Shown here piece after piece: positions 1 through 64,000 of a stretch of 64,000 nucleotides of DNA (positions within the stretch are counted from its first letter, which is position 1; the number at the start of each line of letters is the position of its first letter). Source of the DNA: Spirochaetia bacterium (GTDB lineage: Bacteria; Spirochaetota; Spirochaetia; CADAEX01); the NCBI GenBank assembly GCA_963662265.2, contig CAXXHA010000013.1, positions 32,001 through 96,000 of the forward strand. Reading direction: 5' to 3'. The position numbers and the translations under genes were made by a program. The notes beneath the pieces are model-generated. The model was given only the letters and a program-made list of their open reading frames with translations, was not told the DNA's origin and ran no database searches.

Positions 1-2
1 CT

Positions 3-308
3 GAAGCTGCTTGGTGTATCATGTCAGTAACAAGAGCTTTCGGAGCTTCTGCTCACGCTATCGAAGAACTCGAAAGAGAAAGCTTTGACTACCTTGGTTC
101 ACAGCTCACTCCAAAAGAATGGTATGACGGACCAGCTGACAGAGAAGTACCATCACTTGACACAAGAAACGGTTTTGCTGGTGCACAGGCTACAACTGCT
201 AAAGAATGGCAGGATGCCTGGAAGGAAAAAGAGAAACTTTTCGGATCAGGATATGCAATTAAATTTTATATCGAAGATCCTAGAAAAGCTGCAACTTCTA
301 GAAAATAA
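3..308 (+). CDS. C-terminal part (5'-truncated by window) of a citrate synthase / citryl-CoA lyase family protein
   Basis: Frame open from base 3: EAAWCIMSVTRAFGASAHAIEE...YDGPADR resembles the R-x2-G-x2-AH-x2-E...Y-x-GP C-terminus of the citrate synthase fold; a terminator follows. Confidence 0.6.
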   Translation, partial: EAAWCIMSVTRAFGASAHAIEELERESFDYLGSQLTPKEWYDGPADREVPSLDTRNGFAGAQATTAKEWQDAWKEKEKLFGSGYAIKFYIEDPRKAATSRK

Positions 309-323
309 TAATTTTTTTATTAT

Positions 324-349
324 AAGTCCCCTGTTCTCAGGGGACTTTT
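324..349 (+). terminator. Rho-independent terminator
   Basis: AAGTCCCCTG-ttct-CAGGGGACTT then TT. Confidence 0.75.
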
Positions 350-519
350 CTTCTCGATTCAGAGGATGGACTTTTTCCTTATGAATGCTTTTAAAATAAA
401 AAAATTGTTTTATGAGATAATGCAGGAACCGGATAATTCCTCAGAAAAGAAAGAAAAACCAATAATAAAACCCTGATTATCTTTATCAGGGTTGAGGTGC
501 GTTAAGGAGACTTGAAAAT

Positions 520-1914
520 ATGGCTGAAAATGTAAAAGATCTGTACGACAGAGCCAGAAAAGCATTCGAAGTAATCGAATTCTGGCCACAGGATAGAGTA
601 GATGAAATGGTAGCTGCTGTTGCATGGAAACTCCAGACAAAAGCTGTTGCTGAAGATGTTGCTAAAATTGCTCATGAAGAATCAGGAATGGGTGTTTATG
701 AGCACAAAGTAAGAAAACACGGCAAGATTAAAGGTATCATGTTTGAAATGAAAGGCAAGAAAACTTGCGGTCTTATCAAAGATGATAAAGAAAGAGGAAT
801 CAAGACTTATGCAAAACCAATGGGTGTTGTTGCAAATGTTGTTCCTTGTACTAACCCTACAATTACAACAGCTTTTATCGGTCTTTCTCTTCTTAAAACA
901 AGAAATGCGATGATCTGTTCACCGCACCCAAGAACAAAGCAGTCAACTGCTAAAACAGTTAAATACGGAAGAGAGGCTCTCAAAGCTATCGGTGCTCCTG
1001 AAGACCTTTTCCTCTGCATTGAAGAACCTTCAAATGAAAAAACTGTAGAACTCATGTCAATTTCTGACTATGCTGTTGCTACTGGCGGTAAAGCTCTTAT
1101 TAAAGTAGTACACGCTGCAGGTACTCCAAGTGTAACTGTAGGTGCTGGTAATGTTAGAGCTATCATCGATCCTTCAGCTGACCTTGTGAAAGCTGCTACA
1201 TGCGTAATGCAGTCAAAAACTTTTGACAATGCAACTTCATGTTCATCAGAAAACGCTGTTTCACTCCACGAATCAATCTATGATGCTGGTATCGAAGAGC
1301 TCAAGAAAGTTGGCGGATACATGTGTACTTCTGAAGAGAGAGAAAAACTCAGAGCTGTTATGTGGCCTGACGGACATACTCTCAACAGAGACATTGTTGC
1401 TAAACCTGCTCTTACAATTGCAGAAATGGCTGGTATTGCAGTACCTGAAAACACAAAATTCATCATGGTTGAAGGTCAGAAAATCGGACCTGAAGACATG
1501 TTTTCAAACGAAAAACTTTCACTCGTACTCACAGTATGGAAATGGAATGATTTCGACACAGAAATGAAAACTCTCCTTGAAAACCTCAAGTTCTCAGGAA
1601 TCGGACACTCATGTGCTCTCCACTCAGCTAAACCTGAACAGTGGGAAAAACTTGCTGAGTTCATTCCTACAGGTAGAGTTAACATCAACATGCCTAACAC
1701 AATCGTAAACAGCGGTAGTTTCTTCGCTGGTCACGAGTACACAACAACAATCGGTTGCGGTACATGGACTGGAAACAGCCACAGTGACAACATCAACTAC
1801 AGACACTTCATGAACACAACTAGAATGGCTGTTCCAATAGAAGAGTATGTACCAACTGATGAAGAAGTTTACGGTGACAACCTTGCTAAATGCAAAGAAC
1901 TTTTCGGTGAATAA
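520..1914 (+). CDS. CoA-acylating aldehyde dehydrogenase (SauS/SucD/AdhE-N-like)
   Basis: PCTNP, SPHPR, ATGG, GAGN, catalytic Cys in FDNATSCSSEN, EKLS, GCGTWTGNS; RBS AAGGAG. Confidence 0.9.
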   Translation: MAENVKDLYDRARKAFEVIEFWPQDRVDEMVAAVAWKLQTKAVAEDVAKIAHEESGMGVYEHKVRKHGKIKGIMFEMKGKKTCGLIKDDKERGIKTYAKPMGVVANVVPCTNPTITTAFIGLSLLKTRNAMICSPHPRTKQSTAKTVKYGREALKAIGAPEDLFLCIEEPSNEKTVELMSISDYAVATGGKALIKVVHAAGTPSVTVGAGNVRAIIDPSADLVKAATCVMQSKTFDNATSCSSENAVSLHESIYDAGIEELKKVGGYMCTSEEREKLRAVMWPDGHTLNRDIVAKPALTIAEMAGIAVPENTKFIMVEGQKIGPEDMFSNEKLSLVLTVWKWNDFDTEMKTLLENLKFSGIGHSCALHSAKPEQWEKLAEFIPTGRVNINMPNTIVNSGSFFAGHEYTTTIGCGTWTGNSHSDNINYRHFMNTTRMAVPIEEYVPTDEEVYGDNLAKCKELFGE

Positions 1915-1937
1915 TATTTACTGATAAATATTTTATT

Positions 1938-1970
1938 ATACCCCGGTTATATTTACCGGGGTATTTTTTT
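1938..1970 (+). terminator. Rho-independent terminator
   Basis: ATACCCCGGT...ACCGGGGTAT plus T-run. Confidence 0.8.
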
Positions 1971-2081
1971 ACTTACTTTATGTATGACACCTGTATATAC
2001 GGAACAGGTTGTACTGATCTGGCCATGAATATGATAATGTCTCATATCTTGGAATTGAATATAAAATAACGGGATAAAATA

Positions 2082-2786
2082 ATGGAAATAAAAGCTGTAA
2101 TATTTGATTTTGTTCAGACACTGGGCACTGCTGCAGAAGGGTATAAAGCTGCTGAAAAGAATTCACAGGAAAAATTATATGAAAAGCTGAAGATTGATGA
2201 CTGGGACAGTTATAAAGATATATACAGGAAAGAGCGAAAGGAGCATTTTTTGAAATCTGATTTTTCAAGAAAAAATGTATGGCTTAAGATATGTTCTATT
2301 TATAAGCTGGAGCCGGATAATGAGTTTCTTGATAATCTTGAAAATGAATACTGGGAAATTGTGCAGAAAAGCATGAAACTGTTTCCTGAAACACTGAAAG
2401 TTCTGGCTGAACTGAAAAAGAAATATAAATTGGGGATGATTACTAATTCGCAGAAAGACGGAAGCACAAGGGCTCTTGATTCTGAGGATTATAATGAAAT
2501 GTCAGAATATTTTGATCATATTATAATTTCTGCTGAAGGCGATATTCCTGCAAAACCTGATCCTGTTCCGTTTAATATGATGCTTGAAAAAATGAAAATA
2601 AATGCTGACGAGGCAGTTTTTGTCGGTGATGACCTGAGGGTTGATATCGAAGGAAGCATAAATGCAGGGATGAAAGCTGTGTGGCTGAAGCATTATTCTG
2701 TAAAAAGAAACTGGCCTGAGTGCAGTTTTGATATTCCTGTGATTGATAACCTTGAAAAATTGTATGATATCGATAAATTAATGTAA
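2082..2786 (+). CDS. HAD-superfamily hydrolase
   Basis: FDFVQTL motif I, ITN motif II, KPDP motif III, VGDD...D motif IV. Confidence 0.85.
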   Translation: MEIKAVIFDFVQTLGTAAEGYKAAEKNSQEKLYEKLKIDDWDSYKDIYRKERKEHFLKSDFSRKNVWLKICSIYKLEPDNEFLDNLENEYWEIVQKSMKLFPETLKVLAELKKKYKLGMITNSQKDGSTRALDSEDYNEMSEYFDHIIISAEGDIPAKPDPVPFNMMLEKMKINADEAVFVGDDLRVDIEGSINAGMKAVWLKHYSVKRNWPECSFDIPVIDNLEKLYDIDKLM

Positions 2787-2832
2787 AAAGACTTGACTAG
2801 TGGTAAAGTAATCATTAACATGAATATTGGTT

Positions 2833-3738
2833 ATGAATCTTTACCATTTAAAGACTTTTTATTATACAGCTAAGTATAAGAGCCTGACTAAGGCTGCTGA
2901 CGTCCTCTGTATCACACAGCCTGCTGTTACAAAGCAGATAAAGCAGCTGCAGAGTCATTATGAAATAAAATTTCTCGACATTATCGGTAAGAAAGTTGTT
3001 CTTACCGATGCGGGGAAGCATCTGTACACAATTGCCGATAAGATATTTGATATGGAAAGCCAGGCAGAGGAAAGTATAAGAGATTTTCAGAATTTTACTA
3101 AGGGTAAAATCAATATTCTTTCCTGTGAAAGTTTCGGAGCTTATTATATTCCATATATTATCAGATATTATAATATCACAAATCCTGATATAAACATTTC
3201 AATGCAGATAAGCAGGAATGATGATATTATTGAAAATACTGCTGAACTTAACAATGATATCGGATTTATCTCGAAACCAATACAGAATCCCAAGATATCT
3301 GTGCACGAAATTCTCGAAGATGATATTGTTTTTATTGCAAGTCCGAAATATGAACTCAGCCGTCGTGATACATTGATTCCTGAAGATCTCAAAGGCTGTA
3401 ATATGATTGTTCATGAGCAGGGATCTGTTACACGAAAAGTTGCCGACAACTTGATTAGAAAAAATAATATTGACCTTAATATCAGTTATGAAATATCAAA
3501 CAGCGAAGCAATTAAAAGGCTTGTTCAGCAGGATCTTGGTGTTGCCTTTATTTCAAAGAACATGGTATCTGAAGAGGTTAAAAGCGGTAAGCTGGTAGCA
3601 GTTCCGGTTGAGGAAAAAGGGTTTAAAAGAAAATACTATATGATACATCACAGCGAAAAGTATTTTTCAAAACCGCTCAAAGATCTTTTTGACCTGATTC
3701 TTCAATGGTCAAAGATATACCCGACACCAATGTTTTAA
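2833..3738 (+). CDS. LysR-family transcriptional regulator
   Basis: N-terminal HTH SLTKAADVLCITQPAVTKQIKQL plus substrate-binding domain; ATG at 2833 preferred. Confidence 0.92.
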   Translation: MNLYHLKTFYYTAKYKSLTKAADVLCITQPAVTKQIKQLQSHYEIKFLDIIGKKVVLTDAGKHLYTIADKIFDMESQAEESIRDFQNFTKGKINILSCESFGAYYIPYIIRYYNITNPDINISMQISRNDDIIENTAELNNDIGFISKPIQNPKISVHEILEDDIVFIASPKYELSRRDTLIPEDLKGCNMIVHEQGSVTRKVADNLIRKNNIDLNISYEISNSEAIKRLVQQDLGVAFISKNMVSEEVKSGKLVAVPVEEKGFKRKYYMIHHSEKYFSKPLKDLFDLILQWSKIYPTPMF

Positions 3739-3832
3739 AAACACGATGTTTTCCCCCAAAGGGGACATGTGGTCTGCCGGACAGCTATTGATAGCGGTTG
3801 GGCTGATGAAAAAACAGGACTTTTTTTCATCA
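3737..3832 (+). repeat. Decayed copy of the CAGGA-loop hairpin element at 28725-28890
   Basis: AAAACACGATGTTTTCCCCCAAAGGGGAC aligns with AAACAGGACGTTTTCCCCCCTGAAGGGGAC; second hairpin TGATGAAAAAA-CAGGAC-TTTTTTTCATCA. Confidence 0.65.
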
Positions 3833-3883
3833 TGGGGAAAGGGTTTAACTGATAAAAAAGAGTAAATTACAAAGATTTTTATA

Positions 3884-3921
3884 AACCTTTCTGAAGATGA
3901 TCTTCAGAAAGGTTATTTTTT
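3884..3921. terminator. Terminator hairpin between convergent lysR and NUDIX genes
   Basis: AACCTTTCTGAAGAT-g-ATCTTCAGAAAGGTT plus T-run. Confidence 0.7.
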
Positions 3922-3954
3922 GCACAGCGGAAAATAAACATTGGTTCAGGATAA

Positions 3955-4458
3955 TCAGATAATTCCTCTTTTTTTAAGAATTGAAAATTCCAGTTCAAAA
4001 CTGTCTGTAAAGTAGTTTTTTCCTATAAGAGATTCAATTTCCTCGATAGAAAAAAATCTGCCGTCGACAACTTCATCATTATCTATTTTAAAAGGGCCGT
4101 TATAAATTGTTGTATAAAGCATGGCAACTTCAGTTTCTGTAGTGTTTTCATGTATATATTTGAAAAGGAAATCAAGACTGGCAGGTTTTATTCCAAGTTC
4201 TTCTTCCGCTTCTCTTAAAACCGCTTCTTCGGGAATTTCTCCTGCTCCCACATGTCCCCCGACAGCAGTATCCCAGAGTCCCGGGTAGAGATCTTTTGAA
4301 TCAGATCTTTTCTGAAGAAAAATATCACCTCTGTCATTGAAAATCTCGATATGAACAACCATCTGAATAAGGGATTTATCTTCATGACATTTTGACCTCG
4401 GAGCAACTCCTGCAGGATTCCCGTCAAGATCGACTAATTGCAGCATTTCATCTTTCAT
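3955..4458 (-). CDS. NUDIX hydrolase (IDI/YfcD-like)
   Basis: Nudix box GGHVGAGEIPEEAVLREAEEELG; LQKRS..KDLYPGLWD. Confidence 0.88.
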   Translation of the reverse strand: MKDEMLQLVDLDGNPAGVAPRSKCHEDKSLIQMVVHIEIFNDRGDIFLQKRSDSKDLYPGLWDTAVGGHVGAGEIPEEAVLREAEEELGIKPASLDFLFKYIHENTTETEVAMLYTTIYNGPFKIDNDEVVDGRFFSIEEIESLIGKNYFTDSFELEFSILKKRGII

Positions 4459-4582
4459 AAATATATTTTAGCAAAAATAAACAGAAGTTCATATCAAAAT
4501 AAAAAAAGCTGCCGACCGGTGAAGGAAGACAGCTTTGAAAATATTCCAAACTGGAATGTTGGATTTGAATAAATATTTAAAC

Positions 4583-5526
4583 CTAACTGATTCCGAGAAG
4601 TTTTATAGCTCCGATATACATTGCCATTGAAACCATCATTGCAATAAGAGGTGTTGTAATCCAACCGATAACGATATTGGTAAGAGTTTTAAGGTTGATT
4701 GTTTTTACACCTTTTACAAATCCGATACCAAGTACACCACCTACAATAGCTTGTGATGAAGATACAGGAACACCAACAATAGCATATATATTGAGAATAA
4801 TAGACATAGAAAGTACAGCTACAAATGCACTGAACGGGTCAAGCTTTACTAGCTTTTCACCTACAGTCTGCATAACTCTTTTACTGTATGTTATAGCACC
4901 GAGACAGATACTTAATGATCCGATAATAAGTGCCTGGGGAATGTTAAGAAGACCTGTTTCGATATAAATACCTGTTACATTTGCAACATTGTTCGCACCG
5001 AGTGAATATGCTCCGTAACACCCTACAACTATGAGAACCAATCCTGAGTACAGAGTCCTGCTGAAAAATATTAAGTTTCAGTTTTGCAAGAAGCTTACTT
5101 AAGAGAGGGTAAAGTATCAGAGTTGCAATAACACATCCAACCGGAGTTCCATACCCAGCATGCAAATACTTTAGGTAGTTTTGAAAGGTCAACATGACCT
5201 ATGATAATACCAATACCGATAATTGCTCCAACCATAGCCTGTGATGTTGATACAGGAAGGTTTAAATATGTCATTACAGTTACTGTTAATGCAGCAGCAA
5301 GTGCAGTTATGAAAGCTGTATTAAGGTTCTGCTCAACGAGACCGCTCAAAGTATGCATACCTGCAGCGCCCTGGAGTATTGAACCAAGAATAATCATAAT
5401 ACACAGCCAGAAAAGAGCAGTCTTGAACTTGACCATTCTTGAGAATACTGCTGTTCCAAATATATTTGCAGAGTCATTGGCACCCAATGACCAACCCATA
5501 AATATCCCGCTTAATAGCCTGAACAT
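4583..5526 (-). CDS. pit: PiT-family inorganic phosphate transporter, split by two single-base insertions (~5150, ~5036)
   Basis: Both PHO4 signatures (GANDSAN, GANNVAN) and PVSTSQ/PVSSSQ; three ORF pieces join as ...FACWV/GTPVG...LRIG/LIVVGCYG. Confidence 0.88.
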
Positions 5527-5529
5527 TTA

Positions 5530-6174
5530 TTAAATCTTCCTTTTGATGATTGCGAGTTCAATTCTGTCAGATACATCTTCAGCAAGGTCTGAGATGTTAC
5601 CGATAGCAATTATTACTTCCTTAAGCTGCATTTTTTCTGCAAGATCCATATCTGTGCTGTAGATATCTCTGATAAGTGCTCTTTCAGCAGCATCTGATTC
5701 TCTTTCTTTATCACAAACATCTTCACATTTGTTTAAAAGATCTTCTTCTTTGAAAAGACAGAAAGCAGCTTCTTTTGTGAGGTTGTATGCATCAATGTTT
5801 ACATTAATAAGATCGATAAATCTTGCTTTGTAGTTTTCAGGAACTTTGATGTTCTGAAAAAAGATAATGTTACAAACAGACTGGAATGTGTTTGGTAATG
5901 TGTCGAAAGATTCGAGAAGACCGAGGATATCACCTCTTGATTCAGGTACAAGCGCTTTTTTGTAGAGCTCAAGAATTACAGATCTTCTTTCTGTGTCAGC
6001 TTCATGCTCTGCTGCGTGTACATCTTCCACTGCGTCTGCAAGTGATGCGTCAGCATCTTTGTTGATAAGGTCTGCGACAGTTTTTTTGAAAACGTCTCTT
6101 GTTTTATCAGTTTTTTCAAAATAGGTCTGAATTTTTGAAAAAATTGATTCCTGTTTTTTCCATAATTTTGCCAT
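5530..6174 (-). CDS. DUF47 (PhoU-like) phosphate transport regulator
   Basis: EHEAD...LVPESRGDIL, ERESD and ISDLAEDVSD motifs; directly upstream of pit. Confidence 0.88.
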   Translation of the reverse strand: MAKLWKKQESIFSKIQTYFEKTDKTRDVFKKTVADLINKDADASLADAVEDVHAAEHEADTERRSVILELYKKALVPESRGDILGLLESFDTLPNTFQSVCNIIFFQNIKVPENYKARFIDLINVNIDAYNLTKEAAFCLFKEEDLLNKCEDVCDKERESDAAERALIRDIYSTDMDLAEKMQLKEVIIAIGNISDLAEDVSDRIELAIIKRKI

Positions 6175-6334
6175 AGAGATTGCTCCTTCTTTTTTATTGT
6201 TCCTATATAAATTATGGATTTTAACTATTTTGGGAAAAAATGTCCAGAGATAAAAGATAATATTTATAACCGATAGTTATCAGTTTTTTCAATAGGCTTC
6301 TATACAGAAATGATGATTTTTCATAAAATAATGT

Positions 6335-8095
6335 ATGGGATATTTTCTTAGATACAGGCTTAATTTAAAGATATTTCTTTCATTCATTTCAATTATAATA
6401 ATAACCACGATAACAGCTCTGAGTATCGGGTATTCAACTATGAAAAAATCTATTGAACAGGAGCATATGCTGAGACTGGATGACAGTCTTAGTGCTTATT
6501 TCAATGAGCTGAAATTCAAGCAGGATGAATGTTATGCAGCTGTTAAAAATCTTTCTGAAGATTCTGATATAGCCCATCTTGTTGCTACAAAGAACAGGCG
6601 CGGTCTTGAAAAAAGCCTTGGACATTTTTACAGTATGGGGCTTTTTGATATTATTGAAGTTGAGGATGAGAACGGGGCTGTTCTTATCAGGGCACATGAT
6701 CCTGAAAAAAGCGGTGATTTGAAGATATACCAGAAGATAATAAAGGAAGGGCTTAAGGGGCAGACTGTTGTCGGGTATGAAAGCGGGAAGTCCGGTATTG
6801 CGATAAGAGCTGTTGCGCCTGTTTCAATGAATGGCAAGATAACAGGACTCCTGATGTTCGGAAAGCTGTTTTCAGAGGATTTTGTCAGCAAAATAAAAAA
6901 GCTGACCGGTCTTGAAAGCGGTATATATAGAAACGGCAGCAAAATAATATCGACTTATGATGGTATAGATGTTTTAACTGAAAAGCAGATTGAAGAACTT
7001 AAAAAAGCCGGGACTCTTATTTTAAGGAAGGAAGAAAATAAAAACAGCTGTCTTTATAAATTCCAGGCACTCTACAGCGACAGGGATAAATTCTGGGGAG
7101 CTATTTCACTGCGGCTTGTGGAAAAAGATACTGAGCTGTATTTCTCATACACGGGAAGCCTTCTTTTTCTGATGATTATGATAGGTTTTTTCCTTTCTCT
7201 GTTTACCTATATTATTCTGGCGGCAAATATTAATCATTCACTCGAAAAAATAATAAACGGTATTAATAACTTCAATATAAGCAATGAAGGCGCACTGATT
7301 GATGTTCATTCTAATGATGAATTCAGGACAATAGCTGAAAGTATAAATAATCTTTCAATCAAGCTGTATAATTACAATAAGAAAGTGACAAAACTTCAGG
7401 ATGATATGATAAAGTCTGCAAAACTTGCTGCTGTCGGGCAGATGTCTGCCGGTCTTGCCCATGAGATAAGGAATCCTTTGAGTTCCGTAAAAATGATGTC
7501 ACAGATAATAAGAAGCCGGTATCTTAAGAACGGGGAAGGGATTAGTGAAATCTCAACAGTTCTTGAAGAGATTGACAGAATTAATAACCTGATATCAGAT
7601 CTTCTTGAATTTTCCAAACCCGGCCCCATGAATTTCAGCAAAAATGATATCAATGATATTATAAGGAAAGTACTCAATCTGTATAAATATAATATTGAAC
7701 ATCAGAAAATAGCTGTAGAAACTTCTCTTGATGATAATATACCTCTATCCTGTCTTGATAATGAAAAAATCAAACTCTGTCTTATCAATTTTACTGTCAA
7801 TGCAATCCAGGCAATGCATGACGGCGGAGTCCTGAAAGTAGAGTCAAAGCTTGATAACATCCGGATTAGGATTAAAATAAGTAATACAGGTAAAAAAATA
7901 CCTGAGAAAGACATTGAAAAAATATTTGAACCGTTCTTTACTACAAAAAAAGAGGGAACAGGCCTCGGGCTTGCAATGACTAAACTGATAATTGAACGGC
8001 ATTATGGTACGGTTTCAGTCGAAAGCAGTGAAAAATTGACTGTTTTTGAGATTGTTCTTCCGCTGAAACTAGATGATTATATTACTATAGTATAG
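6335..8095 (+). CDS. Sensor histidine kinase (2 TM, Cache-like periplasmic domain, HAMP, HisKA, HATPase)
   Basis: H-box AHEIRNPL, N-box NAIQAM, FEPFFTTK, GTGLGL. Confidence 0.93.
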   Translation: MGYFLRYRLNLKIFLSFISIIIITTITALSIGYSTMKKSIEQEHMLRLDDSLSAYFNELKFKQDECYAAVKNLSEDSDIAHLVATKNRRGLEKSLGHFYSMGLFDIIEVEDENGAVLIRAHDPEKSGDLKIYQKIIKEGLKGQTVVGYESGKSGIAIRAVAPVSMNGKITGLLMFGKLFSEDFVSKIKKLTGLESGIYRNGSKIISTYDGIDVLTEKQIEELKKAGTLILRKEENKNSCLYKFQALYSDRDKFWGAISLRLVEKDTELYFSYTGSLLFLMIMIGFFLSLFTYIILAANINHSLEKIINGINNFNISNEGALIDVHSNDEFRTIAESINNLSIKLYNYNKKVTKLQDDMIKSAKLAAVGQMSAGLAHEIRNPLSSVKMMSQIIRSRYLKNGEGISEISTVLEEIDRINNLISDLLEFSKPGPMNFSKNDINDIIRKVLNLYKYNIEHQKIAVETSLDDNIPLSCLDNEKIKLCLINFTVNAIQAMHDGGVLKVESKLDNIRIRIKISNTGKKIPEKDIEKIFEPFFTTKKEGTGLGLAMTKLIIERHYGTVSVESSEKLTVFEIVLPLKLDDYITIV

Positions 8096-8107
8096 GAGAA
8101 TATCTTT

Positions 8108-9519
8108 ATGGCTGCAGTACTTGTTATAGATGATGAAAAAAGTATACAGAAAAGTTTTACACAGTTGTTCAGCAACAAGTTTGAAGTACTCAATGCATAC
8201 AACGGCAAGGAGGGGCTTGAAATCCTGGACAGTCATGAGGTTGATCTTGTTTTTCTTGATTACATGATGCCTGGAGAAGATGGTCTTGAAATACTGGAAA
8301 AAATCAAGAAAAAGGAACCGGGGATTCCTGTGGTCATGATTACTGCCCATGGAAGTTTTGAGACAATAATAAAGTCTACATCACTGGGGGCTTACGATTA
8401 TCTGGAAAAACCGCTTGATATAGATAAGATTGAAATACTGGCGAAAAGAGCTGTTGAATCGAGGAAAATCTGTAAATATGTAAACACAATACGGGCTGAA
8501 AATATAAAAAACTATAACCTCAAGATGATTGTAGGTAATTCAGAGCCTATGCAGAATGTTTTTAAGGCGATCGGTAGGCTTGTTAATAATGATGTTTCTG
8601 TCCTTGTTACAGGCGAGAGCGGTACAGGAAAAGAACTTATTGCAAAGGCGCTTCATTACAACGGCAAACGGAAAAATGAGCCTTTTGTTGCTGTTAACTG
8701 TTCAGGCCTTACTGAGACACTTCTTGATAATGAACTCTTCGGACATGAGCCCCAGGCTTTTACCGGCGCTGTAACAATGAAGAGCGGTAAATTTGAAGCT
8801 GCAGGCGAGGGCACAATTTTTCTTGATGAAATCGGAGACATGCCGCTTAATATCCAGACAAAGCTTCTCCGTGTTCTTCAGGAAAAGGGAATTTCAGAGG
8901 CTTGGAGGCCTGAAGACAATAAAGCTCCGTGCAAGAGTGATTGCAGCGACAAACAGAAATCTTTCGGAAGAGGTTGAAAAAGGGAATTTCAGAGAGGACC
9001 TTTTTTACAGGATCAGTGTTGCTCCCCTGAGACTCCCCCCGTTAAGAGAGCGGAAAGGCGATATCTCCGCTGCTTGTTGATTTTTTTCTGAACAAGGCAT
9101 CAGGCAAAATAGGAAAACAGGTTACCCAGGTTTCAGAAAATCTTATGAAAAACCTCATGGAACACAGCTGGCCCGGTAATGTTCGTGAACTTGAAAACCT
9201 TATCACAAGCTTCTGCATTAATGCCCAGGGAGAGGTTCTTACAAGTTCAGATTTCCCCACAGTTGATATCCGTGAAAGGGAAACAGACCCAGATAAAAAT
9301 GCGGATAAGGGCGATCTCATGGCCAGTGTAATTGACCAGTATTTTGAAAACAGTGATGAGAATGAAAATCTTCTCCCATCTCTCTATGAGGAAATGGAAA
9401 GAAAAATGATTGAGAAAGCTGCTGTGAAATTCAACAATAATAAATCACTCATGGCCAAATATCTGGGAATAAGCCGGGTTACTCTGCAGAAAAAAATGAG
9501 TTCAGGTCCGCAGGAATAA
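8108..9519 (+). CDS. NtrC-type sigma54-dependent response regulator, split by two single-base insertions (~8886, ~9066)
   Basis: REC domain, [39 protein letters not shown] and Fis HTH across three frames. Confidence 0.92.
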
Positions 9520-9582
9520 CAACCAGCCTGTCGGTTTCTGTTAAACCATTTTTCATTTAATAACATTTTTTAAACCTCACAA

Positions 9583-9630
9583 TGTAAAAAAACTTATCAT
9601 CATCTGATAAAACTGTTAACATTTTTTACT
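9583..9630. promoter_or_regulatory. Candidate upstream activator sites for the sigma54 activator
   Basis: Imperfect TGT/TGA-N11-ACA/TCA dyads (TGTAAAAAAACTTATCA, TGATAAAACTGTTAACA, TGTTAACATTTTTTACT) ~120-170 bp upstream of the -24/-12 site, then an AT-rich tract. Confidence 0.5.
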
Positions 9631-9751
9631 GATCCGCCTGCTTGCCTGGAAAGCCCTGTTTTTGGCAATGAAATTTATTATTTCATATAAATCTTTTATA
9701 TATAATAAGTTATGAAATTAATTAAAAATATTTAAAAATTATGCAATAAAC

Positions 9752-9767
9752 TGGCACATCTTATGCA
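9752..9767 (+). promoter_or_regulatory. sigma54 (-24/-12) promoter
   Basis: TGGCAC-ATCTT-ATGCA vs consensus TGGCAC-N5-TTGCW, just downstream of the activator gene. Confidence 0.8.
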
Positions 9768-9802
9768 TATATGTCTCTGAAGGGGTTTCAAGGAGACAAA
9801 TT

Positions 9803-10439
9803 ATGGGAACTGTTTATTCTTCAGAAAAAAAGAAAGCAGGATTATTTTTCAGGAAAAAAAAATATCAGACAGATGACTGTTTCGGAAGGGCTCGAAATTG
9901 TGAGTTCGATCGTTGATGCAATGGATGGGAGCAGTGAAGGTTCTGATAATTTTGTTACAGCCAACAAAATTCTTGAGCTGGAAAACCAGTTTGAAAGTTA
10001 TGAGAAATCCTTTTTGAAAGCTGTTGAGGAAAGACGGTGTCTTCCTGCATGCTGGGAGGAAATCTGGAAAATTAACAGGGCACTTAAAGAACTTGTTAAT
10101 CATTTTTCTATGATTTTCAACAAGGAACAGATTTTCAGAAGTTCTGATTCATATTCTGTTTTTTATGATTACCAGAAAAGATTTCTTGATAATGTAAAAT
10201 CTTTTTTCACTGATTACCTCAGTAACAGAAAATATGTTTATGAAATTCTTCTTAATAACCAGCTTGAACTTAAAAATTTCATGAAACTTTATTTCAGCAG
10301 AATCAATTCTGTCAGCAGTGATAATATTGCAGCAGTTGAATCACAGCTCAGAATTCTTGAATTGTTTGAAAAGGTAAATGAAATCAATGACAGAATTCAG
10401 AATTCCCTGAGCAAGATATATGTATCAACAGGGATCTAG
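9803..10439 (+). CDS. Hypothetical helical protein, divergent DUF47/PhoU-like; one extra A in an A9 run (~9854-9862)
   Basis: RBS AAGGAG plus ATG 9803 gives MGTVYSSEKKKAGLFFRKK, joining NIRQMTV if A9 is read as A8; the listed 9771 start lies too close to the sigma54 promoter; resembles 10684-11292. Confidence 0.65.
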
Positions 10440-10683
10440 AAGATTTAAGAAACTGATCGGGATTAGATGATCAGGATTCTGCATTTTAAAAAGGCAGCAT
10501 AACAGCTGTTTTACTAAGGTTGTTTCCCGGTTTGTTAAACCGGTAAGCTATAGAGTTGTTCCTAGGGATCAGAAGATTCGTTGAATATGATGGTCTCTGA
10601 TAAATACCGGAATGATTGCGAGTTCCGGTATTTATCACACTTTTTATTGAGGCAGAAAATAATGCCTGCTGAGGAGAATAATA

Positions 10684-11292
10684 ATGTCAGTTAATGGACG
10701 TAATATAGATATACCGTTATCAGGAGCTTTTTTCTGGAAAAGAGTAAAGCTTGAAAAAATTGCAGAAGATTTCATCGATAAAGTGATCGGCATTGCCGAA
10801 TGTGTGGAGAAGGCTGAAAATATCGACACTATGGAATCTTCTTTTAATGAACTGTCTGATTACTATTACGGAGTAATGGAATCACTTGAAAAATACAGCC
10901 TTCCATTCTGGTGGGAAGATTTTTTCAATGTAGAAAACGAATTAAAATCTCTCGTTTCTCAACTTATTTTCTATTCAAATAATATTAATTTTATTGAAAT
11001 GAAAACCCCTTTCGAAGAAATGATTGAGCGGGAGATTTTGATTCTAAAAGATATAAAGAGTTTTTTTAAAGTCATGATGTCAGGTAAGGAGGGTATTGCC
11101 CCCGTGAAGGAAAGTCTTTTCAGTCACGAAAAAGAGTTTTCAGAAATATTGAAAGCTGTTTCGCAGGATTCAGAAAACAGGGATAAGGATGTTCTCTATT
11201 TTCCGGTTGTAAATATTTTTGAAAGAATCAGTAGAATTAACGAAAACATTTCAGAGTCGCTTGGTAAAATAACCATGGGTGCGGCAGTCTGA
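10684..11292 (+). CDS. Hypothetical helical protein, divergent DUF47/PhoU-like
   Basis: RBS GAGGAG; LEKYSLPFWWEDFFNVENEL resembles the DUF47 LxxxFITPFDREDI segment; C-terminal IFERISRINENI resembles the PhoU ERIxD helix. Confidence 0.65.
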   Translation: MSVNGRNIDIPLSGAFFWKRVKLEKIAEDFIDKVIGIAECVEKAENIDTMESSFNELSDYYYGVMESLEKYSLPFWWEDFFNVENELKSLVSQLIFYSNNINFIEMKTPFEEMIEREILILKDIKSFFKVMMSGKEGIAPVKESLFSHEKEFSEILKAVSQDSENRDKDVLYFPVVNIFERISRINENISESLGKITMGAAV

Positions 11293-11310
11293 TGCTACAG
11301 GAGAGATAAA

Positions 11311-12978
11311 ATGAGTATCTGGAATATTTTTGCCCTTATCGGGGGACTTGCAATATTTCTGCATGGGATGATTATGATGAATAAGAATCTCACCTCAATA
11401 GCAGGTGAGAAGATGAAGTCTGTAATGCTTACTCTCACCAAGGGAAAGGTGAGGGGGTATCTTACAGGGCTTGGTATAACAATGGTTAACCAGTCATCAT
11501 CTGCAACAACTGTTCTTGAAGCAGCTCTTGTCGGAGCAGGGCTTCTTACTTTCCAGCAGTCCCTTGCAGTAACTCTTGGTGCAGAGCTTGGATCAACATT
11601 TCTTCCACAGCTTGTTGCTTTCCCCTCTATCACCAAATTTTCAACGATTATTATTGCAATCGGTTTTTTTGCTTCGATATCAACAAAGACAAAGAAAGGA
11701 AAACATACTGCAATGACAATCCTTGGATTTGGTCTTCTGTTTATGGGTATGGACATGATGTCAGGTTCATTGAAACCTTTAAGATCATACCAGCCTTTTC
11801 TTGATCTTATGATGAAAGTTGAAGCGCCAATTCTCGGTATTATTGTTGGTGTACTCTTTACAATGATTATCCAGTCTTCAGGAGCAACAACAGGTCTCAC
11901 AATTGCAATGGCAATGGCTGGCACAATTTCACTTGAACAGGCTGTACCTATAAACCTGGGTGCTGCGGTTGGAACATGTATCACAGCTGTTCTCGGAAGT
12001 CTTGCCCTCAACTGGGAGGCGAAAAGATCTGCTTATATTCATATCCTGTTTCAGCTGATTGGAGTTGTATGGATTTTTATCCTTCTGACAATTCCTTATC
12101 AGGGTGAAAGGCTTTATATCTGGCTTGTTAAATTGTTCTGCCTTAAAGTTCTTGGAACAGACAGCCTTGCAAGGCAGATTGCAATGGCATTTACATTCAT
12201 GCCTGCAATAAACCATGTAATTGTATTTCCGACCCTTAAATGGATTGTAATGTTTTTTGACAGGATATGTCCGCCGCGTGAAGCTGATAAACCTTTCGGG
12301 GCAAAATATGTTCATGATAGCCTGATAGAAGAAAGTGTTGATCTTTCACTTGAAATGGCTAAGAAGGAAATTGTTCGGGTTGCTGAAATTATTACAGAAA
12401 TGTTTGATGGTGTTAAAAAAGCCTTCAACAGCAAGGATGAAAAAGTCGTATATGATATATGCCAGGAGGACTCAAAAGTAGACCTTCTTCACAGAACAAT
12501 TATACCTTTTCTTGCCAAAATATCTCAGCAGGAACTTGAAAAGAAAGAATCTGAAAGAAGCATGAATTACCTTTATATTGAGAATGAACTTGAATCAATA
12601 GGTGATGTTATTGATAAAAACATCATGCCGCTTGCAGGAAAAATGATTGAACATAATCTTACCTTCTCTGAAGAGGGATTCAAGGAACTTGATCATCTTC
12701 ATAAGAAGGTTATGAAAAACCTTAATCTTCTGCTTGAAGCGTTAAGGGATGAGGATCCAGTTATTGCCAAGAAAATAAGGGAAAAATATGCAGACCTTGA
12801 CAGCGAAAACTATAAAGATCTTCATATTGAAAGACTTCATCTCGGCCTCAAGGAGTCTCTTCAGACATCTTCGATCCATCTTGATCTTCTCAACTATCTG
12901 ACTCTTATCAATGGTCATATACTTTATGTTGCAGAAAGGATCATGTGGCTTGATTCATCAGTGAAGAAAGCTGTTTAA
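11311..12978 (+). CDS. Na+/phosphate cotransporter (NptA/YjbB family) with C-terminal PhoU domains
   Basis: QSSSAT and QSSGAT repeats, GAELG/GAAVGT, C-terminal ELESIGD. Confidence 0.93.
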   Translation: MSIWNIFALIGGLAIFLHGMIMMNKNLTSIAGEKMKSVMLTLTKGKVRGYLTGLGITMVNQSSSATTVLEAALVGAGLLTFQQSLAVTLGAELGSTFLPQLVAFPSITKFSTIIIAIGFFASISTKTKKGKHTAMTILGFGLLFMGMDMMSGSLKPLRSYQPFLDLMMKVEAPILGIIVGVLFTMIIQSSGATTGLTIAMAMAGTISLEQAVPINLGAAVGTCITAVLGSLALNWEAKRSAYIHILFQLIGVVWIFILLTIPYQGERLYIWLVKLFCLKVLGTDSLARQIAMAFTFMPAINHVIVFPTLKWIVMFFDRICPPREADKPFGAKYVHDSLIEESVDLSLEMAKKEIVRVAEIITEMFDGVKKAFNSKDEKVVYDICQEDSKVDLLHRTIIPFLAKISQQELEKKESERSMNYLYIENELESIGDVIDKNIMPLAGKMIEHNLTFSEEGFKELDHLHKKVMKNLNLLLEALRDEDPVIAKKIREKYADLDSENYKDLHIERLHLGLKESLQTSSIHLDLLNYLTLINGHILYVAERIMWLDSSVKKAV

Positions 12979-13053
12979 TTAAAGATTCTGAAAAACAAAA
13001 CTTGCGGTGGTGCAGGTGGTTTTACGGAAAACAGGTTAGGGAAATATATAAAT

Positions 13054-13097
13054 AAAAGCTGCAGTGAGGGGATATCTCCAAACTGCAGCTTTTTTTT
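13054..13097. terminator. Bidirectional terminator
   Basis: AAAAGCTGCAGT...ACTGCAGCTTTTTTTT between convergent genes. Confidence 0.8.
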
Positions 13098-13136
13098 GAT
13101 AGTTTCTGAATTTGTATAAAATAGAACTGGCAAACA

Positions 13137-14702
13137 TCAGAAAGGTATTATTTCCATAAAATTATCAGGCTTACCCTCATTTATTCTCCATTCTTTTTGT
13201 GTCACCGATTTTCTGAAATTCCTGTCATGACTTACAACAAGCAGGGCGCATTCAATTTTAATGAGCGCTTCTTCAAATGATACTATAGAGTTTATATCCA
13301 TGTGATTAAGCGGTTCATCAAGAATAATAAGATATGGATTTCTCAATATCCCTTCAGACAGGATCAGCTTTTTCCATTCTCCCGGACTGGGAGAATGAGT
13401 TTCCATAATTTTGGATGCATCTGACCCCAGTCTTGAAAAATTTGAATAAAGCATCCCTTTTTCGCTGTCAGGAAGCAGGCGAATCCTGTTTAAAAGCATC
13501 TCTTTTTCCTTTTTACCAGGCTCCTGCGGAATATAGAGTATTCTGTCTCTTTCAGTCTCAGACTGTTCTAAAATGTGATTAATGAGTGTTGTTTTTCCTG
13601 TTCCGTTATTGCCTGTTATTGATATCTTTTCTCCAGGTTTCTGTACAAGATCGGGGAAAGACAGGTTTCTGCTCCCCAGGCTGATTGTTCCCTGTTTTAT
13701 GCTTACAATACTGTCTCTACGGCATTTGATGTCTGATATTGTGATTCCAGCCTTTGACTCGGAATGAATATTTATTTCAGACAGCTGTTTTTCCTTTTTT
13801 CTTATTCTGCCGTCTATCTGCTTGTACAGCTTGCCTGCATGTCCGTCTTTTCCCGTAAGGCGGGCAAGATCTATTTTTGCCTTGGCATCATGGTCTTTTC
13901 CTGAAATCCCTTTTTTTGATCTCTGCCTGTCTGCGTTGTCAGCCTTGTTTCTTCTCTGTCCAGATTCTGCTTTCAGTTTAATAATTTCAGATTTTATTTT
14001 TTTATAATTATTTCTGCTGCTTTCCCTTTCGAGTTCCAGCTGCCTCAGTACTTCCGTGACAGAGCCTCTCCTGTATTCTGCAGATCCGTTTTCAATTAAA
14101 ATTGTATTGCTGCAGAGTCTGTCGACAGGTACCCTGTCATGGCTGACTATGAGCCCTGTTCCTTCAAAAAAGGAAAGAGCTTCTGTTATTATCATGCGGC
14201 CTTCTTCATCCAGGTGATTGAATGGTTCATCCATTGCAAGTATGTCCGGATTCCGGTAAAGGGCGCATGCTGTCTGGAGCCGTTTTTTCTCACCTTCGCT
14301 CAGAGCAGCTGATAATTCAGCCGGGGATTCTGAAAACCTGTTTGATGAATCATAAAAAATATCAAACCATTCCTTTTTGATTTTAAGAAGGGATGCGAGT
14401 TTTCCTGCATCAGATCCCCTTTCAAAGAATGAATAAAAGAAATCAGAAAGATCCGGCTCATCTATTTGAAATTCCTGGCTGCAGTAAAAGAAACTCCCTG
14501 TTTTCTTTATGCTTCCGGATGTGGGAGCAAGTGTTCCTTCCATCAGTTTCAAAAGAGTTGATTTCCCTGATCCGTTATTCCCGCAGACAGCTGTCCATCC
14601 TCTGCCAACAGAGGCGGAGAAATTGTCTATTATGTAATTATTCAGACCCGGGTAAGTAAATGAAAGATTTGAAATTTTAATTGATGTATTGTTTTCGGGC
14701 AT
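13137..14702 (-). CDS. ABC-F family ATPase (two ABC domains, no TM segments)
   Basis: Walker A GNNGSGKST and GNNGTGKTT; DEPFNHLD and DEPLNHMD; VSHDR twice; charged helical linker. Confidence 0.88.
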   Translation of the reverse strand: MPENNTSIKISNLSFTYPGLNNYIIDNFSASVGRGWTAVCGNNGSGKSTLLKLMEGTLAPTSGSIKKTGSFFYCSQEFQIDEPDLSDFFYSFFERGSDAGKLASLLKIKKEWFDIFYDSSNRFSESPAELSAALSEGEKKRLQTACALYRNPDILAMDEPFNHLDEEGRMIITEALSFFEGTGLIVSHDRVPVDRLCSNTILIENGSAEYRRGSVTEVLRQLELERESSRNNYKKIKSEIIKLKAESGQRRNKADNADRQRSKKGISGKDHDAKAKIDLARLTGKDGHAGKLYKQIDGRIRKKEKQLSEINIHSESKAGITISDIKCRRDSIVSIKQGTISLGSRNLSFPDLVQKPGEKISITGNNGTGKTTLINHILEQSETERDRILYIPQEPGKKEKEMLLNRIRLLPDSEKGMLYSNFSRLGSDASKIMETHSPSPGEWKKLILSEGILRNPYLIILDEPLNHMDINSIVSFEEALIKIECALLVVSHDRNFRKSVTQKEWRINEGKPDNFMEIIPF

Positions 14703-14721
14703 AGTGCATCTCCTTTTGTTG

Positions 14722-14880
14722 AAAAAGCGGCACTTCAGTTACCCTGATGTTCTGTATGTGATAAAGGGTAAAGAAGAAAATATGGAGAAAGAAACTGCCG
14801 CACCTGCTCTCTGTAATTATTTTTGAGAAAGGCTGTCTGTTTCTGACTCTTTTATCTTCTCATTATCCCTGAATACTCCT
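14722..14880 (-). promoter_or_regulatory. Putative attenuator leader with Met-Arg-Arg uORF (14852-14863)
   Basis: Minus strand: AGGAG...ATG AGA AGA TAA; GCGGCAGTTTC pairs with GAAGTGCCGC followed by TTTTT; inner TTACCCT/AGGGTAA stem. Confidence 0.55.
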
Positions 14881-14964
14881 GATATTTTCTTGATGTGATT
14901 CTGATAAAACATATAACGTTCTTAAATAATAATCAACTATTAATATGCAGTGAAATAATAAAAG

Positions 14965-14998
14965 TTGACAGGAGCAATAATATAGTGGACAATGTCCA
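14965..14998 (+). promoter_or_regulatory. sigma70 promoter with overlapping palindromic operator
   Basis: TTGACA-17-GACAAT; palindrome TGGACA-A-TGTCCA (14986-14998) covers the -10, ahead of a MarR gene. Confidence 0.5.
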
Positions 14999-15024
14999 AT
15001 AAAAGGTTTTGAAAGGAGATTTCA

Positions 15025-15945
15025 ATGGTAAATCTTGAAGTTATTGAAAAAATCAGAAGTTTTAACAGGTTTTATACAAAAATACTTGGATTGGTTGATA
15101 ATAAGATTTTAAAAACAGATTATTCACTGCTTGAATCCAGGATATTATTTGAACTCTATTATCAGGAAAAAATGACATCAAGCGATATTGTGAAAGAATT
15201 AAACATAGATCCGTCATATTTAAGCAGGATAATTAAGAAATTTGAAAAGGAAGGATTGCTTGAAAAACAAAGATGCAGTAATGACTCAAGGAAACAGATT
15301 ATAAATCTTACTGATAATGGAAAGGATGTATATTTGCATCTGCAGGATATATCCAATGATCATATAAAGTCTCTGATTGATGATCTTTCAGAAAAAAACA
15401 GAAACAGACTGATTGAAAGTATGAATAGTGTCAGATCAATTCTGAGTGAAGATGAAGATACTGGCTTGATTACAATAAGAAATCACAGAACAGGCGATGT
15501 CGGATATCTTGTTCATCAGCATGCGTTGTTCTATTCCCGTGAATATGGTTTTGATATTTCTTTTGAATCCTATGTTGCACGGCCGATGCTTGATTTCATA
15601 GAAAATTACAATGAAAAAACGGAACATTTATGGGTTGTTGAAAAAAACAACAGAATAATGGGTTCTATTGCAATTGTAAATGTTGATGATGAAACTGCAC
15701 AGTTAAGATGGTTCCTTCTGGAACCGGAAGTCTGCGGGAAGGGACTCGGGAAAAAACTTCTTAAAACAGCTGTAGATTTCTGTAATGAGAAAAAATATAA
15801 AAAAATTATTCTTTTGACTATGAGTGAATTACTTACTGCCAGAGCTTTATATGCACGGTATGGTTTTAAACTAAAAGAAGCAGAAAAACATGAAATATGG
15901 GGACGCCTGCTTGAAGAGGAACTCTGGGAGCTTGAACTTAATTAA
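15025..15945 (+). CDS. Bifunctional MarR regulator / GNAT acetyltransferase
   Basis: IRSFNRFYT, winged HTH (DPSYLSRII...DSR), C-terminal GNAT (LRWFLLEP..GKGLG, ARALY..GF). Confidence 0.9.
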   Translation: MVNLEVIEKIRSFNRFYTKILGLVDNKILKTDYSLLESRILFELYYQEKMTSSDIVKELNIDPSYLSRIIKKFEKEGLLEKQRCSNDSRKQIINLTDNGKDVYLHLQDISNDHIKSLIDDLSEKNRNRLIESMNSVRSILSEDEDTGLITIRNHRTGDVGYLVHQHALFYSREYGFDISFESYVARPMLDFIENYNEKTEHLWVVEKNNRIMGSIAIVNVDDETAQLRWFLLEPEVCGKGLGKKLLKTAVDFCNEKKYKKIILLTMSELLTARALYARYGFKLKEAEKHEIWGRLLEEELWELELN

Positions 15946-15948
15946 ATA

Positions 15949-18564
15949 TTAATCTGTTTTAATAACTATATCCGCAGTTTTAAGTTCTTTTCCGCTTACT
16001 TTCAGTTTTATCTCTCCCGCTTTCTCATCTGACTGAACAAGCACAACCAGCTGACCTGAGAAAAGCCTCATTTCAGGTTTGTGGAAAAGATCAAGCGATG
16101 CGGAATCCCCGTTACATGCAGCCCTGTATTTTCCGGCCCCCGACACCCTGAATGAGATTGAATTGTCTGCAAGGGGGCAGAAATTTCCCTCACTGTCTAC
16201 GGCTGAAACCGTGACAAAGCTTATATCCCTGCCGTCTGATCTGATAACTGATCTGTCAGCTTCGAGTTTAAGCTCTGCAGGTTTTCCTGCTGTTTTTATG
16301 ATTTTTTCAGCTGCAGCTTTTCCCTCCCTGTCATATGCAACTGCTTTCAGTTCTCCCGCCTCATAGACTGTGTCTGTCCATCTCAGCCTGTATCTGTCAA
16401 GTCTTGAATTCCTGTCCTTTTTCCTGATCCCCTGACTCTTCCCGTTTATGAAGAGTTCAGCGCTGTCATAGCTTGTATATACAAACACAGGTGTTTTTTC
16501 CCCCTCTCTGCCTGCCCAGTTCCAGTGGGGAAGTATGTGAAGGGTGGGGGATTTTTTATTCCATACGCTCCTGTAGAGGTAGTATCTGTCTTTTGGTATT
16601 CCTGCCAGATCGCAGATTCCGAAGTATGAACTCCTCGAAGGCCACTCATCATCATATGGAGTCGGCTCCCCGAGATAGTCGAAGCCGGTCCAGACAAACT
16701 GCCCGATAAGCCAGCTCCTGTCATCAGAACAGGCAAAATCCTCATCCGGAATGTTTGACCAGTGGCATGCTTCAAGGTCGTATGATGAGCACTGTAGGTC
16801 CTCATACTTGGCCATTTTTTTCTCAATAGAAGGGAATTTATATATTCCCCTTGAGCTTACAGTCGATGCAGTTTCAGATCCCAGTATTAATCCCTGAGGG
16901 AATTTTTCATAAGCCTCTTCATAGAGATGTACCCTGTAGTTCATTCCCGGAAGCTCTATCTCTGCCCCGAAACCTGAATTCATTACAGCTTCTACCTGGT
17001 CCATTCCCACAGTTACCGGCCGGGTGGGATCTTCCCTGTGGAATAATTCCTGAAGATATTTTACCAGTTTTTTCCCTTCCGTTGTGAGCTGGTCAGGGAT
17101 TTCGTTGCCGCAGCTGTACATTACAACCGATGGGTGGTTTCTTACCCTTCCTGTGAGGTTTACTATATCTTTTTCCGCCCAGCTGTTAAAAAGAAGGTTA
17201 TAGCCGTTTTTCATCTTCGGTGTTTCCCATTCATCAAAGCTTTCAGCCATAAACATGAATCCCATTTCATCACACATCTCAAGCATGCATGGAGTAGGCA
17301 TGTTATGGGATGACCTGATTGAATCACAGCCCATGTCTTTCATAATCTCAAGCTGCCTTCTTACCGCAGATTCATTGACTGCAGCACCCAGTGCCCCAAG
17401 GTCATGATGGAGGCACACCCCTTTGAACTTTCTCACCCCGCCGTTGAGTTCGAATCCTTTTTCAGCTGAAAAGCTGATCTTCCTTATCCCGAACCTTATT
17501 ATCTGTCTGTCTATTTCAATTCCCTCATTAAAGAGTGAAAGTTCAGCAGTATAGAGATCCGGGGTTTCCGGGCTCCAGAGATCAGGAAAGGGGATTTCAA
17601 GGATCTGTTCAATTATGTTTTTTTTCCTGTCATTATCCTGCAGGTTGTTTCCTGTTTCTATGCTGTTCCCTGTTTCATTCATTTTTTTACTGCAGCAGGG
17701 AGTCTCTATATTTTTAATCCGGCAGGGACTATCATCAGCAGTTTCTCTGGTATTGCTTAAGGATTTATAAGTTTCCGATTTTATCCCTTCATTACCTGCT
17801 TCTGTCTGTACAGAGATTCCCGATGTTCTTTTATTGCTGTTTTTATCGAATATGACAGTATTGAGTTCCAGACAGCTTCCGCAGACTTCCGACTGTATTC
17901 TAACAAATGCTTTTTCTTCTGATATTTCAGGGGTTGTTACAAATGTTCCCCATTTCCTGAAGCCGTATGCAGGTTCTTCAATCAAATAGACATTCCTGTA
18001 CAGCCCCGCGCCGGGATACCAACGTGATGCCTGCTCCCTGTTCTCTAGCCTCACTGCGATAATATTTTTCCCCTTCCTGATAAGGGATGTTATATCAAAG
18101 TAAAAATAGGAATACCCGTACGGCCATGTACCTGCTTTTTTCCCGTTTATATAGACTTCAGCATTGCTCATTGCCCCGTCAAACTGAATTATAATTCTTT
18201 TACCTCTGCCCGGTTTTCCGGAAGATCTGAAAATAAACCTGTACCATCCTGATCCGATATGGGGAAGTCCTCCTGTCCTTCCTGTTTTCACAGAAGGGAT
18301 TTCTTCTGTATTCTGAAGTATTGCGACATCCTGTATATCATTTTTCTCATTAAATGGACCTGTAATTGCCCAGTCATGTGGCACATTTATATCTTCCCAT
18401 CCGGAATCATTGTAAAACAGAGATTCAGCATTCCCTGCAATCGGATCTCCTTTCCTGAATTTCCATCCTTTTTCAAGTTTGAAGATCTGTCTGTGATGGT
18501 TTGATTCCGGGCAGATTTCAAGGTGTTTTTCTGAGATTGCGGTATTGGAAATATTCTTTTTCAT
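15949..18564 (-). CDS. Glycoside hydrolase family 2 (beta-galactosidase-like)
   Basis: VPHDWAI, RWYPGAGLYR, GVCLHHDLG, RNHPSVVMYSCGNE, GSET, WTGFDYLGEPTP. Confidence 0.93.
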   Translation of the reverse strand: MKKNISNTAISEKHLEICPESNHHRQIFKLEKGWKFRKGDPIAGNAESLFYNDSGWEDINVPHDWAITGPFNEKNDIQDVAILQNTEEIPSVKTGRTGGLPHIGSGWYRFIFRSSGKPGRGKRIIIQFDGAMSNAEVYINGKKAGTWPYGYSYFYFDITSLIRKGKNIIAVRLENREQASRWYPGAGLYRNVYLIEEPAYGFRKWGTFVTTPEISEEKAFVRIQSEVCGSCLELNTVIFDKNSNKRTSGISVQTEAGNEGIKSETYKSLSNTRETADDSPCRIKNIETPCCSKKMNETGNSIETGNNLQDNDRKKNIIEQILEIPFPDLWSPETPDLYTAELSLFNEGIEIDRQIIRFGIRKISFSAEKGFELNGGVRKFKGVCLHHDLGALGAAVNESAVRRQLEIMKDMGCDSIRSSHNMPTPCMLEMCDEMGFMFMAESFDEWETPKMKNGYNLLFNSWAEKDIVNLTGRVRNHPSVVMYSCGNEIPDQLTTEGKKLVKYLQELFHREDPTRPVTVGMDQVEAVMNSGFGAEIELPGMNYRVHLYEEAYEKFPQGLILGSETASTVSSRGIYKFPSIEKKMAKYEDLQCSSYDLEACHWSNIPDEDFACSDDRSWLIGQFVWTGFDYLGEPTPYDDEWPSRSSYFGICDLAGIPKDRYYLYRSVWNKKSPTLHILPHWNWAGREGEKTPVFVYTSYDSAELFINGKSQGIRKKDRNSRLDRYRLRWTDTVYEAGELKAVAYDREGKAAAEKIIKTAGKPAELKLEADRSVIRSDGRDISFVTVSAVDSEGNFCPLADNSISFRVSGAGKYRAACNGDSASLDLFHKPEMRLFSGQLVVLVQSDEKAGEIKLKVSGKELKTADIVIKTD

Positions 18565-18718
18565 TTGATATCCGGTTGTTTTTGTTTAAGAAAGATCAGG
18601 CTGACCTTTGTTAATTATAAGCGTTCAGGATGGTAAAGGAAAATTAATTATCTGATAAATATTTTGTAAAATTCTACAGGATAATACTGTTATCTGATTA
18701 TGCAGTATCAGATCTAAA

Positions 18719-19618
18719 TCATAATAAAACAGAAATTACAAAAACTGCTGAATAAATAAAAACAAACTCAAGAAACAGATCAGAAATAATATTCATTGAG
18801 AACCCCTTTGTTTCTGCGTTCAGTCCTTTTTTAAAGAGTTTTGTCAGTTTTTTTATTGCCAGAAAAAGATAAACAGGTATGCCGAAAAGCTGGTAAGCTG
18901 TGATATAACCCATGATGACCGCATATATGACTGAAGCTGCAGCAGCAAGTGATTCGAAGATGATAATGTACCTGGAAAATGTTTCACCGGAAATTATTGA
19001 AAGTGTTTTTCTTCCCGCTTCCCTGTCTCCTGTCATGTCGCATGTATTGTTTACTGTAAGAATCTGTGCAACTGTGAAAAACAGGGGAAGTGATGCAGTA
19101 AATGAAGAAGCTGTGAATGTGCCTGTCTGTACAAAGCAGACAAGCATAAAAAGAACTGTTCCCAGAAATCCCCCTGCTGCGATTTCTCCGAAAGGGGTGA
19201 ATGATATGGGTCTCGGCCCTGCTGTATAGAAGAAGCCGACTGCCATGGAAAAAGCTCCTAGCGGGATAAGCACAAGCCCCTTCCAGAACGCAAGAACAGT
19301 TCCCGTTACAGCTGCAAGAAAAAAAAGTGAAAGAGCTGTAATAAGAGCATTTCCCGGGTCGACATTTTCATGGATAAGTACTTTATCTTTTTCCATGTTG
19401 TGTTTTTTATTGTCAACACCTTTAAGATAATCGAAATATGTATTGAATGCAGTTGTTCCCATATCAATGCAGAGAACAGCAGCCAGCATAAGAAGGGCGG
19501 CTCCTGTATTGAATGTTATTCCGATTGAATACATATAAGCTGTTGCAGCTGCATAGGTTCCTATACTTACTATTTTTGTCCTGATTTCTATTATTGAATA
19601 AAACTGTTTCAGATTCAT
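18719..19618 (-). CDS. menA: UbiA-family prenyltransferase, MenA/DmkA-like
   Basis: EIRTK start, NTYFDY..GVD and NNTCD..GD...GRKTL aspartate-rich motifs, YT.GP..IS.TPFGE, multiple TM helices. Confidence 0.85.
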   Translation of the reverse strand: MNLKQFYSIIEIRTKIVSIGTYAAATAYMYSIGITFNTGAALLMLAAVLCIDMGTTAFNTYFDYLKGVDNKKHNMEKDKVLIHENVDPGNALITALSLFFLAAVTGTVLAFWKGLVLIPLGAFSMAVGFFYTAGPRPISFTPFGEIAAGGFLGTVLFMLVCFVQTGTFTASSFTASLPLFFTVAQILTVNNTCDMTGDREAGRKTLSIISGETFSRYIIIFESLAAAASVIYAVIMGYITAYQLFGIPVYLFLAIKKLTKLFKKGLNAETKGFSMNIISDLFLEFVFIYSAVFVISVLL

Positions 19619-19654
19619 ATGATTATTTTGATTTTCTGTTTACTGAAGACTGAT

Positions 19655-19682
19655 AAAAAAACCGGGATATTTCCCGGTTTTT
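19655..19682 (-). terminator. Terminator between the exported-protein gene and menA
   Basis: AAAAAAACCGGGA-tatt-TCCCGGTTTTT. Confidence 0.7.
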
Positions 19683-19686
19683 ATTG

Positions 19687-20403
19687 TTATCTTTTTACAG
19701 CATCAAGGTCGCCTGATATGGTCAGAATATTTCCTTTCAGTTCTGCCTTCAGAGTACCTTTCCAGTAATACATTGATTCAGGAGAAGCCCCGTCCTTGAA
19801 TATTTTACCTGTTTTTTTACCGCTTCCGGGAGCAACTTCTTTTCCTCCCGGTATAGAAGAATTCCAGACCTTTTTCCAGTCAACTTTATCTGCCATACCG
19901 TTTGAAGAGAAGTCTTTTGAAATAACCTGAGGTTTCCCTCTTGGAATGAATCCTATTGCTCTCTTTTCAAATGATCCGTCAGGCAGTGAGATGTTGCCGT
20001 TTCTATCTGTAATAATTTTATAAGCTGTCCCCCTGTGTGTATACTGTATTGTTATTACACCGTTTACATTTTTTGCATTAAGATTGTCGATTTTTGCCTG
20101 TTCAGAACCTGCAACACCGAAAAGAAAAAGTCCCCTCAATCCATCTGCAAGGGCATTTTTCCCTTTTACATCGTATCGATACGGCTGAAACATTTCTGTT
20201 GATTTTTTTATTGAAGCACCCGAGACAGCGTCATAGTGGTCTTTATCAGCTGCCATGTATCTTATAGGTCCTTTAAATGAAAAGTAACTTGTTTTTGTCT
20301 TGCCTGAAACATCTACCTGGTAATCTATTGAAAGATCAGCAGCAAAAACAAATCCTCCGAGCAGAAACATTAATAATACTGTTATCAGAATTTTATTTTT
20401 CAC
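19687..20403 (-). CDS. Exported hypothetical protein with a DAVSGAS flavinylation-type motif
   Basis: GTG start after GGAGG; signal peptide MKNKILITVLLMFLLGGFVFA; DAVSGAS encoded at 20212-20232. Confidence 0.75.
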   Translation of the reverse strand: MKNKILITVLLMFLLGGFVFAADLSIDYQVDVSGKTKTSYFSFKGPIRYMAADKDHYDAVSGASIKKSTEMFQPYRYDVKGKNALADGLRGLFLFGVAGSEQAKIDNLNAKNVNGVITIQYTHRGTAYKIITDRNGNISLPDGSFEKRAIGFIPRGKPQVISKDFSSNGMADKVDWKKVWNSSIPGGKEVAPGSGKKTGKIFKDGASPESMYYWKGTLKAELKGNILTISGDLDAVKR

Positions 20404-20442
20404 TTCTACAACCTCCATGATTTTTTGATTGTTGATAATAAA

Positions 20443-20471
20443 ATTATTCAACGATTATTGATATATGTCAA
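20443..20471 (-). promoter_or_regulatory. sigma70 promoter overlapped by an FNR/Crp-like dyad
   Basis: Minus strand TTGACA-17-AATAAT; TTGAT-ATAT-GTCAA at 20458-20471. Confidence 0.45.
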
Positions 20472-20621
20472 TTATTTTCCTATTATTTCTATAGGAATAA
20501 GGCTTAAATGTGTTAAATATACTGGACTTTTCATCCTTCGCATTTGATAATTATTATATTGAACTGTATCAGTTTAAAAATAATTGAATATTATGAAAAA
20601 GAAATTATATATGGAGGCTGT

Positions 20622-22817
20622 ATGGATACCAGGAAAATTGTAATACTTGGCGGCGGTTATGCCGGTATAGAGGCTGCCGGGAAACTATATAAACACTTCA
20701 GGAAAGACAAATCTGTTGAAATAACTGTAATTGACAGGAATACATATCATACACTCATGACAGAGCTGCATGAAGTTGCCGGTTCCAGGGTAGTCCCTGA
20801 TTCTGTGATGATAAGCTACGAAAGAATTTTTTCCGGAACAGATATAAAGCTTGTCAGTGATAATATAATTGGAATTGATTATGAGAAAAAGATACTTGTT
20901 TCTGATTTGAATCGTTATGAATATGATTATCTGATATTGGGAACAGGGGGTGCTCCTGAATTTTTTGATCTTCCCGGAATACAGGAAAATTCATTTTCTC
21001 TCTGGTCTCTTGAGGATGCAGTCAAAATCAGGGAGCATATTGAGGAGCAGTTCCGTCTTGCCGCAAAAGAACCTGATAAAGACAAAAGGGAAAAGATGCT
21101 GACATTCACGGTTGCAGGAGCAGGGTTTACAGGTATAGAGCTGATAGGCGAGATTGCAGAAAGAAAAGATATACTGTGCAGGAGATATCATATAGATGCA
21201 AGTTGTGTAAACCTGATTGTGATTGAAGCACTTGATTCGATTCTGCCGATTATTGAAGAAAATCTGAGAGCAAAAGCGTTTAAGTATATGAGAAAAAAGG
21301 GAATTCAGGTATTTCTCGGGAAAAGAATACTTGAAGTTTCAGATGGAAGCGTTGTTCTTGATGATGGGACAGAAATTGATGCAGGTACTTTTGTCTGGAC
21401 CTGTGGTATTCATGGATCTGAATTTACTTCCCGCATTGATATAGAAAAAGGGAGCGAAGCATTCGGTAAATGCAGCATTGCATCGGCAAGCGGAATACAC
21501 GGTATGAGCGGAAGCAGGTTTGAAGTAGATGAGATCAGGTTAGTGGCAAAGAGGGGGAGGATACTTGTCAATAAATTCATGCAGACTCCTGATCATCCTG
21601 ATATCTATGCTGTCGGTGATAATATGTGGTTTATTGAAGATGAAAAGCCCCTTCCCCAGATTGTTGAGACAGCACTTCAGACAGGTAAAACAGCAGCTGA
21701 AAATATAATTGCAGATATAAAAGGTCTGGAAAAGAAAGCCTTTAAATCAAACTATCACGGGTTCATGGTCTCAATAGGGAGCAGATATGCTGTTTCAAAT
21801 GCAGGAGGGCTGAAGCTTTCCGGTTTTTTTGCGATGGCTATGAAGCATATTGTCAATCTTCATTATCTTTTCGGTCTTGCCGGCCTGAATACTGTATGGG
21901 GGTACCTGAAACATGAGTTTTTCGATATGAAAGACAGGCGGACTTTTATCGGTGAACACCTTTCATGGAAGATTCAGGGTTGGTGGGGAGTTCCTCTCCG
22001 GCTCTGGCTGGGTATTATGTGGCTTGCCGAAGGTGCCAATAAGATTGGTGAGGGATGGCTCTCTTTTTCTTCAGGCTCAAAATCCGGATGGATGTTCAGC
22101 CCGGGAGTAATACAGAGAGGTGTTGAAGTTGCACCTGATGCAGTAGGTTCAGCGACAGGAGCAGCGGAAGGAGCGGCTGAGTATGCTGCAGATGTGGTAA
22201 CAGCAGCGACAGGAGCAGCGGAAGGAGCGGCTGAATATGCGGCAGATGCGGTAACCGCAGCGACAGGAGCAGCGGAAGGAGCGGCTGAATATGCGGCAGA
22301 TGTGGTAACCGCAGCGACAGGAGCAGCAGAAGGTGCTGTTGAAATAGCAGCAGATCATATTGCCTGGGCATTCGGTAAAATATGGGATACAGGCAAATCA
22401 ATTATTCCGTATGATTCCTTTATTGTTACATGGTTCAGGGAAACTTTCATGGATAACATGATGGCTTATATCAGTTATCCCCTGTTTCAGTTAATGATAG
22501 TTTCAGTTGAAATTGCTATAGGGCTTGCCCTTCTGGGCGGACTTTTTACATGGCTTGTAGCTGCAGGATCTATCGCAATGTGCGGTGTATTTATACTTTC
22601 CGGAATGTTCAGCTGGGATCAGCTCTGGTTTGTATTTGGAGCTTTTCTCCTTCTCGGCGGTGCAGGCAGGAGTTTCGGGTTTGATCACTGGGTAATGCCT
22701 TTTATTAAAAGACTGTGGAATGCTTCATCAATAGCCAGGAAAACTCATCTCTATATAAATGAACCTGTCAGCAGAAAGAAGGGTAAAATAAACAAGGCTG
22801 AAGGAAAAAATAAATAA
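20622..22817 (+). CDS. ndh2: Type II NADH dehydrogenase with C-terminal DoxX-like membrane domain (Ndh2/EET type)
   Basis: GGGYAG and GAGFTGIE Rossmann motifs, HTLMTELHEVAG, PQIVETALQT, then VPLRLWLGIMWLAEG...EIAIGLALLGGLFT...GAGRSFGFD; RBS GGAGG. Confidence 0.88.
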   Translation: MDTRKIVILGGGYAGIEAAGKLYKHFRKDKSVEITVIDRNTYHTLMTELHEVAGSRVVPDSVMISYERIFSGTDIKLVSDNIIGIDYEKKILVSDLNRYEYDYLILGTGGAPEFFDLPGIQENSFSLWSLEDAVKIREHIEEQFRLAAKEPDKDKREKMLTFTVAGAGFTGIELIGEIAERKDILCRRYHIDASCVNLIVIEALDSILPIIEENLRAKAFKYMRKKGIQVFLGKRILEVSDGSVVLDDGTEIDAGTFVWTCGIHGSEFTSRIDIEKGSEAFGKCSIASASGIHGMSGSRFEVDEIRLVAKRGRILVNKFMQTPDHPDIYAVGDNMWFIEDEKPLPQIVETALQTGKTAAENIIADIKGLEKKAFKSNYHGFMVSIGSRYAVSNAGGLKLSGFFAMAMKHIVNLHYLFGLAGLNTVWGYLKHEFFDMKDRRTFIGEHLSWKIQGWWGVPLRLWLGIMWLAEGANKIGEGWLSFSSGSKSGWMFSPGVIQRGVEVAPDAVGSATGAAEGAAEYAADVVTAATGAAEGAAEYAADAVTAATGAAEGAAEYAADVVTAATGAAEGAVEIAADHIAWAFGKIWDTGKSIIPYDSFIVTWFRETFMDNMMAYISYPLFQLMIVSVEIAIGLALLGGLFTWLVAAGSIAMCGVFILSGMFSWDQLWFVFGAFLLLGGAGRSFGFDHWVMPFIKRLWNASSIARKTHLYINEPVSRKKGKINKAEGKNK
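22137..22352 (+). repeat. 4 x 54-bp in-frame tandem repeat in ndh2 (DAVTAATGAAEGAAEYAA-type)
   Basis: GAT codons at 22137, 22191, 22245, 22299, 22353; units begin DAVGSAT, DVVTAAT, DAVTAAT, DVVTAAT. Confidence 0.95.
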
Positions 22818-22834
22818 ATACAAGGACTGGATAT

Positions 22835-23800
22835 TTGGTTAACGCAGTTTTAAACAGACTACATTTGGAAAAGGATCTTGAAAAGGTAAGGGAAGTAATC
22901 CTTTCTGCTTCTGATGATTCAATTCCTGTTGTCAGGGAATGTATTGAATCAATTGTTGCTTCAGGCGGGAAAATGCTCCGCCCTTTGTTTCTGATATTAT
23001 CATCCCGGATAGGGGGTGCTGACCCTGAGAGGGTCTACCGGCTTGCTGCTGGAATTGAGCTTCTTCATATATCTTCCCTTATTCATGATGATATTATTGA
23101 TAACTCCAGTAAAAGAAGGGGAATCCCCGCAGTACACAAAGTATATGGTGTAAAAAACGGAGTACTTCTGGGCGATTATTTTTTCTCACAAAGCATATCG
23201 CTTCTGACAGAAAAAATGATGATGGAAAACAGTTCTGCCGCTGCAAAGACTGTTTCGAGGATTTGTGAGAGCGAGATACTGCAGAATATTGAGAATGCGG
23301 AAAAAGACTTCAGGTTAAGGACTTATATAAGGCATATTACCGGGAAAACTGCTGTGCTTTTTATTCTCAGTTTCCATCTGGGAGCTGTTGAGGGGGGATG
23401 CTCAGGAGAGCTGCAGTCAGTATTCAGAAAGATCGGATATAATACCGGGATTGCTTTCCAGATTATAGACGACATACTTGATTTTACAGGCAGGGAAAAC
23501 AAGGTCGGAAAACCTGTGGGAAATGATCTGAGAAACGGAATTATAACTGCGCCTGCGATTTTTGCAGTACAGGAAGATCCTTCAATGGTTAATCTGCTGA
23601 GCTCTTCCAATCTCTTTAATAAAAGCAAAATAAATAAATTTATCAGTATGACAGTAAAGAACGGAGCAATTGGAAGATCCCGAAAACTGGCTTCCTCCTA
23701 CACTGACAGGGCAATAAAAGAGATAGGTAACCTGCCTGAAGGGAATGTTAAAACTGCACTACATGAACTTGTAAGCTCCCTTCTTGTCAGGGATTATTAA
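22835..23800 (+). CDS. Polyprenyl (heptaprenyl-type) diphosphate synthase, HepT/DmkB-like
   Basis: GGKMLRP, LIHDDIID...RRG, KTA, FQIIDDILD. Confidence 0.92.
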   Translation: MVNAVLNRLHLEKDLEKVREVILSASDDSIPVVRECIESIVASGGKMLRPLFLILSSRIGGADPERVYRLAAGIELLHISSLIHDDIIDNSSKRRGIPAVHKVYGVKNGVLLGDYFFSQSISLLTEKMMMENSSAAAKTVSRICESEILQNIENAEKDFRLRTYIRHITGKTAVLFILSFHLGAVEGGCSGELQSVFRKIGYNTGIAFQIIDDILDFTGRENKVGKPVGNDLRNGIITAPAIFAVQEDPSMVNLLSSSNLFNKSKINKFISMTVKNGAIGRSRKLASSYTDRAIKEIGNLPEGNVKTALHELVSSLLVRDY

Positions 23801-24000
23801 TTCAGGGAGACAGCTGTACAGGGTATTTCCCTCCTCTGTTTTTCTCTGAATAATTTTCAGTTTTATATACATGATCTTCAGCCAGTTTTTGTTTTTCAGT
23901 ATTTTCTGATTGATTTCAAAATTAGAAATAAGAACTGCTGGATTAATAAAAAATGAGCAGATATGTCTGTCATTTAATATTAAAAAGAAAGGAAAGATTT

Positions 24001-24654
24001 ATGAATATTTCAGATATAATCAATAAAAGGCATGCTGTTAAAAGTTTTGATCCTGACAGGACGATAGAGCTTGATAAAATAAAGCAGCTTGAAAAAATAT
24101 TAAGGCTCAGCCCTTCATCAGTAAATCTTCAGCCCTGGCATTATATTATTGCAGGTACACAAGAGGGAAAGAAGCTGATAGCGGAATCAGCAACAGGCCA
24201 GTTCGCATATAACAGGGATAAAATACTCAACGCTTCTCTTGTTGTTGTCTTCTGTTCAAAGAAATCTCTTGATGATGAATATCTTAAAGGATTGATTGAG
24301 CAGGAGGATAAGGACGGCAGGTTTAAAGATGACAGGGCAAGGGAAGTTCAGTATGGTGTTAAATCCGGTTTTTCAGATCTGCACCGTAAAGAATTCCATG
24401 ACCCGGAAGAGTGGATGAAGCGCCAGGTTTATCTTTCTGCCGGTTTTTTTCTCATGGGTGCAGCTTCCCTTGATATTGATACCTGTCCCATGGAGGGATT
24501 TGACAGCAGAAAGCTGGATAAGCTTCTCAGTTTAAATAAAAGGGGATTTGAATCTTCTGTTATTGTTGCTGCAGGATACAGAAGCAGCGATGATTTTAAC
24601 GCATCTCTGCCTAAATCCAGACTGCCTTCAGATTCAGTTATAACAAGGATCTGA
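24001..24654 (+). CDS. nfsB: Oxygen-insensitive NAD(P)H nitroreductase
   Basis: RHAVKSFDP, SPSSVNLQPWH, QVYL, PMEGFD, DDFNASLPKSRLP. Confidence 0.88.
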   Translation: MNISDIINKRHAVKSFDPDRTIELDKIKQLEKILRLSPSSVNLQPWHYIIAGTQEGKKLIAESATGQFAYNRDKILNASLVVVFCSKKSLDDEYLKGLIEQEDKDGRFKDDRAREVQYGVKSGFSDLHRKEFHDPEEWMKRQVYLSAGFFLMGAASLDIDTCPMEGFDSRKLDKLLSLNKRGFESSVIVAAGYRSSDDFNASLPKSRLPSDSVITRI

Positions 24655-24692
24655 AAAGCCGCTTTTACGGGAGACTTAAACAATACAATCTG

Positions 24693-25361
24693 TCAGATCA
24701 GACTGTTGAGCAGTTTTTTATCTTTTATTCTGATTCCGGGATATCCAGTACCAATTGCTTCTTCAGAAGCAAGTTCTTTCAATACCCTGTTGAGATGTCT
24801 GACTGATGTTCCCAGCATGGAAGCCAGGACCTCTTTTTCCGGTAGAATAATCACATTGCTGCTGCCTGATTCAGGACGAGTCATTATATAGAGTGCAAAT
24901 CTTGATTTTACCGGAAGAATATGGCCAAGTATCAATGAGGTTGAAAAGTAAAGTTTATCGACAAGCTGCTCAATAATAAATCTCAGAAAAACAGGATCTT
25001 CAAGACCGTGTTTCCTTACTTTATCCATTGGTATACCAAGAAGAACAGATGGTGCTGTTGTCATTACTGCAGTGGAGGCAGGATTGTTATTCAATATTTC
25101 CACATCCCCGAGTGCAGTAAGCGGTTTTGAGATTGCGACAACAGCCAGGGTCCCGTTTGCATTGTAATGAGCACATCTCAGTTCCCCTTCCACAAGGAGG
25201 TAGAACATTGGAATTTCTTCCTGCTCCGGGAAGATTGTTTTATAGGATTCAAATCTGTACATTTTCATGTTTTCAATGAGAACTGAGTTGAGAATATTTT
25301 TCAGACTGTATTTATCTGTATAATAATCAATTGTTTTGCCGGTGGTTTTCTCTTTTTCCAA
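24693..25361 (-). CDS. Crp/Fnr-family regulator (YeiL-like)
   Basis: cNMP-like domain (LVEG..., GDVE) and HTH LASMLGTSVRHLNRVL. Confidence 0.85.
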   Translation of the reverse strand: MEKEKTTGKTIDYYTDKYSLKNILNSVLIENMKMYRFESYKTIFPEQEEIPMFYLLVEGELRCAHYNANGTLAVVAISKPLTALGDVEILNNNPASTAVMTTAPSVLLGIPMDKVRKHGLEDPVFLRFIIEQLVDKLYFSTSLILGHILPVKSRFALYIMTRPESGSSNVIILPEKEVLASMLGTSVRHLNRVLKELASEEAIGTGYPGIRIKDKKLLNSLI

Positions 25362-25477
25362 TTTAATATTCTTCCCTTAAATATCTCCGGATTGTTCCGG
25401 TAGTTAAATATTACTGTTTCCCGCAGTTTTTACCTGTTCTGCTTTTTTCCACTATATCATTATAACAGAAGTCATAA

Positions 25478-25491
25478 AGGACAAATGTCCT
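25478..25491. promoter_or_regulatory. Palindromic operator, candidate site for the adjacent Crp-family regulator
   Basis: AGGACA-AA-TGTCCT in the divergent intergenic region. Confidence 0.5.
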
Positions 25492-25551
25492 GTATAAAGA
25501 AACGAGCTCCCTGTATATTCAAATTATAACTGCAGCAGGAGGCGGTTGGTA

Positions 25552-25869
25552 ATGTTTAGAAAAATACCATTATTTATATCTTTTATTATGGTGGAAAAGT
25601 CAGAGTCTGCGGAATCAGGTAATAAACTAGATAATAAACTAGATAATAAACTAGATAATAAACTAGATAATAAACTAGATAATAAACTAGATAATAAACT
25701 AGATAATAAACTAGATAATAAACTAGATAATAAACTAGATAATAAACTAGATAATCCTGCAGAACTGGACAGCGGAAAAAAATACTCCCATTATTCAGAT
25801 ATTGCAGAGGGAAATGCCCTGAATGATGCGGAACGGGAAGCAAAGTCATTGCTGTACAGGATGGTTTGA
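25552..25869 (+). CDS. Short hypothetical ORF with (NKLD)11 repeat; may be a gene remnant
   Basis: RBS AGGAGG, hydrophobic N-terminus MFRKIPLFISFIMV, repeat in frame. Confidence 0.35.
   Translation: MFRKIPLFISFIMVEKSESAESGNKLDNKLDNKLDNKLDNKLDNKLDNKLDNKLDNKLDNKLDNKLDNPAELDSGKKYSHYSDIAEGNALNDAEREAKSLLYRMV
25621..25755 (+). repeat. Perfect 12-bp tandem repeat (AATAAACTAGAT) x 11 plus partial copy
   Basis: 11 identical units at 25621-25752, then AAT. Confidence 0.97.
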
Positions 25870-25872
25870 TTT

Positions 25873-25902
25873 AAAAACAGCTGCCAGTTTTCAGGCAGCT
25901 GT
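25873..25902 (-). terminator. Terminator
   Basis: ACAGCTGCC...GGCAGCTGT preceded by an A-run (U-tract on minus strand). Confidence 0.7.
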
Positions 25903-25929
25903 GTGGTTTCTTTATTTAATATTAAAGAG

Positions 25930-26754
25930 TTATATTTTAATTCTGTTAATATTAATGCCTTCAGACTGGACTGCTCTTGAATATTTTATTCCCGGTTTTC
26001 CGAAGACAAGAACACCCCCTATAATGTGGTCTTCCGGAATTCCCAGCTTTTTCCTGAGGTAGGGAGCTATTTCTGTCAGTACCCATTTGACCATTCCGTT
26101 CCAGAGGGTTGCAATTCCTGATGCATTTGCTGCCAGTTCAAAGTAGCTCAGGGATATTATGCAGTCTTCCATGGCAGTTGTTGCTGATTCAGGGGCAGAT
26201 GCAATAACCATATGCGGCGCTCCGCGGAAAAGTACATCGATATTCTTTTTCAGCCACAGAACCTGGAATTTTGCAAGAAGAGGAAGGTTCCTGTTTTTAT
26301 TACCCCTGTCTGCTTCATCCCTGATTGCAGAATAGAAAAGTTCCTTTAATTTGTGGAAGTCCTCTTTGTTGTCAGACACGGAAAGCAGGACACTGTTGTC
26401 ATTGTGACCTGTCGGTGCATAGGAGGCAGATTCCAGAAGAGTACTGATCTGCTCATCTGTGAGATTTTCATCTTTGTATTTTCGTACAGATCTTCTGGTT
26501 TTTATCATCCTGTTCAGAAGATCCGGGTCAGGTAGTCTGTTTTCTACCGGCAGGCTTTCATCCGGATTCTTTCCGAATATGGATATAGCCCCTTCAGGGC
26601 AGACAGCCAGGCAGTGCTGGCACCTTATGCAGTGGTTTTCCTTACCATCTTTGAGGTAAGGGTATTCCCCCATTACAATTATCATTGACGGGCAGTCCTG
26701 GGCGCAGAGCCCGCATCCTGTGCATTTTTCTTCATTAATTTCAAAATCAAGCAT
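25930..26754 (-). CDS. Nitroreductase with N-terminal 2x[4Fe-4S] ferredoxin domain
   Basis: CTGCGLCAQDCP and CIRCQHCLAVCP; RRSVRKY; APTGHN. Confidence 0.92.
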   Translation of the reverse strand: MLDFEINEEKCTGCGLCAQDCPSMIIVMGEYPYLKDGKENHCIRCQHCLAVCPEGAISIFGKNPDESLPVENRLPDPDLLNRMIKTRRSVRKYKDENLTDEQISTLLESASYAPTGHNDNSVLLSVSDNKEDFHKLKELFYSAIRDEADRGNKNRNLPLLAKFQVLWLKKNIDVLFRGAPHMVIASAPESATTAMEDCIISLSYFELAANASGIATLWNGMVKWVLTEIAPYLRKKLGIPEDHIIGGVLVFGKPGIKYSRAVQSEGININRIKI

Positions 26755-27025
26755 GAAGAATATGATAATGTTTTTATTTTTCTTTTCAAGCATTATCAGG
26801 CTCTATTCGGATAAAAAAGACAGGGAGAGTATGCTGTTTAAGAATATCCAGGTTTTAAACCCCTTGTTGCCTCTGTTCTAAATACGTTTTCACACTGCAG
26901 CAGAGGGATTCCGCGGTTTGTGAATAATATGTTCAGTCAGGTTTTTGTTGATCAGACCTTCCGGCTTTTTGTGCCGGATGATACAGGGGGCATTATAAAA
27001 TGTTTTCAGTCGTTTTTGGATTAAT

Positions 27026-27463
27026 TTATACCCTCCGGCACCTTGTACAGCCGAGGACATGAAGGTGGTTTTTTCTCTTCGCAGTGCTGCCGTCAGGCAG
27101 GGGTTCAGCATTATTGACTATGAAATATCTGCCCATAACATAGCCGTTTAACGGGATTTCCTTTTTGCATACAGGGCATATCCGCTTTTCTGTCCCTCCC
27201 GGCGGTATGCAGTGGGGACAGCCGTATACTTCCATCAGTTTTTCAACACCGCCCGGATATCTGCCGTCAGATCCAGGTTTGACAGGATAGGTTGCTGATT
27301 TCACCTTTTCCCCTTTTTCCAGTCCTGAACCGCAGAGGGGGCAGAAGTTGCTGAATATATTCTCTTTTTCCTGCTTTTCCGGGTAATTCTGTTTCTGTAT
27401 TCTTGAAAAACTGATGAGTGCCAGCATTATTAGTATTAAAAGTGCAATTACAAGATATTCCAT
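27026..27463 (-). CDS. Membrane-anchored hypothetical protein with four CxxC pairs
   Basis: N-terminal TM helix; CPLC, CPHC, CPVC, CTRC. Confidence 0.7.
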   Translation of the reverse strand: MEYLVIALLILIMLALISFSRIQKQNYPEKQEKENIFSNFCPLCGSGLEKGEKVKSATYPVKPGSDGRYPGGVEKLMEVYGCPHCIPPGGTEKRICPVCKKEIPLNGYVMGRYFIVNNAEPLPDGSTAKRKNHLHVLGCTRCRRV

Positions 27464-27651
27464 TTGATTTATTATTCGGCATATTTGTGCACAGATATTA
27501 AATCAGAGCAGTCTTGTTTCCTTAATTATTGATGGATTCGGTATATTTATGATTCATATTAAAGCTGAAAGGCGTATTAAAGTTTTTTCTATTGCTGTAA
27601 ATCATTTTAAATATTAGAGTTTGTACAATAAACATTAAAAAGAGAATATTT

Positions 27652-28332
27652 ATGGGTAAATTATATATAGTTGCGACTCCGATAGGGAATCTTTCAGATA
27701 TCACATTCAGGGCTGTTGAAGTCCTTAAAGAGGTTGATGTTATTGCATGTGAGGATACCAGGCATTCATCAAAGCTTTTAAACCACTACGGGATTAAGAA
27801 GCAGCTGATAAGCTATTATGCAGCAAATGAAGCGCCGGGGATTGCTAAAATTATATCATTTCTGGAAAATGGCAAGGATGTTGCGTATGTAAGTGATGCC
27901 GGTACACCCGGGATAAGTGATCCGGGAAGCACTCTCGTCAGAAAAGTGCGTAAAGAGGGTTTTGAAATTGTTCCTGTACCGGGAGTTTCTGCAATGGCTG
28001 CTCTTATAAGTGTAAGCGGAGTTGCCGGGAGAGGCATTCTTTTTGACGGATTTCCTTCCCCGAAGAAGGGGAAAAGAAGGAAAAGGGTAAAAGAACTTCT
28101 TGAAAGGGATGAAAGTTTTATAATGTATGAATCTCCGTACAGGATTGTAAAGCTTCTTGAAGATATAAATGAGCTTGATTCTGAGCGGATTGTTGTCATT
28201 GGAAGGGAGCTAACCAAGAAGTTTGAGGAAATAATAACCGGAACAGCTTCTGAAATCCTTGACAATTTTTCCGGAAGGGGTAAAATTCAAGGTGAGTTCG
28301 TAATTATTGTAACTGAGAAAAAATATGATTAA
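27652..28332 (+). CDS. rsmI: 16S rRNA C1402 2'-O-methyltransferase
   Basis: LYIVATPIGNLSDIT, ACEDTR, VSDAGTPGISDPG, YESPYR, RELTKKFEE. Confidence 0.96.
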   Translation: MGKLYIVATPIGNLSDITFRAVEVLKEVDVIACEDTRHSSKLLNHYGIKKQLISYYAANEAPGIAKIISFLENGKDVAYVSDAGTPGISDPGSTLVRKVRKEGFEIVPVPGVSAMAALISVSGVAGRGILFDGFPSPKKGKRRKRVKELLERDESFIMYESPYRIVKLLEDINELDSERIVVIGRELTKKFEEIITGTASEILDNFSGRGKIQGEFVIIVTEKKYD

Positions 28333-28357
28333 ATTTCATGCAGATATATGACGATAT
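28330..28357 (+). promoter_or_regulatory. sigma28 (FliA) promoter of flgM
   Basis: TAAA-N16-GACGATAT vs consensus TAAA-N15/16-GCCGATAW. Confidence 0.75.
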
Positions 28358-28380
28358 TGTTAGTGTAAGGATGGTGAAGA

Positions 28381-28665
28381 ATGACTATTGATAAACTTGG
28401 ATCAATTAACCCGATACAGAACTACAATAAGAGTGAAAAAACTGGTAAAGCTGCACCAAAAGCTGAACGCGATTCCATAAGTGTTTCTTCCGAAGCCAGA
28501 GCAATGGGTGAAGTCTTTCAGGTTGCTGAAGCTGTAAGGGAAACTCCTGATATCAGAATGGACAGAGTTGAAGAGGTCCGTGCCAAACTTAATGATCCTG
28601 ATTATATCAACGACACAGTAATCAATAGTGTAGCTGATAAAATAATGGATATGTTTAATATATAA
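28381..28665 (+). CDS. flgM: Anti-sigma28 factor FlgM
   Basis: DSISVSSEAR...PDIRMDRVEEVR...Y...VADKIM; 94 aa; sigma28 promoter upstream. Confidence 0.88.
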   Translation: MTIDKLGSINPIQNYNKSEKTGKAAPKAERDSISVSSEARAMGEVFQVAEAVRETPDIRMDRVEEVRAKLNDPDYINDTVINSVADKIMDMFNI

Positions 28666-28690
28666 TATTATTATTTAATTGTAATGAAGG

Positions 28691-28724
28691 GCAGAGAATG
28701 GGTTTTATTCTCTGCTTTTTTTTT
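28691..28724 (+). terminator. Rho-independent terminator after flgM
   Basis: GCAGAGAAT-7-ATTCTCTGC plus T9. Confidence 0.85.
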
Positions 28725-28890
28725 GAAAACAGGACGTTTTCATGCCGGACCCAGCCAGGATGGCGGATAGGGCCGGCGAGAAACAGGACGTTTTCCCCCC
28801 TGAAGGGGACGATGATGCCGGGCCCAGCCAGGACGGCGGATAGGGCCGGCGACAAAACAGGACTTTTGTATGCCGGGGCCAGCCATGGAT
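28725..28890 (+). repeat. GC-rich composite repeat of CAGGA-loop hairpins (about 2.5 units)
   Basis: GAAAAC-AGGAC-GTTTTC alternates with ATGCCGG.CCCAGCCAGGAYGGCGGATAGGGCCGGC; 10 GGA in 166 nt. Confidence 0.85.
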
Positions 28891-29115
28891 ATAATACATG
28901 TCAGGGGTGCACCTGTCCCGGGAAACGATAGTGATGCAGGTTTATTTAACTGTACCGGAACAGCTGATGTTCTTTAAGGTGTTTGTGTACAGCCCTGGCG
29001 GTAAACAATAGGTTTGTCTGCCATACTGCGTGATAAAATTTCCATGCGGGATAAAATGCCCTTGTGGTATAATAAATCAGAACCTGTTTAAGATATAAAG
29101 TAGGGGTTGCATGTT

Positions 29116-30216
29116 ATGATGCTGGATATTAATACAAAAATTATAAGCGGAAGAACAAAGAAAGAAGCTGTTTCTTTCAGCCTGAAGAAAAAAAGCAAAA
29201 GAATCCTTCTTGTTGCAGATCCTTCTGCAGATCAGGCGCTAATAAAAACTTTTACCGGGGATCTTTTGAGGACAGGTGCTGACTGTGTTGTTTATGATGA
29301 TATCCCTTCCAAGCCTACAAGCAGGATTATAGAAAATATTTCTGATATGATTACAAAAGGATTTATTGAAACAGTAGCTGCTGTGGGGGGGATGAAAACC
29401 CTGAATACCGCAAAAACAGCAACAGCTGCTGCAGGATGCGGAATTCCTGTAGATGATATACTTGATACCGAGAAAGTTCCACACTTTGCAAGTAATCTTG
29501 ATTATATTGAAATCCCGACATCCATGCGGAATCCTCTGATGTTTACCCCTTATGCTTCTGTTGTGGATGGACGAAACAGGAGCGTGAAATATATTGATAC
29601 AGGTATTGTTCCCTCTCTTGTTATCAGTGATCCTGATTTATGTGATTCACTTTCAGGAGTTGTCTTCAATTCTATTGTATTTGAACTTGTTCTGAGTGCT
29701 TTTGAAGGAACTGCGTCCCGTAAAAAAAGCTATTTTTCTGATTCTCTCAATAAATGTGCCCTTAACGAGATCCTCAATTCCGAGTATGGTATTAAGTCGG
29801 ACAGAGCTTCTGAGGTTGCTGTTTCTGTAAACATGGCGCAGGCATCTACCGGTCCCGGAATAGGATTTTTCCTGAGCAGTTACCTTAATTCAAGGTCTTC
29901 TGTTCCAAAAGCTGTTATTTCGGTTATATTGATGCCATGGATACTTGAATGGTATTTTAAAAGATACCCTGTTCTGATTGAGACTGTTAAATATATTATT
30001 CCCGGCAGTGAGGAAATGAACAGTGAGGATTTTCTCCAGCTTCTCAGGAAAAAGATAAGCATGAAGGGGCTTCCTCTGAGACTGTCGGAAACAGGTGTGA
30101 ATAAGGATATTTTTTCCTATGTCCTGTCGTCTCTGGAACAGCTTAATTCCTCCTGTGCACTGCCGTCGGAGATTTCCGAGGATGAGGTTTCAGAGATACT
30201 GCGGAAAGCATTTTAG
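29116..30216 (+). CDS. Iron-containing alcohol dehydrogenase family protein, divergent
   Basis: AVGG...AK, IPT, DPDL, GLPLRLSETG; the His metal ligands are absent. Confidence 0.7.
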   Translation: MMLDINTKIISGRTKKEAVSFSLKKKSKRILLVADPSADQALIKTFTGDLLRTGADCVVYDDIPSKPTSRIIENISDMITKGFIETVAAVGGMKTLNTAKTATAAAGCGIPVDDILDTEKVPHFASNLDYIEIPTSMRNPLMFTPYASVVDGRNRSVKYIDTGIVPSLVISDPDLCDSLSGVVFNSIVFELVLSAFEGTASRKKSYFSDSLNKCALNEILNSEYGIKSDRASEVAVSVNMAQASTGPGIGFFLSSYLNSRSSVPKAVISVILMPWILEWYFKRYPVLIETVKYIIPGSEEMNSEDFLQLLRKKISMKGLPLRLSETGVNKDIFSYVLSSLEQLNSSCALPSEISEDEVSEILRKAF

Positions 30217-30233
30217 TCAGGAAGAGATTAGAT

Positions 30234-31016
30234 ATGTACTTTACACTCAGAAAGCTTAATAAAATGAATTTCCGCCTGCGGTGCGATAAAATTTCCCTGA
30301 TACTTAAAAAAGCAGAAGAAGATGTAAGCCGCGGAAGAATGCCTGATCTACCGTATATAAAATCTGTATGCGAATCTGCACTCGAAGACCTTGAAAAGCA
30401 CAGCGCTGCTGCTGTTGCAGGAGAACTTGGAAAAATAGAATCCGGCAGTATTTCTGCCAAGGAACTGCTTTTTTCCATAAACAGTATCAGGTATATTTTC
30501 CTCTCTGAAATAGGGCGGGACCCTGCTGAGTGGGATCTTGCAACATATTCCGACAAGGCAGATTCCTCTGAACGGAAAATACTGAATATAAACGTTTATC
30601 TTGATAATATCAGATCCCCTTTTAATGTCGGGTCAGTATTCAGGACAGCTGAATCTTTCTGTTTCAATAAAATATTTCTTTCTGAATTTACCCCTTCTCC
30701 TGAACAGAACAGAGCCAGAAGAAGTTCGATGGGGACATCCGAGATTGTTGACTGGGAAAGATCTGATGTCAGGTCTCTTCCGGGCCCGGTCTTTGCACTT
30801 GAGCTTGGTGGTGATCCTGTCGGGGATTTTAATTTCCCGGAATCCGGGACTGTTGTGATCGGGTCTGAAGAGCTTGGAGTAAGCCCTGAAGCAATGAGCA
30901 GGGCTGCGAGCGAGGGGGGGGTTGTCACAATTCCGCTTTACGGACTCAAGTCATCTGTAAACGTAGGGGTTGCTTTTGGAATACTTGCCCATAACTGGGT
31001 ATCCCGGGTAATCTGA
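30234..31016 (+). CDS. TrmH/SpoU-family RNA methyltransferase
   Basis: LDNIRSPFNVGSVFRTA, GSEELG, IPLYG.KSSVNVGVA. Confidence 0.9.
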   Translation: MYFTLRKLNKMNFRLRCDKISLILKKAEEDVSRGRMPDLPYIKSVCESALEDLEKHSAAAVAGELGKIESGSISAKELLFSINSIRYIFLSEIGRDPAEWDLATYSDKADSSERKILNINVYLDNIRSPFNVGSVFRTAESFCFNKIFLSEFTPSPEQNRARRSSMGTSEIVDWERSDVRSLPGPVFALELGGDPVGDFNFPESGTVVIGSEELGVSPEAMSRAASEGGVVTIPLYGLKSSVNVGVAFGILAHNWVSRVI

Positions 31017-31186
31017 TATACTGTTTCGGGAATATGGCGATATTGAATCAGTGCCGGACATAAAGTACTCCGATGTAACTGAATAACCTGAACAGCATGC
31101 TGTCAATATCAAACCAGTGCCGTATCCTGGATACTTACAGAGTATTAAAAAATTGAATGATTATTATTTCTTTCTCAAGAAAATAT

Positions 31187-31215
31187 AAAAAAGAAACCCC
31201 GGCAATAAACCGGGG
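31187..31215 (-). terminator. Terminator
   Basis: CCCCGG-caataaa-CCGGGG preceded by an A-rich run. Confidence 0.6.
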
Positions 31216-31247
31216 CCTGTTTTATTTATATTCAGATGCTGTCAATA

Positions 31248-32732
31248 TTACTGGATTTCTGCATTCTGCTTTTCAAAAGCTTCCGCAAGTCTTTCACGTA
31301 TAATATTAAGCTGATCTTCTGTTCTTATTTTGAATTTTCTCAGTATATCTTTTGATATCTGCTCGAAAACTATCTCATCTGATTCAAGATTTGCTATCAC
31401 ATTTGCGAGATAAATTGCCTCGACTGTTCCCTTCATTTCCGGGCTTGCGAGATGAGGTTCATGGTGATATTTTATCGCTTCAATCAGCTGGTCAGGGAAA
31501 TTCCATTTTTCAGCAATTAAAGCTCCTATTTCGGCATGGTTGAGTCCCGCGGAAAGGTCTTCGAAAAGATCCCTGTCAATTTCCCTTTCCCTGCACAGTG
31601 CTGAAATCTTTTCAAGCAGAACAGGATGAGCATTGAAAAATATAATCTTTCCTATGTCATGGAGAATCCCGCCGACATATACATCATCCAGTATATCCTT
31701 GCTGTTGACCAGATATGTTTTTGCAAGGTTGTATGCATAGAATGCTGTCCTGTTTGCATGGTCCCAATGTTCCTTGAGAGCTTTCTTGAGTATTTTCTGT
31801 GTTCCGTAGGAATAGAGCAGTGTTTTGAGGCCCCGGAGGCCTACCATTTTAACTGCTTCGGCAATATTATCAACTTTCTTTGCAAGCATAAACTGCGCAG
31901 AGTTGACAAGTTTAAGAAGGTCTGCAGTCAGAGATATATCCATTGCTATGTGTTTTGCAATATCTGCTATTTCTGATTCAGGGTCATCAATCATTTTCTG
32001 TAGCTGGACAATGTTTTCAGGGAACTGAGGCAGTTCATCAATTTCCTGGACAATTTCTCTTGAAAGAACATGGAGATTTTCCTTGTGGACGTCTGAGAAC
32101 GGGATAACAAGCTGGGCTATGGTTTCATCTCCTTCTACATCTATGTCGAAGGATTCTTCATCAAGTCCCAGTTTCTTAAGCATAAGAACAAGGATAACAA
32201 GTCCCAGTCCCGCTCCTTCCGATGAGTCAAGTACTGCGCTCATTGCCTCTTCAAGTGAATTGAATGCTCTTGACCTTGCAATCCTGTCGTAGACTCTCAT
32301 CTGTTCTTTTCTGGATATTTTTACATTATTCTTTATTATGAGTTTTAATGATTCGCCGGATGCATGGAATACTATTTTGATGTATAAACCTGCATCTTTC
32401 TGTTTTTCAAGGTAATATTCAATATTACTCAGGGTAGCTTCTTTAAAGGATGCCATCCCCTCCTGATAGTCTTTTTCGTTTGTTATGTCTAGCTTCTGTT
32501 CTTCAAAGAAGACTCGTTTTGTATTAGCCTTGTTTGCGTTTACAGCCAGTTCACGCATACAGTAAGAAATCTGAGGAGTCAGTTCCTGCTGACCGAATTC
32601 TTTCAGGAAATGAAAAAGTATCGATTCAAGATACTCCTCTGTTTCGTGATTCATTTTAAAGGTTTTTATTGTCAGAGGAAGAGATGTTCTTGCCGCTTTC
32701 TGAATTTTTGCAACATCAACTGCTGGTGCCAT
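31248..32732 (-). CDS. HDOD-domain protein with N-terminal HATPase-like domain
   Basis: ELAVNANKAN...EGAGLGL; LPQFP, LLKLVNSA, LHDIGK, HAEIGALIAEKWNFP. Confidence 0.85.
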   Translation of the reverse strand: MAPAVDVAKIQKAARTSLPLTIKTFKMNHETEEYLESILFHFLKEFGQQELTPQISYCMRELAVNANKANTKRVFFEEQKLDITNEKDYQEGMASFKEATLSNIEYYLEKQKDAGLYIKIVFHASGESLKLIIKNNVKISRKEQMRVYDRIARSRAFNSLEEAMSAVLDSSEGAGLGLVILVLMLKKLGLDEESFDIDVEGDETIAQLVIPFSDVHKENLHVLSREIVQEIDELPQFPENIVQLQKMIDDPESEIADIAKHIAMDISLTADLLKLVNSAQFMLAKKVDNIAEAVKMVGLRGLKTLLYSYGTQKILKKALKEHWDHANRTAFYAYNLAKTYLVNSKDILDDVYVGGILHDIGKIIFFNAHPVLLEKISALCREREIDRDLFEDLSAGLNHAEIGALIAEKWNFPDQLIEAIKYHHEPHLASPEMKGTVEAIYLANVIANLESDEIVFEQISKDILRKFKIRTEDQLNIIRERLAEAFEKQNAEIQ

Positions 32733-33090
32733 TTTGCTACTCCTGATACATTTAAAAACTGAACTTTTAAGCTACATTCATGTCAATAAAAGTATAGTAT
32801 TTTAATTTTCATGCTGTCAAGAATTTAAAAAAAATGGGCCCTGTTACAGGGCTGTTTTGAGGAAAAATACTCAGGAAGAATTATTTTTTTGTATAGATAC
32901 CTGACATTATGTCTGGAAATAATTCATTTCACTGCATTGAAATATTTATATACAAAAAAAGATTATTTATAATCATCTGAATATTCTGACGCAAATACTG
33001 AAGAGTTCCTGCACCGCGGTCAGGCCTCTCTTCCCCTGGAGATTCTGTCCAGCAGAAATCCATAGCAGTTACAGGATTTTACCAGGGTTT

Positions 33091-35484
33091 TCAGGAGCCT
33101 GATGATTTCCCCAGGGCACTCAGTTCCTTGAGCTTCTTCTCTGCCAGGTGATTGAAGGTGTGTGCGGGAAATGTGCCTCTCCTGGTTTTTTCTCCCGGCT
33201 CCATACCTGTAAGAATTCTTATTCCGTCATCTATTGTTTTCACAGGGTATATATGGAATTCTCCCTTTTCGATGGATTTTTTTATCTCATCATTCAATAT
33301 AAGGTTTTTTATGTTTGTTTCAGGTATTATGACTCCCTGGTTCCCTGTAAATGATATTTCTCTGCATATTGAATAAAATCCTTCGACTTTTTCAGTTACT
33401 CCTCCGATAGGCTGTATTTCGCCTCTCTGGTTTACAGATCCTGTTACAGCAATATCCTGTCTTAGGGGGACTTCTGTAATTGATGATAAGAGTACATAAA
33501 TTTCAGTTGAAGATGCTGAATCACCTTCTATTTCACCGTAGGACTGTTCGAAGCAGATGCTGGAATATATTGAAAGGGGAAATTTCGATGCATATCTTGA
33601 TCTCAGGTAACCTTCAAGAATCATGACACCCTTGTTGTATATTTCGCCTGAAAGGCCTGCCTCTCTTTCAATGTTGACGATCCCTTCATCTCCCGGTGCT
33701 GTAGTTGCGGAAATCATAAACGGTTTTCCGAAAGAATAGGATCCCTTTTCATATACAGCAAGGCCGTTTATGATTCCTGTTTCCCTGCCGTCGATTTTTA
33801 TCCTTATTGTGCCGTCTTTAATAAGTGATGTGAGTTTTTCTTCCTGGAGACTGTTCAGGTACTTCTTCTCATCGACAGCTTTTTTTATCGACTCAGGGCC
33901 TATCTCATCTATCATTGCCTCTTTTGCCCAGTAATCCGCCTCTGTAAGCAGGTCTACAATCCTTGAAAACCTTGTTGTCAGTTTTTTCCTGCTTCCTGAA
34001 AGCTTTATCCCGTAATCTATGATTGCGCACATTCCTCTGTCTGTTATTTTTCTTATCTCTTTTCTGTCACAGTATCCGTCTATATACCTTATAAACTGAC
34101 CCAGATTTTCATCAGTCATTTCCATGTCTGAATCAAACTCGGCAGCAATCTTGAAGAACTTTTCAAATTCCTCATCACTGTGGTAGAGTATCTCATAGAG
34201 ATGTTCGCTGCCGATTATGATAATCTTTGTGTCAATTTTAATAGCCTCGGGTTTCATGAAAATGTTTGCAGGAATTAACGGGTTTACCTGCTGCTGTATC
34301 TGTACTTCCCCGCTTTTTAGGGCCCTTTTCAGATGGTCCCATGAATTTTCCTCCTGAAGAAGGTCTTCCGCGTTTATTACAAGGAACCCTCCTGATGCCT
34401 TTATTACTGATCCTGCTTTTACCATTGAAATTGAAGTCCTCATTTCTCCGTTTGCTTCAACTCTGTTTTCAATAGTTCCGAAAAGGTTTGATATTGAGGG
34501 GTAGGTTTCAAATATTACAGGAGCGTGTTTTTTACCCGAATTATCAACAAGTATGTTTACATCATATCTTGAAAGCTCTGCTTCAATTATCTCTTCATTT
34601 TCTTCATCATCATCAAGAAACAGGTATATCTGTTCAAGAATATCCTTTTTAAGCGATTTCAGGTATTTTGAGATTTCCTTTTCCGGGAAATCATTGTTCA
34701 GATAGTCAAGTTCTGATTTTATAATTGGTTCTACAAATTTTTTCTCAAGATCTACAAGAGTTGTCTCAAGTTCTATTTTATTATGCTGCATTTTTCTCAG
34801 GACTTCCTGAAGAGAATCAAGATGGTTGTAGTAATTGCTTCTTATTGTCTCGAATTCTTCTTCAGTAATCTTTCCCTCTTCAAGCAGTATGTGAATTTCG
34901 TCGAAATCAACAGGCTCCCCTTTTATAGATGGCATTATATCTGTTATGAGTTCATTTTCTTCTGTTGTTGAGTTTACAAGTTTGAAGCTGTCTTTTTTAA
35001 GTGCCAGTTCAAAGTTGTCGAGCAGGGATTTTTCTATATCTTCATATTTTTTTATTATCTTGTTTTTCTGTTTCTTGAATCCCTCATTCTCAAGACCGGT
35101 CCTTATTCTTTTTCTTATGGAAGTTATGAAGCTTGCCATGCTGCTTTTGAAATTCTGGGCCTTTCCCTGTCTGAAATAGAGAATTACCGGGTTTTCAGGA
35201 TGTGAAAAATTAAACACACATGCGATATCTTTTAGGGGAGAGGTTGTATTGAATTTCTCAAGTATGTTCTTAACCGCAGTATGCCTTCCTGTTCCGGTTT
35301 CCCCGGTAACAAAAATATTGTATCCCTTTTTCCTGAGCCTTGTGCCGAAGATGAGTGCTTTCTGCGCCCTCGGCTGCCCTGTGATATTGAGCGATTTGTC
35401 GAATTTTCTTAAGTTCTTTATTTTCTCTGTATCAATACTGTATTCGAGTTCTTTATTGCTTAATTCTATTATTTTATCCATCAT
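33091..35484 (-). CDS. Lon-like S16 protease (LonB/LonC type)
   Basis: GQPRA, degenerate Walker A GETGTGRHT, EQSYGEIEGDSAS catalytic Ser, TGSVNQ.G..QPIGGVTEKVEG catalytic Lys. Confidence 0.92.
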   Translation of the reverse strand: MMDKIIELSNKELEYSIDTEKIKNLRKFDKSLNITGQPRAQKALIFGTRLRKKGYNIFVTGETGTGRHTAVKNILEKFNTTSPLKDIACVFNFSHPENPVILYFRQGKAQNFKSSMASFITSIRKRIRTGLENEGFKKQKNKIIKKYEDIEKSLLDNFELALKKDSFKLVNSTTEENELITDIMPSIKGEPVDFDEIHILLEEGKITEEEFETIRSNYYNHLDSLQEVLRKMQHNKIELETTLVDLEKKFVEPIIKSELDYLNNDFPEKEISKYLKSLKKDILEQIYLFLDDDEENEEIIEAELSRYDVNILVDNSGKKHAPVIFETYPSISNLFGTIENRVEANGEMRTSISMVKAGSVIKASGGFLVINAEDLLQEENSWDHLKRALKSGEVQIQQQVNPLIPANIFMKPEAIKIDTKIIIIGSEHLYEILYHSDEEFEKFFKIAAEFDSDMEMTDENLGQFIRYIDGYCDRKEIRKITDRGMCAIIDYGIKLSGSRKKLTTRFSRIVDLLTEADYWAKEAMIDEIGPESIKKAVDEKKYLNSLQEEKLTSLIKDGTIRIKIDGRETGIINGLAVYEKGSYSFGKPFMISATTAPGDEGIVNIEREAGLSGEIYNKGVMILEGYLRSRYASKFPLSIYSSICFEQSYGEIEGDSASSTEIYVLLSSITEVPLRQDIAVTGSVNQRGEIQPIGGVTEKVEGFYSICREISFTGNQGVIIPETNIKNLILNDEIKKSIEKGEFHIYPVKTIDDGIRILTGMEPGEKTRRGTFPAHTFNHLAEKKLKELSALGKSSGS

Positions 35485-35546
35485 GCCATAATATTGTAGA
35501 TCATCACTTTGTTGTCAAGAATTGTTTTAAAATATATACTGTTTTT

Positions 35547-36308
35547 ATGAATATTAAAGAGCTGGACAGCTATTTTCGGAAACTTCTTCCAATTGATGAA
35601 ATGGAAAGAACAGATATATCCCTTAACGGGCTTCAGGTTGCGAACAAATCAGGAGAGGTTAAAAAGGCTGCGTTTGCAGTTGATGCTTCTCTTGAGTCAT
35701 TCAAGAGGGCTGCTGAGTGGGGGGCTGATATACTCTTTGTTCACCACGGTCTTTTCTGGGGAAAGCCGCTTTCTGTTACCGGATCCCACTTCGAAAGGAT
35801 CAGTTTCCTTATTGATAATAATCTGGCGCTTTATGCATGCCACCTCCCTCTTGATATGGATGAAACTCTCGGAAACAATATATCCGCGGCAAGGCTTCTG
35901 GATCTAGAAGATATTGCCCCTTTCGGTGAATACAGGGGGAAGAAAATAGGTTTTAAAGGCAGGCTTAAAAATCCCCTTACATGTGAAGAAATAATTGAAA
36001 AGGCAGGATTTGAAAAAGATGGTATACTGTCACTGATGAAATTCGGACCTGAATTGTGCAGCAGTGTGGGAATTATCACAGGCGGTGCAACACGGGAAGT
36101 TGAGCAGGCTGTCTCGGAAGATCTCGATCTCTTCCTTACAGGGGAAGTTTCTCATCAGATGTATCATCAGTGTCTTGAGGATGGAATAAATGTAATTTCT
36201 GCAGGACATTATGCAACAGAAATATACGGTGTAAAGAATGTTTCTGAAAAAGTGAGAGAAGATCTCGGAATTGAAACAGTTTTTATTGATCTTCCTACAG
36301 GATTATAA
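35547..36308 (+). CDS. Nif3-like dinuclear metal centre protein
   Basis: NGLQV, VHHGLFW, HLPLD, TGE, AGHYATE. Confidence 0.93.
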   Translation: MNIKELDSYFRKLLPIDEMERTDISLNGLQVANKSGEVKKAAFAVDASLESFKRAAEWGADILFVHHGLFWGKPLSVTGSHFERISFLIDNNLALYACHLPLDMDETLGNNISAARLLDLEDIAPFGEYRGKKIGFKGRLKNPLTCEEIIEKAGFEKDGILSLMKFGPELCSSVGIITGGATREVEQAVSEDLDLFLTGEVSHQMYHQCLEDGINVISAGHYATEIYGVKNVSEKVREDLGIETVFIDLPTGL

Positions 36309-36317
36309 TTTATACAG

Positions 36318-36875
36318 GTGGCTAAGTTGACGCGTAAAAAATCATTTCCTTTTATCCTTTCTTTAATTGTTGTTGCAGCAGACCAGATAACAAAAATATT
36401 GATAGTAAAAAAAATTGATCTGTATACTGTGGGAGCCAGTTACTTCGGTGATTTCTTCCGGATTATTCATGTTAGAAACAAGGCAATTGCGTTCAGTCTT
36501 GGACATTCTCTTCCTGACAACTTCAGGACAGCCCTGTTTTCATTCCTTCCCCTGATTATTCTGATAATACTCATCGTATATATAGTAAAAAATGAAGAGG
36601 TTACAGTTTTTCAGAGGTGGACTGCAGCAGGTATTATAGGTGGCGGATTCGGAAACCTAATTGACCGTTTTTTCCGTCCCGAGGGTGTTGTTGATTTTCT
36701 GGATGTTAAATTCTATGGCCTTTTCGGTCTTGAAAGGTGGCCTACTTTCAATGTTGCCGACTCTGCTGTTGTTGTATGCGGAACCCTGCTGTTTATTTCG
36801 ATGCTTATACCTGTAAAAAAAACAGGCAGTAGTGATTCTCCTGTCAAAGGGGAAGAGGATTCTTCAGTTTTGTAA
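36318..36875 (+). CDS. lspA: Signal peptidase II
   Basis: DQITK, N.AIAFS, GNLIDR, GVVDFL, WPTFNVADS. Confidence 0.95.
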   Translation: MAKLTRKKSFPFILSLIVVAADQITKILIVKKIDLYTVGASYFGDFFRIIHVRNKAIAFSLGHSLPDNFRTALFSFLPLIILIILIVYIVKNEEVTVFQRWTAAGIIGGGFGNLIDRFFRPEGVVDFLDVKFYGLFGLERWPTFNVADSAVVVCGTLLFISMLIPVKKTGSSDSPVKGEEDSSVL

Positions 36876-36958
36876 AACTTTAATCTTCTGGAACCGGGAA
36901 GGTTATCCTGACCTCTGTTCCGGGACTTAAAACCATATTGCCGGTGTGATACGGGTAT

Positions 36959-37399
36959 TCAGTATATGGATTTTATTTCGCTCAGGACAAATGAACTCCT
37001 CGTAGCCTTTACCCCTTTTATATCAAGTATATCTTTAAGCACTACATTTGAATAATGCTCCATATCTTCTGCGACTATTTCAAGCAGAGTATCCACATCT
37101 CCCGAAACAGCAAATACACTTACAACACTGTCAAGTGAGGCAAGACTTTCTGCCAGTTCTTTCCACCCGATATCAGGATCTCTTATAACACCGCAGAATG
37201 CCCTGACAGAAAGGCCAAGCTTCTGCCTGTCTGTTAAGGCTCTGAATCCTGTAATTATTCCCTCTTTCTTCAGTTTTGAAATTCTTCTTGAGCAGCTTGA
37301 ATGAGACAGGTTTACTTTTTCTGCAACTTCAATATTTGAGAGTCTTCCGTTTCTCTGAAGCTCTGAAATTATTTTTTTATCAAATTCATCGAGTGTCAT
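36959..37399 (-). CDS. Lrp/AsnC-family regulator
   Basis: MTLDEFDKKIISELQRNGRLSNIEVAEKVNLS; start placed at 37399. Confidence 0.92.
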   Translation of the reverse strand: MTLDEFDKKIISELQRNGRLSNIEVAEKVNLSHSSCSRRISKLKKEGIITGFRALTDRQKLGLSVRAFCGVIRDPDIGWKELAESLASLDSVVSVFAVSGDVDTLLEIVAEDMEHYSNVVLKDILDIKGVKATRSSFVLSEIKSIY

Positions 37400-37624
37400 G
37401 ATTGCAAATCCTTTGCATTTTATATGCCGAAATATTGATTTATGTAAAATAATACTTTTTTTAGCGTAGTAATGCAAATAGTTTGATAATAATGTTTGTT
37501 AAATGTAAAGATATTGCAGATGCAGAATGTGTTAGCTATAGTTTTGTGTATGACAGCATAAAAAGCTGATTCCCTGAAACAGCAGATTGATGACTTGTGA
37601 AAAAATAAATACAGGAGAAAGGTT

Positions 37625-38248
37625 TTGGATTATCAATTATTTATTTCATTTGTAATAGCAACAGCAATTTTAATACTGATACCGGGACAGAGTGTTCTCC
37701 TGACAGTTGCTCACAGTATCTCTTTCGGGTGGAAACCTGCTCTTTTTTTTACTGTTACCGGATCTGTATGCGGAATTTCAATTCAGCTTGCAATTGCTGT
37801 GATCGGGCTCTTTACAGTTATTAATGCTGCAGCAGATTTTTTTATCTGGCTGAGATGGGGCGGTGTGATATATCTTATTTATTTCGGAATAAGAATGTTT
37901 TTATCAGCATCATCAGAAGCAGGTATTGGGGAACACACAGATAATGAAAAAAGTCTTTTTCTGCAGGGGATGATTATTACTATTTTTAATCCCAAGAGTC
38001 TTCTCTTCCTGACAGCCTTCCTGCCCCAGTTTGTGGATACCGGAAAACCGCTTTTTCTGCAGTTCCTGATTATTATTCCTGTTTTTCTTTTCATCACGTA
38101 TACAATAACCGGTTTATGGGCTGTCCTTGCAGGAAAGGGGAGAAGATTCATGCATAACCGCCGTGTACATAAGATCTTTTCACAGGCTGCCGGAATTATG
38201 ATAATAACAGCCGGAATAGGACTTGTTTTTGCTGGAATCAATATATAG
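37625..38248 (+). CDS. LysE/RhtB-family amino acid exporter
   Basis: LIPGQS, GGVIYLIYFG, NPKSLLF..AFLPQF; divergent from the Lrp gene. Confidence 0.9.
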   Translation: MDYQLFISFVIATAILILIPGQSVLLTVAHSISFGWKPALFFTVTGSVCGISIQLAIAVIGLFTVINAAADFFIWLRWGGVIYLIYFGIRMFLSASSEAGIGEHTDNEKSLFLQGMIITIFNPKSLLFLTAFLPQFVDTGKPLFLQFLIIIPVFLFITYTITGLWAVLAGKGRRFMHNRRVHKIFSQAAGIMIITAGIGLVFAGINI

Positions 38249-38412
38249 TAAAGTCTGGTTTCATCTTCCTGAATTCCTGCCATAAATAATGATTCAGTAA
38301 ATATATTTGTATTTTTGGAGAATATACCTGATATGCCGTATCAGGGGATTGTATTTATTCATAATTAATACAACACTTACGATAAGACTTGTTGAAAGAT
38401 TGTGAGGCCGTC

Positions 38413-39429
38413 ATGAAAATAGATACAATGAAACTCAAGCAGCTGAATATTGAACTGCTTAAAGCAGAGCTTCTCGGGAAAGAGAGTTCCACAAAAAACA
38501 GCCTTTCAGAGGCAACCGGGTTAAGTGTTGCTACATGCGGAAATATTCTTTCTGAACTTATTGCTTCCGGAGAGGTGATTGAGATTGAAAATGCAGGGTC
38601 TACAGGGGGGCGCAGGTCAAGGCAGTTTAAATTAAACAGCAACCATGCTTTTACAGGAATACTCTATGCCAGGATAGAAGCCGGGGAAAGAAGTATTTAT
38701 ACTGCAGTATTCAACATGAAAGGAGATCTTATTGAAGATCATCATTATGTCTATGAAGATATTTCTCTTACCGAAATTGATTCATGTATTGAGATAATGA
38801 CAGCCCGTTTCAAGAAAATTAAATCTCTTTGTATTGGTCTTCCGGGAATTGTTAACAGGGGAGTTGTTGGTCTCTGTGATCTCAAGCTTCTTGAAAATAT
38901 TCCTGTGGAAAAATATCTCTCGGAAAAGTATATGATCTCTGTGGCAGCTGTAAATGATGTTAATGCTGCAGTTCTTGGATACTTCAGGAAAGAAACACGC
39001 AGTGATTATGAAAGTATTGTATATATTTACTGCCCTGAATACGGTAATCCGGGAGCCGGAATACTTGTAAACGGTAAAATTCTGAAGGGTAAATCAGATT
39101 TTGCCGGAGAAATATCTTTTCTTCCGCTTTCTGAAGGTCGTGAAAGCCAGGATGAGATTCAGAGAGATTTGTACAGTTTTTCAGATTATATAGTGAAGAT
39201 AATCAGATCAATCAATGCAGTTCTTGATCCGGAAATTATTGTATTGACAGGAAGGCGATTTAATCCTGAAGTAATTAAAAAGATAAAAAAACAGACAGCT
39301 GAGCTTATTCCCGATGCTCATCAGCCTGTGATTGGTTTTGAAGAAGATCTTCATGACAGCTTTTCTGAAGGTCTGAGATGTATTGCCGGAGATAACCTTG
39401 GTATCGGAATAAAGTTAGTGGAAAACTGA
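38413..39429 (+). CDS. ROK-family transcriptional regulator
   Basis: HTH ATGLSVATCGNIL, STGGR, IGLPG, NDVNAA, FAGEI. Confidence 0.9.
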   Translation: MKIDTMKLKQLNIELLKAELLGKESSTKNSLSEATGLSVATCGNILSELIASGEVIEIENAGSTGGRRSRQFKLNSNHAFTGILYARIEAGERSIYTAVFNMKGDLIEDHHYVYEDISLTEIDSCIEIMTARFKKIKSLCIGLPGIVNRGVVGLCDLKLLENIPVEKYLSEKYMISVAAVNDVNAAVLGYFRKETRSDYESIVYIYCPEYGNPGAGILVNGKILKGKSDFAGEISFLPLSEGRESQDEIQRDLYSFSDYIVKIIRSINAVLDPEIIVLTGRRFNPEVIKKIKKQTAELIPDAHQPVIGFEEDLHDSFSEGLRCIAGDNLGIGIKLVEN

Positions 39430-39479
39430 TTCTGATGCCGGCTTGCAGCTGAAGCTTGATTTCTTCAGGAGGAATTAAA

Positions 39480-40700
39480 ATGGTTACTGCAGTTTTGCTT
39501 TCAATTGTATATATTTCTTTTATAAGTCTCGGACTTCCTGATTCTATTTTAGGGGTATCAATTCCTGCCATGCAGGTTGAATGGGGTTTTCCTCTCTCGT
39601 TCGGCGGAGCTGTCTCAATGACAGTTGTAGGCAGTACAATAGTCTCAAGTTTCTCAAGTAGTTTTGTTATAAGGAAATTCGGGACAGGGAAAGTTACTCT
39701 TGCAAGCTGCATTCTCACAGCTTTTTCCCTTTTTTGCTTTTCTGTTTCAAATTCTCATTTATGGCTTTTACTGCTTGCAGTACCTCTGGGGCTTGGGGGA
39801 GGCTCTGTTGATACAGCTCTCAATAATTATGTTGCCCTTCATTTTAAAGCCCGTCATATGAACTGGCTTCATTCCTTCTGGGGGGTGGGGGCAACGCTTG
39901 GGCCGTTTTTAATGTCATATTTTATAGCATTATCTTCCTGGCGCTCAGGTTACAGAACTATATCATTTATACAGATTTCTCTTTCCCTGGTTCTTTTTGT
40001 TAGTTTGCCGCTCTGGAAGATGCATAAAAAAATAACAGCTCCTAAAGATGAAGCTGTTTCTGAAGACAGGAAGGGAGCAGCTGAAACAGGAATTGCAGCC
40101 AAGGCTACTTCTGATGATTCTTTATCCGGTAAATCTGAAGCTGGAATTCTTAAAATCAGGGGTGTTAAATATGCACTCCTTACCTTTCTCTTCTACTGTG
40201 CTGTAGAACACTCTGTCGGGCTCTGGGGAAGCAGCTTTCTTGTAAGGATAAAGGATGCATCAGCTGAAGCAGGTGCTTTCTGGATGGCTTTCTATTACGG
40301 TGGTATAACAGCCGGCCGTTTTCTTTCAGGGTTTATCTCTTTCAGGTTCAGCAATCCTCAGATGATAAGGTATGGTCTGTTGACAGCTCTGACAGGTTCC
40401 CTTTTTCTGTTTTTCCCGCTTCCTGCTTTTGCTTCAGGATGTTCCTTTGTCCTTATCGGGCTGGGGCTGTCCCCTGTTTTTCCGGCAATGCTTCACGAGA
40501 CCCCTGTCCGCTTCGGTAAAGAAAACTCTCAGAAAATAATAGGTTTTCAGATGGGCTTCGGTTATACCGGGAGCGCATTCCTTCCGATGCTTCTCGGCGT
40601 GGTTCTTCAGCATGCAGGTATGTTTATGTTTCCTTTTTATGTGAATGTATTTACAGTTCTGATTCTTTTTACTTCCGGGCGGATAGATAAGTCTGTTTGA
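39480..40700 (+). CDS. MFS transporter
   Basis: YISFISLGLPDSILG, DTALNNYVALH, LHSFWGVGATLGP, ~12 TM helices. Confidence 0.9.
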   Translation: MVTAVLLSIVYISFISLGLPDSILGVSIPAMQVEWGFPLSFGGAVSMTVVGSTIVSSFSSSFVIRKFGTGKVTLASCILTAFSLFCFSVSNSHLWLLLLAVPLGLGGGSVDTALNNYVALHFKARHMNWLHSFWGVGATLGPFLMSYFIALSSWRSGYRTISFIQISLSLVLFVSLPLWKMHKKITAPKDEAVSEDRKGAAETGIAAKATSDDSLSGKSEAGILKIRGVKYALLTFLFYCAVEHSVGLWGSSFLVRIKDASAEAGAFWMAFYYGGITAGRFLSGFISFRFSNPQMIRYGLLTALTGSLFLFFPLPAFASGCSFVLIGLGLSPVFPAMLHETPVRFGKENSQKIIGFQMGFGYTGSAFLPMLLGVVLQHAGMFMFPFYVNVFTVLILFTSGRIDKSV

Positions 40701-40792
40701 AAGGATTTTTAGCTCCGATTCCAATTCTCTCTAGATGCTTCTTAATAGATGATACTTCATGTATACTTATAAAGATAGAATATGGAGGTTTT

Positions 40793-41995
40793 ATGCTTAT
40801 ATTTTCCTCTGTTTCATTGTTTTCCTTTACAGTTTATATTCTTCTGGGAATATATGTTCTGTGTATAAAACCCTCTTCCAGCCTGTACAGGAATTTCTTT
40901 TATTTTTGTCTCTGCTTTACTGTCTGGGCTTTTGCAGCTTTTTACAGATCATATGACAGGGGTTTTAACAGCAGTATAACAGCTATAAAGATCCAGTATG
41001 CTGCCGCTTTGATGTATTCCGTTTTTATCCTCAGGTTTTTTATACTTCTGACCGGAATTCCTGCATCCGGAAGAAAAAGAAATATAATATTTGTACTGCT
41101 TTGGGTTATTCCTGCTGTTTTTATGTATCAGAATTTACGGTACAACCGCATATTCAGCTCTTTTCCGGGAGGATGGTGGTATGCAGGTCTTCATCTCTTT
41201 GCAAACTTATATAACTTGTCTTCTGTTATTCTTCTGCTTGTCTGGTCTTCAGGATCGGAATCAAAAAGGGTAAAAAAACAGGTTAAAATAATTATTATCA
41301 GCACAGCTGTTACTATATTTATGACTATTGCGGGGGATTATATTGCTGGTTATCTTGATGTTCCAACCCCCACGCCGGCATTAACTCTTATATGGATTTC
41401 CGCAATCTATTTTGTGATTAAAAAATACAGGATGATTGAGATTTCGCCCTATACTGTTCCTGTTGAAATTATGAATTCTATGGAAGAGGTAATAGCTCTT
41501 TTCAATCCGGACAAGAAACTTATCTGGCATAATGAAGCAGATGATGCTTTTTTCATGACCATACTCCTGAAAAGAAAAAACCTTGTTTCTCTTTTTTCCG
41601 GCGATTTTAATTCTGTTTCAAGTATTAATGATCTTAAGGACCGGGAAAACACGGTATCGGTTTTCCGGTATCCCTACAGGCTTGATGAATATATATGTCT
41701 TTATGATATTCTGGTAAAAAAAATGTATGATTCTTTCGGAGATAATATAGGTTTTCTTCTGAAAGCAAGAAAAGTCAAATCTGTAGAGTTCTTAAGAACA
41801 ATTTACAGTATCACAAAAAGAGAACTGGAAGTTATAAAACTCCTGATTACCGGCTTGACCTATAATGATATTGCAGGGCAGCTCAATATATCAGAAAACA
41901 CGCTTAAAACACATATCTCTTCTTTTTACAACAAGCTTGGTATAAATAATAAGGTAGAGCTTATCAATCTTGTAAATAATCTTGAAAACCGGTAA
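40793..41995 (+). CDS. 7TM membrane domain plus C-terminal LuxR HTH regulator
   Basis: About 7 hydrophobic segments; ITKRELEVIKLLITGLTYNDIAGQLNISENTLKTH; RBS GGAGG before ATG 40793. Confidence 0.85.
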   Translation: MLIFSSVSLFSFTVYILLGIYVLCIKPSSSLYRNFFYFCLCFTVWAFAAFYRSYDRGFNSSITAIKIQYAAALMYSVFILRFFILLTGIPASGRKRNIIFVLLWVIPAVFMYQNLRYNRIFSSFPGGWWYAGLHLFANLYNLSSVILLLVWSSGSESKRVKKQVKIIIISTAVTIFMTIAGDYIAGYLDVPTPTPALTLIWISAIYFVIKKYRMIEISPYTVPVEIMNSMEEVIALFNPDKKLIWHNEADDAFFMTILLKRKNLVSLFSGDFNSVSSINDLKDRENTVSVFRYPYRLDEYICLYDILVKKMYDSFGDNIGFLLKARKVKSVEFLRTIYSITKRELEVIKLLITGLTYNDIAGQLNISENTLKTHISSFYNKLGINNKVELINLVNNLENR

Positions 41996-42097
41996 AAATG
42001 CATTTTTTGCAGCATTCTCATCCTCTCTGGTACTTTTGTGTGATGTCTTGAATAACTGGTGCCTCCTATTATGAATAAATAAAATTCGGAGGTACTT

Positions 42098-42832
42098 ATG
42101 AAAAAAAATATTGTTTCGTTTCTGTTGATCATCTGCATTTTTTTATCTGCATGTAATAACTCAGGGGGCGGAAGCGGTCCTGAACCTGAAGCCGAGCGTC
42201 CCTATAAAGTGGGCGACACAGGCCCTGGAGGAGGCATTGTGTTTTATGATGATACAATAGGTTTTGATTTTGATGATGATGGTATAATCCAATCAGATGA
42301 AAAAGACCTACTTGACGGGATAAATGATGGTGTTGTATCAGGAAGCAGCTTTCTGGAAGCAGCTCCCCCTTTCTGGAACGGAACAGATAATCCTGATCCG
42401 GAAGCGTTGTGGGGTTTAAATAATATAAATACACTGGTCCCTGATGTTTCCTGGAATCCCACACCGGATGAATGCTCACAAAGTGTCGGAAGGGGTAAAT
42501 CCAATACAGATATTTTGATTACTGCCCTGACAAATAACGGAGAATCTGGAAAGGCGGCTCAGCTGTGTAAAGCCTATAACGGGGGAGGAGAAACTGACTG
42601 GTTTTTTCCAAGTGTAGGAGAACTTTATCTTATGTGTATTGTTTTGAATGGAAACACACCTGTGCTGGGAGGTTTTTTTAATTCAAGTACAGGTTATCTG
42701 AGTTCTTCCGAATACAATAGTGCATCAGCTATAATTATTGCATTTATGGATACATCGTTTAATGGAAATCCTTTTTATACTGCAAAAGATACCAGTCCTG
42801 CCAGATATGTCCGTCCTACCAGGTCGTTTTAA
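42098..42832 (+). CDS. Lipoprotein with DUF1566/Lcl-like domain
   Basis: Lipobox LSAC; YKVGDTGPGGGIVFYD, LEAAP, DWFFPSVGEL, YVRPTRSF. Confidence 0.75.
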   Translation: MKKNIVSFLLIICIFLSACNNSGGGSGPEPEAERPYKVGDTGPGGGIVFYDDTIGFDFDDDGIIQSDEKDLLDGINDGVVSGSSFLEAAPPFWNGTDNPDPEALWGLNNINTLVPDVSWNPTPDECSQSVGRGKSNTDILITALTNNGESGKAAQLCKAYNGGGETDWFFPSVGELYLMCIVLNGNTPVLGGFFNSSTGYLSSSEYNSASAIIIAFMDTSFNGNPFYTAKDTSPARYVRPTRSF

Positions 42833-42858
42833 GCGGCATGTCCCTGAATATTATTTTG

Positions 42859-42887
42859 CTGCCCTTTTACGGGGCAGTTATTTTTTT
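42859..42887. terminator. Terminator between convergent genes
   Basis: CTGCCC...GGGCAG plus T-run. Confidence 0.65.
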
Positions 42888-42896
42888 CTTTAAGGT

Positions 42897-44543
42897 CTAA
42901 TACCCGTCAGACATCTGTATATTGATATCTTTCTTGTAGAGCTCGTTATATACAAAGCCCCGGTTTCTAAGGATATCCTTTATTGTCTGCGGGAATGGTA
43001 TGTTTCTCCAGAAAACTCCCCTTACTTCCCTGTCAAGCTTCTGCATTCCGTCGCTTTCCTTTGTGATCCACAGGATATAGTCTCTTATAAAGTATTCCTT
43101 TACATCGCCTCTCATTTTCTGGTCTGTAAACCACTGGTAGTATTTCCCGGTCAGTCCTTCTTCCATCCAGTAATAGGATGCAGTTTCCTTTGCTACCTGC
43201 CACCTGAGGTCTGCAAGTGCATAGAGTACAGATGTTTTAAGATCTTTCGGATAAAGAGGTATTGCGATTCTTCCTCTGGATGATGCCCTGTTGAATTTTT
43301 CATAAGGTTCCCAGCAGATTCCGAACTCCCCGTAACATGGAACTATGATGACATATGGTACAATTCTGGAAGTCTGCCGTTTGAATGTTCTCTTGAAAAG
43401 GCCCGGGTCTATTTTTTCTATTTCAGACATTATTGTGATGATATTTTCACGTGTGGCAAGATCTCTGATGTTCGGTCTCATATACTGCTGCATGAGTATT
43501 GGAAAATGGTTCCCCTTTCTTCCCACGCTCATTTTTGCCATCTGTTTTACAGCCATAAATTCATTTGTAATTGTCTGCCTGTCAACAGCTGTATCCCCGC
43601 CTTCTTCAGAGACTTTTCTCTGGAGCTCTTCAACTTTTGCCATGTTTGCTTCATGGTTCTGGGTAATAACAGCAATTTCCCTGTCGTAATTGCTTAGTTT
43701 TCTCGACAGTTCCATCATCTCGGTGATGGCATTTTTCTGAAGCTGGTTATATGTTCCTCTGAGCCCTGTCCTTGGATTTACTTTATATCTCTGAAGTACT
43801 GCAATTTTCTGAAGCAGTGCATTTTCTATCTCTGTAACAGTGGAAGTCTTTGTTTTCAGCTGGTTCAGTGATGCGTCTTTCTGTCCCCTGGCCTTTTCAA
43901 GCAGAGCTTTTGACTTTGAGCCCTGTTTCTGCTTCATGTTTTTTGTTTCATCAGCAGCTGAAGGGTTTATATCTCCTTCTGCAATTCTTAAAAGCCATTC
44001 ATCTACATAGTGTATCGGTTCACCAGTTATGTTGTCTTCAATAATGGAAGACAGTGTTGCTCTCTGCTCCTTGCTGATAAGGGTCGGCAAAAGAACTCCG
44101 AACCTTAAAAGCAGCTTTGCCGGTTTTGACATTGAGGGGGATATCTTTGATGCTATTGATATTGCAAGTTCCCAATAGGCTGTGATAAGCCTCTGCCTGG
44201 CAAGGGTCCTGTCCTTGGGGTTTTCCGCCTTCAGAAAATCGGAAAGAAGACTGTGAACCCTTTTTGATATTTCCCCTTCTCCGGAAAGCAGTGTTTTATA
44301 GTATGAAGGATCTGTGAAATAGGGTTTAGGTTTTTCTGAAAACTCTTTTACTGTAAAAAATGAATCGCTGAAGACCTCTTCCTGCTGGTCTGTTTCTGGA
44401 GTTTCTGTTCTTTCGTCTTCGAAAAGGTCGAAGAAGTCCGGATTTGTCTCTGCATCCTGATTATCTGCAATTCCAATGAGATCTGCAATTTCAGGATCCA
44501 GTTCATCAGAGGTATTATTCATATTCATATAATTATTACTCAT
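42897..44543 (-). CDS. Hypothetical protein (acidic N-terminus, coiled coil, globular C-terminus)
   Basis: 548-aa ORF; start moved to 44543 because the longer ORF runs into the tRNA. Confidence 0.8.
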   Translation of the reverse strand: MSNNYMNMNNTSDELDPEIADLIGIADNQDAETNPDFFDLFEDERTETPETDQQEEVFSDSFFTVKEFSEKPKPYFTDPSYYKTLLSGEGEISKRVHSLLSDFLKAENPKDRTLARQRLITAYWELAISIASKISPSMSKPAKLLLRFGVLLPTLISKEQRATLSSIIEDNITGEPIHYVDEWLLRIAEGDINPSAADETKNMKQKQGSKSKALLEKARGQKDASLNQLKTKTSTVTEIENALLQKIAVLQRYKVNPRTGLRGTYNQLQKNAITEMMELSRKLSNYDREIAVITQNHEANMAKVEELQRKVSEEGGDTAVDRQTITNEFMAVKQMAKMSVGRKGNHFPILMQQYMRPNIRDLATRENIITIMSEIEKIDPGLFKRTFKRQTSRIVPYVIIVPCYGEFGICWEPYEKFNRASSRGRIAIPLYPKDLKTSVLYALADLRWQVAKETASYYWMEEGLTGKYYQWFTDQKMRGDVKEYFIRDYILWITKESDGMQKLDREVRGVFWRNIPFPQTIKDILRNRGFVYNELYKKDINIQMSDGY

Positions 44544-44557
44544 TTTTATATTGATCC

Positions 44558-44631
44558 TGGAGGTGGTGGGAATCGAACCCGCGGCCTCGTGAATGCCATT
44601 CACGCGCTCTAGCCAACTGAGCTACACCCCC
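44558..44631 (-). tRNA. tRNA-Ala (GGC)
   Basis: GGGGGTGTAGCTCAGTTGGCTAGAGCGCGTGAATGGCATTCACGAGGCCGCGGGTTCGATTCCCACCACCTCCA; G3:U70 pair, anticodon GGC, CCA tail not encoded. Confidence 0.97.
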
Positions 44632-45016
44632 TCTTTAATATCATCATTCCCGCCATACCCTGAAAGGGATCACCGTACAATTTACCGGTGAAAAACAGGC
44701 AGCTTTGATGCTGGTCTGCAAGGAAATTTTTTGTTGCGAATATAATACGCTTTGAAAAACATACACCAACAGTTCCTTACAGAATATTAAAAACTCTGAA
44801 AGCAGCGGGTTATTCAGACCTGCTCTGCGAATAACTATAATCCCCTCAGGGCTTCTCTGTCAACAATTATAGTTTTCTTTGAATATGTACAGCTGTTGAC
44901 TTTATTCATGCAATATTTTTTTTAAATTAATTTAAAATGAAAAGAAACTTTCTGTTTGAATAAAAACTGAAAAAAGTTTATCATTATTCAATCTTAAGAC
45001 AAAATAGGCGGAGCTA

Positions 45017-45802
45017 ATGGAATCAATCAGAAATCTTGTGGAATATGTTGTTAAGGGGGGAGATCTGGCCTGGGAAGAGCAGGCAGGTGTCAGCCGGGAT
45101 GTTAAGCATGACGGCTCAGTTGTTACCCATGTGGATAAAAAACTCAATGATTATCTGTCAGAAGCCATAACAAGGCTCTACCCTGAAGCTAATCTTGTGA
45201 CAGAAGAGAGTGACAGCTTCTATGATCCTGAAAAGGAGTATAGTTTTGCGGTTGATCCGATTGACGGAACTGATCCGTTCAGCCAGGGTATGCCCAGCTG
45301 GTGTGTTTCTGTAGGTCTTCTTAAAGGGGGAGTTCCTGTTGCCGGGATTGTTTATGCTCCTGCATGGGGAATAAAAGGGGGTACTCTTATTGTAAGCGAT
45401 CTTGACGGTTCAGTTGAAGTTAACGGAAAAACAGTTGAATTTTCAGATGAGGAACCTGATTCAGAAGGGTTTCAGGCCATGGCTGGCTCCAAGGTTTTTA
45501 AAACTTTTGATCTTACCGCATTTCCCGGAAAGGTTAGAGCTGCCGGAGCCGCTGTTATCAGCCTCATAGCTCCTGTTATTCACAGCAATATCAAGGTATC
45601 AGTTATTCCCGGATGCCATATCTGGGACATTGCAGCGGCCCATGCTATTGTAAGGAATTTCGGACTCCGGACAGAATATATAAACGGGGATGAAATTGAT
45701 TATATACCGCTTCTTAAAAGGGAATTTACTGCTGATTTTATCATTTCCGGATTCAGCAAGTACTGTGATGTTGCAAAGGAAACATTTCAGAGAAAAAAAT
45801 AA
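45017..45802 (+). CDS. Inositol monophosphatase family protein
   Basis: VTHVD, TEE, VDPIDGT, WDIAAA. Confidence 0.9.
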   Translation: MESIRNLVEYVVKGGDLAWEEQAGVSRDVKHDGSVVTHVDKKLNDYLSEAITRLYPEANLVTEESDSFYDPEKEYSFAVDPIDGTDPFSQGMPSWCVSVGLLKGGVPVAGIVYAPAWGIKGGTLIVSDLDGSVEVNGKTVEFSDEEPDSEGFQAMAGSKVFKTFDLTAFPGKVRAAGAAVISLIAPVIHSNIKVSVIPGCHIWDIAAAHAIVRNFGLRTEYINGDEIDYIPLLKREFTADFIISGFSKYCDVAKETFQRKK

Positions 45803-45893
45803 ATCTGTCTGAGAAACATAAATCACTTCTCTAATGTTTACCGGTTTTCAGGCCGATTGTGATAGTATATTTTCGTCTGCGCAGGATTAAACA

Positions 45894-47789
45894 ATGAATG
45901 ATAGATTTATAATTTACTATACTCCGGAAATATTTTTACCGACAGATCTCAAAGATTCAAATATCTCGTTTATACCTCTTGATAAGGAAAAAACTGATCA
46001 GTTTGTTCCCTTTTCAGGATTTCTGATAGATTTCTCTGATTATTCTTTTCTTGAAGATAAGAAGCTTTTGGAAGAATGCTGTGTTCTTCTCTGGAATTTT
46101 GAAAATAAGGGAAAAGATATAACAGTAAGGAACAGGGAAAATATATATTTTGAATTCACTTCATTTCCTGATCTGAGAGATTTCAGGCAGATTCTTAAAA
46201 ACTACAAAGACTGGTTTCTTCTCCACCGGGAAAAAAATGATTTCCTTGCAGTCAGAAAAAGAAAAGATGATGTATATAATAAAATACTCAATGTAGGGGT
46301 CGCTCTCAGCGCAGAAAGAAACAATCAGAAACTCCTGGATTATATTGTTGCAAAAACAAGGGAAATTACATTTGCGGACGCCGGAAGCCTTTATCTTGTC
46401 GATGAAAACAGGGAAACAGGGGATTCTTCACTTCTTTTCAAGATAGCTCATAATGATTCGAATCCGACTGATTTTACTGAATTCAGCATGCCTATAATGA
46501 AAAAGTCGATTGCCGGTTATGTCGCTCTCACAGGCGAAGTAATAAAGCTGGATAATGTCTATGATATCCCTGAAGAGGCGGAATATGATTTTAACAGCTC
46601 ATATGATGTTAGTACCGGTTATATAAGCAAGAGCATGCTGACTGTTCCCATGAAAAACCACAAAGGGAAGATAATAGGTGTTATTCAGCTGATCAACAAG
46701 AAAGTTTCCCCTGATATCAGGCTAGACGGACAGGATTCTGTTGAGGATTTTGTCAGATCCTTTGATTCTTCCGATGAAGAGGTTGTTCTCTCCTTATCGT
46801 CTCTTGCCGCGGTATCGCTTGATAACAACCAGCTTTATAACGAGATAGAAAACCTGTTTGAATGTCTTGTTAAAGCTTCTGCAAAAGCGATAGAGCAGAG
46901 AGATCCTGCAACAAGCGGTCATTCACTGAGGGTTGCAAAATACACTGTAGCTCTTGCCGAAGCATTTTCCTCCGATACATCTGATGAATTCAGTGATATT
47001 CATTATTCACCTGATCATCTGAAAGGGCTGAGGTATGCATGTCTTCTCCATGATTTCGGAAAGGTAGGGGTCAGGGAGAATGTTCTTGTAAAGGCCAAGA
47101 AACTCTATCCAGGCATGCTTGATCTTATACACATGAGGCTGGATTACATACGAAAGAAGAATGAAGCAGAAATGTTCCGGGGTGTTCTTGAGAAAAAAGG
47201 AAATCTGAATTCAATAAAAGAAGAACTTGAAAAAGAATATGAGAAGTTTGAAAAGCTTAAAGAGATAATTACCAGTCTTAATGAGACAACAGTCCTGAGT
47301 TCAGATCCTGAAGAGATGCTTTCTGTTGTGAAATCAGAGAAATATACTGATGAAAGCAGCGGGGAAGCATGTATTATTACTGATGAAGAAAGCGGTTTTC
47401 TGTCAATCAAGAGAGGATGTCTTAATGACAAGGAACGGGATGAAATCCAGTCCCATGTTGTACATACATATGAATTCCTTAAAAATATTCCATGGCCTGA
47501 TTATCTTTCAAATATCCCTGAGATTGCCCGGGGGCATCATGAAATGCTTAACGGTTCAGGTTATCCTGACAGCAAGAAGGGGGATGAAATTCCTTTTGAA
47601 TCAAGAATGATGGCCGTGGCTGATATCTATGATGCGCTTACAGCCAGCGACAGGCCTTATAAGAGGGCTGTTCCTGCTGACAGGGCGCTTAATATTCTGA
47701 AGGCAGAGGCGGACGCCGGAAAGCTTGACAGTAAAATTGTGGATTTCTTTATTGAGAAGAAGATTTATGAGGTTCCAGGGCAGCAGTAG
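45894..47789 (+). CDS. GAF + HD-GYP cyclic dinucleotide phosphodiesterase
   Basis: GAF (SIAGYVA...SMLTVPM...QLINKK), LHDFGKVG, HHEMLNGSGYP, ADIYDALT..RPYK. Confidence 0.92.
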   Translation: MNDRFIIYYTPEIFLPTDLKDSNISFIPLDKEKTDQFVPFSGFLIDFSDYSFLEDKKLLEECCVLLWNFENKGKDITVRNRENIYFEFTSFPDLRDFRQILKNYKDWFLLHREKNDFLAVRKRKDDVYNKILNVGVALSAERNNQKLLDYIVAKTREITFADAGSLYLVDENRETGDSSLLFKIAHNDSNPTDFTEFSMPIMKKSIAGYVALTGEVIKLDNVYDIPEEAEYDFNSSYDVSTGYISKSMLTVPMKNHKGKIIGVIQLINKKVSPDIRLDGQDSVEDFVRSFDSSDEEVVLSLSSLAAVSLDNNQLYNEIENLFECLVKASAKAIEQRDPATSGHSLRVAKYTVALAEAFSSDTSDEFSDIHYSPDHLKGLRYACLLHDFGKVGVRENVLVKAKKLYPGMLDLIHMRLDYIRKKNEAEMFRGVLEKKGNLNSIKEELEKEYEKFEKLKEIITSLNETTVLSSDPEEMLSVVKSEKYTDESSGEACIITDEESGFLSIKRGCLNDKERDEIQSHVVHTYEFLKNIPWPDYLSNIPEIARGHHEMLNGSGYPDSKKGDEIPFESRMMAVADIYDALTASDRPYKRAVPADRALNILKAEADAGKLDSKIVDFFIEKKIYEVPGQQ

Positions 47790-47824
47790 GGGATTTCACG
47801 ATAAACTTTTTATGCGTCTATATG

Positions 47825-47864
47825 AAAAATGCCGGATCAGGAGCTGATTACCGGCATTTTTTTA
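47825..47864. terminator. Bidirectional terminator
   Basis: AAAAATGCCGG...CCGGCATTTTTTT. Confidence 0.8.
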
Positions 47865-47932
47865 TAATAATTCAGTGTTCCGGAATTATTTAAGTATTCC
47901 GGATATCTGTCTTTAATTTCTTTTTCCTGTGA

Positions 47933-48928
47933 TTACCACCTGAGAAGTGTTCCCCCGTAGGTAAGTCCGGCGCCGAAGCCGACTATTATAATATAATCGC
48001 CTCTCTTGATTTCCCCATTTTCAACAGCTTCATTGAAGGCAAGAGGTATACTTGCACTGGATGTGTTGGCAAACTCTGCAATATTCATATAGAATTTTTC
48101 AACAGGCATTTTTGTTCTCTTTGAAACAGCCTCAATAATTCTCATGTTTGCCTGGTGCGGTACTATATATTTTATATCTTCAATTGTAAGTCCGGCATCT
48201 TCCATAAGTTTTTGAACTGTAAAACTCAAAACTTCGACTGCAAAGTTGTAGACTCTTCTACCGTTCATGTAGAGACAGGTTGCATTGTTTTCTGTTTTAT
48301 TCTTTTCGAAAGGCTCTGCAATACCGCCTGCAGGTCTTGAAAGGAATCCAGCCCCGCTTCCTCTTGCTCTCATATATGTGTTGAGAATTACAGAAGGATT
48401 GTTTTCAGGATCTTCATGCCCTGTAACAACTGCAGCGCCGCATCCGTCTCCGAAGAGTACACATGTTCCCCTGTCTTCCCAGTTGGCTATCTTGGTCAGC
48501 TGTTCAGATCCTATTACAAGGATGTTTTTTGCCTCTCCGGTTGCAATAGCATTTTTTGCGATATTAAGTGCATAGACAAAACCGGAACATGCAGCAGCAA
48601 TATCATAGGCAGCCGCATTTACAGCCTTGATTTTTTCCTGAACAATACATGCAGTTGAAGGGAAACCTATATAATCAGGTGTTCCTGTTGCAAGGATTAT
48701 TTCATCAATATCCTCTGCAGTCAAACCGCTTCTTTCGAGGGCCATTTCAGAAGCTGATGCAGCCATGTCTGATGTCAGGACATTTTTATCTACAAAATGT
48801 CGGTTTTTGATGCCTGTGTGGGAATATATCCATTCATCAGATGTGTCTACTAATTTTGTAAGATCTTCATTTGATACTTTTTTTTCCGGAATATAAACAC
48901 CCAGACTTTTTATATAAGGAATTATCAT
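47933..48928 (-). CDS. fabH: 3-oxoacyl-ACP synthase III
   Basis: AACSGF, VLFGDG, PHQANMRI, NTSSASIP, GFGAGLTYG. Confidence 0.96.
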   Translation of the reverse strand: MIIPYIKSLGVYIPEKKVSNEDLTKLVDTSDEWIYSHTGIKNRHFVDKNVLTSDMAASASEMALERSGLTAEDIDEIILATGTPDYIGFPSTACIVQEKIKAVNAAAYDIAAACSGFVYALNIAKNAIATGEAKNILVIGSEQLTKIANWEDRGTCVLFGDGCGAAVVTGHEDPENNPSVILNTYMRARGSGAGFLSRPAGGIAEPFEKNKTENNATCLYMNGRRVYNFAVEVLSFTVQKLMEDAGLTIEDIKYIVPHQANMRIIEAVSKRTKMPVEKFYMNIAEFANTSSASIPLAFNEAVENGEIKRGDYIIIVGFGAGLTYGGTLLRW

Positions 48929-49088
48929 TTAAACCTCCATATTTATTCTGGATCTATAATTTATAGATATTTTAGCCGATACTCTTTTTAAGAGTCTATC
49001 ACGGAATCATGTAATCTATAACTTTTTATCTTAAAAGGTCAAGGATTGCAGATCAATATGACAATTTTTTTACAAAAGCGGAGAGGAT

Positions 49089-50390
49089 ATGAGTTATATA
49101 GGGGTTATAAACACGGATGAGAAGCTTGAAGGTGATATTTCAAGGCTTCTTGATGAGAACGGGATAAAAAATTCGAAATTCCTGTCTGATGAGGATGAAA
49201 TTCTTGATTTTATAAGTTTTGAACTGCCTGAACTTATAATAATCAATTTTTCCGACAGAAATGTTGATTTATGCAGACTTCTTCTCAGGATCCGTGAAGA
49301 TCCCTGGCTTAACTCATTCGGAATACTCGGGCTTTATGACCATGAAAAGGTAAAGGAAGAGGATCTTCTCACCAGGTTTCAGGATTATAATATCCTCTCT
49401 CTGCTTGATTTTATAAGGATTAAATCATCACTTATCAAGTGTATAAATATTATCCTGGAAAACAAGCAGATTGTTTTCAACAAGGATCTGTCTGAAAAGC
49501 TTTTTGATAAGGATGTAGGATCATTCGAAATTGAGAATGACCCTCTTGCTGTTTCTGTATATGCCGGTATTGCCTCTTCCATTCTTGTCCTCCGGGGATT
49601 TATTAAGCCTGATTCGAGAATACACCTGCAGCTTGTGCTTGCCGAGCTTATGATTAACGGTATTGAACACGGCAATTGCGGAATCTCCTTTGATGAAAAA
49701 ACCGAGTTTCTTGATAAGGGGGGCAATATTGTCGATCTTATCGAAGAAAAAAACAGGGATTATTCGGTTGCAAGAAAGAGAGTCCGCTTTGAATGGGATA
49801 TTTCAAAGGATTCCTCAAAATTCATAATAAGGGATGAAGGAAGCGGTTTTGATATATTCTCTCTGAAGGAAAAGGTTGAAAATGAGGGGCCTTATGCTCT
49901 CCACGGGAGGGGAATAAGGATGGCCAGCATGTTTGCCAAGAGAATAGCCTATAACAGGGCTGGTAATGCTGTGCTTGTTGAAATAGAACACGACAAGGAT
50001 GCGAAACGGAAGGCTCCCGAAGGATTCAGCAATGAAGAGGTAATATATCTGAAAAAAGGGGATATAGTATGCAAGGAAGGGGATTCCGGCGATGCTCTTT
50101 TCTATATATCTTCCGGAAGGTTTTCCGTGTGGCACAGAGACAGCCGGGTGGGGAACCTTGATCCTTCTGATATATTTATGGGGGAAATGTCATTCTTCCT
50201 TAACAACGAGAGAAGTGCGACTGTGGTTGCTGAATCTGATGCAATCATTGTAAAAGTTCCCAGGAAGAATTTTATTCAGATTATAAAACAGTACCCCCAG
50301 TATGGTCTTTTCCTTGCAAAACTCCTGTCAAGAAAACTTGCAAGGGCAAATACAAAGAGCGCGGAGCTTCAGGCTGTTTCCAATATCTGA
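49089..50390 (+). CDS. Receiver-like + RsbW-type HATPase + cNMP-binding domain protein
   Basis: ELMINGIEHG, DEGSGF, HGRGI; C-terminal EGD...GEMSF....RSATV. Confidence 0.8.
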   Translation: MSYIGVINTDEKLEGDISRLLDENGIKNSKFLSDEDEILDFISFELPELIIINFSDRNVDLCRLLLRIREDPWLNSFGILGLYDHEKVKEEDLLTRFQDYNILSLLDFIRIKSSLIKCINIILENKQIVFNKDLSEKLFDKDVGSFEIENDPLAVSVYAGIASSILVLRGFIKPDSRIHLQLVLAELMINGIEHGNCGISFDEKTEFLDKGGNIVDLIEEKNRDYSVARKRVRFEWDISKDSSKFIIRDEGSGFDIFSLKEKVENEGPYALHGRGIRMASMFAKRIAYNRAGNAVLVEIEHDKDAKRKAPEGFSNEEVIYLKKGDIVCKEGDSGDALFYISSGRFSVWHRDSRVGNLDPSDIFMGEMSFFLNNERSATVVAESDAIIVKVPRKNFIQIIKQYPQYGLFLAKLLSRKLARANTKSAELQAVSNI

Positions 50391-50753
50391 TTTATTCTGC
50401 TGAAAAAGGGGCTGCCTTTGAGAATATCTCCGGCATTCGGGAGTAATTTGAAACAGGGCAGCCCGTATTTTTTTGCAGGTCGGGTTTAATACACGGCAAC
50501 TTGCAAAAAATAATAACCACCGGAACTGGTTGCAAAGGTGTTGTTGGTTGACCCTGATTTATCTTCTGCAGATTTGCGAATGCCTTTTTCTGATGCTGTT
50601 ATTCTTTTAAACCTGTAATTCTCCCTCCTATTCTGAATATTTACTCTTTTTATGCCGATGATGAATCTGTAACATTGTAATAACTGAAAGGTTTTATATC
50701 TTGATTGAATTTACTATTTCCATTGTTTATAGTGTTTTTTATGAGAGGAAGTT

Positions 50754-52997
50754 ATGAAAAAAACAGATAAAGTTCTATTTTTGCTTATAATTGCTGTATT
50801 TACAGTATTTTTATATTCCTGCAGGAAAAAAGAAGAAACAGCAGTTCCTGTTGTCATGGATACGATAATTACATTTGTTTCCGGCGAAGCATATATTCTG
50901 GATACGGCCGGGGAGAAAAAGGAAGCTGAAATCGGTGAAAAGTTGATGCCTGACTACGAATTACTGACGATGGAAGATTCTTTTCTTGAATTCCAGATAG
51001 GGGGATCAGGAGTTATCAGGATGGATTCCGATACAAGGCTTTCCCTGTCAGATATTAGTGAAAAAAGAATGAAAAACAAGGCTTCATCTAATATCACACT
51101 GTCTCTTGCTGCAGGTACAGTTATACAGAAGGTGAAAAAACTGACCGAAGATGAGTCTTATCATATAAGGACAGCAAGCGCTGCATTCGGAGTCAGGGGG
51201 ACAGAATTTCTTGTCAGATCTGAAGAGGGCCGTGATACTCTTGCAGTCGGAAGCGGTAGTGTAATAGCATCTCTTTTTCCTTCGCAGCTTGAAAAACTTA
51301 AAAGCAGGGCTGATGAAGGGGATGAGGAATACGGTAAAATATATAAAACTCTTGAAGAAAGTTTTCCCCTTCTTAAAGCGGGTGAAGAGATATCTGTTAG
51401 TAAATCAGATCTTGAAGCAACTGCATCATATCTCGAAAAAATAAATATTCTCTTTGAAAATGCTGAACTGGGTAAGGTAACTGAAGAAGAACTTGTCTCT
51501 GAAATAAAAAGCACTGCTTCTGAAGCAGTCGCAGCAGTATCTTCTCTTAGTCTTTCTCCTGCCGCTTTATCTGAACAGAACAGCAGGTCGCTGAAGTCTG
51601 CGGAAAAATTCACTCCTGAAAAGGCTGTGCCTGATACTGAACTCTATATTAAAACAGAACCTGCTGCTGCTGCTGTTTATTTTGATGATAACCTTGCTGG
51701 ATACGGAAGCCTGAAGGCTCTCTTTTCAGGGGAAAGACTTATCAATATACGTGTGGAAAAAGACGGTTATTATCCTTTTGAGAAAGAGATAAGAACAGGG
51801 GATATCAAGGATTCTCCCTATATAATTAAGCTTGAGAAGAAAGAGGGATCTGTATCTCTTCAAGCATTCCCGTCAGATTCCGAAATAACTGTTGAAGGAG
51901 TGGGCTCTTTCAGGGGAAGTTTCAGCAGGCAGTTTGATCCGGGGACAGAGCTGGCAGTTACTGTAACAAGGGAAGAATATAAAACTGCGGAAAGGAAATA
52001 TTCCATCACGGAAGATTCTTCTATTGAAGAAAGAATAGTTCTTGATCCGCTTCTTGTTCCTTTAAGAATTGATACAGGTCTTGAAAGCGGTGCATTTATT
52101 ATCAGGGCGGATGATGACAATATTTTATCGGCAGGAAACGGATCAGACTTTAGCTTTTTCTCAAAAAAAGGGTTGAAAAAATGGAATTTCCAGGCTGATT
52201 ATGCTGGAACGCCTATTGTTTCAGGCGACAGTTTCTATTATGTGTCGGGAAAATCACTTGAAAAGAGGCTTCTGGATAGTGGAGAGAGTTCCGGCTCAAT
52301 CGAAATTGCGGATGCCCTGTATAATAAACCGGAATTTTTCGAAAACTTCCTTTTTATCAACAGCGGAACAGATGTTCTTAAAATAGATCCCGGTAAATTT
52401 GAAAGTACAAGGATATATACACTGCCTGATCCGACAGTTTCAAATCCATATTATTATGGGGGAAAACTTTTTTCTGTGACAGACAAGGGTGTTCTTCATA
52501 TCTACGGAAACAATAAGATTGCTGATTCCTCAATATCTGTTACCCGCGGGAATCCTGAAGGGATAGATATTGCGGCAGCAGGTAAAACAGCTTTTTTTGC
52601 AGGGCTCAAGGGTGAAGTATTTGCAATGGATATTGAGACAGCGGAATTTACCTGGGACAGCATTTTTGAATCAGACGGAACAATGCCTGAGATAAGTATT
52701 GAACAGGACAGAGTCATACTGAAGTCCGGGAAAAAGCTTAATTTCTTTGACAAAGACGGTGAACTCCTTTTCAGTCCTGATGCTGATATAGATGCATGGG
52801 CTTTTACTTCTCCTGATGAGTTTGTTTATGCTACAGGGGGAAATACCCTTGTATTCTGCTCCGGATCGGATGGAAGCATTTTCAAAAAGGGTGTTGTGGA
52901 AGACGGTATAACTGACCTGGCTGTTATAAACGGCAGAATCTATACAGTAATGAATAACGGAAATGTCATAGCAGTTAATCCTGATGCAATAAAATAA
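50754..52997 (+). CDS. Lipoprotein with FecR-like, PEGA-like and beta-propeller domains
   Basis: Lipobox LYSC; TASAAFGVRGTEF (FecR); TEP..A.V..D and VEKDGY (PEGA); W-containing propeller repeats. Confidence 0.75.
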   Translation: MKKTDKVLFLLIIAVFTVFLYSCRKKEETAVPVVMDTIITFVSGEAYILDTAGEKKEAEIGEKLMPDYELLTMEDSFLEFQIGGSGVIRMDSDTRLSLSDISEKRMKNKASSNITLSLAAGTVIQKVKKLTEDESYHIRTASAAFGVRGTEFLVRSEEGRDTLAVGSGSVIASLFPSQLEKLKSRADEGDEEYGKIYKTLEESFPLLKAGEEISVSKSDLEATASYLEKINILFENAELGKVTEEELVSEIKSTASEAVAAVSSLSLSPAALSEQNSRSLKSAEKFTPEKAVPDTELYIKTEPAAAAVYFDDNLAGYGSLKALFSGERLINIRVEKDGYYPFEKEIRTGDIKDSPYIIKLEKKEGSVSLQAFPSDSEITVEGVGSFRGSFSRQFDPGTELAVTVTREEYKTAERKYSITEDSSIEERIVLDPLLVPLRIDTGLESGAFIIRADDDNILSAGNGSDFSFFSKKGLKKWNFQADYAGTPIVSGDSFYYVSGKSLEKRLLDSGESSGSIEIADALYNKPEFFENFLFINSGTDVLKIDPGKFESTRIYTLPDPTVSNPYYYGGKLFSVTDKGVLHIYGNNKIADSSISVTRGNPEGIDIAAAGKTAFFAGLKGEVFAMDIETAEFTWDSIFESDGTMPEISIEQDRVILKSGKKLNFFDKDGELLFSPDADIDAWAFTSPDEFVYATGGNTLVFCSGSDGSIFKKGVVEDGITDLAVINGRIYTVMNNGNVIAVNPDAIK

Positions 52998-53171
52998 ATT
53001 TAAAAAAAACAGTAATCAGCTTTTCTGCATTCATCATGAAATACCTGATTACAGTTTTTACCGGGCAGTTTCCCGGATGAAAAAACTGGATCAAATCTCT
53101 TTTCAAATTGATTTGCTGATGTGAAATGTGAATTATATTCACTGTCTGGACAAATTGCATGATCTGAATAT

Positions 53172-54475
53172 ATGATAGTTTCTATGGAAAAATACAATTC
53201 AGAGCAGGAGTATCTTGCAGAACTTGAGAAAAGGGGTGCGCTTCCGGATGGATTCAGGACAGCTGTCGTTCCGCTTCTCTTTAAACCAGAGGAAAGACCG
53301 GTTGATAAACCGCTCCCCATGAACCTTTCAATGCTTTGTCTTGATAAAGCTACATCAGTTTTTGCAGCTGTATTTACAAGAAACAGGTGTCCCGGCGCGC
53401 CGGTCCTTATAGGCAGGAAGATGCTGGATAACAGCAGTGTCAGGGGTGTTGTTGTAAACAACAAGATAGCGAATGTGTGTACATCGACAGGTGTTGATGA
53501 TGCCGGAAGGGTGGTTGCGGCTGTTGCATCTGCTGCAGGAGCATCTGCTGAGGAAATTTTTCCCTCCTCAACAGGTATAATCGGGTGGAAAATCCCTGTA
53601 AAGGAAATGACGGAAAAGGCACTCGACCTTGTCTCTTCTCTGAAAGGGGGAACAGCACTTCCCCTCGCAAAAGGGATTATGACTACAGATTCCTTTCCCA
53701 AGCTGCGTTCTGCCGACATAGGGGGAGGTCGGATTGTTGCTGTTGCCAAGGGGGCAGGAATGATTGAACCCAATATGGCGACCATGCTGTCATATATTAT
53801 GACAGATATTAAAATAGACAGGGATGAACTCAGAGGCATACTTAAAAGAGTTGTTGATAAAACATATAACTGCATATCGGTGGACAGCGACCAGAGTACC
53901 AGCGATACTGTAATTGCATTAAGCAGCTGTCTCAAAGAGGGAGTTTCTGCAGAAGATTTTGAAGATGCACTTTTCAAGGTATGCTCTGATCTTTCAGAAG
54001 ATATTATAAGAAATGCCGAAGGCACCGGGCATGTCATAAAGGTTAAGATAACAGGGGCTGAGGATTTCTGCACTGCCCGTGAAATAGGCAAGGCCTGTAA
54101 TCAATTCATCCCTTGTTACTACTGCAGTGTTTGGAAACGATCCCAATGTAGGACGTCTTCTTTCTTCTGTCGGCGACTATATGGGCAACAATAACCTTGA
54201 TCTTGATAAAGATGAAATGACAATAAAACTCGGACCTGAGACTGTATTTGACAACGGTGCTTTTTACACTGGATGAGGATAAAGAGATAAGGCTTTCAGA
54301 TTACCTTAAGGAAAGGATGCTTGATTCTGAAAGTAAAACTTATCCGGCTCATGATCTGACAGTTGATATTGATATCTGCATAAGCAGAAACGGAAAAGGA
54401 AAAGGGGAAGCTGTTGTGACAGGTTCAGACCTTTCATACGGGTATGTCAGGGAGAATGCTGACTACAGGTCGTAA
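53172..54475 (+). CDS. argJ: Ornithine acetyltransferase ArgJ, split by two single-base insertions (~54095, ~54263)
   Basis: STGIIG, IMTTD, KGAGMIEPNMATML, DSDQSTSD, GNDPNVGR (shifted frame), DLSYGYVRENADYRS. Confidence 0.93.
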
Positions 54476-54653
54476 AAATATATTCCGGTATTGTTCAGGC
54501 ACCCTGGATTTTCCTGTCTGCCGGGGCAGTATTCCGGAATTATGAATATTTATTCCCTCATTCCAGCGGTTTGAATCGGTCAGAATGGGGGAATCAACAG
54601 GATGATACCCTGCCTCTGAAGTTGTGTATCATCCTGGACTGCAGGAGAATAAA

Positions 54654-55607
54654 TTGGTTTCAGGAAATACAGAAAGTATGATTGAAAAGTTGAAAAAGGC
54701 TGAAGCTGATTTCGGCAAAGATATAATCGGCGGCAGAAAACTGTTCAGAAAGCTTCTCACCTCTTACCTTGCAGGAGGCCATGTCCTTATAGAGGGAGTT
54801 CCCGGCCTTGCCAAGACCAGGGCTGCAAAAAAGCTTTCAACACTTCTTGATACAACTTTTACCAGAATACAGTTTACACCTGATCTTCTTCCTTCTGATA
54901 TAACAGGCAATATGGTTTACAGACCTGCAACAGGTGATTTTCAAGTCAGGAGGGGGCCTGTTTTTTCTGGTGTTCTTCTGGCAGACGAGATAAACAGGGC
55001 ACCTGCAAAGGTCCAGTCAGCCCTGCTTGAAGCAATGGAGGAAAAACAGGTTACAATAGGAGATGAGACGCTTTCTCTTCCTGAAAATTTCTTTGTCATT
55101 GCAACCCAGAATCCTATAGAACATGAGGGTACTTACCGCCTTCCGGAAGCACAGCTTGACAGGTTTATGATGAAGCTTATTCTCGATTATCCGGAACATG
55201 ATGATGAAGTCCGTATTCTCGATCTTCATGAAAAAGGTGAAGATGATATCAGGGAAGCCGGGATAAAAATAGATTCAGCTTTTTCCCTTGAAGTTGAAAC
55301 AGCATTGAAAAACATCAATGTGTCAGATGCTGTCAAGGCTTATATTGTTTCTATTGTCAGGGCAACCAGGGGTGATAACCGGTATATAAGTTTCGGATCA
55401 TCTCCCAGGGGAGCTGTTTCAATTCTCAAGTGCAGCAGAATCAATGCTTTTTTTGAAGGAAGAGACTGGGTACTTCCCGAAGATGTCAAAGCTGTTGTAC
55501 CGGACCTGTTAAGGCACCGTATTGTCCTATCGTTTGAAGCCGAAGCTGACAGGATTAAATCTGATGATTTGATTGAAAAGATTCTGAAAAATACAGAAGT
55601 TCCCTGA
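54654..55607 (+). CDS. moxR: MoxR-family AAA+ ATPase
   Basis: EGVPGLAKT, RIQFTPDLLPSD, DEINRA, ATQNPIE, LPEAQLDRF; TTG start after GGAG (alternative ATG 54678). Confidence 0.95.
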   Translation: MVSGNTESMIEKLKKAEADFGKDIIGGRKLFRKLLTSYLAGGHVLIEGVPGLAKTRAAKKLSTLLDTTFTRIQFTPDLLPSDITGNMVYRPATGDFQVRRGPVFSGVLLADEINRAPAKVQSALLEAMEEKQVTIGDETLSLPENFFVIATQNPIEHEGTYRLPEAQLDRFMMKLILDYPEHDDEVRILDLHEKGEDDIREAGIKIDSAFSLEVETALKNINVSDAVKAYIVSIVRATRGDNRYISFGSSPRGAVSILKCSRINAFFEGRDWVLPEDVKAVVPDLLRHRIVLSFEAEADRIKSDDLIEKILKNTEVP

Positions 55608-55608
55608 T

Positions 55609-56613
55609 ATGACCAGAGAAGAGCTGCTCTCTGAAATCCGAAAAATAGAAATAGCCTCAAGAAATTTTTCCCGCTTTTCTTTAAGCGGCAGTTACAGATC
55701 CGCGCTTAAAGGTTCAGGCATGGAGATTGCCGGTTTCAAGGAATATTCACCTGATGATGACTACAGGTCTGTCGACTGGAATGTCTCTGCCCGGAGCGGA
55801 AAAGTCTACAGCAGGCTGTATCAGGAGGAGAGGGAGAATCCTCTGTTCTTCATAGTTGATACATCTGCTTCCATGTATACAGGCGGATCATTTACAGGGA
55901 AAAGGAAAACAAAAATTGAATCAGCAGCAGTTGTAATGGCTGTAATAGCATTTTCCGCCGTGTTTAACAATGACAGGGCAGGATCTGTTTTCTGTTCAGA
56001 TACTGTTGAAGCTGAGCGGGAAATAGGGGGGAAATCAGCACATATTGCAGATATGGTATTCAGCCTGGTTGATCACAAGCCGGAAAGACCTGTTTTTGAT
56101 ATTGAATATGCCCTCTCATGTATCCCCTCTTCAATGAAAAGAGGGTGCTGTTTTGTTATATCTGATTTCAGGACACCTGTTCCTTCGGGAAGGCTTCACG
56201 CGGCAGGAAAGAAAACCGATCTTGTGTTTATCAGAATAACTGATCCTTCCGACAGTTTTCAGGAAGGGGGATTTTCATTTCCGGCAGCAGATATTAATTT
56301 TTACGAATCATCAGTCGGATCCAGGCTTCTTAACAGGAAGAAGCTGTCCTCTTCATCAGGGAGAATGCCTGGAAATTCTGAAACAGGCACAAGTTCTGAA
56401 AAAGGCGGAGCTGGAAAAAAAATCTATAAATCGGGCAGGACTTTTATAAGGCTTGCCGGAAAAAACAGGGAAAAGCTTGCGAAAGAGGCTGCTTATTACT
56501 TTGATGAGCAGAAAAGGCTGATACTTAAAGAGGGAATATCTCTTCTTGATATTTCAACAGAAGATAATATTCCGTCATCTGTTAACAGTTTTTTCCGTAA
56601 CAGAAAATTATGA
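55609..56613 (+). CDS. DUF58 protein
   Basis: GSGME...EY...DD.R.VDWNVSAR, EERE, VDTSASM, ISDF. Confidence 0.9.
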   Translation: MTREELLSEIRKIEIASRNFSRFSLSGSYRSALKGSGMEIAGFKEYSPDDDYRSVDWNVSARSGKVYSRLYQEERENPLFFIVDTSASMYTGGSFTGKRKTKIESAAVVMAVIAFSAVFNNDRAGSVFCSDTVEAEREIGGKSAHIADMVFSLVDHKPERPVFDIEYALSCIPSSMKRGCCFVISDFRTPVPSGRLHAAGKKTDLVFIRITDPSDSFQEGGFSFPAADINFYESSVGSRLLNRKKLSSSSGRMPGNSETGTSSEKGGAGKKIYKSGRTFIRLAGKNREKLAKEAAYYFDEQKRLILKEGISLLDISTEDNIPSSVNSFFRNRKL

Positions 56614-57492
56614 GAAGATTTTTACTTTATATTCTTATATTCATGACCTTTCCTCTATCTGCTGAAATATCACCAGGGTGAAATTTGAATCAGCAGAATA
56701 TGACCCGGAAACAATAAGGACCGGTGATAATGTGTTCTGCAGGATTAAATTGACAGATATAAGCCTGTCATCAGAGGATGCAGATTCAATTCATGTGCAG
56801 GAAAATTCAGGGTTTGATATTACAGATATAAAACTGAATTTTTCTTCGAATGAAATCCTTATCTGGTTCATCCCTTTTAATCCCGGAGAAAAATATTTAC
56901 CGGTAATAAAGACAGGCAGATTTACCCTTGATAAGGTACCTGTTGATATAAAAAAAAATACCTGGAACCGGGCGATCAGTTTCCGGAACCTCCGGGAGCG
57001 GTGCTTCTTCCGGGAACCAGGCTTATTCTCGGATTTATGTTTTTCCTGGTTTCCCTGTTTTTTTTCCTGCTTTATTATACTATCCGTTTTTACTACAAAC
57101 CGCTTGCCGGAAAAATATCTGAAGCAGTTAATGAAAAGGAGATAAAAAAAATACTTGCATCAATCAGGTCAATGAATCCTGAAAATACAGATAACGACGG
57201 GGTTGAATTCTGCAACAGGATAAACATGCTTTTCCGCAGCTATCTGGGGAAGAGGCTTACCCGTTCTTTCATGAATATGACATCGGGAGAAATAATAAGG
57301 AATCTGTGTAATTCAGTTGCATTAAATGAGAGCACGGCAGATTCTCTTGAAAAATCGCTTTTCATCTCTGACAGGATAAGATTCGGGAAAAATATTCCCT
57401 CCCGGCACAGTGATCTGAAGCCTGTTGTTTATGGAATTTTAAATTCTGTCGATGCTGTTGAAAGAGAATCAGGCAGGAGGGAGGGGAAATAA
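56610..57492 (+). CDS. Hypothetical membrane protein of the bat operon, two frameshifts (~56665, A9 run ~56955)
   Basis: ATG overlaps the DUF58 stop and begins signal peptide MRRFLLYILIFMTFPLSA; the pieces join into one ORF ending at the batA ATG. Confidence 0.6.
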
Positions 57493-58414
57493 TGGTTTTT
57501 GAAAATCCTTCAGCTTTTTTCTTGCTGTTCCCCTGATTATCTTCTGTTTACACAGCAGGAAAAAGAAAAATAATTTTACTGTTTATTCACAGACTCTGTC
57601 CGGACGGAATAAGTCTCTGTTTCTTCCGGAAATATGTTCATTTTTATACATGATCTCCATGGTTTTTATAATAACAGCACTTTCCGCCCCTTCGTTCAGG
57701 GTTGAAGAAGAAAGATATCTTACACCGGAGAAAATTATTTTTTTATACTCGATGTTTCTCCCAGCATGTCCTCTTCAGATGTGGACGGGGAAAAGAAGGA
57801 TTGATGCTGCAAGGGATATAATTTCAGGATTCAGAAAGACCCGGGGAAATGATTATCCGGGCCTGATTCTGTTTTCCGATGTGGCTTTTCTTTCTGCTCC
57901 TCCCTCCCCCGATTTCCGGTGGTTTGATAATACGCTTGAAAATGCTGATATTGTTTATCCTGACAGGGGCACTGCTATAGGTGATGCAGCAGCTCTTGCG
58001 GTTTTCTACCTGAGAAAATCACTTTCAGATGATAAAATCGGAATAATTATCTCTGACGGTGTGAATAATACCGGCCGTATATCCCCTCATACTGCTGCTG
58101 AAGCAGCTGCTGAAAACGGAATCAGGCTTTACACTGTTTCTGTTGGCTCTGACAGCCAGGCGCAGACTGATGAGGGTGAAAATGTGTTGAAGATGATAGC
58201 TGAAAAAAGCGGAGCGCTTTATTTCAACGGAAAGGATATGAAAGAGATGGAATATGCTTTTTCCTTTATAGGCAATATGGAGGAGAGGGAAAGGCATGTT
58301 GAAAAAATTGTCAGGCTGGAAAGATTCAGCACAGTATTTATTGCAGCAGCTCTTATATGTTTGCTGATTTCAGTTTTTGTCAGGCAGGCTGTTTTGAGAG
58401 AGATTAACCCATGA
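57492..58414 (+). CDS. batA: BatA-like VWA protein, three homopolymer frameshifts (~57520, ~57740, ~57790)
   Basis: MVFENPSAF start; MIDAS LDVSPSM in an alternative frame; GTAIGDA, SDGVNNTG. Confidence 0.8.
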
Positions 58415-58445
58415 ACAGTACTTTTTCAAAGATGGCGGAGTCTTA

Positions 58446-59390
58446 TTGATGAAATATCCCTTGTTGCTTTTTATTGCTGTTATTCCTGTTGTATTGGCTT
58501 CTGTGCAGATAGCACTGTCGGGAAAAGCATTTGAACAGTTTTATACATATTCACCTCTCAAGGATAAGGGAAGCATGCGGGGCAGGTATATGATGATCAG
58601 AAACATGATATCTGTCCTTGTCTGTGCCGGGATTGTTGCTGTTATAATTGCTCTTGTCCGGCCCACCAGTACAAAGCTTAATATGATTAATATTCCGGAT
58701 AAAGATTCTTCTTCAGTTGATTACTCATTTGTTGTTGATATATCAGTCAGCATGACAGCAGATGATGGGGGGGTATCCCGTATTGAAAGGGTTAAAGAGG
58801 GCCTTATATCTTTTATTTATTCAGACAGCGCAAGCAGCCGTTATTCTGTGACTGTTTTCAAGGGGCGGGCTGCAGTCCTGATTCCTCTTTCTTCGGATAA
58901 AAATCTTGTGTCTTCTGTTATTGAAAACCTTTCTCCCGACATGTTCACATCAAGGGGCAGTGCTCTTACTCCTGCTGTTGAGGCAGGAATTTCCCTTTTT
59001 CCGGATCATGAGAAAAGTGAGAGACGTATGATTCTTTTTACAGACGGAGAGGAGTCTTCCCTGGTTAAATTTTCAGACAGTATAGACCGCCTCTCTGGAC
59101 TGATTCTTGAGAAAAATATTTATACATCCATATATGTTCCTGATATCAGCACAGGAAGTTCTGTTTCAGACGGTGAAAATATTCATATCAGCATTCCCGA
59201 TCTTCCTCTGCTGGAAAAGAGTTCTGAAAAATGGGGAGGAAGTACCGGGCGGTTTTCTGATTTTAAAATTTCAGATATCGAGAAAATGCCCCGCTTCCAG
59301 TCTTCAGTAACAGATTATTCTCAGTATTTTCTTGTGCTGTCTTTTGTGTTTCTGTTTTCAGCTGCTGTTTTGAGGAGGTTCCTGAAATGA
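58446..59390 (+). CDS. BatB-like VWA protein
   Basis: VDISVSM MIDAS, SRIER, FTDGE, TM segments at both ends. Confidence 0.8.
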   Translation: MMKYPLLLFIAVIPVVLASVQIALSGKAFEQFYTYSPLKDKGSMRGRYMMIRNMISVLVCAGIVAVIIALVRPTSTKLNMINIPDKDSSSVDYSFVVDISVSMTADDGGVSRIERVKEGLISFIYSDSASSRYSVTVFKGRAAVLIPLSSDKNLVSSVIENLSPDMFTSRGSALTPAVEAGISLFPDHEKSERRMILFTDGEESSLVKFSDSIDRLSGLILEKNIYTSIYVPDISTGSSVSDGENIHISIPDLPLLEKSSEKWGGSTGRFSDFKISDIEKMPRFQSSVTDYSQYFLVLSFVFLFSAAVLRRFLK

Positions 59391-60112
59391 CAGCTTTTAA
59401 AAAATTTTTCTGCACACAAAGACTGGCAAGTCTTTCCTGTAAAGCTTCAGAAAAGATGAGTAAGGCATTCAGGTTGGTGCTGATTATATTATCAAGTTTG
59501 AATTTTATCTCCTGCAGTTACGTAAATGCATGTTATGATAATATAAAAGGAGTATTCCTGTTTGAAAGCGGAAAATACAGTCAGTCTATTGTCAGTTACA
59601 ACGGGGCGCTTGTAAACAGCGGAAACAGATCTGATTATATTTATTATAATCTCAGCAGGGTCTACAGGGATATGGGCGAGAATCAGCCGGCCGGGGAAAT
59701 CCTTTCCGGCCTGAGTCTGAAAAACGGTAAAAACCTGGAATACCATGTAAACTACCTTAAAGGGGTTATTGCCTGTAACGAAGGGCGGTATGATGATGCT
59801 GTTCTTTTTTTTAAAAAATCTATCAAAATTGATAATAGTGATATAAACTTAATAAAAGGTCTGGAGCTGGCTTTTCTTAAACTCGAAAACCGGAAAGGCA
59901 GGCAGAAAAATGATTCAGATATGGGGGAGAATTCCTCTTCCTCATCAGGATCTGATTTACCGGACAGTGCAGCTGGTTATGAAGAAAACAGGGAATCCCG
60001 GTCAGGCAGGATAAAATCTGCATCTGATATTATCGATTATATGTTTACAGAGGAGGTTTCTTTGTGGCTCGGAAACGGGAACACAGATCAGGAAAATATT
60101 TCCGACTGGTAA
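59387..60112 (+). CDS. TPR protein (BatC-like)
   Basis: YYNL, YLKG...GRYDDA...FKKSI repeats; ends in DW. Confidence 0.75.
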   Translation: MTAFKKFFCTQRLASLSCKASEKMSKAFRLVLIILSSLNFISCSYVNACYDNIKGVFLFESGKYSQSIVSYNGALVNSGNRSDYIYYNLSRVYRDMGENQPAGEILSGLSLKNGKNLEYHVNYLKGVIACNEGRYDDAVLFFKKSIKIDNSDINLIKGLELAFLKLENRKGRQKNDSDMGENSSSSSGSDLPDSAAGYEENRESRSGRIKSASDIIDYMFTEEVSLWLGNGNTDQENISDW

Positions 60113-61680
60113 TTGCGGTTCTGATTGTATTGTCTGCTTCCTCTATTTTTGCGGAGGATTTCTCGGGAAGAATAATTCTTGAAAAAACAAATTTTGTTGT
60201 TGGTGAGGATTTTTCTTTCAGAATTCTTGTGCCCGGAGCAGCTCCGCTGATGCTTTCGGTTGAAACTCCGCATATACCAAACGGGATACGTCTCCTTAAA
60301 GGTCCTTACATGAGGCCCGGAAAAAGCGGTACTGTTGTTGACTATTATTTCAGGGTCGAAAAACCGGGGCGCTATGTTCTGGGGAGCTTTACCCTTAAAA
60401 CAGCCCTTAAAACAGGTTATACAACTCCTGTGTTTATAAAAGCCGGCAAAAATGATTACCAGCTGAGCGGTATTGACGATGTCCCTCCTGTTGTAAAATG
60501 GGCAGTCCCTTTAAATACCTATTATCCCGGTGAAATTATTCCTCTCAGATTTGTTGTTGAGAATCTTGAATCGGAAGAAGTTACTCTTGAAAGTTCTATC
60601 TACAGTAATAATTCCGGTATAGTAAACCGTATCAGCCGAAACGGTGATAAAGAGGAAAAGGTTGTTGCTACCAAGAACATGCTTACCGGGAATATTTATG
60701 ATATTTTCTATCATAATCATATATTTATTCCCGTGTTTCCAGGCACTATACAGCTCCCCGGGGCTGAAGTATTTATATCGAAAAATGAAAAAAGCTATAA
60801 CACATTTCTTCCAGAGCAGAAGATTGTAATAACATCTGTTCCTTCCAAAATAAAAAATACCGGCGCAATCGGAAATTTCACATCTGATCTGACTTTTTCA
60901 GATAACCTGCTGCATCCTGATGAAATAATAGTTATCAAAAGGGTGATTAAAGGGACAGGAAATTTTTATGCAATGAATATCCCCACTCCATATTCAGACA
61001 TGCCTGAACTTGTTGAAATTAACACTCTCAAGGAAAATCTTTACGCGGAACCTGACGGGCAGTGGTTTACCGGTTCCCTGACAATGAGATACAGCCTGAA
61101 AGTCAAAAAAACCCTTAAAAGAGACCTTGATGATTCCGTGACTATAACTGTGCCTGATATGGCAGTTATGAGAATTAATAACAAGGCGGGAGGCAGTCCC
61201 CGGTATGAATTCTATGAACTTGAAGGGGGCAGTGAATCAATCAGCCTGACTTCTCTTAAAAGGGAATTATCATATTCGGAACTGTATTCTGAAAAAGATT
61301 CCAATGTTGATATATTCCTGATCTCAGTTATTACATCTGCTTTTCTGCTGGCAGTAGCAGCCGTTGTAATAAGCGCCAGGAAAAAAGGTAAAATATTTAC
61401 AATATCGCTAATAGTTATCATAACTGTAATTATTGTCTTAATTCTATTCTTTGTATTTAAAGAAAATGAAGTTTATGGTATTATCTCTCCCAATCCACAA
61501 ATGCCCGGAATTTATAATGTGCCGGATGAGAACAGCAGCATTAAATACAGTGCATCCTCAATTATCAGGGAAATAAGAGTCCCTGTAAAAGGAAGTTACG
61601 AGGATTTTTATCTCATCGAAATGTCTGACGGCGGGGAAGGGTGGATTAAAAAAGATAATATCAGGCTTGAAAATGAGTGA
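60064..61680 (+). CDS. BatD-like protein with C-terminal TM helices and SH3-like domain (start uncertain)
   Basis: Ig-like repeats, GAIGNF, GTGN, terminal GGEGWI; operon position. Confidence 0.7.
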   Translation: MARKREHRSGKYFRLVIAVLIVLSASSIFAEDFSGRIILEKTNFVVGEDFSFRILVPGAAPLMLSVETPHIPNGIRLLKGPYMRPGKSGTVVDYYFRVEKPGRYVLGSFTLKTALKTGYTTPVFIKAGKNDYQLSGIDDVPPVVKWAVPLNTYYPGEIIPLRFVVENLESEEVTLESSIYSNNSGIVNRISRNGDKEEKVVATKNMLTGNIYDIFYHNHIFIPVFPGTIQLPGAEVFISKNEKSYNTFLPEQKIVITSVPSKIKNTGAIGNFTSDLTFSDNLLHPDEIIVIKRVIKGTGNFYAMNIPTPYSDMPELVEINTLKENLYAEPDGQWFTGSLTMRYSLKVKKTLKRDLDDSVTITVPDMAVMRINNKAGGSPRYEFYELEGGSESISLTSLKRELSYSELYSEKDSNVDIFLISVITSAFLLAVAAVVISARKKGKIFTISLIVIITVIIVLILFFVFKENEVYGIISPNPQMPGIYNVPDENSSIKYSASSIIREIRVPVKGSYEDFYLIEMSDGGEGWIKKDNIRLENE

Positions 61681-62071
61681 TTTCAGTAAAATTCTTGAAC
61701 AATGGGAACAATCCGGAAAATCCAGATATGTTGATAAAGACAAATTATTATCCAGAAACAAGACTGTAAAGGTCTCCTCTGTGCACAGGGGCAGGGAACT
61801 TAAAAAAATGAGGCATCAGGATGAGCTGGATCTGCATGGATATACTGCATCCGAAGCAGAGATTGAGCTTGAGAAATTTCTGAAAGAATCAAAAAAAAGA
61901 GGTCTGAGAAAAGTCCTGATTGTTCACGGAAAAGGGAAACATTCCCCCAACGGACCTGTTCTTAAAGAAACAGTTATGACCTTTTTACGGCGGTGTTCTT
62001 TTACAGGTCTGACAGGAACGCCTGAACAGTCACTCGGCGGTTCAGGCGCTGTTTGGGTAATAATCAAATAA
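61673..62071 (+). CDS. Smr/MutS2 C-terminal domain protein
   Basis: LDLHG, IVHGKG.HS, GGSGA. Confidence 0.92.
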   Translation: MSDFSKILEQWEQSGKSRYVDKDKLLSRNKTVKVSSVHRGRELKKMRHQDELDLHGYTASEAEIELEKFLKESKKRGLRKVLIVHGKGKHSPNGPVLKETVMTFLRRCSFTGLTGTPEQSLGGSGAVWVIIK

Positions 62072-62076
62072 AAAGA

Positions 62077-62295
62077 TTATTTTTCCCTGTAGATTATTCT
62101 TCCCCTGGTCAGATCATAGGGAGAAAGGGCAACTTTTACTTTATCGCCCGGTACAATTCTAATGTAAAATTTTCTCATTTTTCCTGAAAGATGAGCAAGT
62201 ATTACATGTCCGTTTTTAAGTTCAACTTTAAACATTGTATTAGGAAGTGATTCCTTTACAATTCCGTCAATTTCAATAGCTTCTTCTTTAGCCAA
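62077..62295 (-). CDS. infA: Translation initiation factor IF-1
   Basis: AKEEAIE..G.V.E.LPN..F.VEL.NGH..LAH.SGKMR...[10 protein letters not shown]; TTG start. Confidence 0.98.
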
Positions 62296-62453
62296 GGTTA
62301 TTTAATCCTCATTTAATAAAAATATATAGTTTTAGCAGTCTAGCTTATAATATTTTAATAAAAAATCTTTGTCAACAAAGATAACAGTTGACAATTGGCG
62401 ATTAATTGTGCAAATTACGATGCAGTAAGAGATTGCTTTTCAGAGGTTTAAAA

Positions 62454-62813
62454 ATGATTGATAATGATTTCAAAGAGAAAATGAAAGAATCCCTTTTAAG
62501 GCTTAAGGAAGATATCATGAAAAATCTGATATCAGAAAATGATTCATTCAAGTCTCTTATTGAAGATATGGATCCGAAAGATCTTGTTGATGTAGCAGCA
62601 GATGATATCGACAGAAAAATGCTTGAAGCTGTAAGCTCTCAGGATATCAGACGATTGAGGCTGATTGATTCTGCATTATCACGGATTCAGAACGGACGGT
62701 ACGGAGCATGCATGAAATGCGGAAAGAAAATACCTTATGAAAGACTTGAGGCGATTCCATATGCACTTATGTGTATTGCATGTAAAAGTTCCGATGAAAA
62801 AAACAGAAAGTAA
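62454..62813 (+). CDS. dksA: DksA/TraR family regulator
   Basis: DLVDVA coiled-coil tip; YG.CMKCG..I...RLEAIP....CIAC. Confidence 0.9.
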   Translation: MIDNDFKEKMKESLLRLKEDIMKNLISENDSFKSLIEDMDPKDLVDVAADDIDRKMLEAVSSQDIRRLRLIDSALSRIQNGRYGACMKCGKKIPYERLEAIPYALMCIACKSSDEKNRK

Positions 62814-62951
62814 TTTAATATAGTATATAAAAACTGAAAAGCTGTTTCCTTCATATGAGGGAACAGCCGTGCGAGTTGTGTTAATTTAAAATCAGTTTTA
62901 ATAAAAAATATTTATTTCTAATTGTTTTCAATAATATCCTGAATTTCATTC

Positions 62952-62979
62952 TAAGCATGTTTCAATTCTATTCCGATAT
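62952..62979 (+). promoter_or_regulatory. Probable sigma28 promoter
   Basis: TAAG-N16-TCCGATAT, same geometry as the flgM promoter. Confidence 0.55.
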
Positions 62980-62996
62980 AGTAATTGAGGACAGTA

Positions 62997-63383
62997 ATGG
63001 AAACAGGATCAGTATCGTTAAACAGAGCAATATCTCTTCCCCACATAGTCAGAGCCAGTTATTCAAAGAGCAAGATATCTGTTCCTGTAAGTTCTGCAAG
63101 TATCGGATATGCAAGATTCAAGCACATTAAAGGTATTCCCTCATTCCCCGGAAACGGAGGGTTTTCTGTAACAAGGCTTAAACAGCTTGATACAATGATA
63201 GATTTTATCAGCAGAATGAAAAATGAATCTGTTTCTATCGATCTCGGAAGCGGTGATGAATCTGCCCTGGAACGGATGGCTGAAGAATACTCAAAGCTTG
63301 TAAGGGAAAAGATTGTTTCCCCCCTGTTTGCATACAGTTCCGGTAATTATTCTCCCGGTTCAATTCTCAATTTAACTGCCTGA
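62997..63383 (+). CDS. Hypothetical protein, possibly in the flagellar regulon
   Basis: RBS GAGG, 128 aa, C-terminus PGSILNLTA. Confidence 0.7.
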   Translation: METGSVSLNRAISLPHIVRASYSKSKISVPVSSASIGYARFKHIKGIPSFPGNGGFSVTRLKQLDTMIDFISRMKNESVSIDLGSGDESALERMAEEYSKLVREKIVSPLFAYSSGNYSPGSILNLTA

Positions 63384-63384
63384 A

Positions 63385-64000
63385 ATGTTATTCATTGTAT
63401 TGATTATAATAATTGTAATTCTTTTTTATCTTCTCATCCCCGGAGCCGGCGCTTTTTATGCCAGAAACCAGTGGAAAGATTTCAGAAGCAATATAGTTGA
63501 ATCAGGATATTATCCTGTTCTTGACTATCTCAGTTTCAGGGGTAAACGTGATGATGATTTCCCCGGATTATACCGTTTCTACGGCAGGGTGGAAGCTATT
63601 CAGAATGAAAATGAAATATGGCTGAGACAGGGCAATTTTACTGTAACAGCAGATCTGACCGATGTTAAAATATATATTATAAGAAGTGGTATTTCAGATT
63701 CCCCAGATAATTCCTTTTTGGAGCATGCCGGCAGCACAATCGCCGATGAAATGCCGCAGATACTGACCTGGGACAGGATATTTTCTCTTCCTGAAAACAG
63801 TGAAATGATGATAGCAGGGCCTCTTTTCAGGACCGGGGGAAAAGGGGTTTTCAAAAATACTGAAAATGAAAAACTGACTGTAATACTGTATGACGGGAGC
63901 AGTGAAACTCTTTTAAAGAGGGCTGTATGGAGCGGAAGGCACAGGAACGAATTCTGGAATTATCTTACCCCCATATCTGTAATAACCGGGGCATTTGCTC
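63385..64000 (+). CDS. Hypothetical membrane protein (3'-truncated by window)
   Basis: ATG 63385 MLFIVLIIIIVILFYLLIPGAGAFYAR..., frame stays open to the window end. Confidence 0.75.
   Translation, partial: MLFIVLIIIIVILFYLLIPGAGAFYARNQWKDFRSNIVESGYYPVLDYLSFRGKRDDDFPGLYRFYGRVEAIQNENEIWLRQGNFTVTADLTDVKIYIIRSGISDSPDNSFLEHAGSTIADEMPQILTWDRIFSLPENSEMMIAGPLFRTGGKGVFKNTENEKLTVILYDGSSETLLKRAVWSGRHRNEFWNYLTPISVITGAFA

Follow-up and report, generated by a model that had tools for sequence, protein, structure and literature searches.

Flavin-based extracellular electron transfer is widespread among anaerobes of the gut, food and sediments. The FLEET Ndh2 of Listeria monocytogenes was reportedly described by Light and colleagues in 2018, and multi-flavinylated proteins are said to have been treated by Tong and colleagues in 2023. 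In the excerpts of two papers available to us (PMC8906456, PMC9973259), the Listeria protein has a membrane domain added at the C-terminus of its NDH-2 part, its gene is clustered with quinone genes of the DmkA and DmkB type, and the proteins flavinylated in the published model are PplA (and FrdA), not Ndh2. The available part of PMC9973259 further presents EetB as an FAD-export subunit and suggests that an eetA deletion strain behaves like the wild type, so that the step from quinol to PplA is left without an assigned protein.

Other described systems place covalent FMN on extracytosolic proteins. The ApbE/FmnB substrates NqrC, RnfG and PplA carry a D-x-x-[S/T]-x-A-[S/T] heptad ending in Ser or Thr. 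According to the excerpt of a review (PMC12052999), ApbE sites keep a fixed register of D(-6), A(-1) and S/T(0) and seven residues are enough for recognition; published mutagenesis, as relayed in the same excerpt, found that Gly-to-Ala keeps about 50% of flavinylation and that Asp-to-Ala has minor effects. The Flavin-tag, a labelling tag of 7-9 residues, shows that ApbE needs no more than the heptad itself, placed in a flexible stretch (same excerpt of PMC12052999). Multi-flavinylated proteins have more than one FMN-binding domain, with up to 13 in the part of Meheust et al. (2021, eLife, PMC8238504) that we could consult. Finally, the accessible text of Huang et al. (2024, mSystems; bioRxiv 10.1101/2024.03.13.584918) describes ApbE-associated FMN_red/Flavodoxin_4 proteins with motif-like sequences on an unstructured extension, outside an FMN_bind domain; such sites in FMN_red proteins were flavinylated experimentally, and the tethered FMN docks in the flavin pocket of its own protein.

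Here we report an Ndh2-like protein, encoded in a 64,000-nucleotide stretch of a Spirochaetia bacterium genome (the window), that carries four tandem heptads of this kind in a loop of its membrane domain. We consider it fairly probable that the array consists of tandem ApbE-type flavinylation sites lacking an FMN-binding domain, which would tether FMN to the DoxX-like domain of a FLEET-type NDH-2, on its periplasmic loop. In the searchable literature we found no earlier description of such motif arrays in an Ndh2 loop.

An ndh2-like gene next to putative quinone biosynthesis genes

The locus comprises the following genes (positions in the window):

18719..19618, - strand: UbiA-family 1,4-dihydroxy-2-naphthoate prenyltransferase-like gene (DmkA/MenA-like; PF01040, 1.7e-25; NF009926, 3.7e-45, below the curated cut-off)
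19687..20451, - strand: gene for a 254-aa protein, divergent neighbour of ndh2; the protein starts with a signal-like hydrophobic stretch and contains a single canonical DAVSGAS
20622..22817, + strand: ndh2-like gene, encoding an NDH-2 (Pyr_redox_2) domain and, C-terminal to it, a DoxX-like 4-TM domain
22835..23800, + strand: polyprenyl diphosphate synthase gene (DmkB-like; PF00348, 2.4e-61), immediately 3' of ndh2

The open reading frame of 757 aa (20544..22817, + strand) is open from a TTG at 20544; translation probably begins at the ATG of position 20622 (MDTRKIVILGGGYAG), as in the same-genus orthologue (MDTRK). Pfam detects the NDH-2 domain (PF07992, 1.4e-35), which is followed by a C-terminal transmembrane domain as in FLEET-type Ndh2. 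The initial annotation had spoken of a membrane domain; its presence behind the NDH-2 domain stands, and we refine it to a DoxX-like domain of four helices. PF07681 (DoxX) scored 19.2 and 22.0 bits on the window protein, below the cut-off of 23.6, and many Ndh2 homologues have precomputed PF07681 matches. The best structural match of the C-terminal domain was 9h9e_C, NACHO/TMEM35A (Z 9.7, rmsd 3.6, 116 aligned), a score that for helical bundles may reflect a common arrangement alone; TMEM35A is, we assume, a member of the DoxX family. Foldseek returned no match to the domain model in the PDB. The domain shares the 4-TM bundle of the DoxX family (PF07681) and differs from it in its fusion to NDH-2 and in a long insertion in the TM1-TM2 loop.

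Like the Listeria gene, this ndh2 is clustered with DmkA-like (UbiA) and DmkB-like (polyprenyl synthase) genes. PplA, EetA/EetB and FmnA/FmnB are not part of the cluster: ApbE is encoded elsewhere, and an unrelated protein, the 254-aa DAVSGAS protein, stands where PplA would be. A search of the genome (90.6% complete) found no genes with PF07009 or PF07456. In the Clostridia relatives the operon is complete and includes NusG_II, Hpre_diP_synt_I, a PplA-like lipoprotein and ApbE; partly from operon position, we take EetA to be NusG_II and EetB to be Hpre_diP_synt_I.

A tandem array in a predicted periplasmic loop

The membrane domain is laid out as follows:

21978..22049, + strand: TM1, about residues 479-502 (pLDDT >90; in the 288-aa C-terminal piece, AF2 helix 10-33)
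22050..22475, + strand: TM1-TM2 loop, predicted periplasmic, about residues 503-644, with the repeat as an insertion between structured ends
22137..22352, + strand: four tandem units of 54 bp (18 aa), each a 7-mer plus an 11-aa spacer of the GAAEGAAEYAA type
22476..22691, + strand: TM2-TM4 of the DoxX-like bundle (in the C-terminal piece, AF2 helices 176-196, 200-216 and 222-235)
22707..22814, + strand: basic C-terminal tail, predicted cytoplasmic, 11 K/R in 36 residues

Four 54-bp units had been noted between the first transmembrane helix and the next, and Tandem Repeats Finder (54-bp unit, 3.8 copies, 92% matches, 22150-22355) together with the translation confirms them. The units begin at 22137, 22191, 22245 and 22299, in frame with the gene, and translate as DAVGSATGAAEGAAEYAA, DVVTAATGAAEGAAEYAA, DAVTAATGAAEGAAEYAA and DVVTAATGAAEGAVEIAA. 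Their 7-mers, DAVGSAT, DVVTAAT, DAVTAAT and DVVTAAT, follow the pattern D-[AV]-V-[GT]-[SA]-A-T and end in the putative acceptor residues T538, T556, T574 and T592 (757-aa numbering). The array is preceded by a helix (...VPLRLWLGIMWLAEG...) and followed by another (...LFQLMIVSVEIAIG...). Of the 54 nucleotides per unit, 2 are different between units 2 and 3 and 8 between units 1 and 2, and unit 4 departs from both 2 and 3 at 9. In short-read contigs from two samples the assembly breaks within the array, and these contigs revealed neither joints nor copy-number variants. The depth of the piece common to units 2 and 3 is about twice that of its flanks (10.3 versus 5.8 and 4.98 in one sample, 33.9 versus 17.4 and 15.5 in the other), which fits about four copies. 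Two open reading frames that overlap the array on the - strand (22096..22401 and 22149..22358) are its by-products.

The TM1-TM2 loop contains 5 K/R against 18 D/E. The positive-inside rule, the even number of helices (four), the basic tail on the inside and the cytoplasmic position of the NDH-2 domain all lead to the prediction that the loop is extracytosolic, in keeping with the periplasmic location first proposed for it. Along the loop, AF2 pLDDT drops from 92-94 ahead of the repeat to 41-63 inside it and exceeds 95 behind it. No Pfam family covers the loop, and the heptads thus lie in no FMN-binding fold of the FMN_bind, NQR2/RnfD, DUF2271 or similar type; PF04205 is absent from the window protein, which therefore does not have the more than one FMN-binding domain of multi-flavinylated proteins. 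A predicted complex of FAD, ApbE and the loop (alignment residues 22-342 for ApbE and 50-150 for the loop) had a score of 0.05 and a mark of 0.32, and counts neither for nor against.

The heptad is conserved in two phyla

The window 7-mers agree with the ApbE consensus D-x-x-[S/T]-G-A-[S/T] in six of its seven positions. They have D, A(-1) and T(0), whereas Gly at -2 is missing from all four units, so that the strict consensus is absent from the window protein; this caveat, already raised by the initial annotation, holds for every unit, and some orthologues carry the Gly form. For example, the orthologue of G025 has the canonical DAVSGAS at the equivalent position, others have DTTSGAS, DGTSGAS, DATTGAS or DGASGAT, and Clostridia orthologues have DAVSGAT and DAVTGAT in the loop. 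The FMN_bind proteins of the same genome, whose three FMN_bind matches all lie outside Ndh2, also deviate from the consensus (EGITGAS, DAIGGAT).

Conservation of the DxxTxAT motif among homologues had been suggested as a check, and it held in the loops of both spirochaetes and Clostridia, far above shuffled controls. The form D-x-x-[ST]-[A/S/G]-A-[ST] is present in the equivalent loop of 71/112 spirochaete and 100/104 Clostridia homologues, and D..[ST][GAS]A[ST] occurs once or more in 13 of 20 representatives at 50% identity. In 300 composition shuffles, the number of loops with the motif averaged 2.7 for spirochaetes (maximum 8), 0.3 for the representatives (maximum 2) and 1.4 for Clostridia (maximum 6), corresponding to an enrichment of 25- to 70-fold. 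Outside the loop the motif is nearly absent, with 3 occurrences in 62,241 residues (spirochaetes), 0 in 10,769 (representatives) and 0 in 56,893 (Clostridia). Across the homologues the 7-mer persists while spacers vary in sequence and in length (7 to 40 residues), and the acceptor-like Ser/Thr is conserved. Copy number varies between homologues, from 1 to 10, and even among proteins at least 90% identical (P0001, 5; P0002, 3; the window protein, 4). At one end of this range, P0425 has ten contiguous heptads with zero spacer and with the Gly forms DATSGAT and DAVSGAT interspersed; at the other, short, non-repetitive loops have a single DAVSGAS, DATTGAS or LVSGAT site directly after TM1. Over 386 proteins, position -2 is A in 564 cases, S in 180 and G in 59; in 484 spirochaete units, position -6 is D in 231, E in 118 and A in 105, with Glu or Ala in about half. 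A register table drawn over every Asp was diluted by non-motif Asp and set aside as uninformative. A sizeable clade of homologues from Defluviitaleaceae, Acetobacterium and Treponema mostly has a different, motif-free loop (76/113 parsed).

The Ndh2 heptads thus resemble the sites of NqrC, RnfG and PplA in their predicted extracytosolic position, their terminal Ser/Thr, the ApbE gene of the genome and its synteny in relatives. They differ in the lack of FMN_bind (PF04205) or another flavin-binding fold, in Ala or Ser for Gly at -2 and in their tandem arrangement in a loop of an integral membrane domain. With multi-flavinylated proteins they would share the idea of longer-range transfer and the prediction that one extracytosolic polypeptide carries several covalent FMNs, but the unit here is a bare 7-mer with 0-33 spacer residues, in up to 10 copies, inside Ndh2. 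FMN_red/Flavodoxin_4 proteins have their own flavin pocket, and no such pocket is evident in Ndh2. The Flavin-tag is an engineered tool, of which the Ndh2 arrays would be a natural counterpart.

ApbE in the genome and its relatives

The genome encodes one ApbE (PF02424, 301.6 bits; G000, C41:15204-16232), on a contig other than that of ndh2; it has a lipobox and would be the cognate extracytosolic enzyme. In eight spirochaete relatives ApbE adjoins ndh2, and in 6/8 of those loci the flanks retrieved contain no open reading frame with [DE]..[STA][GA]A[ST] besides ApbE. In Clostridia an ApbE homologue lies within the ndh2 operon in 65/66 loci whose downstream flank spans 6 kb or more (Pfam-checked), a synteny also explained by the PplA-like lipoprotein of the same operon. 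Clostridia with motif-bearing ndh2 operons include Anaerocolumna, Kineothrix alysoides and Ruminiclostridium species. Among 41 relatives, ApbE was found in 16/18 with an ndh2-like gene and in 19/23 without one; it is nearly ubiquitous in the class, so its co-occurrence with Ndh2 does not discriminate. The two ndh2-bearing genomes in which ApbE was not detected, G030 and G037 (94% and 93% complete), have 5 and 4 FMN_bind matches, which makes it probable that ApbE is missing from the assemblies rather than from the genomes; they are no counter-examples. Overall, topology, loop conservation and the presence and synteny of ApbE all speak for the flavinylation reading put forward at the outset, which is thereby partly supported and falls short on the strict Gly consensus in the window.

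Alternative explanations

The main alternative is that the repeat forms a spacer or stalk, an Ala-rich alpha-helix (perhaps alacoil-like, with a stripe of small polar D/S/T) that is free of flavin and sets periplasmic geometry or helix-helix contacts, its likeness to ApbE sites being convergent. The loop is 43% Ala with bulky or basic residues almost absent, the AF2 model of the repeat is helical, albeit at low confidence, the helix breaker Gly is disfavoured at -2 and Asp is replaceable by Glu or Ala. In addition, motif-to-motif spacing clusters at 7, 10-11, 14-15, 17-18 and 21-22 residues, that is, at whole alpha-helical turns, with a resultant of about 0.4 at a period of 3.6-3.8 and a preference in the spirochaete and the Clostridia set each; these counts are non-independent, coming from related sequences and tandem-copy units. 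However, a spacer leaves unexplained the single sites in short, non-repetitive loops, the Gly forms within arrays such as that of P0425, and ApbE beside ndh2 in loci without another visible substrate, and we judge it unlikely, if worth serious attention.

The two remaining alternatives fare far worse. The conserved acceptor-like Ser/Thr might be modified outside the cytosol in some other way, for instance by O-glycosylation or phosphorylation, and exposed low-complexity segments rich in Ala, Ser and Thr are typical O-glycosylation regions in several bacteria. The fixed register, however, is that of ApbE sites (in the excerpt of PMC12052999), and the annotated loci contain no syntenic glycosyltransferase; this modification appears very improbable. 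We know of no glycosylation sequon that fits such a register. It seems just as improbable that the array is a neutral, functionless low-complexity insertion, recently expanded by replication slippage in a tolerant loop. Such an origin would agree with the near identity of units 2 and 3, with the differing copy number of closely related proteins and with the low AF2 confidence of the repeat, but not with a 7-mer that is kept across two phyla despite spacer divergence, is enriched over shuffled loops and is nearly absent from the remainder of the proteins.

Against flavinylation itself we counted Ala/Ser at -2, Glu/Ala at -6, the lack of a pocket to shield the flavin, the helical-turn spacing and the motif-free clade.

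A possible route for electrons through Ndh2

If the heptads are flavinylated, which is the reading we prefer, NADH would reduce the FAD of the cytoplasmic NDH-2 domain, as expected from the family assignment, and the FAD would in turn reduce a (demethyl)menaquinone-type quinone, to judge from the flanking DmkA/DmkB-like genes. Quinol would then be oxidised at the 4-TM DoxX-like domain. In the central step, electrons would move to FMN linked as a phospho-ester by the lipoprotein ApbE to the last Thr of each 7-mer, and the tethered flavins could pass them to periplasmic acceptors. Amplification of the 54-bp unit, presumably by recent slippage or recombination, would multiply the tethered flavins and hence reach or flux, for which a rigid wire is not required. 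An FMN wire and the tuning of electron transfer by copy number, both part of the initial annotation, are speculation, given the 18-residue spacing (about 27 Å on a helix) and the low AF2 confidence of the repeat.

A broader version of this scheme, which we put forward tentatively and regard as rather doubtful in its entirety, has FLEET-type Ndh2 itself flavinylated, its DoxX-like domain oxidising quinol and its loop-tethered, domain-less FMNs linking the membrane quinone to extracytosolic acceptors; heptads in helical register (up to ten, about 10 Å apart) would form a multi-flavin conduit with a minimum of protein, the counterpart of a multi-haem wire. The loop motif may then be the exit point of electrons from the membrane in flavin-based extracellular electron transfer. 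If true, the missing hand-off from the quinone pool would sit on Ndh2 itself, on a motif that two phyla share and that reaches ten copies, and the arrays would be the first natural tandem, domain-less flavin tags. They would also be relevant to the engineering of multi-flavin conduits and to the specificity rules of ApbE, which would have to admit Glu at -6 and Ala or Ser at -2.

Among the possible periplasmic acceptors, the neighbouring 254-aa DAVSGAS protein is, from its sequence, a candidate flavinylated partner. It matched no Pfam or NCBIfam family, and a protein atlas search with it returned a sole match (0.81), a spirochaete cluster. Its same-genus orthologue has DAVSGAS at residue 71.

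Anatomy and predicted topology of the repeat-bearing loop

Within the NADH dehydrogenase gene ndh2 (ORF 20544..22817, + strand), Tandem Repeats Finder called a 54-bp unit in 3.8 copies with 92% matches at 22150-22355, and translation in frame gave four units:

From 22137, + strand: array unit 1, DAVGSAT-GAAEGAAEYAA
From 22191, + strand: array unit 2, DVVTAAT-GAAEGAAEYAA
From 22245, + strand: array unit 3, DAVTAAT-GAAEGAAEYAA
From 22299, + strand: array unit 4, DVVTAAT-GAAEGAVEIAA

Over the 54 bases, units 2 and 3 have 2 mismatches and units 1 and 2 have 8; unit 4 has 9 against each of units 2 and 3. Short-read contigs from two samples both break inside the array, and the segment common to units 2 and 3 is covered at about twice the flank depth, which fits about four copies. 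Repeat call, translation and contig depth thus bear out the four-unit array in Ndh2 described in the initial annotation.

The encoded protein combines an NDH-2 domain (Pyr_redox_2, 1.4e-35) with a C-terminal DoxX match that is weak (19.2-22 bits vs a cut-off of 23.6). By comparison with a same-genus orthologue its start is likely ATG 20622, and the upstream TTG at 20544 is probably not used; the frame is open over the 26 codons 5' of that ATG (20544-20621). For the C-terminal 288 residues, AF2 modelling on a 75-sequence alignment gave a mean pLDDT of 78.6, with values above 90 for the four-helix core and both loop ends and low-confidence helices (41-63) for the repeat. Foldseek found no match for this model in the PDB. 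The top structural match in a wide VIA search was NACHO/TMEM35A (9h9e_C; Z 9.7, rmsd 3.6, 116 aligned), presumably a DoxX-family member; between helical bundles this Z score is suggestive and not proof. The cytoplasmic NADH-binding domain is followed by four helices, the C-tail is basic (11 K/R among 36 residues) and the TM1-TM2 loop is acidic (5 K/R vs 18 D/E), so that both ends are predicted to lie inside and the repeat loop in the periplasm. This rule-based prediction from charge and helix count agrees with the periplasmic location first proposed.

Conservation, copy number and spacing of the heptads

The motif modified by ApbE is D-x-x-[S/T]-G-A-[S/T], and its seven residues are enough, according to the accessible part of a review (PMC12052999). 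We counted full-length homologues whose loop was parsable and bore the pattern D..[ST][GAS]A[ST] once or more in a spirochaete-type set (best 120 of 353 matches), in 50%-identity representatives (best 150 of the 159 clusters found for the C-terminal piece among 1.84 billion) and in a Clostridia set (best 120 of 1337 matches to a Clostridia member). Compared with 300 composition-preserving shuffles, a control that ignores the relatedness of the sequences, all three counts support conservation of the motif in Ndh2 homologues.

Loop motif in Ndh2 homologues: proteins with motif; shuffled mean (maximum); motifs outside the loop
Spirochaete set: 71/112; 2.7 (8); 3 in 62,241 residues
50%-identity representatives: 13/20; 0.3 (2); 0 in 10,769 residues
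Clostridia set: 100/104; 1.4 (6); 0 in 56,893 residues

The 7-mer is kept across two phyla, with spacers varying in sequence and length. Counting from the last Ser/Thr as 0, 484 spirochaete units have D (231), E (118) or A (105) at position -6 and A (450), G (20) or S (14) at position -2, where those of Clostridia have A (115), S (99) or G (18). Orthologues with short, non-repetitive loops carry canonical single sites directly after TM1 (DAVSGAS in that of relative G025; DTTSGAS, DGTSGAS and DATTGAS in others), and further ones show LVSGAT and LVSGAS forms. A clade of ~620-aa homologues (76/113 parsed) has a different, motif-free loop; it is aromatic-rich (e.g. proteins P0214, P0389-P0424), and names within the clade include Defluviitaleaceae, Acetobacterium and Treponema.

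Among near-identical proteins the copy number is 5 (P0001), 3 (P0002) and 4 (the window's Ndh2), and it ranges from 0 to 10 across all full-length proteins fetched. The extreme form of the array is found in P0425, with ten contiguous heptads lacking any spacer (DATSGAT and DAVSGAT mixed with DAVSAAT), and in P0428, with eight in the same loop. The repeating unit in P0425 can therefore be exactly the minimal recognition motif of ApbE. In the spirochaete set and in the Clostridia set, each taken by itself, the spacing from one motif to the next shows maxima at 7, 10-11, 14-15, 17-18 and 21-22 residues and troughs in between; the counts are not independent. These peaks are whole alpha-helical turns (resultant ~0.4 at period 3.6-3.8).

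Locus context and association with ApbE

The window locus is a reduced version of a locus for flavin-based extracellular electron transfer (FLEET). Around ndh2 lie:

18719-19618, - strand: UbiA/MenA-like prenyltransferase gene
22835-23800, + strand: polyprenyl synthase gene
Divergent from ndh2: gene for a protein of 254 aa whose N-terminus is signal-like and which has one canonical DAVSGAS

No known family was found for the 254-aa protein. The window's genome (90.6% complete), spirochaetal judging from what its homologues are called, gave no match to PF07009 or PF07456; it encodes one lipoprotein ApbE, on another contig than ndh2, and three FMN_bind proteins, among whose motifs are the off-consensus EGITGAS and DAIGGAT. 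A paralogous Ndh2 (68% identity, single DAVSAAS) lies on contig C32 of this genome (G000 C32:5818-7914). The order and sizes of its neighbours match a putatively UbiX/UbiA/UbiD-like set beside ndh2 in relative G008, and these neighbours are followed by what is presumably a second polyprenyl synthase-like gene; if these names hold, the genome would have two such Ndh2 modules.

ApbE is adjacent to ndh2 in 8/18 relatives with a full-length gene, and in 6/8 of these loci the flanks retrieved (5.9-19 kb, ORFs of at least 90 aa) hold no further ORF with [DE]..[STA][GA]A[ST] besides ApbE. In same-genus relative G002 (locus L023), ApbE has the ndh2-dmkB pair as an insertion immediately at its side; its gene neighbourhood otherwise equals that of ApbE in the window's genome (G000 C41:9730-18624), a site without ndh2. 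Among Clostridia species representatives (77/80 loci parsed), an ApbE homologue occurs in 65/66 loci with at least 6 kb downstream and in 68/80 overall, in the order ndh2, polyprenyl synthase, UbiA, (NusG_II, Hpre_diP_synt_I), two-fold-repeat lipoprotein, ApbE. The PplA-like lipoprotein also accounts for this synteny, which is therefore supportive without being specific. Co-occurrence at the level of genomes carries no information, since ApbE was found in 35/41 genomes searched, the window's own included; both Ndh2-bearing genomes in which it was not detected encode FMN_bind proteins.

Flavinylation sites or a structural helix

From array anatomy, the topology rule, conservation and synteny, we infer that ApbE rather probably uses the heptads as acceptor sites, with no flavin-binding domain around them. 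The NDH-2 domain would make quinol reducible, the DoxX-like domain would oxidise quinol, FMN would be tethered at the heptads on the periplasmic face of the latter, and the neighbouring DAVSGAS protein would be the likely next carrier. In the accessible part of Rivera-Lugo et al. (PMC9973259), EetB is reassigned to FAD export and an eetA deletion strain is suggested to be wild-type-like; together these findings leave no named carrier for the quinol-to-PplA step. The searchable literature yielded no description of Ndh2 flavinylation, and the word Ndh2 is absent from the main text, as available, of Meheust et al. (PMC8238504), where multi-flavinylated proteins are defined by multiple FMN-binding domains. 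FMN_red proteins, as far as the accessible text of Huang et al. (bioRxiv 10.1101/2024.03.13.584918) goes, are flavinylated at sites on an unstructured extension.

The main rival, that the array is a structural Ala-rich helix, seems to us rather unlikely as the explanation, even with motif distances clustered at whole helical turns in both sets (counts not independent) and Gly disfavoured at -2. Mutagenesis by Bertsova, as cited in the accessible part of PMC12052999, left ~50% flavinylation with Gly-to-Ala and with Ala-to-Val and had minor effects with Asp-to-Ala; Thr-to-Ala abolished it. Acceptor sites and a helix are compatible: on a helix, acceptors would share one face, ~10.5 Å apart in contiguous heptads and ~27 Å in the window's 18-residue units. 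The interpretation in the initial annotation is partly supported, topology, conservation and ApbE synteny favouring flavin sites, but ~27 Å makes a rigid wire less likely here than several flexible tethers. Flavinylation of the loop can be tested by routine assays.

Further observations on neighbouring genes

The two-fold-repeat lipoprotein of Clostridia operons (L102:10960-12117, L106:11961-12968, L095:10926-12005, L074:11037-12041, L046:11194-12318) belongs to no Pfam family and is PplA-like by position. Each half holds a [DE]-L-[STAV]-[AS]-S-V-T heptad; were these its FMN sites, they would be off-consensus at both -2 and -1. Three genes of the window just 3' of the ndh2 module (at 23953-24654, 24693-25361 and 25930-26793) comprise two of the nitroreductase family, of which one carries a 2x[4Fe-4S] domain at its N-terminus, and one for a Crp/Fnr-type regulator; they may be redox partners or regulators. 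A 107-aa ORF (25546..25869, + strand) between the Crp-family regulator and a ferredoxin-nitroreductase gene contains a perfect 12-bp tandem repeat (25620-25755, 11.3 copies, 100% matches) encoding (NKLD)n.
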